Below are positions 1 through 64,000 of a stretch of DNA of 64,000 bases, piece after piece (the stretch's first letter is position 1; every line of letters begins with the position of its first letter). The position numbers and the translations under genes were made by a program. The DNA is from an uncultured delta proteobacterium (lineage in GTDB: Bacteria; Myxococcota_A; Polyangia; Polyangiales; B10-G4). Location: assembly GCA_963727445.1 (NCBI GenBank), contig CAVSGI010000015.1:352001-416000 (forward strand), read 5' to 3'. The notes under the pieces are model-generated. The model was not told the DNA's origin. It did not search any database and saw nothing but the letters and a program-made list of their open reading frames with translations.

Positions 1-484
1 GATCTCGACCGACGCCATCCCGGAGCCTTCGACGATTCGGGTGACGCTCCACACCCAGGAGGGTCCCATCGTCGTGGCCCTCGACGCCGCCTCGGCGCCC
101 ACCACCGTCGGCCGCTTCGTCGCCCTCGCGCAGGATGGTTTCTACGATGGGCTGAGCTTTCACCGGGTCGTTCCCGCCTTCGTCGTCCAAGGAGGCGACC
201 CCCGCGGGGACGGCTATGGCGGTCCCGGTTTCAGCCAGCGATGCGAGGACAACCGGCGGAGATACGAGCGTGGCACCATCGGCATGGCCCTCTCTGGACG
301 CGACACGGGAGGGAGTCAGTTCTTCATCACCCATGGTCCTCAGCCCCATCTCGAGGGGCGCTACACGGCCTTTGGCCGCGTCGAGGATGGGATGGACGTC
401 GTCGATCGTCTCCTCGTGGGAGCGCGCATCGAGCGCATCGAGGCGCCGGTTTCACGTGAAACGGACGAGCCGACTCCGAACTGA
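1..484 (+). CDS. Cyclophilin-type peptidyl-prolyl cis-trans isomerase (5' truncated; probably the C-terminal domain of a longer protein)
   Basis: FYDGLSFHRVVPAFVVQGGDP, GTIGMA and GGSQFFIT cyclophilin motifs; frame open to the window edge. Confidence 0.9.
   Translation, partial: ISTDAIPEPSTIRVTLHTQEGPIVVALDAASAPTTVGRFVALAQDGFYDGLSFHRVVPAFVVQGGDPRGDGYGGPGFSQRCEDNRRRYERGTIGMALSGRDTGGSQFFITHGPQPHLEGRYTAFGRVEDGMDVVDRLLVGARIERIEAPVSRETDEPTPN
449..462. promoter_or_regulatory. parS centromere-like site
   Basis: Perfect 14-bp palindrome GTTTCACGTGAAAC, the core of consensus TGTTTCACGTGAAACA; lies in the CDS tail and reads VSRET. Confidence 0.7.
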
Positions 485-487
485 GCG

Positions 488-1429
488 TCAGAGCTTCAGC
501 TTGTTGCGGATGTCGCCGTCGTAGAGCGCGTCGAGCTCGTCGAGGCTCTTCTCCACCGTCTCGTTTCCCGCCGGCGGGAGTTGGGGCTGGAGATGTACAT
601 AGAGGTCTCCTCGCTTACCGCTCCGCTCGACGCCTTTGCCGCGGAGCCGGAGCGTCGCGCCCGGCTGGCTCCCTGCCGGGACGGTCAGCGAGACCTCACC
701 ATCGAGGACGGGGACGCGGATCTTGGCGCCTCGGTAGGCCTCTCCGAGGGTGATGGGCACGTCGAGGTGGAGGTCGTCCTCCTCCCGGCGGAGGATGGGG
801 TGGGGCGCGACCTCGAGGGTCAGGAGCAGGTCTCCCGCTGGGCCGTTGTTGGGGCTGGGACTGCCCTGCCCCTTGAGGCGCAGCACATCCCCGTTTCGGG
901 CGCCCTTCGGGAAGCGCACCTTGATGTGCTTGCCGCTCCCGAAGCTCAGCTCGCGCTCGCCACCGTGGAGGGCTTCGAGGAAGCCGAGGCGAAGGGTCGC
1001 GGTGATGTTGTGGCCACGTCGCGGGCCCCGCTGCCGAGGCGCGCTGAACCCGTCCATGTTGCCGTTGAAGAGGTCCTCGATGTTGAACGAGAAGCCCCCC
1101 TGGCCGCCCCGTCCACCGCCCCGCAAGACGTCGTCGAAGCCTCCGAAGCCTCCGCCTCCTCGCTGCTGCCAGCTCTGGTACTGGCGGTACTGCTCCGGGT
1201 CGAAACCCTCCTTGAGGCCGATCTCTCCGAACTCGTCGTAGAGCTTTCGCTTCTTGTCGTCGTTCAGGATTTCGTAGGCGTAGCTGACCTGCTTGAACCG
1301 GTCTTCGGCGGCTTCGTTGTCGGGGTTGCGGTCCGGGTGCAGCTCGCGCGCGAGGCTCCGGTAGGCCTTCTTGATCTCGTCGTGAGAGGCGGTTCGGGAC
1401 ACGCCCAGGGTGTCGTAGAGATCCTCCAT
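488..1429 (-). CDS. DnaJ class II / CbpA-like co-chaperone
   Basis: J domain with HPD motif, G/F-rich region and DnaJ C-terminal domain, no Zn finger; ATG at 1429. Confidence 0.9.
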
Positions 1430-1575
1430 CGACCCATAGAAGTAAGTCCTAGGCGTGGCCCTGTCCAACTCGCGACTCGACGACCTGGGCGTCCAGAGAG
1501 ACGGCTCACGCCCTCGTGGACACCACCGGGCCTTCAGCGATTGCCGGCGGGCGAGTCTGGTGATACGCGGCCACG

Positions 1576-2373
1576 ATGGCCTTGGTGGATGTTTCGTCGG
1601 TCCCGACCCACGTCGCGATCATCATGGATGGCAACGGGCGGTGGGCTCAGCAGATCGGGCGACCGCGACCCTTCGGTCATCGCGAAGGAAGCGAAGCCGT
1701 TCGCCGGACCGTCCGCGCCGCCCGCCGCCTCGGCATCAAGGGGCTGACCCTCTACGCCTTCAGCGAGCAGAACTGGGAGCGGCCGCGGCCCGAGGTGCGC
1801 GCGCTCATGTCCCTGCTCCGCGAGTTCCTGATCACCGAGCGGAGCGAGATCATGGACAACGAGATCCGTCTCCGCACCATCGGCCGCATGGACCGTCTCC
1901 CCAACGACGTTCGCGAGGTGCTCGAGCCGCTGATCGAAGAGAGCGCTCACCACCGCGGGATGAGCCTGACCCTCGCGCTGTCCTATGGTGGGCGCGAGGA
2001 GATCGTGGACACGGCGCGCGCCCTCGCCGAGCAGGTGAGCCGTGGGGAGATCGATCCTGGGGACATCGACCTCGCCGCTTTCGACACCGCGCTGCCGTCC
2101 GCGATGAACGGTCCGGTGGATTTGCTGATCCGCACCGGCGGCGAGATGCGGACCTCGAACTTCCTGCCCTGGGGCGCGGCCTACGCCGAGCTCTACTTCA
2201 GCGATGAGCTCTGGCCGGACTTCGGTGAAGAGCAGCTGTATGAGGCCGTCGCGGAGTATCAAAAACGACACCGCCGCTTCGGACGTGTCGAGTCCCTCGC
2301 GGTCGAGCCGGCGATCGCTCCCGTGTCGGCGGCCGCGACCAGCGACGACGTGTCGAAAAACGTCGCGGGCTGA
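1576..2373 (+). CDS. uppS: Undecaprenyl diphosphate synthase (cis-prenyltransferase)
   Basis: [24 protein letters not shown] and [16 protein letters not shown] motifs; precedes cdsA. Confidence 0.95.
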
Positions 2374-2421
2374 AGGGCTCCTCGGCCCGCCGACTTCAAA
2401 CCTGGTATAGGGCCCGACGAC

Positions 2422-3279
2422 ATGGCCGAGCCGACACCCGACCAAGGAGCCGGCGCCACGAAGAACAAGGGGATGTCGAACCTCGTCGTTCGTCTCCTCA
2501 CCGCCGTCGTCGTGGTTCCGATCCTGCTCTACGCGCTCTTCGGTGCGCCGTGGCAGCTCTTCTTCGGCATCGTCGTGCTCGCCTCGATCATCAGCGCGGT
2601 CGAGATGGCGACGATGATGCTCCCCGGCCAGCGTCTGCTGATGGGGTGGGCCGTCGTCGCCAGCCTCGGCGTCTTTGCGGCCTTCTACTTTCAACCATCG
2701 GCGCTCGCGATCATGACCGGGGTGCTCGGCGCGCTGGTCCTCGGCTTCCTCGGTGGCTTGATGGTCCCGGACCCGATCCCGTCGGCGTCCAACCGGATGG
2801 GCTTTCTGGTGGTGACCCCTCTGTACGCCGGCGGCCTGCTGTCGACGATCGCGCTCTTGCACCGGCTCGATCACGGTGGCGCCTGGGTCGTCTTGTCGAT
2901 GATGCTCGCCTGGTTCGGCGACACGGGCGGCTACTTCGCCGGTCGCGCCTTCGGCAAGCACAAGCTCTACCCGAAGGTCTCGCCGAAGAAGACGATCGAA
3001 GGCGCCATCGGCGGCGGCCTCGCCAGCATCGGCGGGGCGTTGCTCGCGCACTTCTGGTACCTGCCGGCGCTGCCACTGGTCGACGGGATCCTGTTGGCCA
3101 TCGGCGCCAGCATCCTCGGCCAGTCGGGGGACCTGATGATCTCTCTCATCAAGCGGAGCGCCGACGTCAAGGACAGCGGCTTCATCGTACCCGGGCACGG
3201 AGGTCTGCTGGACCGCATCGACGCGCTCACGATGACCGGCTTCAGCACGTGGCTCTACACGGCCTGGTTCCTTCACTAG
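2422..3279 (+). CDS. cdsA: Phosphatidate cytidylyltransferase
   Basis: SPKKTIEG and KDSGFIVPGHGGLLDRID motifs; multiple TM helices. Confidence 0.95.
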   Translation: MAEPTPDQGAGATKNKGMSNLVVRLLTAVVVVPILLYALFGAPWQLFFGIVVLASIISAVEMATMMLPGQRLLMGWAVVASLGVFAAFYFQPSALAIMTGVLGALVLGFLGGLMVPDPIPSASNRMGFLVVTPLYAGGLLSTIALLHRLDHGGAWVVLSMMLAWFGDTGGYFAGRAFGKHKLYPKVSPKKTIEGAIGGGLASIGGALLAHFWYLPALPLVDGILLAIGASILGQSGDLMISLIKRSADVKDSGFIVPGHGGLLDRIDALTMTGFSTWLYTAWFLH

Positions 3280-3443
3280 GCAGGCGCTGGCGCCGCGCAC
3301 CGCCGTTCCTATCTGACTCCCGACGCACGACGTCCAGGAGACGATGGATGCGCTGCGTCAACGGCAGGACCGTGAGAGAACCCCCGCTCACACGTGTCAG
3401 CAGAATTGACCAACCGCCCCCGGGGTAGGGACACTTCGCGTAG

Positions 3444-4727
3444 ATGACAGACGCAAACGACGAGCGGGTCCGGGAGTATCGTTTCTTCGATGTGGTCAGC
3501 GGCTATCTCGACGAAGCCGCACGGATCGTGAACCTGCCGGCACACGTCGAGCAGATCCTCTCGCAGCCGAAGAACGAGCTCATCGTCAACTTCCCAGTGC
3601 TGATGGATGACGGCACGCACAAGCTCTTCAAGGGCTACCGCATTCAGCACAACAACATGCTCGGACCCTACAAGGGCGGCATGCGCTATCACGCGACCGT
3701 CAGCCTCGACGACCTCAAGGCGCTCGGTTCGATGATGACGTGGAAGTCGGCGCTGATGGAGATCCCCTTCGGTGGTGCGAAGGGCGGGGTGAAGATGAAC
3801 CCCTACAAGCACTCCAAAGCGGAGCTGCGTCGCCTGACCCGTCGCTTCACCCACGCGCTCGGCGCGAACATCGGCCCCGAGTACGACATCCCCGCGCCCG
3901 ACGTCGGCACCAATGGTCAGACGATGGTGTGGATGATGGACACGTACATGAACACCGTCGGCCACGTGGAGAAGAACGCGCAGCGTCGTGTGGTCACGGG
4001 CAAGACCCTCAACAGCGGCGGCTCCCATGGACGCGAAAAGGCGACGTCCCAGGGCGTCGTTCACTGCCTGGTCGAGTGGGCCAAGGAGAACCGCTTCGAC
4101 CTCGAGGGCAAGACCGCCATCATCCAGGGCTTCGGGAACGTCGGCAGCAACGCGGCCGTCATCCTGAACAAGCTCGGCGTCTCCACCGTCGCGGTCGGTG
4201 ACCACAGCGGCTACATGCGCAACGACGAGGGCTTCTTCCCGCACAAGCTCGCCGAGCACGTGAAGAAGAACGGCTCCATCGCGGACTATCCTCACGGCGA
4301 AAAGATCAGCCGCGAGGAGTTCTTCGAGACGCCTGCCGACATCTTCATCCCGGCAGCCCTCGAGAACCAGGTGGGCGCATCGGAGGCGCAGGGGCTCAAG
4401 GTGCGGGTCATCGCCGAGGGCGCCAACGGCCCGGTGAACCCGGAGGGCGAGGGCGTGCTGCGCGAGCGCGGCATCCCGATCATCCCCGACGTCCTCGCCA
4501 ACTCCGGCGGCGTGACCGTCAGCTACTACGAGTGGTGCCAGAACAAGCGCAGCGAGCGCTGGGACCTCGCCGAGGTCGACGCCAAGCTCCACAAAGCGAT
4601 GACCGCCGCCTATCACCGCGTCTTCTATTACGCGCGGGAGAACGACCTGGAGCCGCGCCTCGCCGCGTACTGCCTGGCGCTGCAGAATCTGGCCGGCGCC
4701 TACGAAGAGCGCGGCATCTTCCCGTGA
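3444..4727 (+). CDS. gdhA: Glutamate dehydrogenase (Glu/Leu/Phe/Val family)
   Basis: GPYKGGMRY, GGAKGG, DIPAPDVGT, GFGNVG and EGANGP motifs. Confidence 0.92.
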   Translation: MTDANDERVREYRFFDVVSGYLDEAARIVNLPAHVEQILSQPKNELIVNFPVLMDDGTHKLFKGYRIQHNNMLGPYKGGMRYHATVSLDDLKALGSMMTWKSALMEIPFGGAKGGVKMNPYKHSKAELRRLTRRFTHALGANIGPEYDIPAPDVGTNGQTMVWMMDTYMNTVGHVEKNAQRRVVTGKTLNSGGSHGREKATSQGVVHCLVEWAKENRFDLEGKTAIIQGFGNVGSNAAVILNKLGVSTVAVGDHSGYMRNDEGFFPHKLAEHVKKNGSIADYPHGEKISREEFFETPADIFIPAALENQVGASEAQGLKVRVIAEGANGPVNPEGEGVLRERGIPIIPDVLANSGGVTVSYYEWCQNKRSERWDLAEVDAKLHKAMTAAYHRVFYYARENDLEPRLAAYCLALQNLAGAYEERGIFP

Positions 4728-4734
4728 CGACGGC

Positions 4735-5490
4735 GTGGCCCTGACGCTTCGCGACTGGCTCCACGAGGGCCCTTACGCACTCGCGCTCTCTTCCGGCTTC
4801 TTCGGCTTCTTCGCCCACACCGGGATGCTCACGAGCCTGCTCGAGGAGGCTCAGGCGCCCAACCACACGAGCGGCGCGAGCGCCGGCGCGCTGGTCGCCG
4901 CGGCCCACGCCGGGGGCGTTTCCCCCGAGGCTCTGGTGGAAGAGCTCGTGGGCCTGAGGCGCGAGGACTTCTGGGACCCGGGGCCCGGGCCGGGGCTGCT
5001 TCGCGGGCGGCTCTTCCGCCAGCACCTCGAGCGCCTGCTGCCGCGGCGCTTCGCCGAGTGCGAGACGCCGGTCGCGGTGTCGGCTCACGACGTGCTCCGG
5101 CGGCGGCCGGTGGCGCTCGCCGAAGGGGACCTGCCCGCCGCCGTCCACGCCTCCTGCGCCGTGCCCTTCATGTTCCATCCGGTTCGCATCGACGCGCGGA
5201 TCTTCATCGACGGCGGCGTCAGCGATCGACCGGGGATGGTCGCCATGCCGTCGGGCCGGGTGCTCTTCCACCACCTCGCTTCGCGCTCCCCCTGGAGGCG
5301 TCGCGGCTCGCCCGCGCTCTCGCTGCCGCGTCGCGCACAGATGGTCTCGCTGATCGTGGAGGGGCTCCCGAGGGCTCACCCCTTCGCCCTCGACTCGGGC
5401 CGCGCCGCTCTCGACCTCTGCCGCCGCGCCACCCGGCGCGCCCTCGACCAGCCGATCGAAGCGGGCGGCGTCGTGAGGGTGCATGCTTGA
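4735..5490 (+). CDS. Patatin-like phospholipase
   Basis: GASAG nucleophile motif, ASCAVP and DGG motif. Confidence 0.85.
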   Translation: MALTLRDWLHEGPYALALSSGFFGFFAHTGMLTSLLEEAQAPNHTSGASAGALVAAAHAGGVSPEALVEELVGLRREDFWDPGPGPGLLRGRLFRQHLERLLPRRFAECETPVAVSAHDVLRRRPVALAEGDLPAAVHASCAVPFMFHPVRIDARIFIDGGVSDRPGMVAMPSGRVLFHHLASRSPWRRRGSPALSLPRRAQMVSLIVEGLPRAHPFALDSGRAALDLCRRATRRALDQPIEAGGVVRVHA

Positions 5491-5525
5491 CAACACCCTC
5501 TGCCTCGTCGCCATGATTCGCCGCG

Positions 5526-6758
5526 ATGCGTGAAGCCGTTCTCTCTGGGGAGATCACGGATGAGGGGGTCATCATGCTCCTCGCCGAGATCGAGGAGCGC
5601 CGAACGAGCGGTGTCCTGCATTTCGAGGCGGGAGACGTCAGCGGCGACATCGAGCTCGTCGCCGGCCAGCTGGCCCTCGAGCAGCCGTCGATGGACGACG
5701 GGCGTGACCCGGTCGAGGTGCTCCTCTCGCTCAGGGAGGGATCCTACGAGCTCTTTCAGCGCCTCCCAGCCCTGGCCGTCTCGAAGGGCGACGAGCAGGC
5801 GCGTGAGGGGAGCCTCGACGTCCACGTCCCGGCCGACCTCATGAACTACTGCGAGACGGCGGGGCTCACGGGCAAGCTCCGCCTCGAGCAGGACGGCAAG
5901 AGCGCCGAGGCGATCTACGACCGAGGTGAGCTCAAGGCCATCCGCGTCGACGGCACCGCGGATGACGACCTGCACGAGGTCTTCGGCTGGAGCGAGGGGC
6001 ACTTCGAGATCACCGCCTTCACCATCGCGCCGAAGCTCGACGTCGACGAGCTCGAAGAGGTGCAGGAGCAGCAGGAGGAGGAAGAGGAGGATCCGCTCGA
6101 GCGCGAGCCGACCATCCGCTTCACCCGTCGCCGCAAGCAGGATACGAGCGAGATCTTCCTCCGTTCTGTGGAGGTCGCGCTCACCGACATCCTCACCGAG
6201 CGCGAGAAGCGGCGCGGTCCCGACAAGCGCACCAGCCCGCCCGCGGCGATGCGCAAGGTGCGGGAGAGCTCGATCCCGGGCGTGGAGAAGGTGGTCCGGA
6301 TCCACGCGACGAAGAAGCGCAAGCGCCAGCCGACGGTCCGGATCGTCTACGCCAGCAATCGCGAACCCGGCGAGGCACTGGGCACGACGCGCCACGTGGC
6401 CAAGGGAGGAAGCGAGAGCAGCGTCGACGTCGTCCTGCCGGAGGCGTCGCCAGACAGGGTACCCGCCGTCGAAGCGGCGAAGCGAAAGGGATCAGAGACG
6501 GCCAAGAAGAAGAAAAAGAAGGGTGGGGGCGGTCCGAAGAAGAAGGTGCGGAAGAAGAAGGAGAGCGCTCAGGAGATGAAGGTCATGACCGACGACACCG
6601 AGAAGGTGCGTCGTGAAAGGAGTGACCCGCCGGAAAAGGAGCGCGCCCCCCGCCCCAGCGCCAAGAGGACGCTCGAGACCCTCGGGTGGGTCGCGGCGGT
6701 CTTCCTGCTCCTGGTGATCAGCCTCTTCATTCTGGCCCGGCTTCCGCCGCTGGGCTGA
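5526..6758 (+). CDS. DUF4388/PatA-N-like domain protein with C-terminal TM anchor
   Basis: Two 'SGVLHFE'/'TGKLRLE...WSEGHF' modules, acidic and Lys-rich linkers, terminal hydrophobic helix. Confidence 0.6.
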   Translation: MREAVLSGEITDEGVIMLLAEIEERRTSGVLHFEAGDVSGDIELVAGQLALEQPSMDDGRDPVEVLLSLREGSYELFQRLPALAVSKGDEQAREGSLDVHVPADLMNYCETAGLTGKLRLEQDGKSAEAIYDRGELKAIRVDGTADDDLHEVFGWSEGHFEITAFTIAPKLDVDELEEVQEQQEEEEEDPLEREPTIRFTRRRKQDTSEIFLRSVEVALTDILTEREKRRGPDKRTSPPAAMRKVRESSIPGVEKVVRIHATKKRKRQPTVRIVYASNREPGEALGTTRHVAKGGSESSVDVVLPEASPDRVPAVEAAKRKGSETAKKKKKKGGGGPKKKVRKKKESAQEMKVMTDDTEKVRRERSDPPEKERAPRPSAKRTLETLGWVAAVFLLLVISLFILARLPPLG

Positions 6759-6802
6759 GAAACTCGACCTCCCTCGCGCCACGCCCTGCTAGGGTTCGCC
6801 CC

Positions 6803-8536
6803 GTGCAGGCGCGGGTAGCCCATCTCGCGCTCTTCCTGGGGGCGCTGGCACTGCCATGGGTCGCGGCTGCGCAAGACGGTGGCGCGCCGGCGGCGCCCGA
6901 TGCGGGCGTGGCTTCGGACGAGCAGACCCCGGGCGAGGGCGACGGGCCGGCCGATGGGGGCAGCGGAGAGCCAGGCGACGCGGAGCGCTCGCGGGAGTAC
7001 GTGCCCGTCTGGGACCGCGCGCCCGAAGGCCAAGGCGAAGCTGAGGAGCCGACCACCGGCGGGCACGACGACGACGATGCAGACGATGCGCAGTCGGAGG
7101 GTGCGGCCGAGGAGTCCGCCATCGCCGGCGAGGAGGCCCTCGAGAGCCTGCCGACGATCCGTTACGAGCTCGAGCGCATCGAGATCCGCGGCAACGACAA
7201 GACCGCCGACTTCGTCGTGCTGCGCTATGTGCCCTTCGCCCCCGGCGACGAGCTCGACGTCGACGACCCCCGCATCGAGGCGCTCCGCTATCGGCTCCTC
7301 GGAACCGGCTACTTCGACACCGTCGACCTCTCCCTGACCCGCGGGTCGCGGCGAGGCCGGGTCGTGCTGGTGATCACCGTCACCGAGCGGAACACGATCC
7401 TCGTCGAGAAGCTCCAGCTCGGCATCTCCCGCGGCGTCGAGAACACCAGCGACGTCAACCCCGAGCTCCTCCCCTACCTCGGCCTCACCCTGGCCGAGAC
7501 CAACCTCCTCGGGACGGGCATCTCTCTGTCCTTGAGCGGTCTGGTCTCGGAGCGCCAGCAGGGCGTTCGACTCCGCTTCAACGATCCCACCTTCCTCGGC
7601 TCGCGCTTCAGCCTCGGTCTCGCCGGCCTCTTCAACAACGCCCGCGAATTCTTCGGCAACGAGGACGTGCGGGTCGTTCCGCGCTGTCCGGCGCCGCCCA
7701 CCCCCATGAGCGAATGCCCAGTGGCGCACGCCGTCGTGTTCTACCGGCGTTACGGGGTCTCCCTCGGCTCGGGCTACGACGTCGGCAGCGGGCTCTACAT
7801 CACGCTCGATTGGCAGCCGGAGATCGTCGACGTCCTGAGCCGACCCGACGCCGCGAGCAGCGCCCGCGGCACCACCACGGAGCCCATCGACTTCTCGATC
7901 CGCGATGGGACCAGCTTCCTCTCCACGCTCCGCCTCGGCATCCACTACGACAATCGCGACGACCCCGCGATGCCGAACCGCGGCTCGCTGGTGCACCTGC
8001 AGATGGACGGCTCGAGCCCGATCCTCGGCAGCGACTACAACTTCCTGAAGGTCTATGGCCTGGTCCGTCACTACATCCCGATGCCCTGGGGACATGGGCA
8101 CACGCTGCGTCTCGGCCTCTTCGGCGGGGTGCTCTTCGGCGACGCGCCCTTCTTCTTCAAGTTCTATCTCGCGGACCTCACGGACCTGATCCCCTCGCGC
8201 ATCCTCGAGATGAACGTCGACGATCGCGGGCCCCCGAACCTCCTCGGCACCTCGATCGCCCAGATGCGCGGGCAGGAGCTCGCCGGGCGCGTGGACTTCG
8301 AATACAGCCTGCCGATCTATCAGGGCCACGGGGGCCTTCGCGGGATCTACGGCTACTTCGGGGGCGGTCTCTACACACTGGCCGACCGCCGTGACCTCGC
8401 CCTGGGCATCCCGGGTTACGAGGGCGCGCAGAAGATCCCCATCGACCTCACCTTCGACTTCGGCTTCCGCATCGACACCTCGGTGGGGATGTTCCAGGTC
8501 GGCTTCTCCTCGCTGCTGGGGTTCTTGGAGCTCTGA
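6803..8536 (+). CDS. Omp85 (BamA/TamA family) outer-membrane protein with one POTRA domain
   Basis: Signal peptide, 'IEIRGNDKT' POTRA, 'ETNLLGTG' and 'YDNRDDPAMPNRG' beta-barrel motifs; GTG start inferred. Confidence 0.8.
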   Translation: MQARVAHLALFLGALALPWVAAAQDGGAPAAPDAGVASDEQTPGEGDGPADGGSGEPGDAERSREYVPVWDRAPEGQGEAEEPTTGGHDDDDADDAQSEGAAEESAIAGEEALESLPTIRYELERIEIRGNDKTADFVVLRYVPFAPGDELDVDDPRIEALRYRLLGTGYFDTVDLSLTRGSRRGRVVLVITVTERNTILVEKLQLGISRGVENTSDVNPELLPYLGLTLAETNLLGTGISLSLSGLVSERQQGVRLRFNDPTFLGSRFSLGLAGLFNNAREFFGNEDVRVVPRCPAPPTPMSECPVAHAVVFYRRYGVSLGSGYDVGSGLYITLDWQPEIVDVLSRPDAASSARGTTTEPIDFSIRDGTSFLSTLRLGIHYDNRDDPAMPNRGSLVHLQMDGSSPILGSDYNFLKVYGLVRHYIPMPWGHGHTLRLGLFGGVLFGDAPFFFKFYLADLTDLIPSRILEMNVDDRGPPNLLGTSIAQMRGQELAGRVDFEYSLPIYQGHGGLRGIYGYFGGGLYTLADRRDLALGIPGYEGAQKIPIDLTFDFGFRIDTSVGMFQVGFSSLLGFLEL

Positions 8537-9183
8537 TGCGGCGCGGGCTCTTCATTCTCGGGCTGTCCGTCGCCTCGCTCCTCGCGGGCGCGCCGCCCGC
8601 GTCGGCACAGGAGGAGGTCCCGTCGCGCCGCCTCGGCGTCTCCTGGGATGAGGGCGCCCCCCGCCTCACCTTCAACGCGCGCGACCTCGTGAACCGAGAG
8701 ACGCAGGACAAGCTCGAGAGCGGCCTGCCTCAGACCGTCGCCATGCGCATCTATGCCTATCGCGACGGGGACTCGGACCCGCTCGCGATCACCGTGCGCA
8801 CCTGCCGCGTGGTCTACGACCTTTGGGAAGAGGTCTATCGCGTGCAGGTCCAGACCGCGCGCCGGGATCGCACCTACACCGAGCGGAACATCGACGGGGT
8901 CCTCGAGCGCTGCGTGGTGGTGAGGCGCGGGCGTGTCGGCCGCGCCGCCGACTACCGACGGGTCCACGGGCGGCGCGTCTACTTCGCCGCGCTCTTCGAG
9001 CTCAACCCCATCTCGACCGACGACGTCGAGCGGATCCGGCGGTGGCTCGCACGGCCGAGCGGCGGGCGCGTCGAGAGCGAGGCCTTCTTCGGCTCCTTCG
9101 TGAGCCTCTTCGTGAACCGGCGGATCGGCGACGCCGAGCGCATCCGGCGCTTCCGCTCGCAGACTGTGCGGGTGCCGCGATGA
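8536..9183 (+). CDS. DUF4390-like exported protein
   Basis: Signal peptide, 'VVYDLWEEVYRV' motif, position upstream of an NtrY-like kinase. Confidence 0.6.
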   Translation: MRRGLFILGLSVASLLAGAPPASAQEEVPSRRLGVSWDEGAPRLTFNARDLVNRETQDKLESGLPQTVAMRIYAYRDGDSDPLAITVRTCRVVYDLWEEVYRVQVQTARRDRTYTERNIDGVLERCVVVRRGRVGRAADYRRVHGRRVYFAALFELNPISTDDVERIRRWLARPSGGRVESEAFFGSFVSLFVNRRIGDAERIRRFRSQTVRVPR

Positions 9184-10685
9184 GGATGACCCGCTTCGAG
9201 CGGAAGATCATCGCCGCCATCCTGGCGGTGGCGCTCCTGCCCTTCTTCGGCACCATCGCCCTCGGCTATGTGGGCTTCCGCGAGGCCTATCAGGTCGGCG
9301 TGAACCCGCGGGTCGAGGCCCAGCTCGAGAGCGCGCTGTCCATCTACCGCGCCCACTTCGTGGCCCTCCGCGAGGGCGCCGAGCGTACGGCGGACGCGAT
9401 CGCCTACGACCGTCGCCTCTCGGAGGCCCTGGCGACGGGGGACCGCGACGAGCTCCGGGCGTGGGTGGGCGGCGAGCTCGAACGCTACGACGACGTCGCC
9501 CGGATCGAGATCCGCGGCGCGGACGAGGTGCTCGCCAGTGAAGCGAAGGACGCGCTCCTCGACGAAGAGCGCTACCGGCACCTCTCGCTCACGCGGGACA
9601 TCGAGCCCGCGCCGGGACCTGCGCCCCTGATCGTGGACGTGACCGTGGCGACCGAGGCCGAGCCCTTCATCGAGTACCAGCGGGCGGGCGAGGTGGCGGA
9701 GGTCTACTCCCGGCTCGAGGAGGGGAGCGCGGAGGTGTCGCTCTTCTATCTCGCCGTCTACGTCGGATTCCTTCTGAGCGTGATGGTGGTGGCGGTGGCG
9801 GTGGGGGTGGTCGCCTCGCGGCGGGTCACCGGGCGCGTCGCGGATCTCGCGGCGGCCACCGAGCGGGTCGGCGCCGGCGATCTCGACGTGGTGGTGCCGA
9901 CCGATGTGAACGACGAGGTCGGCGAGCTCACGCGCGCCTTCAACGAGATGGTCCGTGATCTGCGCGAGTCACGGGACCGCATCGAGTACCTGCAGCGGAT
10001 CGGTGCGTGGCAGGACTTCGCCCGGCGCCTCGCGCACGAGATCAAGAACCCGCTCACGCCGATTCAGCTCGCGGCCCAGGAGGTGGCGCGGGCCTATCGG
10101 GGTGACGACCCGGCCTACGGGGCGAAGGTGGAGGAGGCCCGCTCCATCATCGAAGAGGAGGTGGCGACACTGCGGCGCCTGGTGGGGGAGTTCAGCGAGT
10201 TCGCGAAGCTGCCCCGCGCGGAGCTCTCCGAGGCGGACCTGGGTGATTTCCTCACGGATACGGAGCGGTCGCTGCCCGCCGCGCTCGCCGCGCCAGAGGG
10301 GGTGGAGGTGCGCTTCGAGGAGGTGGCGGAGCCGCTGTCGGTGCGGGTCGATGCCATGATGCTCAAGCGCTGCGTGGACAATCTGGTGCTGAACGCGGTG
10401 GAGGCGCTCGCGGAGGAGGGACAGGGCGGGGAGGTCGTGGTGCGCGGGCTCAGAGATGGGTCGAGGGCGGTGATCGAGGTCGCCGACGACGGCCCGGGGA
10501 TCGACGGAGACCCTGCGCGGATCTTCGACCCCTACTACACGACGAAGTCCGAGGGCACGGGGCTCGGGCTCGCGATCGTGAAGAAGGTCGTCCTCGAGCA
10601 CGGCGGCGCGATCGGGGTGACGAGGAACGAGGGGGGTGGATCGGTCTTCCGCATCTCCCTTCCCCTCACGGAGAAGGGGTCTTGA
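9180..10685 (+). CDS. HAMP-domain sensor histidine kinase (NtrY-like)
   Basis: Two TM, HAMP, 'AWQDFARRLAHEIKNPLTPIQL' H-box, N/G1/F/G2 boxes; ATGA overlap with the upstream gene. Confidence 0.92.
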   Translation: MRMTRFERKIIAAILAVALLPFFGTIALGYVGFREAYQVGVNPRVEAQLESALSIYRAHFVALREGAERTADAIAYDRRLSEALATGDRDELRAWVGGELERYDDVARIEIRGADEVLASEAKDALLDEERYRHLSLTRDIEPAPGPAPLIVDVTVATEAEPFIEYQRAGEVAEVYSRLEEGSAEVSLFYLAVYVGFLLSVMVVAVAVGVVASRRVTGRVADLAAATERVGAGDLDVVVPTDVNDEVGELTRAFNEMVRDLRESRDRIEYLQRIGAWQDFARRLAHEIKNPLTPIQLAAQEVARAYRGDDPAYGAKVEEARSIIEEEVATLRRLVGEFSEFAKLPRAELSEADLGDFLTDTERSLPAALAAPEGVEVRFEEVAEPLSVRVDAMMLKRCVDNLVLNAVEALAEEGQGGEVVVRGLRDGSRAVIEVADDGPGIDGDPARIFDPYYTTKSEGTGLGLAIVKKVVLEHGGAIGVTRNEGGGSVFRISLPLTEKGS

Positions 10686-11221
10686 GCAAAGAGTCGAAGA
10701 CGCCGTGGCTGATCGCGGTGGCGCTGCCTGCGGCCGTCTTGCTCTTCGCCGGGCTCAGCCTGTGGCTCACGGGGCGACCGGCGGCCCCCGACTTCACCCT
10801 CCCGATCGTCGCGGGGGAAGGCGCGGCCCATGGCGATCGCATCCGGCTCTCCGAGCTCCGCGGTCGGGTCGTGCTCCTCGACTTCTGGGCCAGCTGGTGC
10901 GGGCCCTGTCGCCAGTCGATCCCGATCATCAACGACGTCGCCGCCGACTACGAGGCGCAGGGTCTGACCGTCCTCGGGATCAACGTCGAGCCCGAGCTGA
11001 GCGCCGACGAGCTGAACGGCGCGCACGCGACCTTCGGCGCGACCTTCCCCTCACTCCAGGACTCGGCGCGGGATCTGGAACGCGCCTATGGGATCGACAG
11101 CCTGCCCACCCTGGTCGTCATCGACCGCTCGGGTGTCATTCGCGACGCACGGCCAGGCGTCCCTGACGAGGGGCGACTGCGCCGTTTGGTGGAGGAGCTG
11201 GTCGCGGAGAGTCAGCAGTGA
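10682..11221 (+). CDS. TlpA/ResA-family thiol-disulfide reductase
   Basis: N-terminal TM, 'DFWASWCGPC', cis-Pro 'LPT'. Confidence 0.9.
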   Translation: MSKESKTPWLIAVALPAAVLLFAGLSLWLTGRPAAPDFTLPIVAGEGAAHGDRIRLSELRGRVVLLDFWASWCGPCRQSIPIINDVAADYEAQGLTVLGINVEPELSADELNGAHATFGATFPSLQDSARDLERAYGIDSLPTLVVIDRSGVIRDARPGVPDEGRLRRLVEELVAESQQ

Positions 11222-11232
11222 TAGGCCAGTGA

Positions 11233-11288
11233 TATCAGATGGTTAGGGGGTGTGAAGGTTGACACCAACCCCTCGGGGCCGTTATGCT
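11233..11288 (+). promoter_or_regulatory. IHF-consensus site plus sigma70-type promoter of the Fic gene
   Basis: TATCAGATGGTTA (11233-11245) matches WATCARNNNNTTR; TTGACA (11259-11264), 18-nt spacer, TATGCT (11283-11288). Confidence 0.5.
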
Positions 11289-11331
11289 CCGCCGCCCCAA
11301 CCGACCTTTGTCATTCGGCTAGGAAAACTCC

Positions 11332-12117
11332 TTGGTTCAAATTCTCCGCGGCGGAAGTCTCGAGGAGCGGGTGACCCGCTTACACGAGGTCACTTCGAAG
11401 GCCCCCAAGTCACTTCACGACCAGTTCGCGGAGCGCCTCGACATCACGTGGATCTACCACGACAGCGCGCTCGAAGGGATCGTCTACAGCTTCGACGAGC
11501 TCAAGGCAGCCATCGACGATCGGGTCGTCAGTGATACCTCTCTGATACCTGTGTACGACGAGATCCGTCAGCACAAGGCGGCGATCGATCTCGTTCGCGA
11601 GCTCGCGGAGAAGAAGCGCCTCAGCATCAACCTCGAGGTCATCAAGAAGATCTACGTGACCCTCATCCCGGAGGAGGGTGAGGGCAAGGGCGCGCCGAAG
11701 TACCGCAAGGACATGCCGCTTCATCGGCTCTACTTCCACGACATCGCGCAGCCCGAGAAGATCCGCCACCAGACGCGCCAGCTGGTGCAGTGGATGAACG
11801 CCGCGGAGACCAAGCGGTCGACCCACTCGGTGCGACTCGCGGCGAAGGCCCACTACAAGCTCCTGCACATCTACCCCTTCGCGAAGCACAGCGGGAAGGT
11901 CGCGCGCCTGATGATGAACCTCATCCTGATGCGTCAGGGCTATCCCCCGGCGATCATCCACGCGACCGAGCGCCAGCGTTACTACGACGCGCTCAAGACC
12001 TCCGAGGACGCGACGGCCAAGCTCGTCACCGACGCCCTCGCCTCCTCGGTGGAGAGTACGATCCACTTCTACGAGGAGTCGCTCGGGCTCAAGTCGACGG
12101 TTTCGCTGGCCGACTAG
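11332..12117 (+). CDS. Fic-family protein with degenerate active site
   Basis: 'YHDSALEG' inhibitory-helix-like motif; 'IYPFAKHSGKVAR' in place of HPFxDGNGRxxR; 'LMRQGYPP...RQRYYDAL'. Confidence 0.8.
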   Translation: MVQILRGGSLEERVTRLHEVTSKAPKSLHDQFAERLDITWIYHDSALEGIVYSFDELKAAIDDRVVSDTSLIPVYDEIRQHKAAIDLVRELAEKKRLSINLEVIKKIYVTLIPEEGEGKGAPKYRKDMPLHRLYFHDIAQPEKIRHQTRQLVQWMNAAETKRSTHSVRLAAKAHYKLLHIYPFAKHSGKVARLMMNLILMRQGYPPAIIHATERQRYYDALKTSEDATAKLVTDALASSVESTIHFYEESLGLKSTVSLAD

Positions 12118-12144
12118 AAGCCAAGAGCGCCAGAGGGTGGCCTG

Positions 12145-12858
12145 TTACGCGTCTCCGCCCGGCAACAGGTCGTACATCTCCGGGCCCATGACCTCGCCGT
12201 GCAGGGCGATGCGGTCGCCAGCCTCGAAGTCGATCACCACCAGCGTCTTTCCGCCGGGGCCTCCGAGGATCACGTATTCGGCGCGCGCGGTGGTCAGGGG
12301 GAGATGCTCTCCCTCGGTGCGAACGTCCGCGTGACCGCGGCGGCGCAGCTTGAGCCGCAAGCCCTCGATGGGCAGCTCGGTGGGGACCGCGCCGCCCGGC
12401 ACCTCGTCGGTGTGGGCGAGGAAGGCGACGTCGCGCGCCTCGGCGTCGAGCTGGGCGATGTGGGTCGCCCGCGCCGCGCCGGGGGCCGCGAAGAGGCTCA
12501 ACGCGAAACCCTCTTCGTCGAGATACACCTCGCCGGCGAGCCAGAGCTCGGTGTCGGCGTAGAGGATCACGTCGCCTACGCGCAGGCCGCGGGGTGATTG
12601 CGGCCGCGCGCGCTTCTTCTCCTCGCCGGCCTCCGCTTCGCCCGAGGGCTCGGAGTCGCGATCCGTCTCATCGTCGTCCTTGGAGGTCTCGGCCTTCGCC
12701 GCCGACGCATCGGTCCCGTCGCCCCTCTCGAGCGCAGCTGCGGCCTCCCGACGCTTCGCGCGACGTATCGCGAGGGCGCCGAGGACGACGATCCCCGCAC
12801 CGACCGCTAGCTCGATGATCACCGTCAGGGCGTCTATCAAATCCCAGCCACGATTCAA
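12145..12858 (-). CDS. Hypothetical membrane-anchored protein (possibly DUF4178-like)
   Basis: N-terminal TM, 'LRVGDVI' followed by a beta-rich region; GC3-consistent codons. Confidence 0.55.
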   Translation of the reverse strand: MNRGWDLIDALTVIIELAVGAGIVVLGALAIRRAKRREAAAALERGDGTDASAAKAETSKDDDETDRDSEPSGEAEAGEEKKRARPQSPRGLRVGDVILYADTELWLAGEVYLDEEGFALSLFAAPGAARATHIAQLDAEARDVAFLAHTDEVPGGAVPTELPIEGLRLKLRRRGHADVRTEGEHLPLTTARAEYVILGGPGGKTLVVIDFEAGDRIALHGEVMGPEMYDLLPGGDA

Positions 12859-12895
12859 ATCACCGTCCGCCGGATGTGCTCTATCCTCCCGCGCG

Positions 12896-14686
12896 GTGCA
12901 GCGCCGTCCGAAGATCGTCCTCGTCTCCGCTCTCGCGGTCGTGGGGCTTCTGCTCTTCGGGCTCGCCCTCGCGCGCTACCGGACCTTTCACAACGAGACC
13001 TTCGATCTCGCGTTCTACGGGCGGATGGCCTGGGGACCGTGGCGCGGCATCTTCTGGGATCCGGTGGTCGGCGCCCACATGCTCGGGCTCCACGTCTCGC
13101 TGGTGATCCTGCCCCTCGGCGTCGCCAGTCTGATCGAGGGCGCGATCATCCCCTTTCTCCTGGCGGTGCAGGCGGCGGCGGTGGTGCTCGCCGCGATCCC
13201 CTTCGCGCGCATGGCCGAACGTCGCTTCGGGAGCTGGGGCGCCCTGGCGGGCGGGGCGGCCTGGCTCCTCTATCCGAACATCGGCCATGTCGCGACCTAC
13301 GAGTGGCATCCGGGGACCCTCGCCGTGCTTCCGCTGGCGTACGCCCTCGAGGCGCTCGACCGGCGCGCGGCCAAGCCCTTCCTCGTGAGCGCGCTCCTGG
13401 TCCTCGCGTGTCGCGAGGACCTCGGCCTCTGCCTCGCGCTCCTCGGCCTCCTCGCCTTTTGGGCCGACCCGGGCATGCGCCGCGTAGGCGCGATCCTCTC
13501 CGGCGTCTCCGTCCTCTACGTCGCGCTCTTCGCGCTGGTCCTCTTGCCGCGCCTCGGCCCCGAGACCGGCTCGGTGCATCTGCATTTCGGGAAGTGGGGC
13601 GACTCTCTGGGGGGCGCCGTCGTCGGCATGCTCACGCACCCCCGCGCGGTGCTCGAGCATCTCGCCGAGCCAGCGCGCCTGACGTATCTGCCGCGGCTGC
13701 TCCTGCCCCTCGCGGGCCTCTCGCTCCTGCGGCCGAAGTGGTTGATCCCGGCGCTGCCCTTCGTCGCCATCAACCTGATGAGCGAGTGGCCCACGACCAC
13801 CGATCTCGACAGCCACTACCAGACGATCCTCCTGCCCTTCCTCGTCGCGGCCGCCATCGACGGGGCGGCGCGCGCGAGCGAGCGGGTCGATCGCCGCGTC
13901 GTCCTCTTCGCCCTGGTGGGCGCCGCGACCGTGGGCCACGCGGCGCTCGGTGGAACGCCCCTCGCCGTCGACTTCGATGGGTCGAAGTTCACCACCGACG
14001 CGCGAACCCTCGCCGCGCGCGCGGCGCTGGCCGAGATCCCCGAGGACGAGAGCGTTCAGGCGCCTTACGCCCTGATGCCGCACCTGGTGGAGCGCGAGCT
14101 GGTGAGCGCCGCCCCGCCCCCCGACAAGAACTACGCCTTCGTGGTCCTCGATGCCTGGCATCGCCAGCGTTACGCCCAGGACGAGAGCCTGCTTCGAACC
14201 TCCGAGGAGCCCACCGTTCGCGATTGGCTCGCCCGCGACGACTACGGGTTGGTCCTGTCGCAGGCGCCGTACCTCGTCTTCGAGCGAGGTGCCGATCCGC
14301 GCGCGCTCCCTCGCGAGCGCGGTATCCTGCGCAGGGGCGGTGAGGCGGCCGACGCGCGCGGGGTCCGCCTCACCGCGTGTCTCTATCTGGTCGGCTGGTC
14401 GCGCGCGGAGCACGAGCTCCATCTCGACATGCGCGCGGTCAGCGAATGCGGGGCCGACATGGCGATCCGGATCGGCCGGGGTGAGCGACCTTCTCGGGTG
14501 GACCTTCTCTTCGGAGGGCTCCTGTCGCCAGCGCATCTCGAGCCAGGGGATCGCCTGCGCTCCGCGCATCCCCTGGACGACGCCGAGGCGCGCGCCTTCG
14601 ACGCGGGGGAGCTCCGAGTGGGCCTGTTACGCTCGAGCGGCGCCCGCCCCTCCCACGGCGATCCGGTCTCGGTGCCGCTGCGCTGA
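12896..14686 (+). CDS. DUF2079 membrane protein (GT-C-like)
   Basis: 'FDLAFY', 'YEWHP' and 'LACRED' motifs, many TM helices; GTG start inferred. Confidence 0.7.
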   Translation: MQRRPKIVLVSALAVVGLLLFGLALARYRTFHNETFDLAFYGRMAWGPWRGIFWDPVVGAHMLGLHVSLVILPLGVASLIEGAIIPFLLAVQAAAVVLAAIPFARMAERRFGSWGALAGGAAWLLYPNIGHVATYEWHPGTLAVLPLAYALEALDRRAAKPFLVSALLVLACREDLGLCLALLGLLAFWADPGMRRVGAILSGVSVLYVALFALVLLPRLGPETGSVHLHFGKWGDSLGGAVVGMLTHPRAVLEHLAEPARLTYLPRLLLPLAGLSLLRPKWLIPALPFVAINLMSEWPTTTDLDSHYQTILLPFLVAAAIDGAARASERVDRRVVLFALVGAATVGHAALGGTPLAVDFDGSKFTTDARTLAARAALAEIPEDESVQAPYALMPHLVERELVSAAPPPDKNYAFVVLDAWHRQRYAQDESLLRTSEEPTVRDWLARDDYGLVLSQAPYLVFERGADPRALPRERGILRRGGEAADARGVRLTACLYLVGWSRAEHELHLDMRAVSECGADMAIRIGRGERPSRVDLLFGGLLSPAHLEPGDRLRSAHPLDDAEARAFDAGELRVGLLRSSGARPSHGDPVSVPLR

Positions 14687-14696
14687 CTGGAACCCT

Positions 14697-15053
14697 CTAA
14701 CTCTCGATGTCGTCGGGATTGACGAGGATGTAGCGACCGGCCGAGGAGCGCCTCTTTCGGGCGGGCTCTTCCGGAGCTGCTGCGGGCGGCGCCTCGCTGA
14801 GCGGCGGCGGGCGATTCGAGGGCGAGGCCATCATCTCCGCCAGCTCTTCGGGGGAGCTCTTCGCGTCTTCGAGAGCGTTCTGCACCTTGCGGGTGTGGGC
14901 GATCATCGCCAGGACGCTGCGCGCGCGAGCGTACTTGCGGCGGAGGTCCACGAGCTCTTCGCGGGCCTCGGCGAGAGAGCGCTTCGTGTCTTCGAGCTCT
15001 GCTTCGAGGCGATCGATCTTCGCGGCGAAGGCGTCGTCTTGATCGCGATACAC
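14697..15053 (-). CDS. Hypothetical coiled-coil protein
   Basis: Heptad-like ORF with typical codon bias. Confidence 0.55.
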   Translation of the reverse strand: MYRDQDDAFAAKIDRLEAELEDTKRSLAEAREELVDLRRKYARARSVLAMIAHTRKVQNALEDAKSSPEELAEMMASPSNRPPPLSEAPPAAAPEEPARKRRSSAGRYILVNPDDIES

Positions 15054-15110
15054 GGGGCGGATCCAGCCTACGTTGGCGATGTGCAGCGCCGAAGCGCTAC
15101 GCGCGCAACC

Positions 15111-15416
15111 TCAAAGGGACGGGATCTTGCGCGCCGGCTGTGCGATCGCGCCGGGAAGGCGCTGCGCGAGAGGCCAGTTGGGCGCGGGGCGCGTCGCACG
15201 CTCGAGGACGGCGCGCTTCTCGGCGGGAAGGCTCACGAGCCACGCGTCATCGGCGTGGGGCTTCTCGCGGGTGAGGGTGAAGGGCAGAGCCGGGGGCTCG
15301 GGCGCCGAGACCAACTGCGCCTCGTGGCTTCCGTCGACCACGGTGGGCATGTCCTCGAAGCCCGTGGGCATGAGCTCGAGCTCCTTCTTCATCTCCGCTG
15401 CGGTGACTTGCTTCAT
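15111..15416 (-). CDS. Hypothetical protein
   Basis: GAGGAG RBS before ATG at 15416. Confidence 0.5.
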   Translation of the reverse strand: MKQVTAAEMKKELELMPTGFEDMPTVVDGSHEAQLVSAPEPPALPFTLTREKPHADDAWLVSLPAEKRAVLERATRPAPNWPLAQRLPGAIAQPARKIPSL

Positions 15417-15447
15417 GACCCAACTCCTCGTCTCGACCCGGAACAAC

Positions 15448-15462
15448 GCAGGCTCCATGCCA
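15448..15462 (-). promoter_or_regulatory. Putative sigma54 (-24/-12) promoter
   Basis: TGGCATGGAGCCTGC on the minus strand, GG-N10-GC, about 30 nt upstream of ATG 15416. Confidence 0.5.
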
Positions 15463-15568
15463 CCTGCACCTACATGGGTCAAGCGGGAGATCATTGTGGA
15501 AAAGCACCAGCAAGGTGGCGGATCGATCAGCCAGCACTGACAAGCGCGTCGTGGATCTGTGAGCTGAC

Positions 15569-16699
15569 TCAGAGGCGAGCGCGTTCGCCGAACTGCCGCT
15601 CCATCTCGGCGGCGTGCTCGAGGACGTGATCGCGGCGCTCGAAGAGGTCGTCGAGCTGCCTATCGCTCAGGAACGGCGCGAGGGGATCCTGGGCCATGCG
15701 CCGCTCGAGGCGCGCGCGGTCGAGCCGACGGAGACGCCCGAGCGTGCTCCACCGGAAGCGCTGAAGGGCGTGGAGGCGCGCGTCCATGAGCGGCACGCGC
15801 GCGCCGCGAGGACCCGCCGTGAAGCCAGCGCCGTTGTCGAGATAGATCAGCGGGCCGGCCTCGCCGCGGGTGCGCACGTTCTGGAAGTTGCCACCCCAGC
15901 GGTCGACGTTCGTGGTCAGGTAGTCGAAGACGATCATGTCGCTGAGCTCGGCGGCGCGGTCTTCGGTGTCGGGGGTGTCGGCGGCGATCTCGCCTTCGGT
16001 CTGCACGTGGGCGTCGCGCCAGTCGCGCGGGCGCTGGTAGGGCGAGATGAGCAGCGAGCTCTCGTTGCGCACCCACTTGTCCCACCGTCGGCCGGCGTTC
16101 AGTCGCTCGAGTCGCTCGGGGATCCACCAGATGAAGGCGCCGCGCACGGTGCCGTCCTCCTGGACGATCACCTCGTCCACGCGCTCGTCGCCCATCGCCG
16201 CCTGACGGAGCGGCTCCCATTCGATCACGCGACCGATGGTCGGCGGGACCCGGCCGAGACCGAGCTCTCGGTCGAGGTAGTAGGCGCCGAGCTCGGAGTA
16301 GAAATGCGCAGCCGAGAAGGTCTGCTCCGGCTTGTAGTAGCCGACGGTTCCGTCGGCGAGGGTGACCTTGAAGGCGAGAGAGCGTCCGCCGTGGCCGCGC
16401 TCGACTTCCACGATCTCCTCGTTGGCGAGGGCGTCGCGCATGTCGTGATCGAGCTCGCCCAGGAAGCGGCTCCGGCGATCGACCTCGACAGGCGTGGGCG
16501 ATTCCGCCGGCTCTGGGGTGGGCGCTTCGGCTTCGGCGGGCTCCTGCTGGGCGCCGGGATCGTCGGGGGCGACGGTCGGCGCGGGCTCATGCGCGCGCAT
16601 GACCGGCGGGTTCGGGGGGGCGGAAGCAGAAGCCTGATCGCAGGCCGAGAGCAGGGGGGCCGCCGCCACCGACAGGACGAGGAGGAGGTGTCTACACAT
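15569..16699 (-). CDS. Lipoprotein with Fam20C/Four-jointed-like atypical kinase domain
   Basis: Lipobox LSAC; YYKP, SELGAYYLDRELGLGRVPPTIGR, DMIVFDYLTTNVDR and YLDNGAGF motifs. Confidence 0.7.
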   Translation of the reverse strand: MCRHLLLVLSVAAAPLLSACDQASASAPPNPPVMRAHEPAPTVAPDDPGAQQEPAEAEAPTPEPAESPTPVEVDRRSRFLGELDHDMRDALANEEIVEVERGHGGRSLAFKVTLADGTVGYYKPEQTFSAAHFYSELGAYYLDRELGLGRVPPTIGRVIEWEPLRQAAMGDERVDEVIVQEDGTVRGAFIWWIPERLERLNAGRRWDKWVRNESSLLISPYQRPRDWRDAHVQTEGEIAADTPDTEDRAAELSDMIVFDYLTTNVDRWGGNFQNVRTRGEAGPLIYLDNGAGFTAGPRGARVPLMDARLHALQRFRWSTLGRLRRLDRARLERRMAQDPLAPFLSDRQLDDLFERRDHVLEHAAEMERQFGERARL

Positions 16700-16842
16700 G
16701 CGTCTTTCCTTTGTCGCTCGGATCAGCGAATCGGGCCAGAAACGTGTCCTGGCGCACGCGATCGTGTCGCCGCTGGAACACGCGATGGCGTCGATTGCCA
16801 GGGCCTGAGCGTGGGTCCGGCGGTTGCAGCAGCGGAGGCTCG

Positions 16843-17931
16843 ATGCGCGGGACGCTGCTCTTTCTTCTGTTCACGATCGCCTTGTCGTCGGGGCGCGCGC
16901 TCGCGCAGGAGGCGCACTCGGACGTCTGGTCCGAGCCGAATCCGGGCGTTCGATATCTCCACCGCACGACGGACCTGCCGTGCACCATCCATGCCCTGGT
17001 CGTGGACCTCTCGGCGGACGGCGTGCGGATCGAAGCGACGCCCTACGAGGAACGCTGGCAGTCCGTGGGGAGCTGGGCGCGTGAGACGGACGCCGTCGCC
17101 GCGGTGAACGGCGGGTTCTGGAGCGGGTTCGCGCGTCCCGATGGCATCGCGGCCGGCGGCGGCGAGCCGTGGCCCGGCGCCGAGGACGACGCCGACCACG
17201 GCTTCTTTGCGGTGGATGATTCGGGTCGCGCGTTCATCAGCCCGCCCGAGGTGGTGGAGGAAGAGATCCCATCACGGGTGCGCGGCGCCGTCTCCGGCCG
17301 GCCGATGATCGTGCGCGGCGGCGAGGTCGACACGCTGTCCCTCGACACCTTCGAGCACGCGCGCAATCGGCACCCCCGGACCGCGGTGGGCGTGTCGCGG
17401 GATGGGCGCACCGTGTACTTCGTGGTCGCCGACGGGCGGCGCGCCCACAGCCGCGGGCAGAACCTCTACGAGCTCGCGGAGCTCATGCGGGAGCTCGGTG
17501 CCTACGACGCGATCAACCTCGACGGCGGCGGGTCGAGCACGATGTACGTCGAGTCCCTCGGGGGCGTCGTGAACGCGCCGAGCGGCGGGCGATGGGAGTC
17601 GGCGTTGGGGCTCGGCGCCGACGAGGAGGTGGCGCGAGAGCGGGTGGCGCGAGACGGGATTCAGGAGAGCTGGGTGCGCGGTGTCGAGCGCGAGGTCATG
17701 AATCACGTCGGCGTGTTCGCGCCGCGCCCGGAGTCGATGGACGTGGCTTCGGCCAACGACACGCTGCCGCGACCGGACGACGTTAGAGCGCCCTCGGCCC
17801 CGCCACCGCGCGCGCCGCTCTTCCGTCTCGGCACGGCGCGCGAGGTTCTCTATCCACTGCTCTGGGGATTCGTCTGCGCCGTCCCGCTCTTCCTCGCCCT
17901 CGCGATCTGGAGACGTCGCCGTCGCGCGTGA
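16843..17931 (+). CDS. Phosphodiester glycosidase (NAGPA/DUF2233) family protein
   Basis: Signal peptide; AAVNGGFW, RHPRTAVG and AINLDGGGSSTM motifs; C-terminal TM. Confidence 0.88.
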   Translation: MRGTLLFLLFTIALSSGRALAQEAHSDVWSEPNPGVRYLHRTTDLPCTIHALVVDLSADGVRIEATPYEERWQSVGSWARETDAVAAVNGGFWSGFARPDGIAAGGGEPWPGAEDDADHGFFAVDDSGRAFISPPEVVEEEIPSRVRGAVSGRPMIVRGGEVDTLSLDTFEHARNRHPRTAVGVSRDGRTVYFVVADGRRAHSRGQNLYELAELMRELGAYDAINLDGGGSSTMYVESLGGVVNAPSGGRWESALGLGADEEVARERVARDGIQESWVRGVEREVMNHVGVFAPRPESMDVASANDTLPRPDDVRAPSAPPPRAPLFRLGTAREVLYPLLWGFVCAVPLFLALAIWRRRRRA

Positions 17932-17975
17932 GGTTTCACTGGATCGGCGGCCACGCATTGGCGACATTTCCGCTG

Positions 17976-18917
17976 ATGACGGCGGTCGCGCAGCAGGTCT
18001 TCGTCTGTCGCGTCCTGCCCGTGGACGCCAAGTCCTTCTTCGGGCCGGGGGTGAAGGTGAGCGTCTTCGATGCGCCGCGCCCGCCGACCCGCGCCGAGAT
18101 CCTCGAAGAGGCGAAGGGGGCGGGAGGCCTCGTGACCCTGCTCTCGGACGAGGTGGACGGAGAGCTCCTCGATGCGCTCCCCGACGTCCGCGTCGTCGCG
18201 AACTTCGCCGTCGGCTACGACAACATCGACGTCGACGCATGCACCGCCCGCGGCGTTTGGGTCACCAACACGCCCGACGTGCTGACCGAGGCCACCGCCG
18301 ACCTCACCCTCGCATTGATCCTCGCGGTCGCCCGGCGTCTGCACGAGGGCGAGCGACTGGTGCGCGAGGGACGCTTCGATGGATGGAGCCCCACGATGCT
18401 TCTCGGGATGGAGCTGTCGGGGAAGACCCTCGGCATCTACGGACCGGGGCGCATCGGTCAGGCGGTGGCGCGTCGTGCCGAGGCGTTCGGGATGGAGATC
18501 CTGGCGACGGGACGGGGCAGCGGCGTGCCTTTCGAAGAGCTCCTCGCGCACTCGGACGTGATCAGCATCCACGCGCCCCTCACCGAGCAGACGTGGCACG
18601 CCTTCGACGACGCCGCTTTTGCCCGGATGAAGCCGACCGCGCTCCTCATCAACACGGCGCGCGGGCCGATCGTCGACGAGGGGGCCCTGGTGGGCGCCCT
18701 CCGCGCGGGCCGCATCGCCGGCGCGGGCCTCGACGTCTACGAAGAGGAGCCGCGCGTCCACGAGCGTCTTCTCCGCCGAGACGACGTCGTGCTCCTCCCC
18801 CATCTGGGGAGCGCCACCCGCGAAACGCGTCGGGCCATGGCGCAGCTCGCCCTCGACAATTGCGCCGCCGTGCTGCGCGGCGAGCGTCCGCCCAATGCAG
18901 TGAACGAGTTGGGATGA
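17976..18917 (+). CDS. D-2-hydroxyacid dehydrogenase (glyoxylate/hydroxypyruvate reductase)
   Basis: AVGYDNID, NTPDVLTEATAD, GPGRIG, INTARG and PHLGSAT motifs. Confidence 0.92.
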   Translation: MTAVAQQVFVCRVLPVDAKSFFGPGVKVSVFDAPRPPTRAEILEEAKGAGGLVTLLSDEVDGELLDALPDVRVVANFAVGYDNIDVDACTARGVWVTNTPDVLTEATADLTLALILAVARRLHEGERLVREGRFDGWSPTMLLGMELSGKTLGIYGPGRIGQAVARRAEAFGMEILATGRGSGVPFEELLAHSDVISIHAPLTEQTWHAFDDAAFARMKPTALLINTARGPIVDEGALVGALRAGRIAGAGLDVYEEEPRVHERLLRRDDVVLLPHLGSATRETRRAMAQLALDNCAAVLRGERPPNAVNELG

Positions 18918-19846
18918 GCGAGGCCGAGCCGCGCGTCCAGGACTTCCTGCCGGACCTCGAGGTGGCGCGCGGCGCCGGGCTCCGGCTTCCTGCGCGCGTC
19001 TGGTGGCGGCTCGGTCTCGAGGTCGATCTCATGGATCGCGATCCCATCGAAGTGCGCCGCGTCGCGGCGATCATCGTGAGCGCACGCGTCTTGCGTCGTC
19101 GTCGTCTCGCCTACCAGCAGGAGGTCCCGGCGGCCGAGGCGGCACGCGCACCCGAAGCGATTCCGAAGCCGATCATCGACTTGAATCACGAGTCGCGACA
19201 GAGGGTGATCACCGATGTCGTCGCCGGTCCGGAGCGCTGCACGCGTTGCGTGAACGGGCAGGTGAGCTGCCTGGTCTGCCTCGGCCGAGGCTACGTCGAC
19301 GTCAGCCAGAGCAGCTATGAGGCGGCGGCGACTCGGCCGTGCAGGGCCTGCGCACAGCGAGGGACGCAGACCTGTTCTCATTGTGGCGGGAGCACGGAGA
19401 CGATGCGGGTGCGATGCGTCGACGTGATCGATGAGGTGGTGCGCCTCGACTACCCCTACGTGCCCACCATGTCCTTCGCCCTCGAAGAGAAGGTGCGTAC
19501 GGCCTTGGAGGAGGAGCTCGGCACCGAGCGCGCCGTCGCGAGCTGCCTCCGGGTAGACCTCTCGTCACAGAGACACGGCGGACCGTACCGGGAGGCGAAG
19601 CGAGAGCCGACGTTTCGAGGCTTCGTCTATGCCGACGCCCTCGGCAAGGCGCGCGCCGCTCTGGCTCAGCTCCGGGGGGAGGAGCCACTGGCGGAGGAGA
19701 TCCTGATCCACGCGCGCCCCATCTCGTGGCTCCGCTACGAGGCGTGGGGTGTGACTCGGGAAGTCGCGCTCTTCGTCGACCTCGTCGGGGATCTCCGGGC
19801 CATGGTCGCCGACGGTGGCCTTTCGGGAGTAGAGTCCGCCCCGTGA
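18914..19846 (+). CDS. Hypothetical protein with DnaJ-type CxxCxGxG zinc-finger repeats
   Basis: CTRCVNG, CLVCLGRG, CRACAQRG and CSHCGGS; ATGA overlap. Confidence 0.65.
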   Translation: MSEAEPRVQDFLPDLEVARGAGLRLPARVWWRLGLEVDLMDRDPIEVRRVAAIIVSARVLRRRRLAYQQEVPAAEAARAPEAIPKPIIDLNHESRQRVITDVVAGPERCTRCVNGQVSCLVCLGRGYVDVSQSSYEAAATRPCRACAQRGTQTCSHCGGSTETMRVRCVDVIDEVVRLDYPYVPTMSFALEEKVRTALEEELGTERAVASCLRVDLSSQRHGGPYREAKREPTFRGFVYADALGKARAALAQLRGEEPLAEEILIHARPISWLRYEAWGVTREVALFVDLVGDLRAMVADGGLSGVESAP

Positions 19847-20535
19847 CGGATTCCATCTCCTTCGAAGTTCAAGACGACGTCGCCGTGCTGCGCATGGACG
19901 ACGGCAAGGTCAACGCGCTTTCGCCCGCGGTGGTCGACGCGCTCACCGAGCATCTGCCGCGGGCCATCGCCGAGGCCAAGGCGCTGGTGATCACCGGGCG
20001 ACCGGGTGCTTTCTCGGCGGGCTTCGACCTGAAGGTGTTGATGAGCGGGCCGGAGGCGGCGCGCGATCTGCTGACGCGCGGGGGCGAGCTCTTCATGCGC
20101 ATCTACGAGCACCCGCAGCCGGTGGTCGCCGCGGTGACCGGGCACGCGCTCGCGGGCGGCGCGCTCCTCTCGGCATCGTGCGATCTGCGCATCGGCGCGA
20201 CGGGCGCGTTCAAGATCGGGCTGAACGAGATCCAGGCTGGAATGCCCGTGCCCATCCTGGCGCACGACCTCGCACGCGATCGTCTCGACCCGCGCAAGCT
20301 CACGGAGTCCGTTCTCTTCGCCCGCATGTACACGCCGGGCGAAGCGGTGGAGGTCGGGTGGCTCGACCGCGTCGCCGAGGCCGACGAGGTGGAGGGCGAA
20401 GCCGTCCGCATGGCGAAGGAGCTCGGCCAGCTCGCGCCGGGGCCCTACGCTCGCACCAAGGCGAGCCTGAGGCGCCAGACCATCGACCACATCCGCAACA
20501 CGCTCGAAGCGGACCTCGACAGCTTCGCGCGCTAG
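19843..20535 (+). CDS. Crotonase/enoyl-CoA hydratase family protein
   Basis: DDGKVNAL, FSAGFDL, GHALAGG and IGLNE motifs. Confidence 0.9.
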   Translation: MTDSISFEVQDDVAVLRMDDGKVNALSPAVVDALTEHLPRAIAEAKALVITGRPGAFSAGFDLKVLMSGPEAARDLLTRGGELFMRIYEHPQPVVAAVTGHALAGGALLSASCDLRIGATGAFKIGLNEIQAGMPVPILAHDLARDRLDPRKLTESVLFARMYTPGEAVEVGWLDRVAEADEVEGEAVRMAKELGQLAPGPYARTKASLRRQTIDHIRNTLEADLDSFAR

Positions 20536-20547
20536 TCTAGACTGGCT

Positions 20548-21108
20548 CTACTCGTGCGCGGTGCGCGAGGCGCCTTCGATGCGGGGGCGCTCGAGCATGT
20601 GGCTGTAGCCCTCGTTCGGGCGGCGCAGGCCGCGGCTGCTCTCGCTGACCACAGGCTCGACGTGGCGGTCGAGGGCCCAGGTGGCCTCGTTGGTGCCGCG
20701 AGCGAACTCCTCACCCACGGTGGAGAAGGTCAAAAGGTGCGGGTCGACGCCGACGGCGACCAGGTAGTCGCGCACCGTCTGGGCGCGGCGCTCGCCGAGG
20801 GCCAGGTTGTACTCTTCGGTGCCGCGGGGATCGGCGGAGCCGACCAGGTGGACCGGCATGCCGCGCTCGCGCGAGACGCACTCGGCGATGCGCTCGAGCT
20901 CGAAGGTGGAGCGCGCGTCGAGATCGGCCGAGTTGTAACCGAAGAAGAGCGTGCCCACCTGACAGGGGTCGCCCAGCGACAGCACCTCTACCTCGGTGTC
21001 ACCGTTTTGCGCGCGCACCCGCAAGGGGTCCTGTCGTTCAGTGGTCTTGGCGCCGCCACAGGCGGCGAGAAATGTGATGAGCGCGAGGCTCAGGATCGTG
21101 CGGTTCAT
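20548..21108 (-). CDS. OmpA/Pal-family peptidoglycan-binding lipoprotein
   Basis: Lipobox LAAC; GSADPRGTEEYNLALGERRA motif. Confidence 0.85.
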   Translation of the reverse strand: MNRTILSLALITFLAACGGAKTTERQDPLRVRAQNGDTEVEVLSLGDPCQVGTLFFGYNSADLDARSTFELERIAECVSRERGMPVHLVGSADPRGTEEYNLALGERRAQTVRDYLVAVGVDPHLLTFSTVGEEFARGTNEATWALDRHVEPVVSESSRGLRRPNEGYSHMLERPRIEGASRTAHE

Positions 21109-21214
21109 CTGTCTCCCTCCGTGAGCCGCGCATCGTTCGCCCGCGCCGGCTTCACTTACCCCCGAAGTGCACGACACCCCCTCGGGTGGTCAAAAAAGCG
21201 GCGCGCGGCGCGCG

Positions 21215-24200
21215 TCAGTGAAAGTCCCGAGATGGGGGCGCCGCCTGGAGGTCGAGCTCCGGGAGGAAGAGCGAGTCGGCCACCAGGTGGGTCACGCCCT
21301 CGCCGACCTGGAGCTTGCCGCGTATGCCGAGGAGCTTCGCCGTCTTGCCGATGAGCTCGTGCTTTTCGAAGACGCGGCGCCACACCACGACGTTCACGAA
21401 GCCCGTCTCGTCCTCCATGGTGAAGAAGACGACGCCGCTCGCCGTGCCGGGGCGTTGGCGGCAGAATCACCATGCCCACGTAGGTGAGGCGGTGGCCGTC
21501 GGGGAGCTGGCCGACGGTGCGCGCGTCGGGGATGCCCTTTCCCCGCAGGGCGTCGCGATGCTGCGACATGGGGTGGCCGCGGGTGGAGTGAGCGCTCGCG
21601 CGATAGTCCCAGCTCACTGCCTCGGCCGCGCCCAGCGCCGGAAACGCCACGCGCCGCTTCGCGGGCGTCAGCGGCAGCGGGTCTCGCGCGTGCGGCGCGA
21701 GCCCCCGCACCTGCCACATCGTCTCGCGCCGCCCCTCGCCGAAGGCGTCGAGGGCGCCAGCCTCGCCGAGGCGCACCAGCGCGCGCTCCGGCAGGCGCGT
21801 CCCGCGGACGAAATCCTCGAGGCTCTCCCAGCGCGGGCCCGGCCCCAGCCAGGGCTCGAGCGCCTCCTTTTCGCGGGTCCCGAAACCCTTCACGTAGCGA
21901 AGCCCCATCCTGAGAGCGAGCCCGCCGCGCGAGGCCTCGGACGGCTCGAGCCCGCAGTCCCAGCCCGAGCGCGTCACGTCCACCGGCCGCACCTCGACCC
22001 CCGCCCGCTGCGCGTCTTCGACCAGGGTCGAGGGCGCGTAGAAGCCCATTGGCTGGGCGTCCAACATGGCGCAGGCGAAGGCCGCCGGATGGTGGCGTTT
22101 GAGCCACGCCGTCACGTAGGAAAGGAGCGCGAAGCTCGCTGCGTGGCTCTCGGGGAAGCCGTATTCCCCGAAGCCCTCGATCTGCGAAAAGACCCGCTCG
22201 GCGAAGGCCGCGTCGACGCCCTTTTCGATCATCCGCGAGACCAGGCGTTCGCGGTGCTGCTCGATGCGGCCCTTGCTGCGCCAGGCCGCCATGTCGCGGC
22301 GCAGCTGATCCGCCTCACCCGGCGTGTAGTCGCCGACGATGACGGCGAGCTTCATCACCTGCTCCTGGAAGATCGGGACGCCCAGGGTCTTCTTCAGCAC
22401 CGGCTCGAGGGTCGGGTGGGGATAGACCACCGGCTCCTCGCCCTTTCGCCGCCGGAGATAGGGATGGACCATGTCCCCCTGGATCGGCCCTGGCCGCACG
22501 ATCGCCACTTCGATCACAAGGTCGTAGAAAGTCCGCGGCTGAAGGCGCGGCAGCATCGCCATCTGCGCGCGGCTCTCGATCTGAAAGACGCCGACAGTGT
22601 CGCCCTCGGAGCACATCGCGTAGGTCGCGGGGTCCTCGGCGGGCACGGTCGCGATGCCGAGGTCGAGATCGTCGTGGGTGCGCAGCAGGTCGAAGCAGCG
22701 GTGGATGGCCGTGAGGCAGCCGAGCCCGAGGAGATCGATCTTGAACAGGCCCAGATCCTCGACGTCCTGTTTGTCCCACTGGATGACCGTGCGGTCCTCC
22801 ATGGTGGCCGGCTCGATGGGCACCAGCGTGTCGACGGGCTCAGCGCCGAGGAGAAAGCCGCCTGGATGGATCGACAAGTGGCGGGGGAAGTCGAGGAGCT
22901 CGGCGGTGAGGGCGAGGAGGTGCCGGGTCGCGGGCGCGCTCACGTCGAGCCCCGCCGAGGAGAGGGTCTCGAGGTCGACCGTGTCGCTGTGGTAGCTGAG
23001 CAGGCGCGCTACGCCGTCGACGTCGGTCTGGGGGATGCCGAGCACCTTGCCCACGTCGCGCACCGCCGATCGGGCGCGATACCGGATCACGTTCGCCACC
23101 ATCGCGGCGTGGCGCCGGCCGTAGCGTCGATACACCCACTGGATGACCTCCTCGCGGCGCTCGTGTTCGATGTCGAGGTCGATGTCCGGAGGCTCGGCGC
23201 GCTCGCGGCTGAGGAAGCGCTCGAAGAGCAGGTCCATGCGCACCGGGTCGATGGCGGTGATGCCGAGGCAGAAGCACACCGCGCTGTTCGCGGCGCTGCC
23301 GCGGCCCTGGCAGAGGATCTGCTCGCGGCGGCAGTGCTCGACGATCTCGTACATCGTCAGGAAGTAGCCGCCGTATTCGAGGGAATCGATCACCTCGAGC
23401 TCTCGCTCGAGCTGCGCCGCCACCTTTGTGGGCACGCCGCCCGGATAGCGCTTCTGCGCGCCCTCGAAGGTCAGGTGACGCAGCCAATCGGACTCAGCGT
23501 AGCCCTGGGGTGGCGGCTCGGCGGGGTAGCGATAGTCGAGGTGGTCGAGGCGGAAGGCGCAGCGCTCGCCGATCTCGAGGGTGCGATCGACGGCGGCCTG
23601 GTCGTCGCGAAAGAGCGCCCGCATGGCCGCGACCGAGGCGATGGCGTGCTCGGCGTTCTGGCGGATGCGCGTGCCGGCGTCCGCGAGGCGCACCCCGGCG
23701 CGGATGCAAGCGACCACGTCCGCCACCGCCCTGCGCCGCCGCGCGTGATAGAGCACCTCCTGCCCGGCCACGATGGGAAGATTGTGAAGGCGGGCGGCGC
23801 CGCGGAGCGCCTGCTCCACCGGGATCTCCTCGGCGCAGAGGTGTCGGGTGACGAGCGTGAAGGCATCCTCGCCGAAGGACTCGGCCGCGAGGGGGATCAG
23901 GGCGACGTCCGGACAGAGCGCCACCAGCCCACCGCTGCGCCCTGCATCGCGCACCTCCGCGGGCCGGCTCAGGCTCTCGCCCTTTTCGGAGCGAAGCCGG
24001 CCGAGGCTCAAGAGCCGGCAGAGCGCGCCATAGCCCGCGCGGTCTTTCGCGAGCAGGACCAGGCGTGCGGGCGGGGCACCGGGCTCGCCCACCGAGACCT
24101 GCGCGCCCGCCATCGTATCGAGGCCGATCTCCTTCGCCTTCATCCAGGCGCGGACCAATCCGTACACGCCATCGCGGTCGGTGATGGCGATCGCGGGAAG

Positions 24201-24308
24201 GCCGAGGGCATGCGCCGCGGTGACCAGCTCCTCGGGGTGGCTCGCGCCTTCGAGGAAGGAGTAGTTGCTCTTCACCCAGAGCGGCACATAGGGGTGGGCG
24301 TTCGTCAA
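21215..24308 (-). CDS. dnaE2: Error-prone DNA polymerase DnaE2 (ImuC), with a +1 frameshift near 21465
   Basis: SNYSFLEGASHPEEL, GRGSAANS, PPDIDLD and YGFPESHAASF motifs; removing one base at 21465/21466 restores [25 protein letters not shown]; TTG start overlaps the imuB stop. Confidence 0.93.
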
Positions 24309-25822
24309 TCGACCATCCCGTGGAGAAACCACCGCTTGCGCGGCCGGTCCCAATAGAGCCAAAGCAGCTCGCCGCTCGCGGTCTCGGCGTAGTAGTAGTC
24401 GCGCTCCACCTTGCGCACCCACCAGCCGCCGCTGATGCGGTAGGGCCCGAAGAGACGGAGCACGGCGTCGCCGTCGTCGAGCATCGGGCCGGCGCTCGGA
24501 TCCGAGGCGTCGCGGCTGCTGAGCGGGCGCGGCTTCGAAAGTACCCGGCGCATCAACGGCGGCGCGCTGTCGCCGGTGGGCTCGCGGGCGGCTTCATCCG
24601 TCTTCGAAAGACGCAGGCGATCGGCGGGCTCCCAGGCGAAACGCGCCTCGGGCAGGTGCGCGTCGCGGAGGCGTGGCCGCGTGACCGAGCCCTCCCCGAA
24701 GGCCGCGCGCACCCGCGCCAGGGCACGCTCGCCTGCGGCGAGATCGCGTCGCGGGCCGAGGCGGAACATGGCGAGCTGATCGCCCTCGGGGCGCGCCGTC
24801 TCGGCGACGAGGGTCAGGCGCTCGACGGCGGCGGGGAGCGTCGTGTCGCCGAGGCGGAGGCGTACGAGGTCGAGCAGGAGCATGGCGTCGCGGGTCGGCG
24901 TGGCGGGCTCGATGCGCTCGGCGTGCGTGTGGCCATCTTCGAGGTGGAGCTTCAGATGGAGCGCGCCGAGGACCAGGGCGCGGGAGCGGACGTTCGTCAG
25001 GAGCTCGTGCAGGGCGCCCTTGATGCCGAAGAGGAGGCGTGCGTGGTCGTCGTCGGGGGGATCGATCTCGAGGCTGACCTCGATGGGCTCGTCGAAGGCG
25101 CGCGGCTGGATCGGGAGCTGGGCCTCCTCGGCGGCGGCGGCCTGCAGACGCCCGGTCTCCTCGCCGAAACGCGACTTCAGCTCGCCCGCGGGCAGGCGCA
25201 GGAGATCACCGATGGTCCGCACCGAGAGCGCGGCGAGATCATCCCTGAGACGCGGCGACAGGCCGAGGGCGGCGAGCGGGACGGCCTCGAGGCGGCGGCG
25301 GGTCGCCCGTGGATCGGCCAGGACCCGGGCGCCGCCCGTGGTGCGCGCGATGGCGAAGGCGGCGAAGCGGCCGTGGGCGATGACCACCGAGGCGACGAAG
25401 CCGCGGCCCTTGAGGTAGCCCTGCACCGCGTCGGCCCAGGTGCGCGGATCGCCGTAGATGCGACCGAGCCCGGAGGGATCGACGTAGAACGTGCCGGGGC
25501 GCTCGAGGTCGGGCTCGACCCGCGGCGAGAAGGTCTGCAGCGCGATCACCAGCTCCTCGACGATGCGGGTGATGCGCTCCGCAGAGATAGGGCCAGCGCG
25601 CAGGGCGGGGACCAGGTTCCGCGCGGCGCCGTAGCGCATGCCAGTGCTCAGGTGCAGGCGCGACGCCTTGGCGTCGACGTGGGTCAGTGGCGCTTCGGGG
25701 CGATCCTCGGCGACCACGGCGAGGGGGTGACCGACGAAGTCGGGCCGATCTCGGCGAAGGATCTGCAGCGGCAGATCCGGAAGGTCGACGCACGCGAAGA
25801 GAGCACCGCCCCTGTCACCCAC
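24305..25822 (-). CDS. imuB: ImuB, inactive Y-family polymerase homolog
   Basis: Y-family fold; C-terminal 'GPYRISGGWW...RDYY...WFLHG'; lies between imuA and dnaE2. Confidence 0.88.
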   Translation of the reverse strand: MGDRGGALFACVDLPDLPLQILRRDRPDFVGHPLAVVAEDRPEAPLTHVDAKASRLHLSTGMRYGAARNLVPALRAGPISAERITRIVEELVIALQTFSPRVEPDLERPGTFYVDPSGLGRIYGDPRTWADAVQGYLKGRGFVASVVIAHGRFAAFAIARTTGGARVLADPRATRRRLEAVPLAALGLSPRLRDDLAALSVRTIGDLLRLPAGELKSRFGEETGRLQAAAAEEAQLPIQPRAFDEPIEVSLEIDPPDDDHARLLFGIKGALHELLTNVRSRALVLGALHLKLHLEDGHTHAERIEPATPTRDAMLLLDLVRLRLGDTTLPAAVERLTLVAETARPEGDQLAMFRLGPRRDLAAGERALARVRAAFGEGSVTRPRLRDAHLPEARFAWEPADRLRLSKTDEAAREPTGDSAPPLMRRVLSKPRPLSSRDASDPSAGPMLDDGDAVLRLFGPYRISGGWWVRKVERDYYYAETASGELLWLYWDRPRKRWFLHGMVD

Positions 25823-25837
25823 GATCCCCTCACCCGA

Positions 25838-26467
25838 TCAGGGGAGCCCCCACGGCGCTCGCCGCCGCTCCGCGCTCAGCGCCCCTCCCCCGAGCTTGTC
25901 TTTCATGATCCGCTGCTCGACGGCGAAGCGGCCGGGCGCCCGTCGCTCGTGGCGCGGGGCGATCCGAAGCGACACCATCGCCCCGAGCGAAGGGTCGCCC
26001 TCGTCGCGATCGCTGAGGAGGATCACGCGTGATCCGTGCTTGCGCGCCATCGCTGAGAGGCGGCCCTGCCATGCGTCCCCGCGAGGAATGCCCGCGGTGA
26101 GATCGACGACCACCAAACCGAACGCGCCGGAGCGCAGGAGCATCTCGGCTGCCTTCGAGATCCCATGCGCCCCGGCACGCCGAGGAATTCGAATGACGAT
26201 CAGGGCATCGAGATCGATCCCCGAGTCCGCGAGGTCCGGCGGATAGAGGGAGCCGTCCTCGAGCTGCACCCACACCACCGGCTCGTCGGCGCGCTGCGCC
26301 CTCATCACGAGGGAGACCGCCAGCGTGGTGCGCCCGGAGGAACGCCTTCCGCTCAGCTCCGAGAGTCGGCCGGGATCGACGCGCTCCGCCAGCGACTTCG
26401 GCGGCGCGAGTGGGGCCTCACGCCTTGGCTTTGCGCTCGCAGAAGAGAGTGAAACGACGGCCGCCAC
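25838..26467 (-). CDS. imuA: ImuA, RecA-like protein
   Basis: GRLSELSGRRSSGRTT degenerate Walker A, YPPDLADSGIDL and LLRSGAFGLVVVD; GTG at 26467 follows the promoter. Confidence 0.85.
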   Translation of the reverse strand: MAAVVSLSSASAKPRREAPLAPPKSLAERVDPGRLSELSGRRSSGRTTLAVSLVMRAQRADEPVVWVQLEDGSLYPPDLADSGIDLDALIVIRIPRRAGAHGISKAAEMLLRSGAFGLVVVDLTAGIPRGDAWQGRLSAMARKHGSRVILLSDRDEGDPSLGAMVSLRIAPRHERRAPGRFAVEQRIMKDKLGGGALSAERRRAPWGLP

Positions 26468-26474
26468 GTCACCC

Positions 26475-26502
26475 AATATACTGAACCCATGTCCAGTGTC
26501 AA
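26475..26502 (-). promoter_or_regulatory. SOS promoter with a Myxococcus-type LexA box filling the -35/-10 spacer
   Basis: Minus strand TTGACA-CTGGACATGGGTTCAG-TATATT; the box matches CTRHAMRYBYGTTCAG at 14/16 positions. Confidence 0.75.
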
Positions 26503-26594
26503 GGCGGTATCGATCGGGATCACTTTCGACACTCGCATGGGCCATGGCGCACGTCGAGGACGGGTGGGGCCAGGACCGACTGACAGGCGCGCGA

Positions 26595-26700
26595 AAAGTT
26601 GAAAAGTGTAGACCGTCCCCGTTTGGGATTTCGAGCGGGAAAGCGGAGCGATTTCGAGGGCGGCGGCGGGGGCGAAAGTTGAAAAGTTTAGACCGTCCCC
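26595..26700. repeat. Two direct copies (80-nt period) of the repeat AAAGTTGAAAAGTGTAGACCGTCCCC
   Basis: Copies end at 26620 and 26700; same core as the 43413-43876 cluster. Confidence 0.85.
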
Positions 26701-27620
26701 TTTTTTTCGCGTTTTAGCTCTTCGAGCTCTTCGAGGGTTTTGGGCCAGTCGCCTTTGAGGAGGCGCGAGAGGCTGCGGTCGGCGAGGAGCTTGCCGCCGG
26801 TCTGGCAGGTGGCGCAGTAGTTCACTTCGTTGTCGGCGCGGCGGATGCGCTGGACCGGGTCGCCGCAGCGCGGGCAGGGCTCACCGTACTTGCCGTGCAC
26901 GGCCATCTCGGGACGGAAGGCCGTGACCTTGTCGGGGAAGCCGTCGCCCACCTCCGCGATGAGGCGGTCGCGCCACTCCGCGAGGACCTTCTTCGTGACC
27001 TGGTGCAGGCGCGCGATCTCTTCGTCGTCGAGGCGACTCGTCCACTTCACGGGGCTCAGCTGCGCCTCCCAGAGGATCTCGTCCGAGTAGCCGTTGCCGA
27101 CGCCGCTCAGGATCCGCGGATCGGTCATGGCGCGCTTCACGGTGTGGTTCTTCTCCGTGAGCGCGGCGCGGAATTCCTCGAGGCTCGCGGACAGGACGTC
27201 GATGCCGCCCGGGTCGTGGGCCGCGAGCCCAGCCTCACCACGCACGCAGTAGAGCGACGCCCGCTTCTTCTTGCTCGCCTCGGTGAGCATCAGCGTGCCC
27301 TTCGGAAAGTCGAGGGCGGCGAGGCTCAGGCGGCGGTTGAGCTTGGCGTCGCGCTCCTTCCACCGGAAGCGGCCTGCGATCATGAGGTGGAAGACCATGA
27401 AGAGGGCTCGCTCCTCACCGTCCTGACGACCCATCTCGAAGACGATCCGCTTGCCGATTCGGCGCAGCCCGACGACCGCGCGCCCTTCCATCGCGGAGAT
27501 CGGCGGGTCGACCGAGCGGAGCAGGAAGGGGCTCGCCAGGCGAACCCTCTCTAGCACCTCACCTTTCACGTGGCGCTCGAGAGCCGAGAGGTAGAGCTCG
27601 ATATCCGGGAGCTCGGGCAT
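26688..27620 (-). CDS. Fpg/Nei family DNA glycosylase
   Basis: N-terminal MPELPD, H2TH 'GVGNGYSDEILW', zinc finger CPRC...CATCQ. Confidence 0.92.
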   Translation of the reverse strand: MPELPDIELYLSALERHVKGEVLERVRLASPFLLRSVDPPISAMEGRAVVGLRRIGKRIVFEMGRQDGEERALFMVFHLMIAGRFRWKERDAKLNRRLSLAALDFPKGTLMLTEASKKKRASLYCVRGEAGLAAHDPGGIDVLSASLEEFRAALTEKNHTVKRAMTDPRILSGVGNGYSDEILWEAQLSPVKWTSRLDDEEIARLHQVTKKVLAEWRDRLIAEVGDGFPDKVTAFRPEMAVHGKYGEPCPRCGDPVQRIRRADNEVNYCATCQTGGKLLADRSLSRLLKGDWPKTLEELEELKREKKGTV

Positions 27621-27702
27621 GGGTAGGAGTATCGAGCCCCTGCCCCTTTTCGTCGATTCGTCGACAGGTGGCCCTCGCGCCAGGGACAATGGATCGATCG
27701 CG

Positions 27703-30700
27703 ATGTCCCCCGTGCGGCCAATCTGGATATTCCTCATTGTTTTCGCGGCGCTCTGCCCAGTGGCGACGGCGTTCGGGCAGGAGCCAGTGGACGCGGGGGT
27801 GGTGGACTCGGCCGTCCCTGCGCCGGGCGAGGCTGACCGGGTGGAACGGCGCGAGCTCGAGGCCTCGCTGGACGCGCTGTCGAAGCTGGAGCAGGGCCAG
27901 CGGCCAGCCATCGACCCCACCGAGCTGCTCGGCTGCGACCCCGTCGACCCACAAGCCGTCGCCCTCCGCCTCGGGGAGCTTCAGGCCCAGGCCGAAACGC
28001 TCCGGGCATCGCTCACGACGCCGCAGCCGCCCAGCAGCACATCTGCCGACGCCGGGGTGCTGGCTGCTGACGCAGCGGCGCCGGTCGCCGAAGCCGCCGA
28101 AGCTGCCGCGGAGCCACTGAGCCTCGACGCCCTTCGCCTCGAGGTCCTCGACCGCTCGATCAGCTTCCTCGAAGAGCCGCTCCACGAGCGCGCCCTGGCC
28201 GTGGCGAACGACGAAGAGTCACGCCACCTCGCGCAGGAGCTCACCAGCTCGGCCGAGGAGGCGGCGCGCGCGCAGGTCGCCGCCAACGAGGCGGGCGAGG
28301 CGCGCCAGGCGGCCCTCGCCGAAGCGCACGCCGCTCTCGAGGGCGCCGCGCGGGAGCTCGGTGAAGAACGCGCCCGCGCCCTCGCCGTCAAGCGTGACCT
28401 GGCTCAGGCGTCCGGTACGCAAGCACGCGAGCGCAACCGCCTCGCGCGCGATGGCCGGCGGTGGTCGGCGCTCGTCTCCGAGATCAACCTCGTGGTCCGC
28501 CACGGCGAGCCCACCACCGAGGTCGCCGACGCGCTCTATGACCAGGTCGTCGTCGCTCTCGACGAGAGCCGCGGCGCCTTCGATCGGGCGCTCGAGGCCC
28601 TGGACGCGCCTTCGGATCAGCCCATCTACGAGCTCTCCCTCGATCTGTCGGCGGATCGCTACCGCGCGCATCCCAACGAGCGCGAGGACCTCTTGCGCGT
28701 CGTACGCGAGGTCGGCGAGATGCGCGACGAGGCCGTCGCCAAGGAGCGCAACTTCCGTTGGGATCGCGCGAAGGTGCTGGCCGCGGACGTGCGGAGCCTC
28801 GACGCGGCCCGCCGCGAGCTCCTGCCGCATACCAGCGCCGCGAAACGCCAGCGCCTGTTGAGCCTCGGCCCCGAAGGCATCAACCAGATCAAGCGCGAGG
28901 CGTACCACCTGGGCTTGATGGCGCGGTGGTATGCGCGGACCCGTCCCGCCGAGCTCGCCCAGCTCCCGAGCTTCCTCACCGACTCCCTGGCCCACTCCCA
29001 GAGCCGCTGGATCCTGATCCAGCTGTTGTTGGTCGTGCTCATCGCGCTCTTCCTCGTCGCCAGGCGTGAGACGCTCGCGACGCGCGTTCGCGAGATCCTC
29101 CTCAGCAACGCCGACACGCCGGACTCGATGGCGGTCGCCGATCAGTGGGCGCGCACCTTCGCCGCCCTCGCGGTACCACTCGCGATCCTCGCGGCCGTCT
29201 ACATCGGCTTCTCTCTCGCCGCCGAGCTGGGCGAGCCCCCAGAGCTCTTGCTCCTCCGCGCCGTCGCCGAAGCCCTCGCCTGGTACGGCGCGATCCTCTC
29301 GTTCGTCCACTACGGCATCGTCAGCCTCACGCGGGCGCGGCGCGCCGACATCCCACCCGCGCTGAGCCGCCGCATCCTCTCGTCGCTACGCCTCGTCGCC
29401 GGCTACGTGCTCTTCGCGGTGGTGCTCACCATCCTCGACCTGCACCTCGTCGGTCGCGGCTACATCCAAGAGCTGGTCTCCGAGTTCGCATGGATCGGCG
29501 CCTTCCCGATCCTCTTCGTGATCCTCCGGCAATGGCGCCTCGAGGTCACCAACCTCTACGGCCGCCTCCACCCCGCCTCGGCGCTCGCGCGTCTGCTCGA
29601 GCGCGGGCGCGACCGCTTCTGGTCCACCTTCGTGGTCCTGCCCGCGGCGCTGCACCTCGCCGTCCACGGCCTCTCCACCCTGGTGCAGGACACCGCCCTC
29701 CGCTTCGATCGCATCCGCCGCGCGCTCGCCTACCTCTTCCGCCGGCGCCTCGAACGCACCGCCGAGACGCTGGGCCACGGCACGGCCGACGTCACCGAGC
29801 TCCCCATCGCCCTGCGCCGCGCCTTCGAGGCGCGGGAGCTCTCCGCGGACGAGAAGGTCGATCGTTTCCCCGCCCTCGACGAGGTCCTCGAGCACGTCCT
29901 GACCTGGAAGAACGGCGGCGCAGGCATGAGCCTCGCGCTCGTCGGCCCCACCGGCGTGGGCAAGAGCACCTGGATCCGCGAGCTCAAGCTCCGCGCCGGC
30001 GAAGTGGACATCGTCGAGAGGACCCTCGACGACTCCCTCGAAGACGAGGCGGCGGTCGTGGGCGCCCTCGCCAAGACCTTCGGCCTCGAGGAGGTCCCCA
30101 CCACCGCGGATGCCCTGATCGAGGCGCTGAACGAGCTGCCTCCGCGGATGGTCCTGCTCGATCACGGCCAGAACCTGCATCTGCGCTGCGTGGGAGGCCT
30201 CGAGGGCCTGCGCGTCTTCGCGGTGATCGTGCGCCGCACGTCGCAGCGCTTCTTCTGGGTCAGCGTCTTTTCCCAGTACGCCTTCGAGCACATCAGCTAC
30301 GTCGTCGGCGGGACGCGCTCGCTCTTCATGCGGGTGGAGAAGCTGCCCGGCTGGAGCGAGGAGGAGCTGGGTCAGCTCATCGATCGCCGCATGGAGCACG
30401 CTGGTCTCATCGCCGAGTACGACGACCTCTTGCCGCCCTCCACGAGTGACATCGAGCGGGAGGCCGAGCTCACGCGCACACGCCTCAGATACCTACGTCT
30501 GCTCTGGGACTATACGGACGGGCTGCCCCGGGTGGCGCTCTACTACTGGCTCCGCTCGCTGGTCCTCGGAGACGGCGACACCGTTCGGGTCCGCCTCTTC
30601 GATGCGCCCGACGCCGACGACCTCGAGCACCTCGATCCCAGCACGCGCTTTCTCCTCCACGCCATCATCACTCACGAGAACCTCTCGATCGCGGAGGCGG

Positions 30701-30861
30701 TGCGGGTCCTGGCCATGCCCTCCGACGAGCTCAGCTCGCTCTTCGAGATCCTGCGCCTCGAGGGCTACATCACGCGCCATGGGGATCGGTATCGCGTCAC
30801 GACGCGCTGGGACCGCGCCGTGGTCGCGTACCTGCGACGAAAGCACCTGCTCTACACCTGA
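27703..30861 (+). CDS. Large membrane protein: signal peptide, periplasmic coiled coil, multi-TM bundle and C-terminal P-loop ATPase
   Basis: Walker A GPTGVGKST, Walker B-like VLLD, 'TDGLPRVAL' helical subdomain. Confidence 0.75.
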   Translation: MSPVRPIWIFLIVFAALCPVATAFGQEPVDAGVVDSAVPAPGEADRVERRELEASLDALSKLEQGQRPAIDPTELLGCDPVDPQAVALRLGELQAQAETLRASLTTPQPPSSTSADAGVLAADAAAPVAEAAEAAAEPLSLDALRLEVLDRSISFLEEPLHERALAVANDEESRHLAQELTSSAEEAARAQVAANEAGEARQAALAEAHAALEGAARELGEERARALAVKRDLAQASGTQARERNRLARDGRRWSALVSEINLVVRHGEPTTEVADALYDQVVVALDESRGAFDRALEALDAPSDQPIYELSLDLSADRYRAHPNEREDLLRVVREVGEMRDEAVAKERNFRWDRAKVLAADVRSLDAARRELLPHTSAAKRQRLLSLGPEGINQIKREAYHLGLMARWYARTRPAELAQLPSFLTDSLAHSQSRWILIQLLLVVLIALFLVARRETLATRVREILLSNADTPDSMAVADQWARTFAALAVPLAILAAVYIGFSLAAELGEPPELLLLRAVAEALAWYGAILSFVHYGIVSLTRARRADIPPALSRRILSSLRLVAGYVLFAVVLTILDLHLVGRGYIQELVSEFAWIGAFPILFVILRQWRLEVTNLYGRLHPASALARLLERGRDRFWSTFVVLPAALHLAVHGLSTLVQDTALRFDRIRRALAYLFRRRLERTAETLGHGTADVTELPIALRRAFEARELSADEKVDRFPALDEVLEHVLTWKNGGAGMSLALVGPTGVGKSTWIRELKLRAGEVDIVERTLDDSLEDEAAVVGALAKTFGLEEVPTTADALIEALNELPPRMVLLDHGQNLHLRCVGGLEGLRVFAVIVRRTSQRFFWVSVFSQYAFEHISYVVGGTRSLFMRVEKLPGWSEEELGQLIDRRMEHAGLIAEYDDLLPPSTSDIEREAELTRTRLRYLRLLWDYTDGLPRVALYYWLRSLVLGDGDTVRVRLFDAPDADDLEHLDPSTRFLLHAIITHENLSIAEAVRVLAMPSDELSSLFEILRLEGYITRHGDRYRVTTRWDRAVVAYLRRKHLLYT

Positions 30862-30873
30862 GGCAGACCGACG

Positions 30874-31716
30874 ATGGACGACACCACACAGCTCTTTCAA
30901 TTCCTGAAGCCGGGTGGCGTGCTCCCCGCCGCGCTCGTGATCGTCGTCACCTGGCTCGCCGCGCGGACGTTGACCCGCTTCGCCGAGGGGCTCGGCGCTC
31001 GCTTCACCCAGCGCCGGCTCTTTCTCAACCAGGGCGCCACCATCATCCGCCTGGTGCTCTACTTCATCGCAGCGATCGTCGTCGTCGCGCTGGTGCTCGA
31101 CCTCTCCCGGGAAGCGTGGCTGGCGGCTGGCGGCACGCTCGCGGTCGCGCTCGGCTTCGCGTTCAAGGACTTCGCCGCATCCATCGTCGCAGGGGTCATG
31201 ATCCTCGTCGATCGACCGTTTCAGGTGGGCGATCGCATCACCTTCGGCGAGCACTACGGCGAGGTGCGCCAGATCGGTCTGCGCACCGTACGCGTCGTCA
31301 CCCTCGACGACAGCGTGGTCACCATTCCGAACAACAAGTTCCTCATCGACCCCGTGACCTCTGGCAACGCGGGCGCCCTCGACATGATGATCGAGATGAG
31401 CTTTCACGTGGGCGTCGACCAGAACCTCGACGTCGCCATGCGCATCGTCCGTGACGCGCTGACCTCGAGTCGCTACGCCTACATCGAAAAGCCGTGGCAG
31501 ATCGTGGTCTCGGAGATCATCCAGGACGGCTACTTCGCGCTTTGTCTCACGGCGAAGGCGTACGTCCTCGACGTGCAGTACGAGAAGGCGTTTCAGACCG
31601 ACGTGACCGCGCGCGTTCATCGCGCCTTCCGCGAGGAGGGGATCCGTCCTCCCTCCGTTCTTCACCGCGGCATCGGCGAAGGTCGGGCGCGCCCGCAGAA
31701 GATAGAGGCCGCTTGA
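30874..31716 (+). CDS. MscS-family mechanosensitive channel
   Basis: ALGFAFKD, DRPFQVGDRI, GEVRQIGLRT and IPNNKF motifs. Confidence 0.9.
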   Translation: MDDTTQLFQFLKPGGVLPAALVIVVTWLAARTLTRFAEGLGARFTQRRLFLNQGATIIRLVLYFIAAIVVVALVLDLSREAWLAAGGTLAVALGFAFKDFAASIVAGVMILVDRPFQVGDRITFGEHYGEVRQIGLRTVRVVTLDDSVVTIPNNKFLIDPVTSGNAGALDMMIEMSFHVGVDQNLDVAMRIVRDALTSSRYAYIEKPWQIVVSEIIQDGYFALCLTAKAYVLDVQYEKAFQTDVTARVHRAFREEGIRPPSVLHRGIGEGRARPQKIEAA

Positions 31717-32330
31717 GCGAGCTCGACTTCGTCCGCGAAGCGTCGGCGCTCCGCGCCTCGCTGGTGTCGGGGCGGGGGCACTACGAGTCGGTGATCGAGG
31801 CGGTGCGGAGCGCCGAGATCAGCGTCTGGATCGCGACCGCCAACCTGAAGGAGCTGATGGTCGAGGACCATCGACTCATACCCGGCCGCCGCCGCACCCG
31901 CGGGCGCAGCGGCTATCGCTCCATCATCGAGGAGCTGGGCGAGCTCGCCGCTTCGGGCGTCGAGATCCGAGTCCTGCACGCCTCGCTGCCTTCGCGCGCG
32001 TTCCGGCGCACCTTCGATCGCCTCCCCGAGGAAGCGTCGCAGGGCATCGAGCTTCGGCCCTGCCCCCGCAACCATCTCAAGGTCGTCATCGTGGACGGCG
32101 CCTTCATGTACTTCGGCTCGGCCAATTGGACGGGCGCCGGGCTCGGCGCCAAGGGTGAAGGGCGTCGCAACTTCGAGCTCGGGATCGTCACCGACGACGA
32201 GGAGTGGCTCGACGAGGTTCAGAGCATCTACGAACGGATCTGGCGCGGTGGCCCATGCGCGGGCTGTCGCCTGCAGTCGGAGTGCGAGATGCCCATCGCC
32301 GAGCTCGAGCGCCTCCGCGCCGCCGGTTGA
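31713..32330 (+). CDS. Single-domain phospholipase D-like protein
   Basis: HLKVVIVD (HKD), GSANWT and NFELG; C-terminal CxxC..C; TTG start overlaps the MscS stop. Confidence 0.8.
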   Translation: MSELDFVREASALRASLVSGRGHYESVIEAVRSAEISVWIATANLKELMVEDHRLIPGRRRTRGRSGYRSIIEELGELAASGVEIRVLHASLPSRAFRRTFDRLPEEASQGIELRPCPRNHLKVVIVDGAFMYFGSANWTGAGLGAKGEGRRNFELGIVTDDEEWLDEVQSIYERIWRGGPCAGCRLQSECEMPIAELERLRAAG

Positions 32331-32362
32331 CACGACACCGGAGCTACGCGAAAGAGCACGCG

Positions 32363-33754
32363 ATGGCCGGGGGCGACAGCGACGAAGGGACGCCGAGAGT
32401 GGAGGCCCGGGCTTCGATCGCGGACAGGGTCCTGCGAATCTTCTCCGACGTCCGTGCGGGTGAGTCGCCGACCGTCCTGCTCCTCACCCTCAACCTCTTC
32501 GTCCCCCTCGTCAGCTACTACATCCTCAAGGTCCTGCGCGAGGCGCTGATCGAGGATGCGGTGGCCGCGTCCTACGCCACCGGCGCCCAGGCGCTGCTCC
32601 TGATGATCGTCATCCCCGCCTACGGCTGGTTTGCGTCGAAGGTGAACCGCAACTGGTTGATCCTGGGGGTCGTCCTCTTCTTCGTCGCGTGTCTCGAGCT
32701 CTTCTTCTTCGGAAAACTCGCAGGCTTGTCCATCGGCTTCGCCTTCTTCGTCTGGCTGGGGATCTTCAGTCTGATGATCATCAGCCAGTTCTGGGCTTTC
32801 GCGAACGACATCTACGACAAGGATTCGGGCGATCGCCTCTTTCCAGTGATCGCCGTGGGCCAGACGGTGGGCGCTTTCGTGGGCGCGCAAGTCGGTGGCC
32901 TCAAGTCGCTCTCGATCCCGGTGCTCTTCCAGATCACGGCGGGCCTGCTCCTGCTCCACCTCGTCCTCTACTGGATCCTCAACAAGAGGCCCGACGTCTC
33001 ACCCAAGGGCGGGAAGGCCGAAAAGAAGCTGAAGGGCGCCGGCGGCTTCGCGCTCGTCGCCAAGAGCCCCTACCTGCGTCTGGTCGCGCTGCTCTTCCTG
33101 CTCTTGAACCTCGTGAACACCACCGGTGAGTACATCTTGCGCGACGCGGTTCTCGAGCGCGCCGACGAAACGGTGCAGGAGATGGAACAGAGCGATCCCA
33201 CCCTCGCCGCCGACGAGGAGCGGCGACAGGCGATCATCACGCGGGAGCGAAAGGCGTTCTACGGAGATTTCTTCTCCGTGGTGAACGTCCTCGCCATCTT
33301 GATCCAGGCCTTCGTCGTGAGTCGGATCGTGAAGTTCTTCGGGATGCGAGGGGTGCTCTTCACACTGCCCTTGATCGCGCTCGCCTCCTACGGATCGGTC
33401 GCCCTCGGCGCGGGCTTCATGGCTCTCAGATGGGCGAAGACCGCCGAGAATTCGACCGACTACTCGGTGATGAACACCGGTCGAGCACTCTTGTGGCTGC
33501 CCACCGATCGCGACGAGAAGTACAAGGCCAAGCAGACCATCGACGCCTTCATCGTGCGGGTCGGCGACCTCGCCTCGGCGGGCCTGGTCTTCTTCGGCAC
33601 CCAGGAGCTCGAGCTGTCGCGCCGGGGCTTCGCATCCGCCAACGTGCTGCTCATCGCCGTCTGGCTCGGCATGACCTATCTGGTGATGCGCGAGTTCCGT
33701 TCGCTCGCCGAAGCGCAGCAGATCGACGTCAAAGCGGCCGCCCAGAAGAAGTGA
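32363..33754 (+). CDS. Npt1/Npt2 (NTT, ADP/ATP carrier-like) nucleotide transporter family
   Basis: YYILKVLREAL, SQFWAFANDIY, ENSTDYS and EKYKAKQTID...RVGD motifs. Confidence 0.8.
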   Translation: MAGGDSDEGTPRVEARASIADRVLRIFSDVRAGESPTVLLLTLNLFVPLVSYYILKVLREALIEDAVAASYATGAQALLLMIVIPAYGWFASKVNRNWLILGVVLFFVACLELFFFGKLAGLSIGFAFFVWLGIFSLMIISQFWAFANDIYDKDSGDRLFPVIAVGQTVGAFVGAQVGGLKSLSIPVLFQITAGLLLLHLVLYWILNKRPDVSPKGGKAEKKLKGAGGFALVAKSPYLRLVALLFLLLNLVNTTGEYILRDAVLERADETVQEMEQSDPTLAADEERRQAIITRERKAFYGDFFSVVNVLAILIQAFVVSRIVKFFGMRGVLFTLPLIALASYGSVALGAGFMALRWAKTAENSTDYSVMNTGRALLWLPTDRDEKYKAKQTIDAFIVRVGDLASAGLVFFGTQELELSRRGFASANVLLIAVWLGMTYLVMREFRSLAEAQQIDVKAAAQKK

Positions 33755-33757
33755 CGG

Positions 33758-34297
33758 TCAGCCCTCGATCGGCGTCCCCTCGCCGCCGTTGGGGTGACAA
33801 GCGAAGCAGCCGAAGCCCTCGCCCGTCTCTGCATCGAAGCGCTCTTGTCCGAGCATCGTGCGCATGGCCGGGACCACGTCCCGGAACATGAAATTCACCA
33901 TCGGGCGCATGTCGTTGACCATCTCGAGCTGCTCCTGCGAGCCGGTCTTGTAGAGGGTGAAGATGGTCGGGTTGGGCATCTCGTAGTCGCGCTCCTGCGC
34001 GTTTTCGCCGTGACAGCCCTCGCACCCGAACCCGGCGAAGCGCTCGGCGTCGTAACCCTCGAAGAGCTCCGCCATCCGCGGCGTCACCTCGAGCGCCATC
34101 CAGGCCTTCTTGTCGTCGAAGGACATCTCCGCCCAGGGCGTGGGGGGCGACGGGATGGTGTCCTCGCCGCCGGCGGTCGAGGTGTCGGTGGTGGTCTCGG
34201 ACTCGGCGGCTTCTTCTTCGGGAGTGGGCTCGGCCCCGCCGCAGCCGGCGGCAAAGGCCAGTGCGAATAGAGCTGTCGGGATCTTCGCGTTCGTCAT
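33758..34297 (-). CDS. Diheme cytochrome c lipoprotein
   Basis: Lipobox AAGC; CEGCH and CFACH. Confidence 0.75.
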   Translation of the reverse strand: MTNAKIPTALFALAFAAGCGGAEPTPEEEAAESETTTDTSTAGGEDTIPSPPTPWAEMSFDDKKAWMALEVTPRMAELFEGYDAERFAGFGCEGCHGENAQERDYEMPNPTIFTLYKTGSQEQLEMVNDMRPMVNFMFRDVVPAMRTMLGQERFDAETGEGFGCFACHPNGGEGTPIEG

Positions 34298-34370
34298 CTC
34301 TGCCTCGTGCGCGCCCTATGCTCTAACACCGGGCAACGTTTCACCCGAAAGACAAAAATCGGCGCCGTGT

Positions 34371-35189
34371 CTATTTCGCCCGCGGGTCCAGGCGATCGCG
34401 GAGCCAATCGCCGGCGAGGTTGAAGCCCAGGACCGTGACGGCGATGGCCCCGCCGGCGAAGAGCGCGACGTGGGGAAAGCGCAGAAGCACCGAGCTGCCT
34501 TGATCGAGGAGCGCGCCCCAGGAGGCGCCGGTGCCCGGGCCGAGGCCGAGGAAGCTGAGCGTGGACTCGGCGAGGATCACCACGCCGAGACCCGCCGTGG
34601 CCTGCACCACCAGGGGACCTGCGAGGTTGGGGAGGACGTGGCGGACGAGGATGCGGCTCTGGCTCATGCCGAGGGCGCGCGCGGCCTGGATGTACTCGCG
34701 CTCGCGAATGGTGAAGGTCTGCGCGCGGGCGATGCGCGCATAGAGGACCCAGCCGTTCACAGCGAGGGCGAAGACCAGGTGACTGATGCCGGGCCGGGCG
34801 ACCAGGGCGAGGATGGCGATGTTCAACAGGATGGCCGGGAAGGCCTGGAGAAGATCGGCGATGCCGGTGACGACGTGGTCGGCGATGCCGGCGCGGTAGC
34901 CGGCGATGGCGCCGAGGGTGGTGCCGAGGGCGACAGAGATGCCGACGACCAACAGGCTCACCATGCCTCCGAGGCGCGCGCCGTGGAGGAGCACCGAGAG
35001 GATGTCGACGCCGTTGTCCGCGGTGCCGAGGAGGTGGCTGGCCGAGGGCAGCTCGTACTGGTGGTGGAGGTCGATGGCGGCCGGGTCGTGGGGCGCGATC
35101 CACGGACCCAGGAGCGCCAGGAGCCAGAAGCCGGCGACGATCACGACGCCCAGGGGCACGCGCCGGAGCCCCGCCAGGCGCGCCCTCAC
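34371..35189 (-). CDS. Peptide/nickel ABC transporter permease (DppC/OppC type)
   Basis: HLLGTADNGVD, EAA-like EYIQAARALG, LSFLGLG. Confidence 0.9.
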   Translation of the reverse strand: MRARLAGLRRVPLGVVIVAGFWLLALLGPWIAPHDPAAIDLHHQYELPSASHLLGTADNGVDILSVLLHGARLGGMVSLLVVGISVALGTTLGAIAGYRAGIADHVVTGIADLLQAFPAILLNIAILALVARPGISHLVFALAVNGWVLYARIARAQTFTIREREYIQAARALGMSQSRILVRHVLPNLAGPLVVQATAGLGVVILAESTLSFLGLGPGTGASWGALLDQGSSVLLRFPHVALFAGGAIAVTVLGFNLAGDWLRDRLDPRAK

Positions 35190-36127
35190 GACGAGAGCCT
35201 CACGCGCGGATCGACGACGACGTAGAGCAGATCGACGAGCAGGTTCACGCTCACGTAGATCACGGCGATCACCAGGACGCAGCCTTGCACCACCGGGATG
35301 TCGCGATCGAAGAAGGCCTCGAGGAAGAGGGTGCCGAGACCGCGTCGCTCGAAGATCTTCTCCGCGATGACGGTGCCCGAGAGGAGCGCCCCGAGCTGCG
35401 CGGCGCCGACCGTCATGACCGGCAGGAGCGCGTTGCGGAGCGCGTGGCGCAAGATGACGGCGCTCCTCGACAGGCCGCGTGCGCGCGCCGCGAGGATGTA
35501 CTGCTCGGAGAGCACCTCGACCATCGAGCCGCGGGTCTGCCGCGTGAGGACGGCGGCGAGCGCGGTGCCAATGGTGATCGCGGGCAGGATCAGGGCGACC
35601 GCGCCCGCTTCGTCGTCGCCCGGTAGGGGGAGCCAGCGGAGCTCGACACCGAAGAGGAGGATCAACAGCGGGCCGAGCCAGATGTTGGGGATGGCGATGC
35701 CGAGCATCGCGAAGGTGGTGGCGGAGGTGTCCCAGGCGGAGCCGCGTCTGGCGGCGGCGATGGAGCCGAGCGGCACCGCGAGGGCCCAGGCCACGAGCAG
35801 GGCGGCGAGGGCCAGGACCACCGTGTCCGGGAGCACCTCGGTGATCAGCGTGGCGACGGTGGTGTCGCGGCGCCGAAAGGACGTGCCGAGGGTTCCATTG
35901 GCCACGTCGCCGACGAAGGAGAGGTACTGCTCGGCGAAGGGGCGATCGAGGTGGAGCGCGCGCCGCAGCTCGGCCCGATCCTCGGGCGATGCCTGGTCGC
36001 CGAGGATGGCGTCGATGGGATCGCCTGGGACGAGGCGCACCAGGAGGAAGACGAGGGTGACGACGCCGAGCACGGTGAGCGCCGCGCGAACGATCCGCTC
36101 AGCGACGTAGCGCGGCCCTCCGTCCAT
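35186..36127 (-). CDS. Peptide/nickel ABC transporter permease (DppB/OppB type)
   Basis: LVPGDP, YILAARARGL, HALRNALLP and RDIPVVQG motifs. Confidence 0.9.
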   Translation of the reverse strand: MDGGPRYVAERIVRAALTVLGVVTLVFLLVRLVPGDPIDAILGDQASPEDRAELRRALHLDRPFAEQYLSFVGDVANGTLGTSFRRRDTTVATLITEVLPDTVVLALAALLVAWALAVPLGSIAAARRGSAWDTSATTFAMLGIAIPNIWLGPLLILLFGVELRWLPLPGDDEAGAVALILPAITIGTALAAVLTRQTRGSMVEVLSEQYILAARARGLSRSAVILRHALRNALLPVMTVGAAQLGALLSGTVIAEKIFERRGLGTLFLEAFFDRDIPVVQGCVLVIAVIYVSVNLLVDLLYVVVDPRVRLSS

Positions 36128-36174
36128 CCTCCCGGCTTACCAAACGAGCCAGAAACCCAGAAGTTCCCGACGGT

Positions 36175-36579
36175 CTACTGGGCGGCGCAGAAGGTGCGGT
36201 TGGGCTGGTCGACGTCGATGGTGGTGGCGATGGGCAGGTCATTGCCCGGCTCGACCTCGAAATTGCCGAGGTCCTCGGCGCTGACGCAGCTGTAGCCGTC
36301 CTGCTCGCGGCAGTCGGAGTCCTGCTCGCAGACCTTCATGCACCACGCCTGGGCGAGGCGGCTCGGGGTCGGCCGGAAGCGCACGCAGACGCCGTTGTCC
36401 GGGCAGGTGTCCGCCTCACAGCCCTGAATCGTGCAGTAGCCGTTGGGCTGTGCGTTGTCGCAAATGCGATCCCCGTTGACCGAGCAGTTCACCGAGGTGC
36501 TGCAGGAATCCCCGATCACGGGGGCGCAGCCCGTGGCGACGACGGCGGCCAAGAGGGCGATGACGAGGACGGGACGCAT
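36175..36579 (-). CDS. Small Cys-rich lipoprotein
   Basis: Lipobox ATGC and about 12 further Cys. Confidence 0.7.
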   Translation of the reverse strand: MRPVLVIALLAAVVATGCAPVIGDSCSTSVNCSVNGDRICDNAQPNGYCTIQGCEADTCPDNGVCVRFRPTPSRLAQAWCMKVCEQDSDCREQDGYSCVSAEDLGNFEVEPGNDLPIATTIDVDQPNRTFCAAQ

Positions 36580-36678
36580 GAGCGGGCGGAGCATAGCGGT
36601 CCGCGAGCTTTCGGCAACAGCACCCGTTTCCGAGCATTTCTGCGGAATCCGCCCTCTTGGTTTAACGTTCGTGCCCAC

Positions 36679-38850
36679 GTGCGCTGGCTCTCCATCCTCA
36701 CCTGCCTCGTTCTAGCGCCCCTCTTCGCGTCCGGGCGAGCCTCGGCGCAGGGCGATCCCCTCGGCGCCGTGGCCGAACGGGTGCGCGTGGGGGACGACGC
36801 CGGCGCCCTGGCCCGCCTCGACCGGGTGACGGGCGAAGCGCGTGAGAGCGTTCGCGCGCGCTATCTCGAAGGGCGCCTCGCCGCGCGCCTGGGCGATCAT
36901 CCGCGCGCGCTCCACGCCTGGGCGAGCATCACCAGTGGGCTGCCCGACGCGGTCGCGGCGGATCTGGCGTATCGGCGCGCCGTCTCTCAGGCTGCGGTGG
37001 GACGGTGCGAGGACGCGCGCCCCGTCTTCGAGCGGGTGGGCGCCGAACGAGGGCGCCGCGCCGCGCTCGCCCGCGCCCGCGCCGCCGAGTGTCTCCTCGC
37101 CGAAGGCGCGCTCGCCGAAGCGGTCGGCGCGCTCGGGCGCGTGGCGCAGGAGGACGCGGTGGGCGTCGACACCTTCGCGGTGCGCCTCTCGCTCGCGGAT
37201 GCGCATCACCGCGGCGGTGATGACAGCGCGGCGGCCGCCGAGCTCCGCGCCCTGCTCATCGACCGTCCCGAGCATCCCGACGCCGACGCCGTGGTCGCAC
37301 AGCTTCGGGCCCTCGGCGCTCCCTTCACGCCCACGCCGGAGGAGCGCTTCGCGCGTGCGACGCGCTTCCACGAGCAGCGCATGCATCGCGAGGCCGTCGC
37401 CGAGCTCGACGCCGCGGGCGCGGTCCCATCGGGCCGCGCCCTTCGCGCGCGTTGGCTGCACCTGCGCGGGATGGCGCTCTTCAAGACGCGTCACGACTAT
37501 CCGGAGGCCGCGGAGGTGCTGGCGCAGGCCGCCCGTCTCGGTGGGCCCACGGCGCCCGAAGACGAATTTCACGCCGCGCGTGCCCTGTCGCGCGCCGACC
37601 AGGACGCGCGCGCCATCACCAGCTATCGGCGCTTCGCGCGCCGTCACCGCGGCCATCCCCTCGCGACCCAGGCGGAGTTCCTCGCAGCGTGGCTCGAGCT
37701 CCGCCACGGGCGGCGGAGCGGCGAAGCGTCGATGGCGCGCTTCGTTCGCAGCCGCGGCGCGCGCGGGACGAGCTTCGCCCGCTCCGCGACCTTCGAGCTG
37801 GGCCTCTCCGCCTACGAGCATGGTCGTTTCAGCCTCGCCGCCCGCCGCTTCGAGGAGCACGCCGCCATGGGGCAGGACGCGCTGGTGCGCGGCCGGGGGC
37901 TCTACTGGGCCGGTCGGGCGCACGCGCGGGCCGGCGCCCGGCGCTCTGCGATCGCGCGGCTTCGGGAAGCGATCCGGGTCGAGCCGCTGCATTACTACGC
38001 GTTGTTGGCGCGCCAGCGGCTGGTGGCGCTGGGCGAGGATCCGGGCGACCCCTTCGAGGAGGCCGAGGACCGAGAGGCGCTCGAGCCCCTGCCCATGACG
38101 ACCCTGCCGGAAGAGGTGCGCTTCTATTCGCGCCTCGGCCTGCGAAGCGACGCCGCGGAGGCGCTGCGTGAGCAGGAGAGCAGCGTGCGCGACGCGCAGC
38201 CCGACGGGCGTGGTCTCGAAGGGCTGGTGGCGGCCTACACGCGCCTCGGCGAGGTGGCGCGCCCCTACCGTCTGGTGGTCAGCGCCGAGCGCGACGAGCT
38301 GGCGCGGCGCCCCGACGCCTTCAACGCGTGGATCTGGCGCGCCGCCTATCCCGAAGCCTTCCGATCACAGGTCGAGCCGGCGGCGCGGGCGCAGGGGCTC
38401 GAGCCCGAGTACCTGTGGGCGATCATGCGCCAGGAGAGCGGATACGAGCCCGAGGCGGTGTCCTATGCGGACGCGATCGGCCTCTTGCAGATGCTGCCGG
38501 CGACCACGCGCCGGGTCGCCGAAGGTCTCGGCGTCCCCTTCAGCCGCGAGCTCCTCTTCGACCCGGCCTGGAACGCGCGCTTCGCAGCGCAGTACAACGC
38601 CACCCTGAAGAGGCGCTTCGGCGTCCCTCTGAGCTTCGCCGCCTTCAACGGCGGCGGCCATCGCGTCGAAGCCTGGCTCGACGAGCGCGCCCCCATGGAC
38701 TTCGACCTCTTCGTCGAACGCATCGGCATCACCCAGACGAAGAACTACATCCGCCGGGTGACCTCACACTATGCCCGCTACCTCTACCTGAAGGACCCCG
38801 ACGCCGGCTGGCCGCTCGAGCTGCCCGATCAGGTCGAGCCGCTGGACTGA
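36679..38850 (+). CDS. slt: Soluble lytic murein transglycosylase with TPR-like repeats
   Basis: IMRQES, AIGLLQMLPAT, AFNGG and TKNYIRRV SLT motifs. Confidence 0.85.
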   Translation: MRWLSILTCLVLAPLFASGRASAQGDPLGAVAERVRVGDDAGALARLDRVTGEARESVRARYLEGRLAARLGDHPRALHAWASITSGLPDAVAADLAYRRAVSQAAVGRCEDARPVFERVGAERGRRAALARARAAECLLAEGALAEAVGALGRVAQEDAVGVDTFAVRLSLADAHHRGGDDSAAAAELRALLIDRPEHPDADAVVAQLRALGAPFTPTPEERFARATRFHEQRMHREAVAELDAAGAVPSGRALRARWLHLRGMALFKTRHDYPEAAEVLAQAARLGGPTAPEDEFHAARALSRADQDARAITSYRRFARRHRGHPLATQAEFLAAWLELRHGRRSGEASMARFVRSRGARGTSFARSATFELGLSAYEHGRFSLAARRFEEHAAMGQDALVRGRGLYWAGRAHARAGARRSAIARLREAIRVEPLHYYALLARQRLVALGEDPGDPFEEAEDREALEPLPMTTLPEEVRFYSRLGLRSDAAEALREQESSVRDAQPDGRGLEGLVAAYTRLGEVARPYRLVVSAERDELARRPDAFNAWIWRAAYPEAFRSQVEPAARAQGLEPEYLWAIMRQESGYEPEAVSYADAIGLLQMLPATTRRVAEGLGVPFSRELLFDPAWNARFAAQYNATLKRRFGVPLSFAAFNGGGHRVEAWLDERAPMDFDLFVERIGITQTKNYIRRVTSHYARYLYLKDPDAGWPLELPDQVEPLD

Positions 38851-38898
38851 GCCCCCTGGGAGAAGGCTCGTGCGGCGAGCCGGGAGTGCTGCGAAGCG

Positions 38899-39963
<1,065 letters not shown>

Positions 39964-40104
39964 TCGGCCCGTCACCCTAACCGACCCCGAGGACCCGGTC
40001 CTCGCAATTCGGTCGAAAATCGCCGATCCGCAAAGATCGCCGGATCTCTCGTTGACGTGCGAGTTGCGGATATCCTAGTTTTTCTCCTCGGTCTCGGCGA
40101 CGAC

Positions 40105-40965
40105 ATGGACATCATTTCGCACGGGGTGTCGGACGTTGGGCTGCAGCGGGAGCATAACGAGGATAGCTTCTGCATACTGCCCGAGTTCGAGCTGTACATC
40201 GTCGCGGACGGCATGGGCGGCCATAAGGCCGGTGATGTCGCCAGCAAGATGGCGACGCATGCCATCGCTTCCTTCTTCCAGGCGACCGCGTCCGAGGACG
40301 CGACCTGGCCGTTCCACTTCGACCCGCACCTGTCGGTCGACGAGAACCGGCTGATCACCGGCATCAAGGTCGCCAACAAGAAGATCTTCGAAGCGTCGGC
40401 CCGGCACTCGGACGTGCAGGGGATGGGGACCACCGTCGTCGGTGCGCTCTTCTCGAAGTCGCAGAACAAGGTCTACGTCGCCCACGTCGGCGACAGTCGC
40501 TGTTATCGGGTGCGCGACGACGAGATCACGCTCCTCACCCGCGACCACTCGCTGGTGAACGACTATCTGCTGGTCATGCCGGACATGACGCAGGAGCAGA
40601 AGGACGAGCTCCCGAAGAACGTCATCACCCGCGCCCTCGGCATGCAGGACACGGTGGTGGTCGACCTGGTCCCCGAGCAGCCGAAGCCGGGCGACTACTA
40701 CGTGCTCTGCTCGGACGGCCTGAGCGGGATGATCACCGACGAAACCATCAAGCAGGCCATCGACGAGAGCGACGGTGTCGAAGGGGCCGCCAAGAAGCTG
40801 GTGGAGTTGGCCAACGCGGCTGGCGGCGAGGACAACATCACGGTCGTCGTGGTCCAGGTCGCCGAAGGCATTGCTGCAAAGAGCGGCGCCGACGGGGCCG
40901 ATGGCGCCGATGACGCGCCGAATGGCGGGGACGACGACGCCGAGGAAGAGCACACCTCGGACTGA
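40105..40965 (+). CDS. PP2C-type Ser/Thr phosphatase (Stp1/Pph1-like)
   Basis: REHNED, VADGMGGH, GMGTT, HVGDSR, LCSDGL and GGEDNIT motifs. Confidence 0.93.
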   Translation: MDIISHGVSDVGLQREHNEDSFCILPEFELYIVADGMGGHKAGDVASKMATHAIASFFQATASEDATWPFHFDPHLSVDENRLITGIKVANKKIFEASARHSDVQGMGTTVVGALFSKSQNKVYVAHVGDSRCYRVRDDEITLLTRDHSLVNDYLLVMPDMTQEQKDELPKNVITRALGMQDTVVVDLVPEQPKPGDYYVLCSDGLSGMITDETIKQAIDESDGVEGAAKKLVELANAAGGEDNITVVVVQVAEGIAAKSGADGADGADDAPNGGDDDAEEEHTSD

Positions 40966-41000
40966 GCGTTCGCCCCGCCCGACGAACCTCAGGGAGAGAG

Positions 41001-41516
41001 ATGGGAAAGTTCACGGTACGCCACGTCTTCGACGTCGACGTCGACACGTTCTGGAATGAGGTCTTCTTCGACCCGGAGTACAACGAGCGGCTCTTCCGCG
41101 AAGAGCTCGGCTTCATCTACGAGCTGATCGAGCTGAAGAAGAACGACGACGGTAGCTACGATCGGAAGGTTCGGACCGAGCCGAAGACCGAAGCGCCCGC
41201 GGCGGTGAAGAAGCTGGTGGGTGACAAGTTCAGCTATCTCGAGGAGGGGCACTTCGATCCGAAGACGCGCCTCTGGAAATACACCGTCACGCCGTCCGCG
41301 CTCCCGAACAAGATCCACATCAGTGGCGTGTTCCGCGCCGAGCCCAAGGGCGAAAAGCAGCTCACGCGGATCGTCGACACCGATCTCGAGGTGAAGATTT
41401 TCGGTGTGGGGAAAATCGTCGAGGCCTTCGTCGAGAAGGAGACGAAGGAGAGCTACGACAAGGCGCAGCGCTTCACCAACCGCTGGCTGCGCGAAAAAGG
41501 CTTCGCCTCCGATTGA
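41001..41516 (+). CDS. DUF2505/SRPBCC-like protein
   Basis: GGAG RBS; START-like length and pattern, 'VKIFGVGKIVE'. Confidence 0.6.
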   Translation: MGKFTVRHVFDVDVDTFWNEVFFDPEYNERLFREELGFIYELIELKKNDDGSYDRKVRTEPKTEAPAAVKKLVGDKFSYLEEGHFDPKTRLWKYTVTPSALPNKIHISGVFRAEPKGEKQLTRIVDTDLEVKIFGVGKIVEAFVEKETKESYDKAQRFTNRWLREKGFASD

Positions 41517-41561
41517 TTGAGAGGTGCGCATCGGAGATCATCGGCGTTCGGAGGAACCCCG

Positions 41562-43190
41562 ATGTCCCGAACGACGCTCGCCTTTTCTTTGATCGCCCTT
41601 CTCGTCGCCAGCGCTTGCGGTGACGACAGCACCGCCTCGGATGGCGGAATGGACGCGACAGCCGACGCCATGGGCGACGGCGGGGGAGGGGACACCTCGC
41701 TTCCCGACGGCGGTGGTGACACGAGCGTTCCGCCGGGTGACGGCGGCGGTGACACCAGCGTTCCGCCGGGCGACGGCGGCGGTGACACGAGCGTTCCGCC
41801 GGGTGACGGTGGCGCGGACTCCTCCATGGCCTGCGGCGACATCGGCATGGCCTGCTGCGCCGGGGGCAGCTGCACCAGCGGCACCTGCGTCGGCGGGATG
41901 TGCACCGACTGCGGTGCGCCTGGCGGCGGCTGCTGCCCGGGCGGGGGGTGCAACACCGGCGCGACCTGCGCGGGTGGCACTTGCGTCGTCTGCGGAGATC
42001 CGGGCACGGCGTGCTGCGACCTCGGCGTGTGCAGCGGCAGCGGCTGCTGCGTGGACGGCACCTGCACGGGCGCAGGCTCGACCTGCCCCGGCGTCATGGG
42101 GACCTGCATGGACTCGAGCTGCGGCGGCTGCGGCGCCGCGGGCGAGGCTTGCTGCGCCGGTCGCATCTGCACGGCGCCCTCGACGGAGTGCAACGGCGGC
42201 GGCGCGGGCACCTGCGAGGCTTGCGGCGGGCTCGGCGAGAGCTGTTGTGCGGGTGGCGGGTGTGACACCGGTGGCGTCTGCGCCGGCGGGACCTGCGTGG
42301 CATGCGGCGGCGACGGGGAGCCCTGCTGCTCGGGGCGCTCCTGCGATACGGGCTGCTGCGACGTGCGCACCGGGCCGGACATCTGCGTCGCCACGGGCAC
42401 TGATTGCACGGTGGGCACCTGTGGCTCTTCGGGCATGTGCGAGGTCTGCGGTGCGCCGGGCTCGCCTTGCTGTGCCGGGGACACGTGTGACGGCGGCGGC
42501 TGCTGCGACAGCGGGAGCTGCGTGGCCTCGGGCACCGCGGTGGGCACGCAGGTCTGCTCGGCCGGAACGGTCGTGGACTGTGGTGGCTCGGGCGAGCCGT
42601 GCTGCGACGGCGCGACTTCGTGCGCGGCGGGTGGGTGCTGCATCGACGGCACCTGTGTGGACGATGGCGCGACCTGTCCCGGCTTCGGTGGCGGCGGCGG
42701 TGCCACCTGCACCAGCGGCTCGTGTGTGACCGCCGGCGGGGGCGGGACGACCTGCGGCGGTATCGGTGAGGACTGCTGCGGCTTCGCCAACTACTGCACG
42801 GTGAGCGGCGCGGTCTGCGTCAACAATCCCTTCCCCACGCCCGACTCCTGTGAGGCGTGTGGTGGGGACGGCGAGGCGTGCTGCCCGGGTCAGGCCTGTG
42901 GTGGCGCGGGGAGCTGCTGCGTCGACGGCATGTGCGTCGCGAACGGCGACTCCTGCGGCGGCGGCGCGGGCACCTGCGTCGACGGAGGCTGCTCCGGCGG
43001 CACCTGCGGACGTCTCGGCGGCACCTGCTGCGGCGGCGGCCTCGGCTGCACCGAGTCCTTCACCATCTGTACCGGCGGCTTCGGCGGCAGCTGCGTCAGC
43101 TGCGGCGGCGAGGGCCAGCCCTGCTGCAGCGGCTGCGCCGATCCCTATCGCTGCACGGGTGGCTTCGGCGCGACCTGCGAGGCGCCTTAA
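41562..43190 (+). CDS. Cys/Gly-rich repeat lipoprotein
   Basis: Lipobox ASAC; three tandem DTSVPPGDGG(G) linker repeats; 12 CGxxGxxCC modules. Confidence 0.8.
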   Translation: MSRTTLAFSLIALLVASACGDDSTASDGGMDATADAMGDGGGGDTSLPDGGGDTSVPPGDGGGDTSVPPGDGGGDTSVPPGDGGADSSMACGDIGMACCAGGSCTSGTCVGGMCTDCGAPGGGCCPGGGCNTGATCAGGTCVVCGDPGTACCDLGVCSGSGCCVDGTCTGAGSTCPGVMGTCMDSSCGGCGAAGEACCAGRICTAPSTECNGGGAGTCEACGGLGESCCAGGGCDTGGVCAGGTCVACGGDGEPCCSGRSCDTGCCDVRTGPDICVATGTDCTVGTCGSSGMCEVCGAPGSPCCAGDTCDGGGCCDSGSCVASGTAVGTQVCSAGTVVDCGGSGEPCCDGATSCAAGGCCIDGTCVDDGATCPGFGGGGGATCTSGSCVTAGGGGTTCGGIGEDCCGFANYCTVSGAVCVNNPFPTPDSCEACGGDGEACCPGQACGGAGSCCVDGMCVANGDSCGGGAGTCVDGGCSGGTCGRLGGTCCGGGLGCTESFTICTGGFGGSCVSCGGEGQPCCSGCADPYRCTGGFGATCEAP

Positions 43191-43195
43191 TCGTA

Positions 43196-44240
43196 GTCGG
43201 GGCTCCGCCCCAACCGACAGGGGGGACAAGCCCCCCCTGTCGCCTCGCGCTTCGCGCTGCTCTCACGTCTGCCCGCCCGGTGTGGAACAGATGGGCTCGC
43301 CATACTCATTGGCAATGATCTGATGGTCTGCGGGCAGCGTTCGGCCCCCCCTCGGCGCCTGCTCAGCTCACCTGGACGGAGTGGAGCGTTGCGAAGCGGA
43401 CGCAGGCCTAACGGGGACGGTCTACACTTTTCAACTTTCGCCCCGCCCGCCGGGTTCCATCCCGCATGCGGGCTAACGGGGACTGCGGGCTAACGGGGAC
43501 GGCTAACGGGGACCGCGGCTAACGGGGACGGTCTACACTTTTCAACTTTCGACCCGCCGGCCCGGGTTCCATCCCGCATGCGGGCTAACGGGGACGGTCT
43601 ACACTTTTCAACTTTCGCCCCGCCGGCCCGGGTTCCATCCCGCATGCGCGCGACCCAGCGAAAGTTGAAAAGTGTAGACCGTCCCCATCAAGCGGTCCTC
43701 CCCATCAAGCGGTCCCCATCAAGCGCTTCCCTATCCGCATGCGCGCGACCCAGCGAAAGTTGAAAAGTGTAGACCGTCCCCATCAAGCGGTCCTCCCCAT
43801 CAAGCGGTCCCCATCAAGCGCTTCCCTATCCGCATGCGCGCGACCCAGCGAAAGTTGAAAAGTGTAGACCGTCCCCATCAAGCGCTCCTCGGTAACCCGG
43901 ACGGAGTGGAGCGTTGCGAAGCAACGCGAACCGGGCGCCGTGAGGCGCGCGAGGGGGTGCGAACGCTGCCCGCAGGGGTCCCGGACAATTCAGAGATGGA
44001 CCTTCTGGGTCAGTCTCAAACACAGTTGCCGGGCAGACGTGAGAGCCGAGCGCGAAGCGCGAGGCGACGAGGGGCCCCCTCAGGGGTGTCGGCGCAGCCC
44101 CTGACCTCAACTAAACATATCCGGCCCCCGCCCAGCGTCCCCGCAAGCACGCTCGCGAAGCGAGCCGCGCGCACGCCAACGCCCTTCCTTCAAACTGAGC
44201 GAGCGCAGCGAGGCGCGCTCATCGCCCACTCCGTCCAGGC
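43196..44240. repeat. Composite nested inverted-repeat (REP/BIME- or MITE-like) non-coding element
   Basis: 28-bp core: three forward copies (43413, 43524, 43590) and three reverse copies (43659, 43754, 43849); outer IRs 43240-43275/44030-44067 and 43328-43343/43960-43975; 24-bp direct repeat at 43374 and 43899. Confidence 0.9.
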
Positions 44241-44281
44241 AACCTGCTCAGAGAGCAAACCGCGCCTGCCGCCGCAGCGAG

Positions 44282-45079
44282 CTACTCGCAGACCTCCCAC
44301 GCTCGGCTGGCCGCTGCGCCCGCTGCGCCCACGTCTACGCCGCCTGGCAGCGCTTCGAAGGCGCTCCGCGCATCGGCGACGGGGCCGTCGAGGGACTCGA
44401 GGGCCGCGACGACCGCGAGGCTGGCGTCCTTCGCCTGTCGGGCGCTGGCGCGCGCTTCTTCGTAGGCGGTGAAGGCTGCGGTGACGCGGGCCATGTCGGT
44501 GGAGGCGTCGGGTGCACTCTCCGCCGCCTGGATGGCGGTGTAGCGTGCCAGGACGGCGCCGCGGGTCTCGGTGGGAAGGTCGCGGACCAGGTTCTGTAGA
44601 TCCGTGGAGCATCCGTCGCCCAGCTCTGTCAGTCGGGACGCCGCGTCCGCGCCCGCCGCGTCCAGGGTCATCAGCTCGCGATAGCGCCCCTCGAGCTCGG
44701 TCCGCGCCGCCGTAGCCATCCGGTCGGCGGCTTCCGCGTCGGTCTCGGCCAGGCGCTCGGTGGCGAGGAGCGTCGCCATCATCGCGCCGACGCTCACCTC
44801 GACCCCGACGGCGCCGTCCTGCTCCTGGCCGATCGCGGCGACTACCGCGTCACTCCGCAGGTTGCCCAGATCCATCACCGCGCTGCTGAGGGCGTCCATC
44901 GCTTCACCTCGCGCGCGCGCCGCTTCCTCGGCGCTCGTCCGCGCCGCGTCGGCCGCCGCGCGAAGCCCTTCGCGCATCTCGGTCTTCGCCGCCTCGCACT
45001 TCTCTTCGTTGCTCTCGCAGCCCGCGACCACCGCCGCCAGCGCGAGGATCGAGATCAGCTCACGCATCCGCACCCCCAC
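44282..45079 (-). CDS. Ala-rich helical lipoprotein
   Basis: Lipobox VAGC; coiled-coil pattern. Confidence 0.65.
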   Translation of the reverse strand: MGVRMRELISILALAAVVAGCESNEEKCEAAKTEMREGLRAAADAARTSAEEAARARGEAMDALSSAVMDLGNLRSDAVVAAIGQEQDGAVGVEVSVGAMMATLLATERLAETDAEAADRMATAARTELEGRYRELMTLDAAGADAASRLTELGDGCSTDLQNLVRDLPTETRGAVLARYTAIQAAESAPDASTDMARVTAAFTAYEEARASARQAKDASLAVVAALESLDGPVADARSAFEALPGGVDVGAAGAAASRAWEVCE

Positions 45080-45141
45080 GCGTCGAGACTACCATCATCT
45101 CCGCCGGCCCCCATGGGGGCCGTTCGCTGCGCAAACCCTCT

Positions 45142-46893
45142 CTACTCTCCCGCCGGCATCCCCCCCTTCCGCGGATCGCTCACGGCGATCAGGCGGGGGG
45201 AGCCGTCTCGGTTGATGCGAATCAGCTGCACGACCGCGCTGTGACGGGCGACGGTGATGTGGTGGCCGCGGGCGACGAGGCCTTCGACGACGCTCTCGGG
45301 CTGTGGGTTCGTCTCTTCGATGCGCAGCTCGTTGGGGTAGCCCTGATGGTGAACGCGGGGATGGTTCAAGGCTTCGTAGGGGTCGACGCCGCGCACCAGC
45401 GTGTGCCACGCGACCTGCTCGGTCGCGGTCACGATGCGGCTGCCGCCCGACGCGCCGATGCAGAGCACCGGGCCCTGATCGTCGAAGACGATCGTCGGCG
45501 ACATGGTCGACACCGGGCGGTGGCCGGGACCGGGGAGGTTGGGGGCGCCGCCAGGCAGGCCGAAGGCGTTCGCTTCGCCGATCCCGCTCGCGAAGTCGTC
45601 CATCTCGTCGTTCATCACGATGCCCGCCGCCGTGAAGCGCGCGCCGAAAGGCAGGTTCACGGTGGTGGTCACGGCCGCGACGTTGCCCTCCTCGTCGACG
45701 ACGCACAGATGCGAGGTGCCGTGCTCCTCGGGCGGGCTCGGCGGACCGGCCGGCGGATCGGGAAGCGGCAGCGCATAGAGGTCGGCGTGGGTCGCGACCT
45801 GACGCCGGAAGACGTCACTGCGCCGCGCCGTCCGCGCCTCCTCGAGGAGCGCTGTCACCGGCACGTCGACGTAGTCGGGATCGCCGAAGTAGCTCGCCCG
45901 ATCCCAGAAGGGTCCCTTCCACGACTCGGCGAAGGCGTGGAAGAGCGCGGCGTCGGCCGGGCCGCGGCGGCGGGACGCGCCCACCCACCGGTCGAGGAGC
46001 GAGAGGCTCGCCAGCATTGTGTAGCCACCGGCGCTCGGCGGCGGCGCCGTGACCCAGCGGTGACCGAGCAGGTTCGCCGAGAGGGGCTCGCGCTCCACCA
46101 CCGCGTAGTCGGCCAGGTCCTCGAGGGTGATGATCCCGCCGTTTCGCCGGCTCGCAGCGACGATGGCGCGCGCCACCCGCCCTTCGTAGATCGCGGGCGC
46201 TCCCCGCGCACCGAACTCGCGCAGCGTTCGCGCCAGCTCCGGGTTCCGGATCCGCTGACCGACCGCGATCCCTTCAGCCCCCGCCCCGATCCAGCGCCGC
46301 ATCACCGGATCGCGCCGCAGGTGCTCGGCGAAGGCGACGCTCATGCGGGAGAGCGCTTCGTGCGCTTCGAAGCCGTCGCCGGCGAGGCGCGCCGCCGGGG
46401 CGGCCGCGACGGAGAGGGGCTTGTCGCCGAAGCGGCGCACGAGCTCCGCGATGCCCGCGGGCTCGCCGAGCACCCCAGCCGCCAGCCCGCCCAGCTGTGA
46501 CTTCTTGCTGGCCGGCCCGCCCTGCGACTCGTTGTCGGCGTACATGTCCGGCGTCGCGCCGCCGGGGGCGCGCTCGCGGAAGTCGAGGAAGGTGAGCTCC
46601 CCCGATTCGGCGTCGTAGTAGAGAGCGAAGCCGCCACCGCCCATCCCGCTCGACTGCGGATTGACCACACCGAGGGCGAGCATCGTCGCCGCCGCCGCGT
46701 CCGCCGCGTTGCCGCCTTGTTGCAGGACCTCGAGGCCCGCGTTCGACGCCAGGGGATGATCCGAAGCCACCGCGAAGCGCTCGTAAGCGCCACGTGTCGG
46801 TGCGTCCGGCGTGTCGGTCCCGGCGAGGACCAGCGACAGGAGCGCGATGCAGAGGGCGACGAAGAGCGGCGGGATTCGACGGTGGCGGGCCAT
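45142..46893 (-). CDS. ggt: Gamma-glutamyltransferase
   Basis: GGNAADAA, SGMGGGGF, DFRERAP, catalytic TSH, NDEMDDF and SDPRKGG motifs. Confidence 0.95.
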   Translation of the reverse strand: MARHRRIPPLFVALCIALLSLVLAGTDTPDAPTRGAYERFAVASDHPLASNAGLEVLQQGGNAADAAAATMLALGVVNPQSSGMGGGGFALYYDAESGELTFLDFRERAPGGATPDMYADNESQGGPASKKSQLGGLAAGVLGEPAGIAELVRRFGDKPLSVAAAPAARLAGDGFEAHEALSRMSVAFAEHLRRDPVMRRWIGAGAEGIAVGQRIRNPELARTLREFGARGAPAIYEGRVARAIVAASRRNGGIITLEDLADYAVVEREPLSANLLGHRWVTAPPPSAGGYTMLASLSLLDRWVGASRRRGPADAALFHAFAESWKGPFWDRASYFGDPDYVDVPVTALLEEARTARRSDVFRRQVATHADLYALPLPDPPAGPPSPPEEHGTSHLCVVDEEGNVAAVTTTVNLPFGARFTAAGIVMNDEMDDFASGIGEANAFGLPGGAPNLPGPGHRPVSTMSPTIVFDDQGPVLCIGASGGSRIVTATEQVAWHTLVRGVDPYEALNHPRVHHQGYPNELRIEETNPQPESVVEGLVARGHHITVARHSAVVQLIRINRDGSPRLIAVSDPRKGGMPAGE

Positions 46894-46911
46894 GTCCGCG
46901 CACCCTACCGA

Positions 46912-48021
46912 TCACTGCGTCAGGAAGAAAGCCGACGCCACGGCCAGCAGCGCGAAGAGGAGCGCGGCCCAGATCCAAGGCGGCGTGGCGCGCGGCGCCG
47001 AGGCCAGCTCCTCGTCAGTGACTGGCGCCTCTTTCGCTGGCTTCGCCGGTGCCGTGGGCCGCCCGGAGAGGGTCGAGGCAGCGTTTGGAGGCGCTGGCGT
47101 GGTGGGGCGAACGAGGAATTCCCGGACGACCCGGCTCATCTCTTCTGCGAGCTCATCCGCGGTCTGGTAGCGAAGCTCCCTTTCGTGATGCATCGCTTTG
47201 GCGACCACTGCCTCCAGCGATTTCGGGAGCTCGGGCCGGTGCGTTCTGAGGCGTGGGTAGTCGCCCGTGAGGATCGCCTGCACCACCTCCATGTGCGGCT
47301 TGCGCTCCGCTTCTTCGCCCGTGGGCTTGAAGGGGTGGACGCCGGTGAGCGCTTCGTAGACGACGACGCCGACCGAGTACACGTCCGCGCGACGGTCGAC
47401 GTCGGGGTCTCCGCGGAGCTGCTCGGGTGCCATGTACTGGAAGGTGCCCACCGCGCCCCCCGTGACCGTCAGCTTTCGGCCGCCCGCCACCTTGGCGACC
47501 CCGAAGTCCACGAGCTTCACCATGGACTCGGCCCCCTCGAGGGACAGGCTCTTCTCTGGACCCGCCGGTAGGAAGACGTTCGAAGGCTTGACGTCGCGGT
47601 GCACCACGTCTTGAGCGTGCGCCGCGCTGAGCGCACCGCAGAGGCCCTGCACCACCGGGATCAGCAGCTGAAGGGGCATCCGCCCTTCACGGAGCACGAA
47701 GCTCTTCAGCGTCTCGCCCTCGAGTCGTTCGAGGGCGATGTAGAAGACCCCGTCCGGAAGGGTGCCGGCCTCCTTCACGCCCACCACCGCCGGGTGGTCG
47801 ATCTTCTGCAGCACCTGCGCCTCGCGCTTGAAGCGCTCGAGGAGGTGCTCGTCGTCCGCGAAGGCCGACCGCATCACCTTGAGCGCCACCTCCGAGCCGT
47901 CTTCGAGGTCGGTCGCGGCCAGGACCGCGCCCATGCCGCCCTTGCCCAACACCCCATCGATGCGGAACCGTTCTCCGACGATCTCGCCCTTGCCGAGATC
48001 CGTCATCCTCACCGGCCGCAT
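46912..48021 (-). CDS. Eukaryotic-like Ser/Thr protein kinase with C-terminal TM
   Basis: GKGGMG, VALK, HRDVKPSN, DFG and YMAPEQ motifs. Confidence 0.93.
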   Translation of the reverse strand: MRPVRMTDLGKGEIVGERFRIDGVLGKGGMGAVLAATDLEDGSEVALKVMRSAFADDEHLLERFKREAQVLQKIDHPAVVGVKEAGTLPDGVFYIALERLEGETLKSFVLREGRMPLQLLIPVVQGLCGALSAAHAQDVVHRDVKPSNVFLPAGPEKSLSLEGAESMVKLVDFGVAKVAGGRKLTVTGGAVGTFQYMAPEQLRGDPDVDRRADVYSVGVVVYEALTGVHPFKPTGEEAERKPHMEVVQAILTGDYPRLRTHRPELPKSLEAVVAKAMHHERELRYQTADELAEEMSRVVREFLVRPTTPAPPNAASTLSGRPTAPAKPAKEAPVTDEELASAPRATPPWIWAALLFALLAVASAFFLTQ

Positions 48022-48076
48022 TCGACCTTATTACCACCCTCCCGGACCGGCCAGCCAGGCACTATGCTTTCGAGCG

Positions 48077-49031
48077 ATGCGGATCGTTTTCGTCATGGAC
48101 CCACCGTCGACGGTCATCGTCGACGAGGACACCACCTTCGGGATCATGCTCGCCGCCCAGGCGCGCGGGCATCGCATCGATTACTGCCGCGTCCAAGACG
48201 TCTGGCTCGAGCAGGATCGGCCCGTCGCCGCCGTGCGAAAGGCGGTCGCGTCGCGCGACGCCGAGAGCCCGCTCACACTCGGCGCCGTGGAGGAGCTCCC
48301 TCTGGCCGAGGCCGACGTGGTCTTCGTGCGGAAGGACCCACCCTTCGACAGTCCCTACTTGTGGCTCACCTTGATCCTCGAGCATCTGCGGGACGACCGG
48401 ACCCTGGTCGTGAACGACCCCCGGGCGCTTCGCGACGCCAACGAGAAGCTCTACGCCCACCACTTCCCCGAGTACATGCCGAAAACCCTCGTGGTCTCGG
48501 ACGAGGGGCGCATTCGACGTTTCCTCGAAGAGCTCGAAGGCAGAGAAGCGATCATCAAGCCGGTGGACGGGCATGGGGGCGCCAGCGTCTACGCCATCGG
48601 GCTCGGCGGCCGAAACTTCCGCGGGCTCGTCGAGGCGGTGACCCACGGCGGCCGGCGCGTGGCCATCGTCCAGGAGCTGATCCCCGAGGTCACCCAAGGT
48701 GACAAGCGGATCCTCCTCCTCGAGGGTGAGCCCCTGGGCGCCATCCTCCGGGTCCCCACCGGCGGCGACGTCCGCAGCAACATCCACGTCGGCGGCCAGG
48801 TCGTCGCCACCGAGCTGACCGAGCGGGAGCGGGAGATTCTGCGCCGCCATGGGGCCGCGGCTCCGCGACGACGGCCTCTTCTTCGTGGGGATCGACGTGA
48901 TCGGCCCCTACCTCACGGAGGTCAACGTCACGAGCCCCACGGGCATCCAGCAGGCGTCGCGCCTGAGCGGTCAGGACCTCGAGACGCGCGTGGTCGAGGC
49001 CCTCGAAGCGCGGGTGGCTTCACGGAGCTGA
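48077..49031 (+). CDS. gshB: Glutathione synthetase, with a +1 frameshift near 48837
   Basis: FVMDP, RKDPPFD, NEKL and GDKRI motifs, then GIDVIG...EVNVTSPTG in the next frame; deleting one T in GAGATTCTGC restores [10 protein letters not shown]. Confidence 0.92.
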
Positions 49032-49046
49032 CCAGGGCCGCAATTG

Positions 49047-49080
49047 AAAACGGCGCCGTCGCGGATGCGACGACGCCGTC
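49047..49080 (-). terminator. Rho-independent terminator between convergent genes
   Basis: Stem ACGGCGCCGTCGC/GCGACGACGCCGT, 4-nt loop, TTTT on the minus strand. Confidence 0.6.
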
Positions 49081-49099
49081 TTCGATACGAAAGTGAAGC

Positions 49100-49366
49100 T
49101 CAGAGGGCTTCGTCGTCGGTCGCCGCCTCGTCGGTGGCGCCTTCCTCGGCGGCCGGATCACCCATGCCGTCGTCGGTGGCGGCCTCGTCGCCGTAGCCGT
49201 CGTCGGCAGCCGGATCGCCGTAGGCGTCATCCGTGGCGGTCTCGTCGCCGGTGGTCATCGTGTCGTCGCTCTGGGACTCGGCAGCCTCGGACTCGGAGCC
49301 GCCGCCGCAGGCGGTGACGGAGAAGGCCAGCGCAGCGGCGATGAAAAGAGTGGAAAGGGTCTTCAT
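49100..49366 (-). CDS. Small acidic lipoprotein
   Basis: Lipobox VTAC; D/E-rich repeats; GAGG RBS. Confidence 0.7.
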   Translation of the reverse strand: MKTLSTLFIAAALAFSVTACGGGSESEAAESQSDDTMTTGDETATDDAYGDPAADDGYGDEAATDDGMGDPAAEEGATDEAATDDEAL

Positions 49367-49421
49367 GGAGTAACCTCGCTCGTGTTCTTTGGTGGCTTTC
49401 CCGGCCAAAGACAAAGCGTGA

Positions 49422-49436
49422 GCCAGGGGCGTGCCG
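49422..49436 (-). promoter_or_regulatory. Putative sigma54 promoter
   Basis: CGGCACGCCCCTGGC, GG-N10-GC, upstream of the acidic lipoprotein. Confidence 0.4.
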
Positions 49437-49584
49437 CACAGAAGCATTTCATCGTCGTCAATTGTCAGCGAATGTCGGCAGCGCTGGGAGCCAATGATAA
49501 CGGGCGTCTACCTCTCCTGAGGCCTGTCCATATCCGCTTTCGCTGCATTTCGATTCCCGACCTGCTCTGGCAGGATCCTCGTGC

Positions 49585-50697
49585 ATGAGCCTGGCAGGAC
49601 TCGCGGAGCTCGCGTACTGGCTCGGTCCCTGGACCTCCGATGACGGCGTGCCAGCGGACGTTCGCACCGAGGAAGAGCAGGTGCCGCCCGCGCTCGGTGC
49701 CGGCGCCGGGCGACCGATGCGTGCGCGCATCTATCGCCCCACCCGACGCGCGGCACAGGGGTCGCTCCTCGTGGTGCAGGGCCTTCATTACGCCGGCCCC
49801 GATGACCCGCGGATGGATCGCGTGGCGCGCATCCTCGCGGCGAGCGGCCTCGTCGTCTACGCGCCATTCCTTCCCGACTTCGCCGCGCTCCGCGTGGCGG
49901 AGACGTTGGTCACCGACACCGCGCGCGCCTTCGACCGCCTCGAGGCGCTACCCGCGCGTCCGCCGGGGCGCCCGGGGATCTTCAGCATCTCCTTCGGCTC
50001 GATGCCCGCGCTGCGCGTGGCCGCCGACCCCGAGCGCTCGTCGCGCGTCGGCGGGCTGCTCTGCTTCGGCGGCTACGCCGACTTCCGCGAGACGATCCGC
50101 TTCTGCCTCTGCGGTGGCGAGGGGCTGCCGCACGATCCGTTGAACCGCCCCGCGGTCTTCATCAACATCGTGGATGATCTCGAGGGCACCCCCGACGATC
50201 CGAGCCAGCTGCTCGCGGCCTGGGATCGCTTCGTACGTCGCACCTGGGGGCGCGTGGAGATGAAAGAAATGGCGCGCTACGCGCCGGTCGCCGAGGAGAT
50301 CGCCGAATCGCTACCCGAAGAGCAGCGGGCGCTCTTCCTGCAGGGCTGCGACGTCCTGCCCGGCGGTGAGGAGATCGGCGTGGCCGCGCTCGAGCGCGCC
50401 GCCGATCGCTTCGCCTACCTCGATCCCCGACCCCACCTCTCCACGCTCCGCTGCCCGGTCTACGTCGTCCACGGCCGAGACGACGACGTGATCCCCTACA
50501 CCCAGGCCGAGAAGATCCGCGCTGCCCTCCCCGCCCACATCCACTCCCGCGTCCTGCTCACCGGCCTCTACGCCCACACCGGCGGCACGGGCCTCCTCTC
50601 CTTCCTCCGCAAAGCCAGGCTCGTCCCCACCGAGCTCCGCTCCATGATCGGCATTCTCCAAGCCATCCATCGAACGGGGACGGACCCGAGAGGCTGA
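49585..50697 (+). CDS. Alpha/beta hydrolase fold protein
   Basis: SISFG nucleophile elbow, VHGRDDDVIP, terminal YAHT. Confidence 0.7.
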   Translation: MSLAGLAELAYWLGPWTSDDGVPADVRTEEEQVPPALGAGAGRPMRARIYRPTRRAAQGSLLVVQGLHYAGPDDPRMDRVARILAASGLVVYAPFLPDFAALRVAETLVTDTARAFDRLEALPARPPGRPGIFSISFGSMPALRVAADPERSSRVGGLLCFGGYADFRETIRFCLCGGEGLPHDPLNRPAVFINIVDDLEGTPDDPSQLLAAWDRFVRRTWGRVEMKEMARYAPVAEEIAESLPEEQRALFLQGCDVLPGGEEIGVAALERAADRFAYLDPRPHLSTLRCPVYVVHGRDDDVIPYTQAEKIRAALPAHIHSRVLLTGLYAHTGGTGLLSFLRKARLVPTELRSMIGILQAIHRTGTDPRG

Positions 50698-50706
50698 CCC
50701 TCGTGC

Positions 50707-51501
50707 TCAGCGGCGGCGTCGGGAGGCCGAGGACGTCGTGTCGACCGGCTGCTGTCGCGGTGGTGGTGTGACCGGGGTCTCGCGCGGCGGCGTGGTGTGG
50801 ACGGGCTCGGGGGTCTCCTCGAGGGTCCCAGGGCCAGTGGACGTGGTCGTCATGGCGGGCGTGGTCGTCATGGCGGGCGTGGTCGTCGTGGTGGACCTGG
50901 TCGTCGTGGTGGACATCGTCGTTCGGCGTCGTCTCGGTCTCGGCGTCTCGGCGGGTGGTGGGCCGGTGGCCGGCGGCCCGGCGTCGGGCGGGCCGGCATC
51001 GACGGCGCCCTCGTCCGGCTCCCACTGCTCACCCCGCATACGCGCCTCGTGCTCGGCCTCCGAAATGGGCTGACCGTTCCACGTGGCCGGCAGCCATGCC
51101 CGGGTGGTGTGGCAGTCCCCGCAGGTGAGCGGGAAGGTGAGGTGGTCCGGGAAGGTGTCGTCGTCGTAGGTGTCGCGGTGACAGTCGACGCACGCGCCCC
51201 CCATCCCCTCGAACACCGGCGGGTCGTCATCGTGACAATCGAAGCATTCGACGTGTGCGTGCGCGCCGGTCAGCGGCCACTCGTGCTCGACCACCCGCCG
51301 CGGCCTCCACCTCTCGGTGGTGTGGCACACCGCGCATGTCGTCGGCTTCTCCCCCACGTGATGTCGCGCCCCCTGGTACTCCTCGAGATGGCACGACGCG
51401 CATCGCGCCGAGCCCGCGTCGGGCGAGGCCTCACCACCGTCCGCGCAGCCGAGGAGCGAAAGGCAGAGGAGCCACGAGCCGATGGCGCGCGCGGCGCGCA
51501 T
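50707..51501 (-). CDS. Pentaheme cytochrome c lipoprotein with Pro/Thr-rich C-terminal tail
   Basis: Lipobox LLGC; CASCH, CAVCH, CFDCH, CVDCH and CGDCH; ATG overlaps the NOX stop (TGATG). Confidence 0.85.
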   Translation of the reverse strand: MRAARAIGSWLLCLSLLGCADGGEASPDAGSARCASCHLEEYQGARHHVGEKPTTCAVCHTTERWRPRRVVEHEWPLTGAHAHVECFDCHDDDPPVFEGMGGACVDCHRDTYDDDTFPDHLTFPLTCGDCHTTRAWLPATWNGQPISEAEHEARMRGEQWEPDEGAVDAGPPDAGPPATGPPPAETPRPRRRRTTMSTTTTRSTTTTTPAMTTTPAMTTTSTGPGTLEETPEPVHTTPPRETPVTPPPRQQPVDTTSSASRRRR

Positions 51502-53492
51502 CAGAACACCTCCTCACGAAACGGCATGCCGAGCGACTCGCATGCACGCCGGACCTTCGCGCCGAGCCCCGGCGGGCCACAGAAGTAGACGGAGACCTTT
51601 TCGCCGCGGTGCGCCTTCTTGATCGCGGCGAGCTCCTTCTTCCAGCTCGGCGCGCTCATGCGCGTCTTGGCCCGAAGGCCGGTCGCGAGGTCCGTCCGGC
51701 CGTATGCGTGTGCGAGCTCGCGCGCAGCTTCGAGCCCGAACGCCGTCGCACCCGTGCGCCCGCCGGTCATGTGGAGGTGGAGCTCGAGCACGTCGCGCGC
51801 GTCGCGTCTCTCGACTTCGGCGAGCAGATCCCGGAACCATTCGAAAGAGCGCTGATCCCGGTTGAGCCAGAAGAAGTGCGCCTTGTCGAGGTTGGGACCG
51901 CTTCCATCCTCGCGCGAGACGATGCTCTCGAGCACGCTGGCGAAAGGCGTGACGCCGATGCCCGCGCCGATGAGCACAGCGACGCGCGACTGGAAGATGT
52001 GGGCGCTCGGTGAGCCGTAAGGCCCGTCGAGAAACACGAAGAGGTCGTCCGGCGCCTCCCCGCTTCGCGCCTCCGCCAGGCTTCGGAGAGCCTCCGTCCA
52101 GTTGCCGAGCGAGCGCACGTGGAGGGTGATGGTGTCGCGCTCGGGCGCGCTGCTGATCGTGAACGGGTGCCACTCGTGCTTTGCCACGGCGGGGATGCGC
52201 ACGAAGACGTAGTCCGCGGGCGAGAACGAAAAGCCGAGGGGCCGCTCGATCTCCACCCGCGTGACTCCGGACTTCAGCGGCTCGATCGCGAGGATGCGTG
52301 CGCGCCGACCACGCCGGAGCGCGCGAAAGAGCTGCTCGACGCCGAAACCGAGCAGAGGCAGCCCCAGCCACAAGAGGACGTGCGGCGCGTGAATGACGAG
52401 GAGAACGAGCAGCGGCGCATAGAGCAGGTGCGTGAAGTAGAAGATCTCGAAGCGCCGCGAGCGCCGGAAGAAGCCGAGAGCGGCGATCCACATCACGACG
52501 AAGATCACGACGAGCAACGAGCCCGTGAGCCCCGTCTTCGTCTCGAAGAGCGCATGGGTGATCGGCTCGTCGTGCCCCGCGGAGTAACTCGCGACGAAAG
52601 CGCCCACGTGAGCCAGGCTCCCGAAGAAGAACGTGTGCCCCACGACCTTGTGGAAGGCGACCGCGGAGTCGATCGGGATGAGGCGCCCGAGAAAGCTGGC
52701 GCGCAGCCGCGTGAGAAACCGGCGCGCCACGGGCACGAGCACCACACCCGCGTCGAAGGCGAGCGCTGCCCCGGTGGCGCGCCCGACGCGCATCATCACG
52801 TGCTCCCCCAGGACCATGTTGTACGTCGCGACGAAGAGCCCGACGTTCATCAGCGCGAAGGCGGCGAGCACGATGCCGCCCCGCACGTGGTTTTCGACGA
52901 AGCGCGCGAACGCGTTCGGCTCGGGCTCGCCACCCGTCTCGTCGGTCAGGCGTGCGACCACGTCGCGACCCGGGGCCATCCACAGAGCCTCGGCGCGTGC
53001 CATCTCGTGAAGGAGCTCCGGGCGCGCACGAACGAGTCGCTCGAGCTCCGCGAAGGAGACGCGCCCGTCGCGGTCGGCGTCGAGCGCCTGGAGCAACCCG
53101 AGCGCGAGCGTCTCGGGCGAGTGCTCCTCGTCCGGCTCGATGTCGTCCTCGGCGAGGCCGATGGCGATCATCCGCTCGAGCTCCGTCTGCGACAGATATC
53201 CGTCGCCGTCGTGGTCATGCAGACGAAACGCGAAGGTGAGGCGGTCGTTGTCGGTGCCGTAGACGAGCTTGCGCACACCTTCCATGAACTCCGCGCGGCT
53301 GACGGATCCGTCCGCGTCGGTGTCCAGCTGCGCGAGCATGCGCTGGGCCAGGTACTCGCTCTTCAGCCCGAGCGCTTCCTTGAGCGATTCGACGTCGATG
53401 TGCGGCGCGTCCCCGGCGATCTGATCGAATCGGTGCTGGAGCAGATCGAGGGTCTGGGCCCCGGGCTTTGCGCGACGCGGCGAGTCGGTCAT
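51501..53492 (-). CDS. EF-hand NOX5-like NADPH oxidase / ferric reductase family flavocytochrome
   Basis: EF loops DTDADGSVSRAE, DHDGDGYLSQTE and DADRDGRVSFAE; heme His pairs spaced 14 and 13; TGLTG; HPFTISSAP; DGPYG; GAGIGVTPF; FCGP; C-terminal EVF; GGAGG RBS. Confidence 0.9.
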   Translation of the reverse strand: MTDSPRRAKPGAQTLDLLQHRFDQIAGDAPHIDVESLKEALGLKSEYLAQRMLAQLDTDADGSVSRAEFMEGVRKLVYGTDNDRLTFAFRLHDHDGDGYLSQTELERMIAIGLAEDDIEPDEEHSPETLALGLLQALDADRDGRVSFAELERLVRARPELLHEMARAEALWMAPGRDVVARLTDETGGEPEPNAFARFVENHVRGGIVLAAFALMNVGLFVATYNMVLGEHVMMRVGRATGAALAFDAGVVLVPVARRFLTRLRASFLGRLIPIDSAVAFHKVVGHTFFFGSLAHVGAFVASYSAGHDEPITHALFETKTGLTGSLLVVIFVVMWIAALGFFRRSRRFEIFYFTHLLYAPLLVLLVIHAPHVLLWLGLPLLGFGVEQLFRALRRGRRARILAIEPLKSGVTRVEIERPLGFSFSPADYVFVRIPAVAKHEWHPFTISSAPERDTITLHVRSLGNWTEALRSLAEARSGEAPDDLFVFLDGPYGSPSAHIFQSRVAVLIGAGIGVTPFASVLESIVSREDGSGPNLDKAHFFWLNRDQRSFEWFRDLLAEVERRDARDVLELHLHMTGGRTGATAFGLEAARELAHAYGRTDLATGLRAKTRMSAPSWKKELAAIKKAHRGEKVSVYFCGPPGLGAKVRRACESLGMPFREEVF

Positions 53493-53587
53493 GGGCTCGT
53501 CGGCTTCCTCCTCCGAAGCGACCCTCTGATAGGCGCGCCTCGCTGTAAGGCCACCAGGGACCTGCGGACGGCGCCTGCCTGCGGATC

Positions 53588-56525
53588 CTACGTGTACTGC
53601 CAGAACGCGCAGGCGGCGGTCTCGTCGGCGTTCACGAAGACGTAGACCACACCGAAGAGCCCTGCGTCCGGCCAGTCGTCCTTCGCGCCTCCGATGCCGT
53701 CGAAGTCGAGCTGAAGGAGGAAGCGATAGGGAACCTGGCCCTTGCCGAGGATCTCGCGCGGGTGCTGCACCCAGGTTGGCGTGCCGCCGATCTTCGAGAA
53801 CCCGTCCGAGCGCGGCAGGTCGAGGGCTTCGAGGGCCTCGGCGAGCTCGGGATCGCGCTGCGTGAGAGGCGAGGCGCGCGCCTCGTCGATCTCCCACGTC
53901 GGCTCCGAGACCATCAGGGCGCGTGCGTCGAGCACGGGCCCCATCGGATCGCACGCCGCCGCCCTGCCGAAGTCTTCCTTGGAGATCAGGCGCACGCGAT
54001 TGTGCAGCAGGCTCTCCGTCGCGATGCCGCTCGTGTCGACCCAGACCGAGACGCCCGCGTGCTTCTTCAGGAGATCGCCGGTCTCGATCTGGAGCAGGAG
54101 ACCGAGGGGATGCGAATCGCTCCCGTCGCGGAGCTCGCCCATCACCTCTTCGCGCTGTTCCTCCGGAACCTCGAAGAAGTTCAGCTCCTCGGGCAGGTGC
54201 CAGGTCAGCTGCTGCAGCACCTCCCTTTCGGTGGTGGGCCACGCGTCGAGCCCTCCGTCGGCCGGGAGGCCCCCGAGGTGGCTTCCCTTCACGGGGTCGC
54301 TCGCCGGACCGCCGAGGCTGATGGTGCGCATCGGTACGCATGCGAGGCGCTTCAGCTGCTCTTCGCCGAGCTCCTTGGCCGACACGAACCCGTTCTCGCG
54401 AGCCCCAGCGACGAGCTCATCGAGCTTCGTGAGGGCGGCCTCCGGAGACTTCGCTTTGGCAGGCTCGGCTTCGATGGCGGTACCGACCTCGCCCTCTTCG
54501 ACCAGCACCTCCTTGCCCGTCGTCTTCGCGAACCACACCATCGCCCCGTCGTCGTCGACCCGGTAGAGAGCCGCGCTCCGCGACTCCACCACGTCCCCAG
54601 CGCCCGTTCGTTCCCCGAGCTTGGCCGCCTCGTCGAAGGCCTCCCCGAGAGCGAGCGTGTAGTGCCCCCATGCGTCGTCGGGGTTCTGCACGTGGAGCGT
54701 TCGCGTCGTGGGATCGAAAGCCCAGTCGTCGCAGATCACGCGGAACGCCATGTCCTCGTTCGTGTGTCCGAGGCGCAAGTCGTCGGGCAGCGTGAAGGAC
54801 CCCAACTCGTCGCAACCCCCGAGGTCGAAGCGGAAGATGCTCCCGCTCCGGAAGTTCACGATGAGCGTTTGCCCCGTCTTCGGATCCGAGGCGACGGCCC
54901 GCCACGAGTCGTCGTTGAGCTCTCCCATCTTCGGCGGAAGCACCGGTTTGAAGACGTCGCCTTCGAGCACCGCCGCCTCCTCCCAGCCGATCCGGACGGC
55001 CGCCCCGAGGCCGTGATCCCAGATCAAGTGGTAGCCGACCTCGAAGTCGTCTTTGCCGCGGGCGTAGCCCTTGGGTTGCGGTGAGCTCTTCTTCGCCTTT
55101 TTCCACGACCCCTTGGCCGCATCGAAGAGGAGCACCTGGTTCGAATCTGCGCCCCTTGGTCCGGCCGCCCCACACGACGATGCGCTCTTCCCTCGGATCG
55201 AAGACGAGCTTCGTCCACATGCGCAGCTTCCAGAGCTTCGCGTCGGGGTCGGCCTTCTGCACCCACCGCCCGTCCTCGAGTGCGAAGACATGACCTTCGT
55301 TCGAGATGGCGAGGAGGCTACCGTCACTGGTCTCGACCATGCCTGCGAGGGCGTGCGTATTGCCGCCGCTCCCGCCACCGTCCCAGAGGTCCTTCTGATC
55401 GCTCTTTCCGACGATCGTCTTCCAGCCGTCGTCCGTCCACTCGATCAGCGTCAGGTAGTAGTTGCCCATCATGCGCCAGCGCCCACCCACGAAGATGCCG
55501 AAGCGCTTTGCATACAGATCGCCGACCGCGCTCTTCTTCTCCGTCACACCGAGCTTCTTCCAGCTCCCGCGCCTCTCGACGTAGAAGACGTGTTGATCCT
55601 CGGGATACTTCTCCTCTGCAGGCTCGTAGCCGCCTGGCCCCGTGACGAACCCGCCCAGGGACGCATCGAAGGTCGCGTGTGCCTTCCGGGAGGCGGGCCG
55701 CGGGTCGCCATCCTCGCCCCACGGCTTCCAGCCCCCATCGTAGATCAGCGTCCCACGCCTCCAACCACAGAGCGCGACGACGCCATCCGGGTGGGAGACG
55801 AGAATCGGCCCGGTGTTCATCCAGCCGGTGATCAGATCCTCGTGCATGCCGTCGTTCGGCAGCAACTCGAGCGTCTCGCCGTCCCAGGCGTAGAGCCACA
55901 GGCGGTCTTCTTCTTCCGCGTCCTCACACACCCAGTAGAAGAGCGTGCGCTCGGTCTTCGGATCCCAGACCCCGCCGAGGCACTCCTCCTTCCAATTCGC
56001 GTCGTTCGGCAGATCCGCGTCGTCGCGCTTCTTCGCCCACACACCCTCGGCGTCGAGCTCCCACACGCCGAGACCTGTGACGCACACGGTGACGCCCCGC
56101 TTTCGGTCGTAGGCGAAGCAGCCACCCGTGTCGTCCGAGTCCTCGAGGCGCTTCGGGTGATCGCCCGAGAGCTCGAGCATCTCGGGGCCCTCGGCTGTCA
56201 GGATCACCGCGTAGGTCATGTCCGAGTAGTCGCGTGCGTTGCAGAAGTTCCACGCGACGACGGCTTCGCGCGACACGTCGTAGACGCCCTGCCATCGTTG
56301 CTTCGGGCTCTCGGTCCGAACGGCGACGTCGCTCACCTGAACGAAGGACGCGCCATCCCACTCCCAGGCATGCCCGAACTGGTGGAAGTCCGGCGAGTGC
56401 ATGTAGATCGTCCTCTGCCGCTTCTCGTCGTAGACGAGCACGTAGTCCGCGAGGAACTCGCGCTTCGGCGGCAGCTCGATCGACGCCTCGCGCAGAGGTC
56501 CCGCCTGTGTGAACGCTAGCTCCAT
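53588..56525 (-). CDS. Large Trp-rich beta-propeller protein with WGR-like and C-terminal DUF1963/YwqG-like regions, with a +1 frameshift near 55144
   Basis: ORFs 54417..56525 and 53588..55378 join after removing one base in GCAGATTCGAAC; SHLGGLP, SKIGGTPTWVQ, FLLQLD and FWQYT motifs. Confidence 0.7.
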
Positions 56526-56607
56526 GACGCCTCTCCCGGTGAACCGGCGAGTCTACGCGCCGGCGCCGTGAGCGTCTCGTCTTCGAGATCGCCCTGCCCG
56601 GGCGGTG

Positions 56608-57642
56608 TCAGCCGCCGTGGTCCGACAGCCACGTGCGGAGCTGATCGCGCCGGCGCTCTGCTCTCGTGATCTCTCGCTGGATCCGCTGCGCGATGGTCTC
56701 GTCTTTGTGCTTCGTCCGGTGCTTGAGTGCCTTGAGTCGTTCCTCGAGGTCTCGTAGCTCCTGACAGAGCACGTCCCGTGCGGCGGCGCGCTCGGCCTTG
56801 TCGAACATGATCTCGTCCGGGATGTCGTCGTGGTCCTCGGCGGTCGGGGACGGCGTCGCCGGGATGAAGCGGTGCTCCGCGGGCGGCTGCCGGAGGTTGA
56901 GGAAGGGCGGCGAGACGATCTCCACCCCGCCATGATGAAGCACGTCGAGCATGTGCTTCTTCAGATCGGAGCGAGCCTCGATCAACTCCCGCACGTCACG
57001 CAGGAGCCCCGCGACCCGGTAGACGACCGCGTAGTCGCCGAGCTCGCAGATCATGACGAACGCGTCCTCGAGCCCCGCGTCGGCGGCGCTTTGCACGAGG
57101 AGCTCTTCGACCCTCCAATGCGGTACGTCGTAGCCGAGGGATATGTCTGCGTGCACGAAGGTCCCCGAGCCCTGGACGACGGTGACCGGGCGACCGATGA
57201 GGTACTGGTTGGGCAACGTCTCGAGGTTGCGATAGGGCGTCTGGATCTGAACGTGGAGCAGGCCGATCTCCGTGACGCGTCCGATGTGCGCCTCGACCAT
57301 GAGGAAATCGCCTGGGCGAAAGCCCTTCACGACCCGCAGCATCAGGCCCGCCATCGCGTTGCCCACGAAGGTGCTCGAGGAGAACGCGACCGCGGCGCTC
57401 CCCAGGATCCCGAGCAGCGCCAGGATGCGGCTCTTCGTCTCGTCGCCCACCGGCAGCGCGAGGACGACCAGCACCGCGAGCACGATGTTGAGGAAGAGCA
57501 GGAGCGCCTGCCGGTAGAAGCGCTGCTCTCCGATCGGCCCACCCCCGCGGACGAGCAGAAGCCAGCGCAGCAGGAACAGAAGCCCTACCCCGACCACCGC
57601 CGTGACGAGCAGCGGGATCCAATCAGCGATCGCGAGGATCAC
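56608..57642 (-). CDS. MscS-family mechanosensitive channel
   Basis: SSSTFVGNAMAGLML, FRPGDFL, GRVTEIGLL, EIVSP and a coiled-coil tail. Confidence 0.85.
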   Translation of the reverse strand: MILAIADWIPLLVTAVVGVGLLFLLRWLLLVRGGGPIGEQRFYRQALLLFLNIVLAVLVVLALPVGDETKSRILALLGILGSAAVAFSSSTFVGNAMAGLMLRVVKGFRPGDFLMVEAHIGRVTEIGLLHVQIQTPYRNLETLPNQYLIGRPVTVVQGSGTFVHADISLGYDVPHWRVEELLVQSAADAGLEDAFVMICELGDYAVVYRVAGLLRDVRELIEARSDLKKHMLDVLHHGGVEIVSPPFLNLRQPPAEHRFIPATPSPTAEDHDDIPDEIMFDKAERAAARDVLCQELRDLEERLKALKHRTKHKDETIAQRIQREITRAERRRDQLRTWLSDHGG

Positions 57643-58712
57643 GGAACGCCGTACATCTCGCGCCAGGCCGGATCGAAGAGGTAGTTGCCGCTGGCGTCGG
57701 TGGGGGAGTTGGAGGAGACGGCCGTCGAGCAGTGCGGATAGCCGTTGGGCTCCGAGCTGATGAGCTGGCGGGAGTCGCCGTAGGGCCGGCTCGCGCCGTC
57801 GATGCTGGTGGGCGTTCCGAGGAGGCCGCCCGCGGCCCAGGCGTCGAGGTGGCCCGAGTGCTGGGGGTCGTCGGTGTGTGAGAAGCCGTAGATGTCGCCG
57901 ATGTCGGTCGCGGGGGAGTCGCCGATGTTCCAGTAGCCGGCGGAGTGCATCACCGCGCGATGGAACGGCCGCCGCGAGGCGAAGAGACCGGTGCTGGTGC
58001 CGCCGTGGGAGATGCCGGCGATGATCACGTCCTCGTAGCGGAGGGTGTCGTCGTCGTTCAGGTAGTAGCCCCAGTCGCCGCCGGGGTGCGCGGTCACGAG
58101 GTACTGCAGCATGACGATGACGCGCCCCTCGGCGCTGTCGGCGCGGCTGATGTCGATGACGCTCGACACGTCCTCGCCGGTGAGGGCCTCCCAGCGCACG
58201 TCGTCACTGCAGCTGCCGCCCATTCCGGCGCAGGGGTTGGTGCCGGTGCTGCTCCACCGGTTGTTGTAGTGGGGGATCACCACGTGGAAGCCGTAACTCG
58301 CGAGCTGCCGTCCGTGGTCGCGCCAGTTGCGCGGGATGTTGGTCGCACCCGGCAGGAAGAAGACGAGCTTGCCGAGAGGCTCGACGCGGGTGTCGAGCTG
58401 CGCGTACTGCGTCTCGATCGAGTCGGTCACCGTCGGATCGAGCGCCATCGGGTCGAGCTCGTGCTCGTAGAGCATCGGATCGCTGCGGTCGACCATCGGG
58501 CCTGTCGGTGTGGACCCATCGGCCACGGCGTCCGCTGCGGATCCGTCGGCGATCGTCGAATCGGGCGTCGAGCCATCACCCGCGCTCGTGTCGGGCGAGC
58601 CATCCATGGTCGCCGAGTCGGCGGTGGATCCGTCCGGGGTCGACGTCGTGCTGTCGTCGGAGCAGGCGAGGGCCGCGAGGGCGAGAACCAGGGCGAGCGA
58701 GAGGGTGCGCAT
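57639..58712 (-). CDS. Lipoprotein hydrolase (alpha/beta fold, BPSS1187-like)
   Basis: Lipobox ALAC; LVFFLPG, GISHGG and HTDD motifs. Confidence 0.65.
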   Translation of the reverse strand: MRTLSLALVLALAALACSDDSTTSTPDGSTADSATMDGSPDTSAGDGSTPDSTIADGSAADAVADGSTPTGPMVDRSDPMLYEHELDPMALDPTVTDSIETQYAQLDTRVEPLGKLVFFLPGATNIPRNWRDHGRQLASYGFHVVIPHYNNRWSSTGTNPCAGMGGSCSDDVRWEALTGEDVSSVIDISRADSAEGRVIVMLQYLVTAHPGGDWGYYLNDDDTLRYEDVIIAGISHGGTSTGLFASRRPFHRAVMHSAGYWNIGDSPATDIGDIYGFSHTDDPQHSGHLDAWAAGGLLGTPTSIDGASRPYGDSRQLISSEPNGYPHCSTAVSSNSPTDASGNYLFDPAWREMYGVP

Positions 58713-58799
58713 CCCGCCATCGTACCCGAACTGCAGCTTGCGAGCCGCCCGCGGTTCGGGCGTAGTGCTGCCCTACGCGTTTCGGCCGTAGCCTCGACG

Positions 58800-60545
58800 T
58801 CAGCGCACGAGCGCCAGCACGAGCCCGTCCTCGACCCATCCGCCTGTGACCTGTCCGTCGACCCCGAAGACGGAGTCGATGCGACCCGTGATGATCGCGT
58901 AGTCGCCGACACCCACGCCGTAGGCGAACTCTTCGGTGAGGGTGCCACCCACGATTCGCGACCAGCGGTGGGCACCGGTGGCGTCGTAGCTCACCCAGAA
59001 GATGCGCACTCGACCGCTGAGGCTGTAGGTCGTCTCGGTCTCGAAATCGAAGCCGCCCTGCATGTATCCGACGACGTAGACGTTGCCGTCTGCATCGAAC
59101 GCGACGTCGGTCGCGCGACTGGTCCCGCCCGCGTTGATGTTCTTCACGAAGTCGACGGCACCGTCGTTGTCGTACACCACCGCGTACGGGTCCCGATCGC
59201 TGCCCCCGGTGGAGGCGGTCACCGGTCCGTCGCCGAAGTCCACCATCCCGGTGAACGATCCCGCGATGACGACCTGGCCCGTGGTCGGCGAGACGGCCAA
59301 CGAGGTCACCGACACGCTGCCGAGGATCTCCTGAACCCAACGAAGCGTGCCGTCGGATCGATAGCTCGCCACGAAGTTGCCGGGCCCGGTTCGGGTCATG
59401 CCGCCGAAGTCCTCCGTCGCCCCGAAGGTCCCGGCGACGAACACGTTTCCCGACCCGTCACCGCCCACCCCCGACACCGAGGTGCCCACGATGCGTGACC
59501 ACTCCACCAGGCCACCGTTGCCGTACCGCGCGACGAAGCCACCGCCCGTGGCCGGGACGGTGACGCGCGTTCCTTCGAGCGCGATCTCTCCGAAGGCCTG
59601 GCCCCCGAGGTACACCTTTCCAGCAGTGTTGGTGGCGATCGCGGTGGCCTGGCCGTTGCCGGGGACACGGATCGACCACCGGTGCACGTCGTCCCCGGTG
59701 TAGCTGGCGAGGATCGGACTGCTGCCGCTGTCGCCCGCGGCGAAGGAGAGGTCGCCGCCTCCCAGGTCGATGGCATCCGAGGTCGCGTAGCCGGCGACGA
59801 ATACGTTGCCGGTCCCGTCGACCGCGACGTCGGCCAGGTCGTCTCGGGAGGTGCCACCCGCCGTCCGCGTCCAGCGCGGCGTCCCGTCCGAAGCGTATGC
59901 CTCGAGCTGAACGCCGTGAAAGCCGGAGATGTTCGATGCGATGACGTAGGCATTGCCGACCGCATCGACCGCGCCGTCGTTCGTCACCTCGTTCGTCATC
60001 GTGCTTCCGAGTCGGTCGATCCAGAGCGCGCTGCCCGGTCCACATGCAAACCAGTCGCATGCCGGGAAGTCGGGGTTCCACGTTCCGTCGTCACAGGTCC
60101 GCGTCTGCGTGGTGCTCGAACAGGCGCCTCCTGCGGGAGCCCGCGGTGCGGCGAAGCACTCGCGAGTCTCGGTGGTGCCGTGGGGTCGGCCGCTGCACGA
60201 GGCGAGCATGCCGGTGTCGGAGCCGCCGTCCGAGCCGCCATCCAGAGCGGCGTCGCCTCCTGCGTCCGACATCACGGCAGCATCGGCATCCGCGTCCGCT
60301 GCCGCGCCGTCCGGTGCGCCGTCCGCGATGGCGCCATCCGGAGTGGCGTCCATGGACGCGCCATCCACCATCGCCGAGTCCGGCGCTCCAGTGTCCGAAG
60401 TCCCCGTGTCCGCGGCTTCGCAGTATCCGTCCATGCAGCTGCCGAAAGGGCAATCAGCATCGGTGGTGCAGTTGCCGGCGCTGGCCCCGTCGTCGCCGCA
60501 AGCGGCGAGCAGTATCAGCACAGCACAGAGGTGGATCACTCGCAT
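58800..60545 (-). CDS. Lipoprotein with Cys-rich modules and SBBP-type beta-propeller repeats
   Basis: Lipobox LAAC; repeated 'AVDGTGNVFVAG'-type blades; ATG at 60545. Confidence 0.75.
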   Translation of the reverse strand: MRVIHLCAVLILLAACGDDGASAGNCTTDADCPFGSCMDGYCEAADTGTSDTGAPDSAMVDGASMDATPDGAIADGAPDGAAADADADAAVMSDAGGDAALDGGSDGGSDTGMLASCSGRPHGTTETRECFAAPRAPAGGACSSTTQTRTCDDGTWNPDFPACDWFACGPGSALWIDRLGSTMTNEVTNDGAVDAVGNAYVIASNISGFHGVQLEAYASDGTPRWTRTAGGTSRDDLADVAVDGTGNVFVAGYATSDAIDLGGGDLSFAAGDSGSSPILASYTGDDVHRWSIRVPGNGQATAIATNTAGKVYLGGQAFGEIALEGTRVTVPATGGGFVARYGNGGLVEWSRIVGTSVSGVGGDGSGNVFVAGTFGATEDFGGMTRTGPGNFVASYRSDGTLRWVQEILGSVSVTSLAVSPTTGQVVIAGSFTGMVDFGDGPVTASTGGSDRDPYAVVYDNDGAVDFVKNINAGGTSRATDVAFDADGNVYVVGYMQGGFDFETETTYSLSGRVRIFWVSYDATGAHRWSRIVGGTLTEEFAYGVGVGDYAIITGRIDSVFGVDGQVTGGWVEDGLVLALVR

Positions 60546-60632
60546 GACTGCAGGATACCGCGTCGGGTCACTCGCAGGCGCTCTCCTCGCTTCCCACGCG
60601 GCAGGACCCGGCCGACGCGCTATGATCGAGCG

Positions 60633-61853
60633 TTGGCCAACCTCGGCTACATCCAGGTCGTTCGGCACTGCAATCACTTCTGCGGGTTCTGCTCGAACCC
60701 GACGACGCCGTACACGCACGACTTTTCGTCGATGAAGGTGCTGGTCGACGACTTCGTCGCGCGCGGCTACTTCGGGGTGATCCTCACGGGCGGCGAGCCG
60801 TCGCTGCACCCCGAGCTGCCGAAGATCTGCGCCTACGCGCGCGAGCAGGGGCTGCACGTTCGCATGATCACCAACGGTCATCGCCTCGCCGACCCCGCCT
60901 TCGCGAAGGACATGGCCGACGCGGGCCTGTCGCTGGTGCACGTCTCCATCTACTCGGTGCGACCAGAGGTCGAGGAGCGCCTTCGCGGCACCACAGCCAC
61001 CCTCGCGCGCGCGTTCGCCGCGATGGACAACGCCCATCGTTTCGGCGTCGAGGTCAACGTCAACTGCGTCATCAACAAGCTCAACGCCGACCACCTCGAC
61101 GAGAACATCCGCCACTACCTCGCGCATCACTCCTACGTACGCCACTTCGTGTGGAACAACCTCGACCCCTCGATGGGGCGCGCCGAGGTGAACCAGGCGC
61201 AGTTCACGCCGCGCCTCGCCGACTTCGAGCTCTCGCTCACCCGGGCGATGCGCCTCCTTCATCGCTCCGGCCGGACCTTTCGCGTCGAGAAGGTGCCGCT
61301 CTGCTACATGGGCGAGTTCCCCTGGGCGAGCACCGAGACGCGCAAGATCGTCAAAGGCGAGGAGCGCATCGTACACTTCCTCGACGCCAAGCAGACGGTG
61401 CGCCAGGTCGACTGGGAGCACATCTACGCGGAGGGCTGCGGCGTGTGCTCGCTCCGGCACGTCTGCGGCGGTCTCTTCGATCGTGGCGGCGGCTACGACC
61501 CGGCAGAGCTCTCGCCGGTCTTCGTCGATCGCGACGCCGTCGTCCGGGCGATCCTCGAGGACCCCACCGACCCCAGCTACCGCGATCGCTATCCCTCCCT
61601 CGCCGCCTGGGAAGCGGACTTCCAGAAGCGCCTCGAGGAGTCCCGCGAACGCGCGGCGCTGCGTGCGGCCGCGGGGCACGACGACGACGACATGCCGCCC
61701 CCCGAGATGCGCGAGCCCGACGCGCCCAGGGTCGGGCAGGTCACGGACCGCGGCCGGAGGCTCTTCGAATCGAAACGACGCCGCGAACAGGACAAAGCCG
61801 CGGGTCTCGGCGTCGAGATGGAGCGGCTGAAGGCGCAGCTCCCCGATGAGTGA
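60633..61853 (+). CDS. Radical SAM protein (resembles His-Xaa-Ser system maturases)
   Basis: CNHFCGFC, LTGGEP, TNG, VPLCYM, C-terminal CGVCSLRHVCGG; TTG start inferred. Confidence 0.85.
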   Translation: MANLGYIQVVRHCNHFCGFCSNPTTPYTHDFSSMKVLVDDFVARGYFGVILTGGEPSLHPELPKICAYAREQGLHVRMITNGHRLADPAFAKDMADAGLSLVHVSIYSVRPEVEERLRGTTATLARAFAAMDNAHRFGVEVNVNCVINKLNADHLDENIRHYLAHHSYVRHFVWNNLDPSMGRAEVNQAQFTPRLADFELSLTRAMRLLHRSGRTFRVEKVPLCYMGEFPWASTETRKIVKGEERIVHFLDAKQTVRQVDWEHIYAEGCGVCSLRHVCGGLFDRGGGYDPAELSPVFVDRDAVVRAILEDPTDPSYRDRYPSLAAWEADFQKRLEESRERAALRAAAGHDDDDMPPPEMREPDAPRVGQVTDRGRRLFESKRRREQDKAAGLGVEMERLKAQLPDE

Positions 61854-61892
61854 GGGAACAAAGAACCAGCCCTCGGGCGTTGACCATCGCCG

Positions 61893-62459
61893 ATGACCGG
61901 GCCGAAGCCGTGCGAGGAATGCGGAAAGCCGATGAGCGCGGCGGCGGTCGCCTGTCCTCATTGCGGCACGCGTCAGGCCGGTCGCGATCCCCTCCCTGAA
62001 CACGAACGACCCGCGCCGGGGCCGATGGCGAAGGCCAAGCTCTCCAGCGAAGAGATGGCCGCGATGCTCGCCATCGACAGCGTCAAGTCACCCAAGGTCG
62101 AGAGCGGACCCGGACTCTTCTCGGTGCTCCTCCTTCCCCATCCGATGACGAGCGGCGTGGCTCGCATTCTCGACGTGCTGCTCACGATCGTCGCTCATGC
62201 CGCTGATGGTCGCCGGCATCGTGCTCCTGATGCTCTTCGGCGGCCGGCGTCGCACCTTCGTCGCCGCCACTCGTCGGCTCAAAGGCCGGGTCGAGCTCAC
62301 CGCCGCGGCCTTCGCGGCCATCCTCGGATAGCGTCAGCCTTCCTGTCCCTCGGCGTCCTCTTCCCACTTCCCATCGACGTCCCGCCCCTGGTGATGGCCG
62401 CCACGGGCAGCGCCGCCCTCGTCGCGCGCGCCTTCGTCCGAACCGCGGCCGAGAAATAG
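61893..62459 (+). CDS. Zinc-ribbon membrane protein, apparently carrying two compensating indels
   Basis: CEECG...CPHCG; the hydrophobic segment reads in the +1 frame from 62197 to 62328. Confidence 0.6.
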   Translation: MTGPKPCEECGKPMSAAAVACPHCGTRQAGRDPLPEHERPAPGPMAKAKLSSEEMAAMLAIDSVKSPKVESGPGLFSVLLLPHPMTSGVARILDVLLTIVAHAADGRRHRAPDALRRPASHLRRRHSSAQRPGRAHRRGLRGHPRIASAFLSLGVLFPLPIDVPPLVMAATGSAALVARAFVRTAAEK

Positions 62460-62529
62460 GGCCTCGGCGTTCACCAGCCGCCCGCCCGCCTTGACGACAC
62501 CCAGCGCCCCCAGAGATAACCCGTTCGCC

Positions 62530-64000
62530 ATGCTCCGCTCCGCGTCCATCCTCGCCCTCGTCCTCTTTTCCGCGTGTGGTCCCTCCAGCCTGAGCACCGG
62601 CGGCACGACGGCGGCGACCGTTTCCGTCGGGGGTGGCGATCGCGCCATCGAGACCGTCACCGACCTCGACACCGTTCGCGACGTCGCGGTGAGCGGCGAG
62701 CGCGTCTTCGTGGCGACCGACTTCGGGCTCCTCCTTCACTGGCCCTCCGGGGACGAGCGCCCGATGCGCCTGCGGACCGCGCGGGGCATGCCGAGCGATG
62801 ACGTCCGCGCGGTGGTCGTCGATGGCAACGGTCACGCCATCGCCGCGACCGACCGAGGGGTGGTCGAGGTGGACGCCGAAGGAAACGTCTCACCCTTCGC
62901 CGACGCGCCGCCCGTGAGTCACGTCACGACCATGGCGATGACGGGCGACGGGACGCTCTGGGCCGGGGGCGTCGCCGGTCTCGCCCGCTTTCAGAATGGC
63001 GCCTGGGTGCGCTTCGGCGAGCCGATGGCCGTCACCACCATCACCCAGACGCCGGACGGCCAGCTCTGGGTAGGCGCCACCAACGGCCTCTACCTCATCG
63101 AGGGCGACGTCATCCGCGAGCACGGCATCGGTCGCGGTCTGCCCGAGCCCTACGTGCGCTCGGTGGTCCCGGTTCGCCCCGGCGAGGTCCTGGCCCTCCT
63201 TCAGGGCCCGAACGACGAGAAGATCGGGTACTGGAATGGCGACCGCTGGTTCGCCTACACGGTCAACCTCGACGCGCCGGCCGTCGATCTCGTGCAGCGA
63301 AGCGGTCAGACCCTCCTCATCACCCCCGCCAACGCCTTCGCGATCACCCCGGAGCTCGAGAGCGGCGCGGTGCGCCTCACGCCCCTGTCCATGTCCGAGC
63401 TGCGCAGCGTGCGCAGCTACGGCGCGCGCATCCTGACCCCGGACGAGATCGATGCCCCCGCCGAGGGCCAAGAGCCGCCCGCCGATGTCGCGCGCGAGCC
63501 GCTGCGCCTCGCCCTCGTCCCCGAAAACCAGCCGTCCATGGACGCGCCGCCCTTCGGCATCCGCCCGGTGAACATCGAGATGCCGGTGGACACCTACTGG
63601 GCGAAGGGGATCGGCGACAGCCTCTATCTCGCGGATCGCAACCGCGGCGTGGAGAAGCTAGACGACAACGGCTTCGCCGTGAAGCTGCGCAGCCTCGACC
63701 TGGTGGCAGAGCGCGACCTCCAGATCGCCATCGACGCCTCCCGCAACACCTGGGTGCTGAGCGCCGACCAGTCCATCGCCCTCTTCCGCGACGGTCGCCT
63801 CGAGCGCGTCCCCGCGCCCGAGGGCGTGCAGATCCAGTCCCTCGCGAACGGCCCCGACGGCGCCTACGTCCTCACTCGCGTCAGCGATCAGCCCTCGACG
63901 GTCCGGCTCTACCGCGTGAGCACCGACGGCTGGACGCAGCAGATGGAGCGCGAGCTCACGGTGGACCCGCCGCTGGTGTCGATCCCCTTCTTCGGCATCA
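62530..64000 (+). CDS. Lipoprotein with two-component-regulator-type beta-propeller repeats (3' truncated)
   Basis: Lipobox FSAC; GMPSDDVRAV, DGQLWVGATNGL and GLPEPYVRSV repeats; open to the window end. Confidence 0.75.
   Translation, partial: MLRSASILALVLFSACGPSSLSTGGTTAATVSVGGGDRAIETVTDLDTVRDVAVSGERVFVATDFGLLLHWPSGDERPMRLRTARGMPSDDVRAVVVDGNGHAIAATDRGVVEVDAEGNVSPFADAPPVSHVTTMAMTGDGTLWAGGVAGLARFQNGAWVRFGEPMAVTTITQTPDGQLWVGATNGLYLIEGDVIREHGIGRGLPEPYVRSVVPVRPGEVLALLQGPNDEKIGYWNGDRWFAYTVNLDAPAVDLVQRSGQTLLITPANAFAITPELESGAVRLTPLSMSELRSVRSYGARILTPDEIDAPAEGQEPPADVAREPLRLALVPENQPSMDAPPFGIRPVNIEMPVDTYWAKGIGDSLYLADRNRGVEKLDDNGFAVKLRSLDLVAERDLQIAIDASRNTWVLSADQSIALFRDGRLERVPAPEGVQIQSLANGPDGAYVLTRVSDQPSTVRLYRVSTDGWTQQMERELTVDPPLVSIPFFGI

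Follow-up and report, generated by a model that had tools for sequence, protein, structure and literature searches.

A NOX5-like flavocytochrome and a multiheme cytochrome lipoprotein form a conserved two-gene module, a probable redox pair of the myxobacterial inner membrane

Introduction

The closest described relatives of the enzyme studied here are human NOX5 and csNOX5 of Cylindrospermum stagnale (PDB 5o0t/5o0x), which combine N-terminal EF hands, three canonical and one non-canonical, with a ferric-reductase domain (FRD) holding four heme-ligating His residues and with FAD/NADPH domains, and which as described require no cytochrome partner. In csNOX5, a pair of Asp residues, D611 and D631, is required for activation by Ca2+. 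The NOX signature consists of His101, His119, Thr178 and Gly179 (PMC3591440), and His119 is presented as the site that defines NOX enzymes (PMC3591440; PMC9568551). Yet Dictyostelium NOXC, which has no His119, is reported to be linked to ROS (PMC3591440).

Other systems offer precedents for protein acceptors. SpNOX of Streptococcus pneumoniae is a constitutive NOX-type flavocytochrome with no EF hands, no canonical O2 pocket and no known natural partner; it is reported to reduce O2 at 48 per min and cytochrome c, directly, at 125 per min (PMC11564096), and it has been suggested to serve an acceptor protein (PMC11031084; PMC11564096). SpNOX is also reported to be able to reduce SOD, so that inhibition by SOD can mislead when taken by itself (PMC11564096). 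According to a recent structure paper, it is not known what SpNOX and csNOX do, and acceptors other than O2 are possible (PMC11031084). In the MsrQ-MsrP (YedZ-YedY) system, which acts with Fre, NAD(P)H-derived electrons leave the outer heme of a membrane domain of the ferric-reductase type for a periplasmic protein encoded with it, and this transfer, like the reduction of cytochrome c by SpNOX, serves as a precedent here (PMC11031084; PMC11564096). Finally, OmcS and OmcE are described as having a heme ligated by a neighbouring subunit (PMC9473688). We found no paper in the literature that describes the pairing of a NOX5-type enzyme with a multiheme cytochrome, in agreement with the sequence-only reading that had singled out this locus.

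Results and Discussion

The window, by which we mean the whole stretch of DNA that was analysed, comprises 64,000 nt from an uncultured delta proteobacterium (GCA_963727445.1, contig CAVSGI010000015.1, positions 352,001-416,000, forward strand). Two minus-strand ORFs, 53492..51501 and 51501..50707, encode proteins of 663 aa, ending in E-V-F, and 264 aa, with five CxxCH motifs (C34, C56, C86, C104, C127) and a lipobox-type LLGC19. The features, in window coordinates, are as follows.

51501..53492, minus strand: NOX5-like flavocytochrome, 663 aa, with EF domain, 6-TM ferric-reductase domain and FAD/NADPH dehydrogenase domain
53028..53435, minus strand: EF-hand domain, residues 20-155; canonical loops at residues 57-68, 93-104 and 138-149; first loop non-canonical
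52317..52913, minus strand: transmembrane domain, residues 194-392; heme-b ligands H281, H295, H355 and H368; R238
52596..52598, minus strand: F299, replacing the O2-site His (NOX2 His119, csNOX5 H317); S302, three residues on, replaces a conserved Asn
52572..52577, minus strand: G306-H307, specific to the clade, at the outer end of TM3 / loop C; possible axial ligand of a cytochrome heme
51504..52307, minus strand: dehydrogenase domain, residues 396-663; HPFT, GIGVTPF, CGP and C-terminal E-x-F; G581 at the csNOX5 D611 position, D601 at that of D631
51499..51503, minus strand: TGATG stop-start overlap (translational coupling), the commonest junction of homologous pairs (36/71)
50707..51501, minus strand: pentaheme c-type cytochrome lipoprotein, 264 aa
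51445..51501, minus strand: signal peptide with lipobox, Cys19; lipobox-like motif in 64/71 partners (loose pattern)
51109..51402, minus strand: five-heme core, residues 34-131; five CxxCH; conserved non-motif His H48, H73, H81 and H120
50752..51084, minus strand: Pro/Thr-rich low-complexity linker; tail median 72 aa, 58% P/T/S/A (50 complete five-heme partners)
50710..50745, minus strand: C-terminal motif P-D-x-x-[TS]-x-[AP]-S-R, in 36/50 complete five-heme partners

The sequence-only reading had described a 663-aa protein with the NOX5 domain order and a C-terminal ExF, three canonical EF loops and a degenerate one, four heme His, and a stop codon overlapping the start of a lipoprotein with five CxxCH motifs. 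All of these held: the ORF, Pfam domains and NOX5 matches agree, the TGATG runs from 51503 to 51499, and the four His are invariant in 121/121 aligned homologs. Pfam matches above cut-off in the NOX subunit are EF-hands, Ferric_reduct, FAD_binding_8 and NAD_binding_6, and human NOX5 is both its best PDB sequence match (E 1.6e-106) and the best Foldseek match of its model (8u87, TM 0.76; mean pLDDT 87.9). Identity to csNOX5 is 35% over 677 columns, and that to SpNOX is 15-16% by structural alignment. A match to XopAW, far under cut-off and due to the EF hands, was rejected.

The protein thus shares with NOX5 and the NOX-EF enzymes an N-terminal EF-hand domain with canonical Ca2+ loops and a six-TM FRD that carries four heme His and is joined to FAD and NADPH domains. 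It also has the FAD/NADPH motifs, the D631 equivalent, R238 (equivalent to NOX2 Arg54 and csNOX5 R256, and kept in 86% of the cytochrome-coupled clade), and T323 and G324 (equivalent to Thr178 and Gly179). Across that clade, H281 (His101) is found in 56/56, the Thr178 position is T in 49/56 and S in 7/56, and the Gly179 position is G in 56/56. Unlike NOX5, it has replacements of the O2-site His and Asn, a new periplasmic Gly-His, a Gly in place of D611, and a coupled multiheme cytochrome gene. It is also unlike MsrQ, a stand-alone YedZ-type FRD with no fused dehydrogenase or EF domain whose periplasmic acceptor is a molybdoenzyme; here EF, FRD and dehydrogenase domains are fused and the partner is a tethered multiheme cytochrome c.

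We examined synteny in 122 full-length NOX homologs. A gene for a five- or eight-heme cytochrome lies downstream in 56/56 full-length members of one clade with downstream DNA, and in 0/58 of the other homologs with downstream DNA; the 56 homologs followed by the cytochrome make up that single clade. Its support was SH 98 (FastTree), SH-aLRT 92 (IQ-TREE, 50 rows, TM3-end/loop C columns removed), and 99 once csNOX5 and animal NOX5 were added. In a quick IQ-TREE tree of 44 rows rooted on animal NOX5, the clade nests within His119-bearing myxobacterial homologs. The cytochrome also adjoins 10/11 partial or frameshifted loci of the Gly-His type, and a short contig (L115) has a Gly-His NOX with no cytochrome start within the 272 bases after it. 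Gaps between the two genes, measured by first start codon, are -4 to +5 in 66/71 pairs. Because the pair is kept across many genomes, it is not a product of chance, and the synteny check that the sequence-only reading had called for was clearly passed. We conclude that the NOX5-like gene and the gene for the five-CxxCH lipoprotein are a conserved two-gene module. The pairing arose once in this clade, so the 56 loci count as one evolutionary event. Distances of the NOX and cytochrome proteins correlate (Mantel r 0.58, 52 pairs), although this is weak since kinship is shared.

We also looked beyond the two genes. A larger operon was rejected, as, generic kinases aside, flanking genes other than the cytochrome recur only among closely related loci, and an apparent NOX-cytochrome fusion at one locus (L068) proved to be a frameshift. 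No cytochrome domain is fused to NOX among the best 120 matches of 364-1161 aa, viral contigs scanned with the cytochrome gave no match, a promoter/terminator scan gave chance-level results, and no RNA holder is listed for the locus.

The clade differs from its relatives at the outer face of the membrane domain. The O2-site His is present in 0/56 clade members vs 54/55 outgroup sequences, and the Asn in 0/56 vs 50/55; in the subject protein, F299 takes the place of His119 in the NOX signature (PMC3591440). The periplasmic Gly-His307 shows the opposite pattern (56/56 vs 0/55), and in the best 119 database matches, Gly-His occurs in 110 of 113 readable ones and Ala-His in 2, with 1 false pattern match and 6 unread. 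A sister clade (n=10) lacks the His in 9/10 and the Asn in 10/10, and has no His at 307 and no adjacent cytochrome. Thus, loss of the O2 site predates the pairing and by itself is no pointer to it. Taken with the adjacent cytochrome gene, this loss suggests that electrons probably go to the cytochrome rather than to oxygen, and loss of the O2-site His and Asn together with gain of a periplasmic His would fit a protein acceptor.

The partner is related to the cytochrome c7 family, based on its match to Cytochrome_C7 in Pfam (29.6 bits vs a cut-off of 24.8) and on its Atlas neighbours, which are C7-family clusters. Eight-heme forms, with a distal three-heme domain in place of the C-terminal motif, make up 12/63 complete partners, and one partner (L110) has just two hemes. 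We rejected a general sorting role for the C-terminal motif, as this protein is its sole match in the genome (strict pattern). A PDB sequence search with the cytochrome gave no match, and an apo model of the core (pLDDT 81) had no PDB match by Foldseek or VIA-align, as expected for a heme-held fold modelled without its hemes.

Across 66 cores, the five hemes are accompanied by four conserved distal His, one short of a distal His for each heme. Relatives of the cytochrome in other contexts have a His lying 8-12 residues ahead of heme 1 in 18/21 cases vs 13/71 NOX partners, and a His at position -10 in 13/21 vs 3/71. A second site also differs, being F/L/M/Y in 21/21 relatives vs K/R in 65/71 NOX partners. 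The 13 partners that do have the N-terminal His were not foreseen by the idea of a ligand supplied in trans; at least 5 of them are non-lipoprotein forms.

From these data we propose, as a rather probable reading, that the two genes of these Polyangiales-type myxobacteria encode a redox module of the inner membrane in which NOX electrons pass to the cytochrome. The NOX subunit would oxidise cytoplasmic NAD(P)H at FAD and move electrons via two b hemes to the periplasmic face, a path indicated by homology and by retention of all cofactor residues; the electrons would then be handed to the translationally coupled multiheme cytochrome c, anchored by a lipid or a helix. The N-terminal two-heme unit appears to be one distal His short, and NOX His307 is the leading candidate to fill that site in trans, a proposal we regard as evenly balanced; such ligation would fix a cytochrome heme beside the outer b heme. 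The OmcS and OmcE filaments likewise have a heme c with a distal His supplied by a different polypeptide, but they are cytochrome homopolymers rather than a membrane enzyme ligating its partner, and no sequence or fold match between them and the cytochrome was found. When the NOX transmembrane domain (residues 192-398), the five-heme core and four hemes were co-folded, this pair alone, the median score was 0.25 against a mark of 0.32, which weighs neither for nor against a contact. For the earlier proposal that the NOX donates electrons to the cytochrome, synteny and residue changes fit a protein acceptor, and the transfer itself is inferred.

We considered that the cytochrome might instead be a relocated active site, with a five-coordinate, ligand-deficient heme reducing O2 to superoxide or peroxide, or carrying out NO or peroxide chemistry, and with His307 serving in docking or proton delivery. 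The His count does leave one heme open, there is no conserved downstream carrier, the five-heme tail has no redox centres, and the L110 partner has only two hemes. However, the prediction places the open heme in the N-terminal unit close to the anchor, and related proteins close this site with a His of their own; moreover, eight-heme forms have a distal three-heme domain on a long linker, which suits onward transfer. We therefore judge this reading to be unlikely.

We think it more unlikely still that the NOX generates superoxide and that the cytochrome, under shared regulation, scavenges or senses this superoxide and is reduced by it, with no direct electron path. SpNOX is reported to reduce O2 without the canonical His/Arg site (PMC11564096; PMC11031084), R238, T323 and G324 are kept, and the sister clade works with no neighbouring cytochrome. 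Nevertheless, a diffusible link fails to explain the strict translational coupling, the invariant periplasmic His found only with the partner, or the corresponding loss of a His from the partner itself. A ferric (or cupric) reductase regulated by Ca2+, with the cytochrome extending the outer heme's reach to periplasmic metal chelates for assimilation, would agree with the absence of His119 from FRD-superfamily ferric reductases (PMC3591440) but is very improbable: no iron-uptake gene recurs beside the pair, and the ferric reductase activity reported for SpNOX is very low (PMC11564096). In its first steps this idea is a variant of the proposed electron transfer to the cytochrome, and it differs solely in the final acceptor.

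The earlier suggestion of Ca2+ control fared less evenly. Three canonical EF loops are present in 51/56 clade members, and the D631 equivalent is Asp in 56/56. In contrast, the other Asp of the csNOX5 regulatory EF-binding region, D611, corresponds to Gly in 52/56, although 29/55 outgroup sequences also have no Asp there. The EF hands are thus very well kept. They may have retained Ca2+ binding, and they probably gate turnover, by way of a contact that would be unlike that in csNOX5.

The cytochrome may have been recruited from a family that elsewhere serves a single cluster of FAD/Fe-S oxidoreductase, cytochrome-b-like membrane protein and porin-cytochrome genes, and would then have been cut to 5 or 8 hemes and have gained its Pro/Thr linker. 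Genomes of the same order have a six-gene cluster, for which we found no name in the literature, comprising a 4Fe-4S/FAD oxidoreductase, a four-His cytochrome-b-like membrane protein, an 8-23-heme lipoprotein, 20-23-heme and 10-heme cytochromes, and a probable beta-barrel; the source genome has its own copy (G000:C10:1379650-1388282). The labels "porin" and "cytochrome b-like" are predictions, with no Pfam match above cut-off. The NOX partner has its nearest family in the lipoprotein of this cluster, which shares its N- and C-terminal heme units but mostly has its own extra His and lies beside a porin, and the NOX module has two genes only. Beside the NOX pair we found no conserved porin or further cytochrome, unlike in a porin-cytochrome EET conduit, where genes for an outer-membrane beta-barrel and for periplasmic or extracellular cytochromes accompany the module, and a related barrel occurs in 8/48 pair-holding genomes (a search of that barrel family). 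A wire to the outside, as the earlier picture may be read, thus gains no support from this search. A periplasmic protein or envelope target, reached via the linker or the distal three-heme domain, seems a more likely final acceptor than an outer-surface mineral.

We also note a second lineage, sister to cyanobacterial NOX5, in which His119 is absent in 4/4 members. At its one readable locus, the NOX gene lies last, with an ATGA overlap, in an operon that also encodes a probable porin and cytochromes with 5, 4 and 10 hemes. Judged by its sequences, this distant lineage lacks His119 independently, and the link to a multiheme operon is that one locus. A fuller proposal, which we offer only tentatively, is that a NOX5-derived enzyme has been rebuilt as a Ca2+-gated NAD(P)H:cytochrome c transmembrane oxidoreductase that gives its partner's first heme the sixth ligand, and that bacteria have coupled NOX5-like genes to multiheme cytochromes on at least two independent occasions. 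If true, the module would be an electron outlet to the bacterial envelope under control of a Ca2+ signal, pointing to envelope redox regulated by Ca2+ in myxobacteria, and the cytochrome would be the first natural protein acceptor of a NOX5-type enzyme. The module would name a concrete acceptor for a bacterial NOX, tied to defined residue changes.

NOX5-like genes were present in 69/401 genomes searched in the same order, showing that such genes are commoner among bacteria than the few published cyanobacterial cases indicate. Besides the cytochrome-coupled form, the source genome itself has a canonical NOX5-like paralog (G000:C9:351218-353098), and the two together provide a natural comparison for oxygen vs protein specificity in NOX enzymes.

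The NOX5-like gene and its cytochrome partner

We found that the two genes stand as the sequence-only reading had described them, joined by a TGATG overlap:

Window 53492..51501, minus strand: NOX5-like gene, 663 aa, with EF-hand, ferric-reductase, FAD and NADPH regions
Window 51501..50707, minus strand: five-CxxCH lipoprotein gene, 264 aa, whose tail is Pro/Thr-rich and whose end is basic

Human NOX5 was the best solved relative of the 663-aa protein both by sequence (E 1.6e-106) and by fold (TM 0.76), and named homologs came from Polyangiales, Polyangiaceae and Sandaracinaceae, which points to a Polyangiales-type myxobacterial host. Elsewhere in the window, an upstream DUF1963/Kelch-like gene seems to be split across two overlapping frames (53588-56525) and a glutathione synthetase gene seems frame-shifted close to its end (47762-49096), both probably through assembly indels; a 557-aa protein with Cys/Gly-rich repeats and a lipoprotein-like signal lies at 41517-43190.

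The pairing arose once in the main clade

NOX5-like genes were present in 69 of 401 genomes searched within the order, while a phylum-wide sample gave matches in 6 of 401 genomes, only one of them from outside the order; that protein keeps the canonical His, and its locus has no CxxCH. We collected loci from the matching genomes of both searches and from the best 80 of 567 metagenome matches, leaving 122 full-length proteins after removal of partial, frameshifted and duplicate rows. Conservation of the neighborhood, which had been proposed as a check, held within one clade: a multiheme ORF began just past the stop in 56 homologs and was absent in 58, the downstream DNA being too short to decide in the other 8. 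The 56 cytochrome-paired proteins and one undecided row formed a single clade (SH 98), with support of 92 when 50 rows were analyzed without the diagnostic columns and 99 when csNOX5 and animal NOX5 were added; in the latter tree it was nested within myxobacterial homologs bearing His119 (NOX2 numbering). Pairing in the clade has one origin; thus, the count of 56 loci shows retention across divergence to 45% identity, not repeated gain.

Of the partial or frameshifted loci, 11 encoded the clade's Gly-His and had DNA downstream; the cytochrome was also present at 10 of these, the exception (L115) having none within 272 bases after the NOX gene. Among 71 distinct partners, 36 had a TGATG-type junction, and complete partners had five hemes (50), eight (12) or two (1). 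The two-heme form (L110:5202-5570), which retains the N-terminal unit alone, may mark a minimal docking unit or an assembly repeat collapse. No other neighboring gene was conserved among the collected loci. A second NOX5-like paralog of the source genome (L014, G000:C9:351218-353098; 39% identity) retains the canonical His and Asn and lacks a cytochrome, which makes it a natural control for the coupled form. At a single locus (L062), 9- and 10-heme cytochrome genes are encoded divergently from a canonical NOX5-like gene.

The O2-site His is lost and a predicted periplasmic His gained

All cofactor residues of the NOX subunit are kept, so that, as read from the alignment, the NAD(P)H-FAD-heme-heme chain is intact. 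Of 55 outgroup homologs, 54 have the O2-site His four residues past the outer-heme ligand and 50 have the Asn three residues beyond it; none of the 56 clade members has either. We take the csNOX5 equivalent of the O2-site His to be H317; the +24 offset used here recovers D611 and D631 as well. Conversely, TM3, which ends at residue 306 in the structure model, carries Gly306-His307 at its outer end in 56/56 clade members and 0/55 of the outgroup; by analogy with NOX topology, the loop there would face the periplasm. The clade retains the Arg54-equivalent Arg and the Thr-Gly pair. The proposed O2-reduction center is made up of His119 and Arg54 (PMC9568551, PMC11031084), and His119 belongs to the signature distinguishing NOX from ferric reductases (PMC3591440).

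The O2-site His (in 9 of 10) and Asn (in 10 of 10) are also gone from a sister clade of 10 proteins, which has neither His307 nor an adjacent cytochrome. Thus, pocket loss came first, and His307 arrived with the partner. At two sister-clade loci (L075:5727-7280; L076:3281-4195), the gene next after NOX is presumably an ApbE-like flavin transferase, recognized by eye from its sequence, hinting at a flavinylated acceptor.

The cytochrome belongs to a larger family

The partner's family is built of a repeat unit (three hemes, three His) and an N-terminal unit (two hemes, one His); across 66 aligned cores, four His are conserved outside the five motifs (H48, H73, H81, H120). The family also occurs away from NOX, in a six-gene cluster of the same order:

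G000:C10:1379650-1388282 (L197, the copy in the source genome; also L200-L219): 4Fe-4S/FAD oxidoreductase, four-His membrane protein, lipoprotein (8-23 hemes), 20-23- and 10-heme cytochromes, probable barrel

The oxidoreductase and membrane protein were each found at 19 of 21 loci and the barrel at 17; the membrane protein is cytochrome-b-like and has one further invariant periplasmic His. This cluster resembles a trans-envelope conduit driven by NAD(P)H. We found no name for it, and passages of a peat preprint (10.64898/2026.05.27.727921) deal with other clusters.

A His 8-12 residues ahead of heme 1 is present in 18 of 21 parent-cluster lipoproteins and 13 of 71 NOX partners; a second position changes from hydrophobic to Lys/Arg in the partners. 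Read most simply, the ligand strand once present in the partner was lost and a His from the NOX loop took over its role, although the 13 partners with an N-terminal His, several of which have no lipobox, count against a strict replacement rule. OmcS and OmcE provide precedent for ligation across subunits (PMC9473688).

After a variable linker, 36 of 50 five-heme partners end in P-D-x-x-[TS]-x-[AP]-S-R (window 50710-50745), which, by a strict pattern, occurs in the source genome only in the 264-aa lipoprotein. That genome has more than 30 ORFs carrying at least three CxxCH each, and a further large cluster of multiheme cytochrome ORFs, with 6 to 29 motifs apiece (G000:C2:64867-79759).

Probable electron route and calcium

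Sequence and homology establish an altered O2 pocket, a coupled partner, and a His deficit in the cytochrome with a His gain in NOX. From these features, the NOX subunit would probably transfer electrons directly to the cytochrome; that His307 ligates a partner heme is about evenly balanced. In SpNOX, O2 reduction need not stop when the pocket is lost, and cytochrome c is reduced by the exposed outer heme at a higher rate than O2 (PMC11564096). Of the outward wire that had been proposed, the cytochrome pairing is conserved, but a parent-cluster-type barrel occurs in only 8 of 48 genomes having the pair, many of them incomplete; thus, export by the parent-cluster route cannot be general.

As for the proposed Ca2+ control, 51/56 clade members have canonical sequences in all three of EF loops 2-4 compared to 14/55 of the outgroup, so Ca2+ binding looks selected, and we somewhat favor Ca2+ gating. 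However, the equivalent of csNOX5 D611, required with D631 for activation (PMC7317449), is Gly in 52/56 clade members, and gating, if present, likely does not act through the csNOX5 contact.

Known systems and a second lineage

The module would work like MsrQ-MsrP. It is built from NOX5, but the NOX signature has failed at His119, and thus it should not be classed as plain NOX5. We found no published account of the pairing in a search of mainly open-access main texts; passages of PMC5676040 and PMC11564096 mention bacterial NOX5-like genes only from cyanobacteria.

The sole outgroup protein without His119 (L164), which also has no Gly-His, falls in a lineage placed as sister to cyanobacterial NOX5 with support of 99. 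All four database members of this lineage lack His119, which is kept in the other 111 readable matches of that search (5 were unread). The L164 gene is the last of an operon, overlapping the preceding gene by ATGA:

L164:230-7968 (AT-rich metagenome contig, separate from the main clade): 5-heme gene, probable porin gene, 4-heme gene, 10-heme gene, NOX5-like gene

This suggests that the same shift toward multiheme cytochromes happened twice, the second case being one locus.
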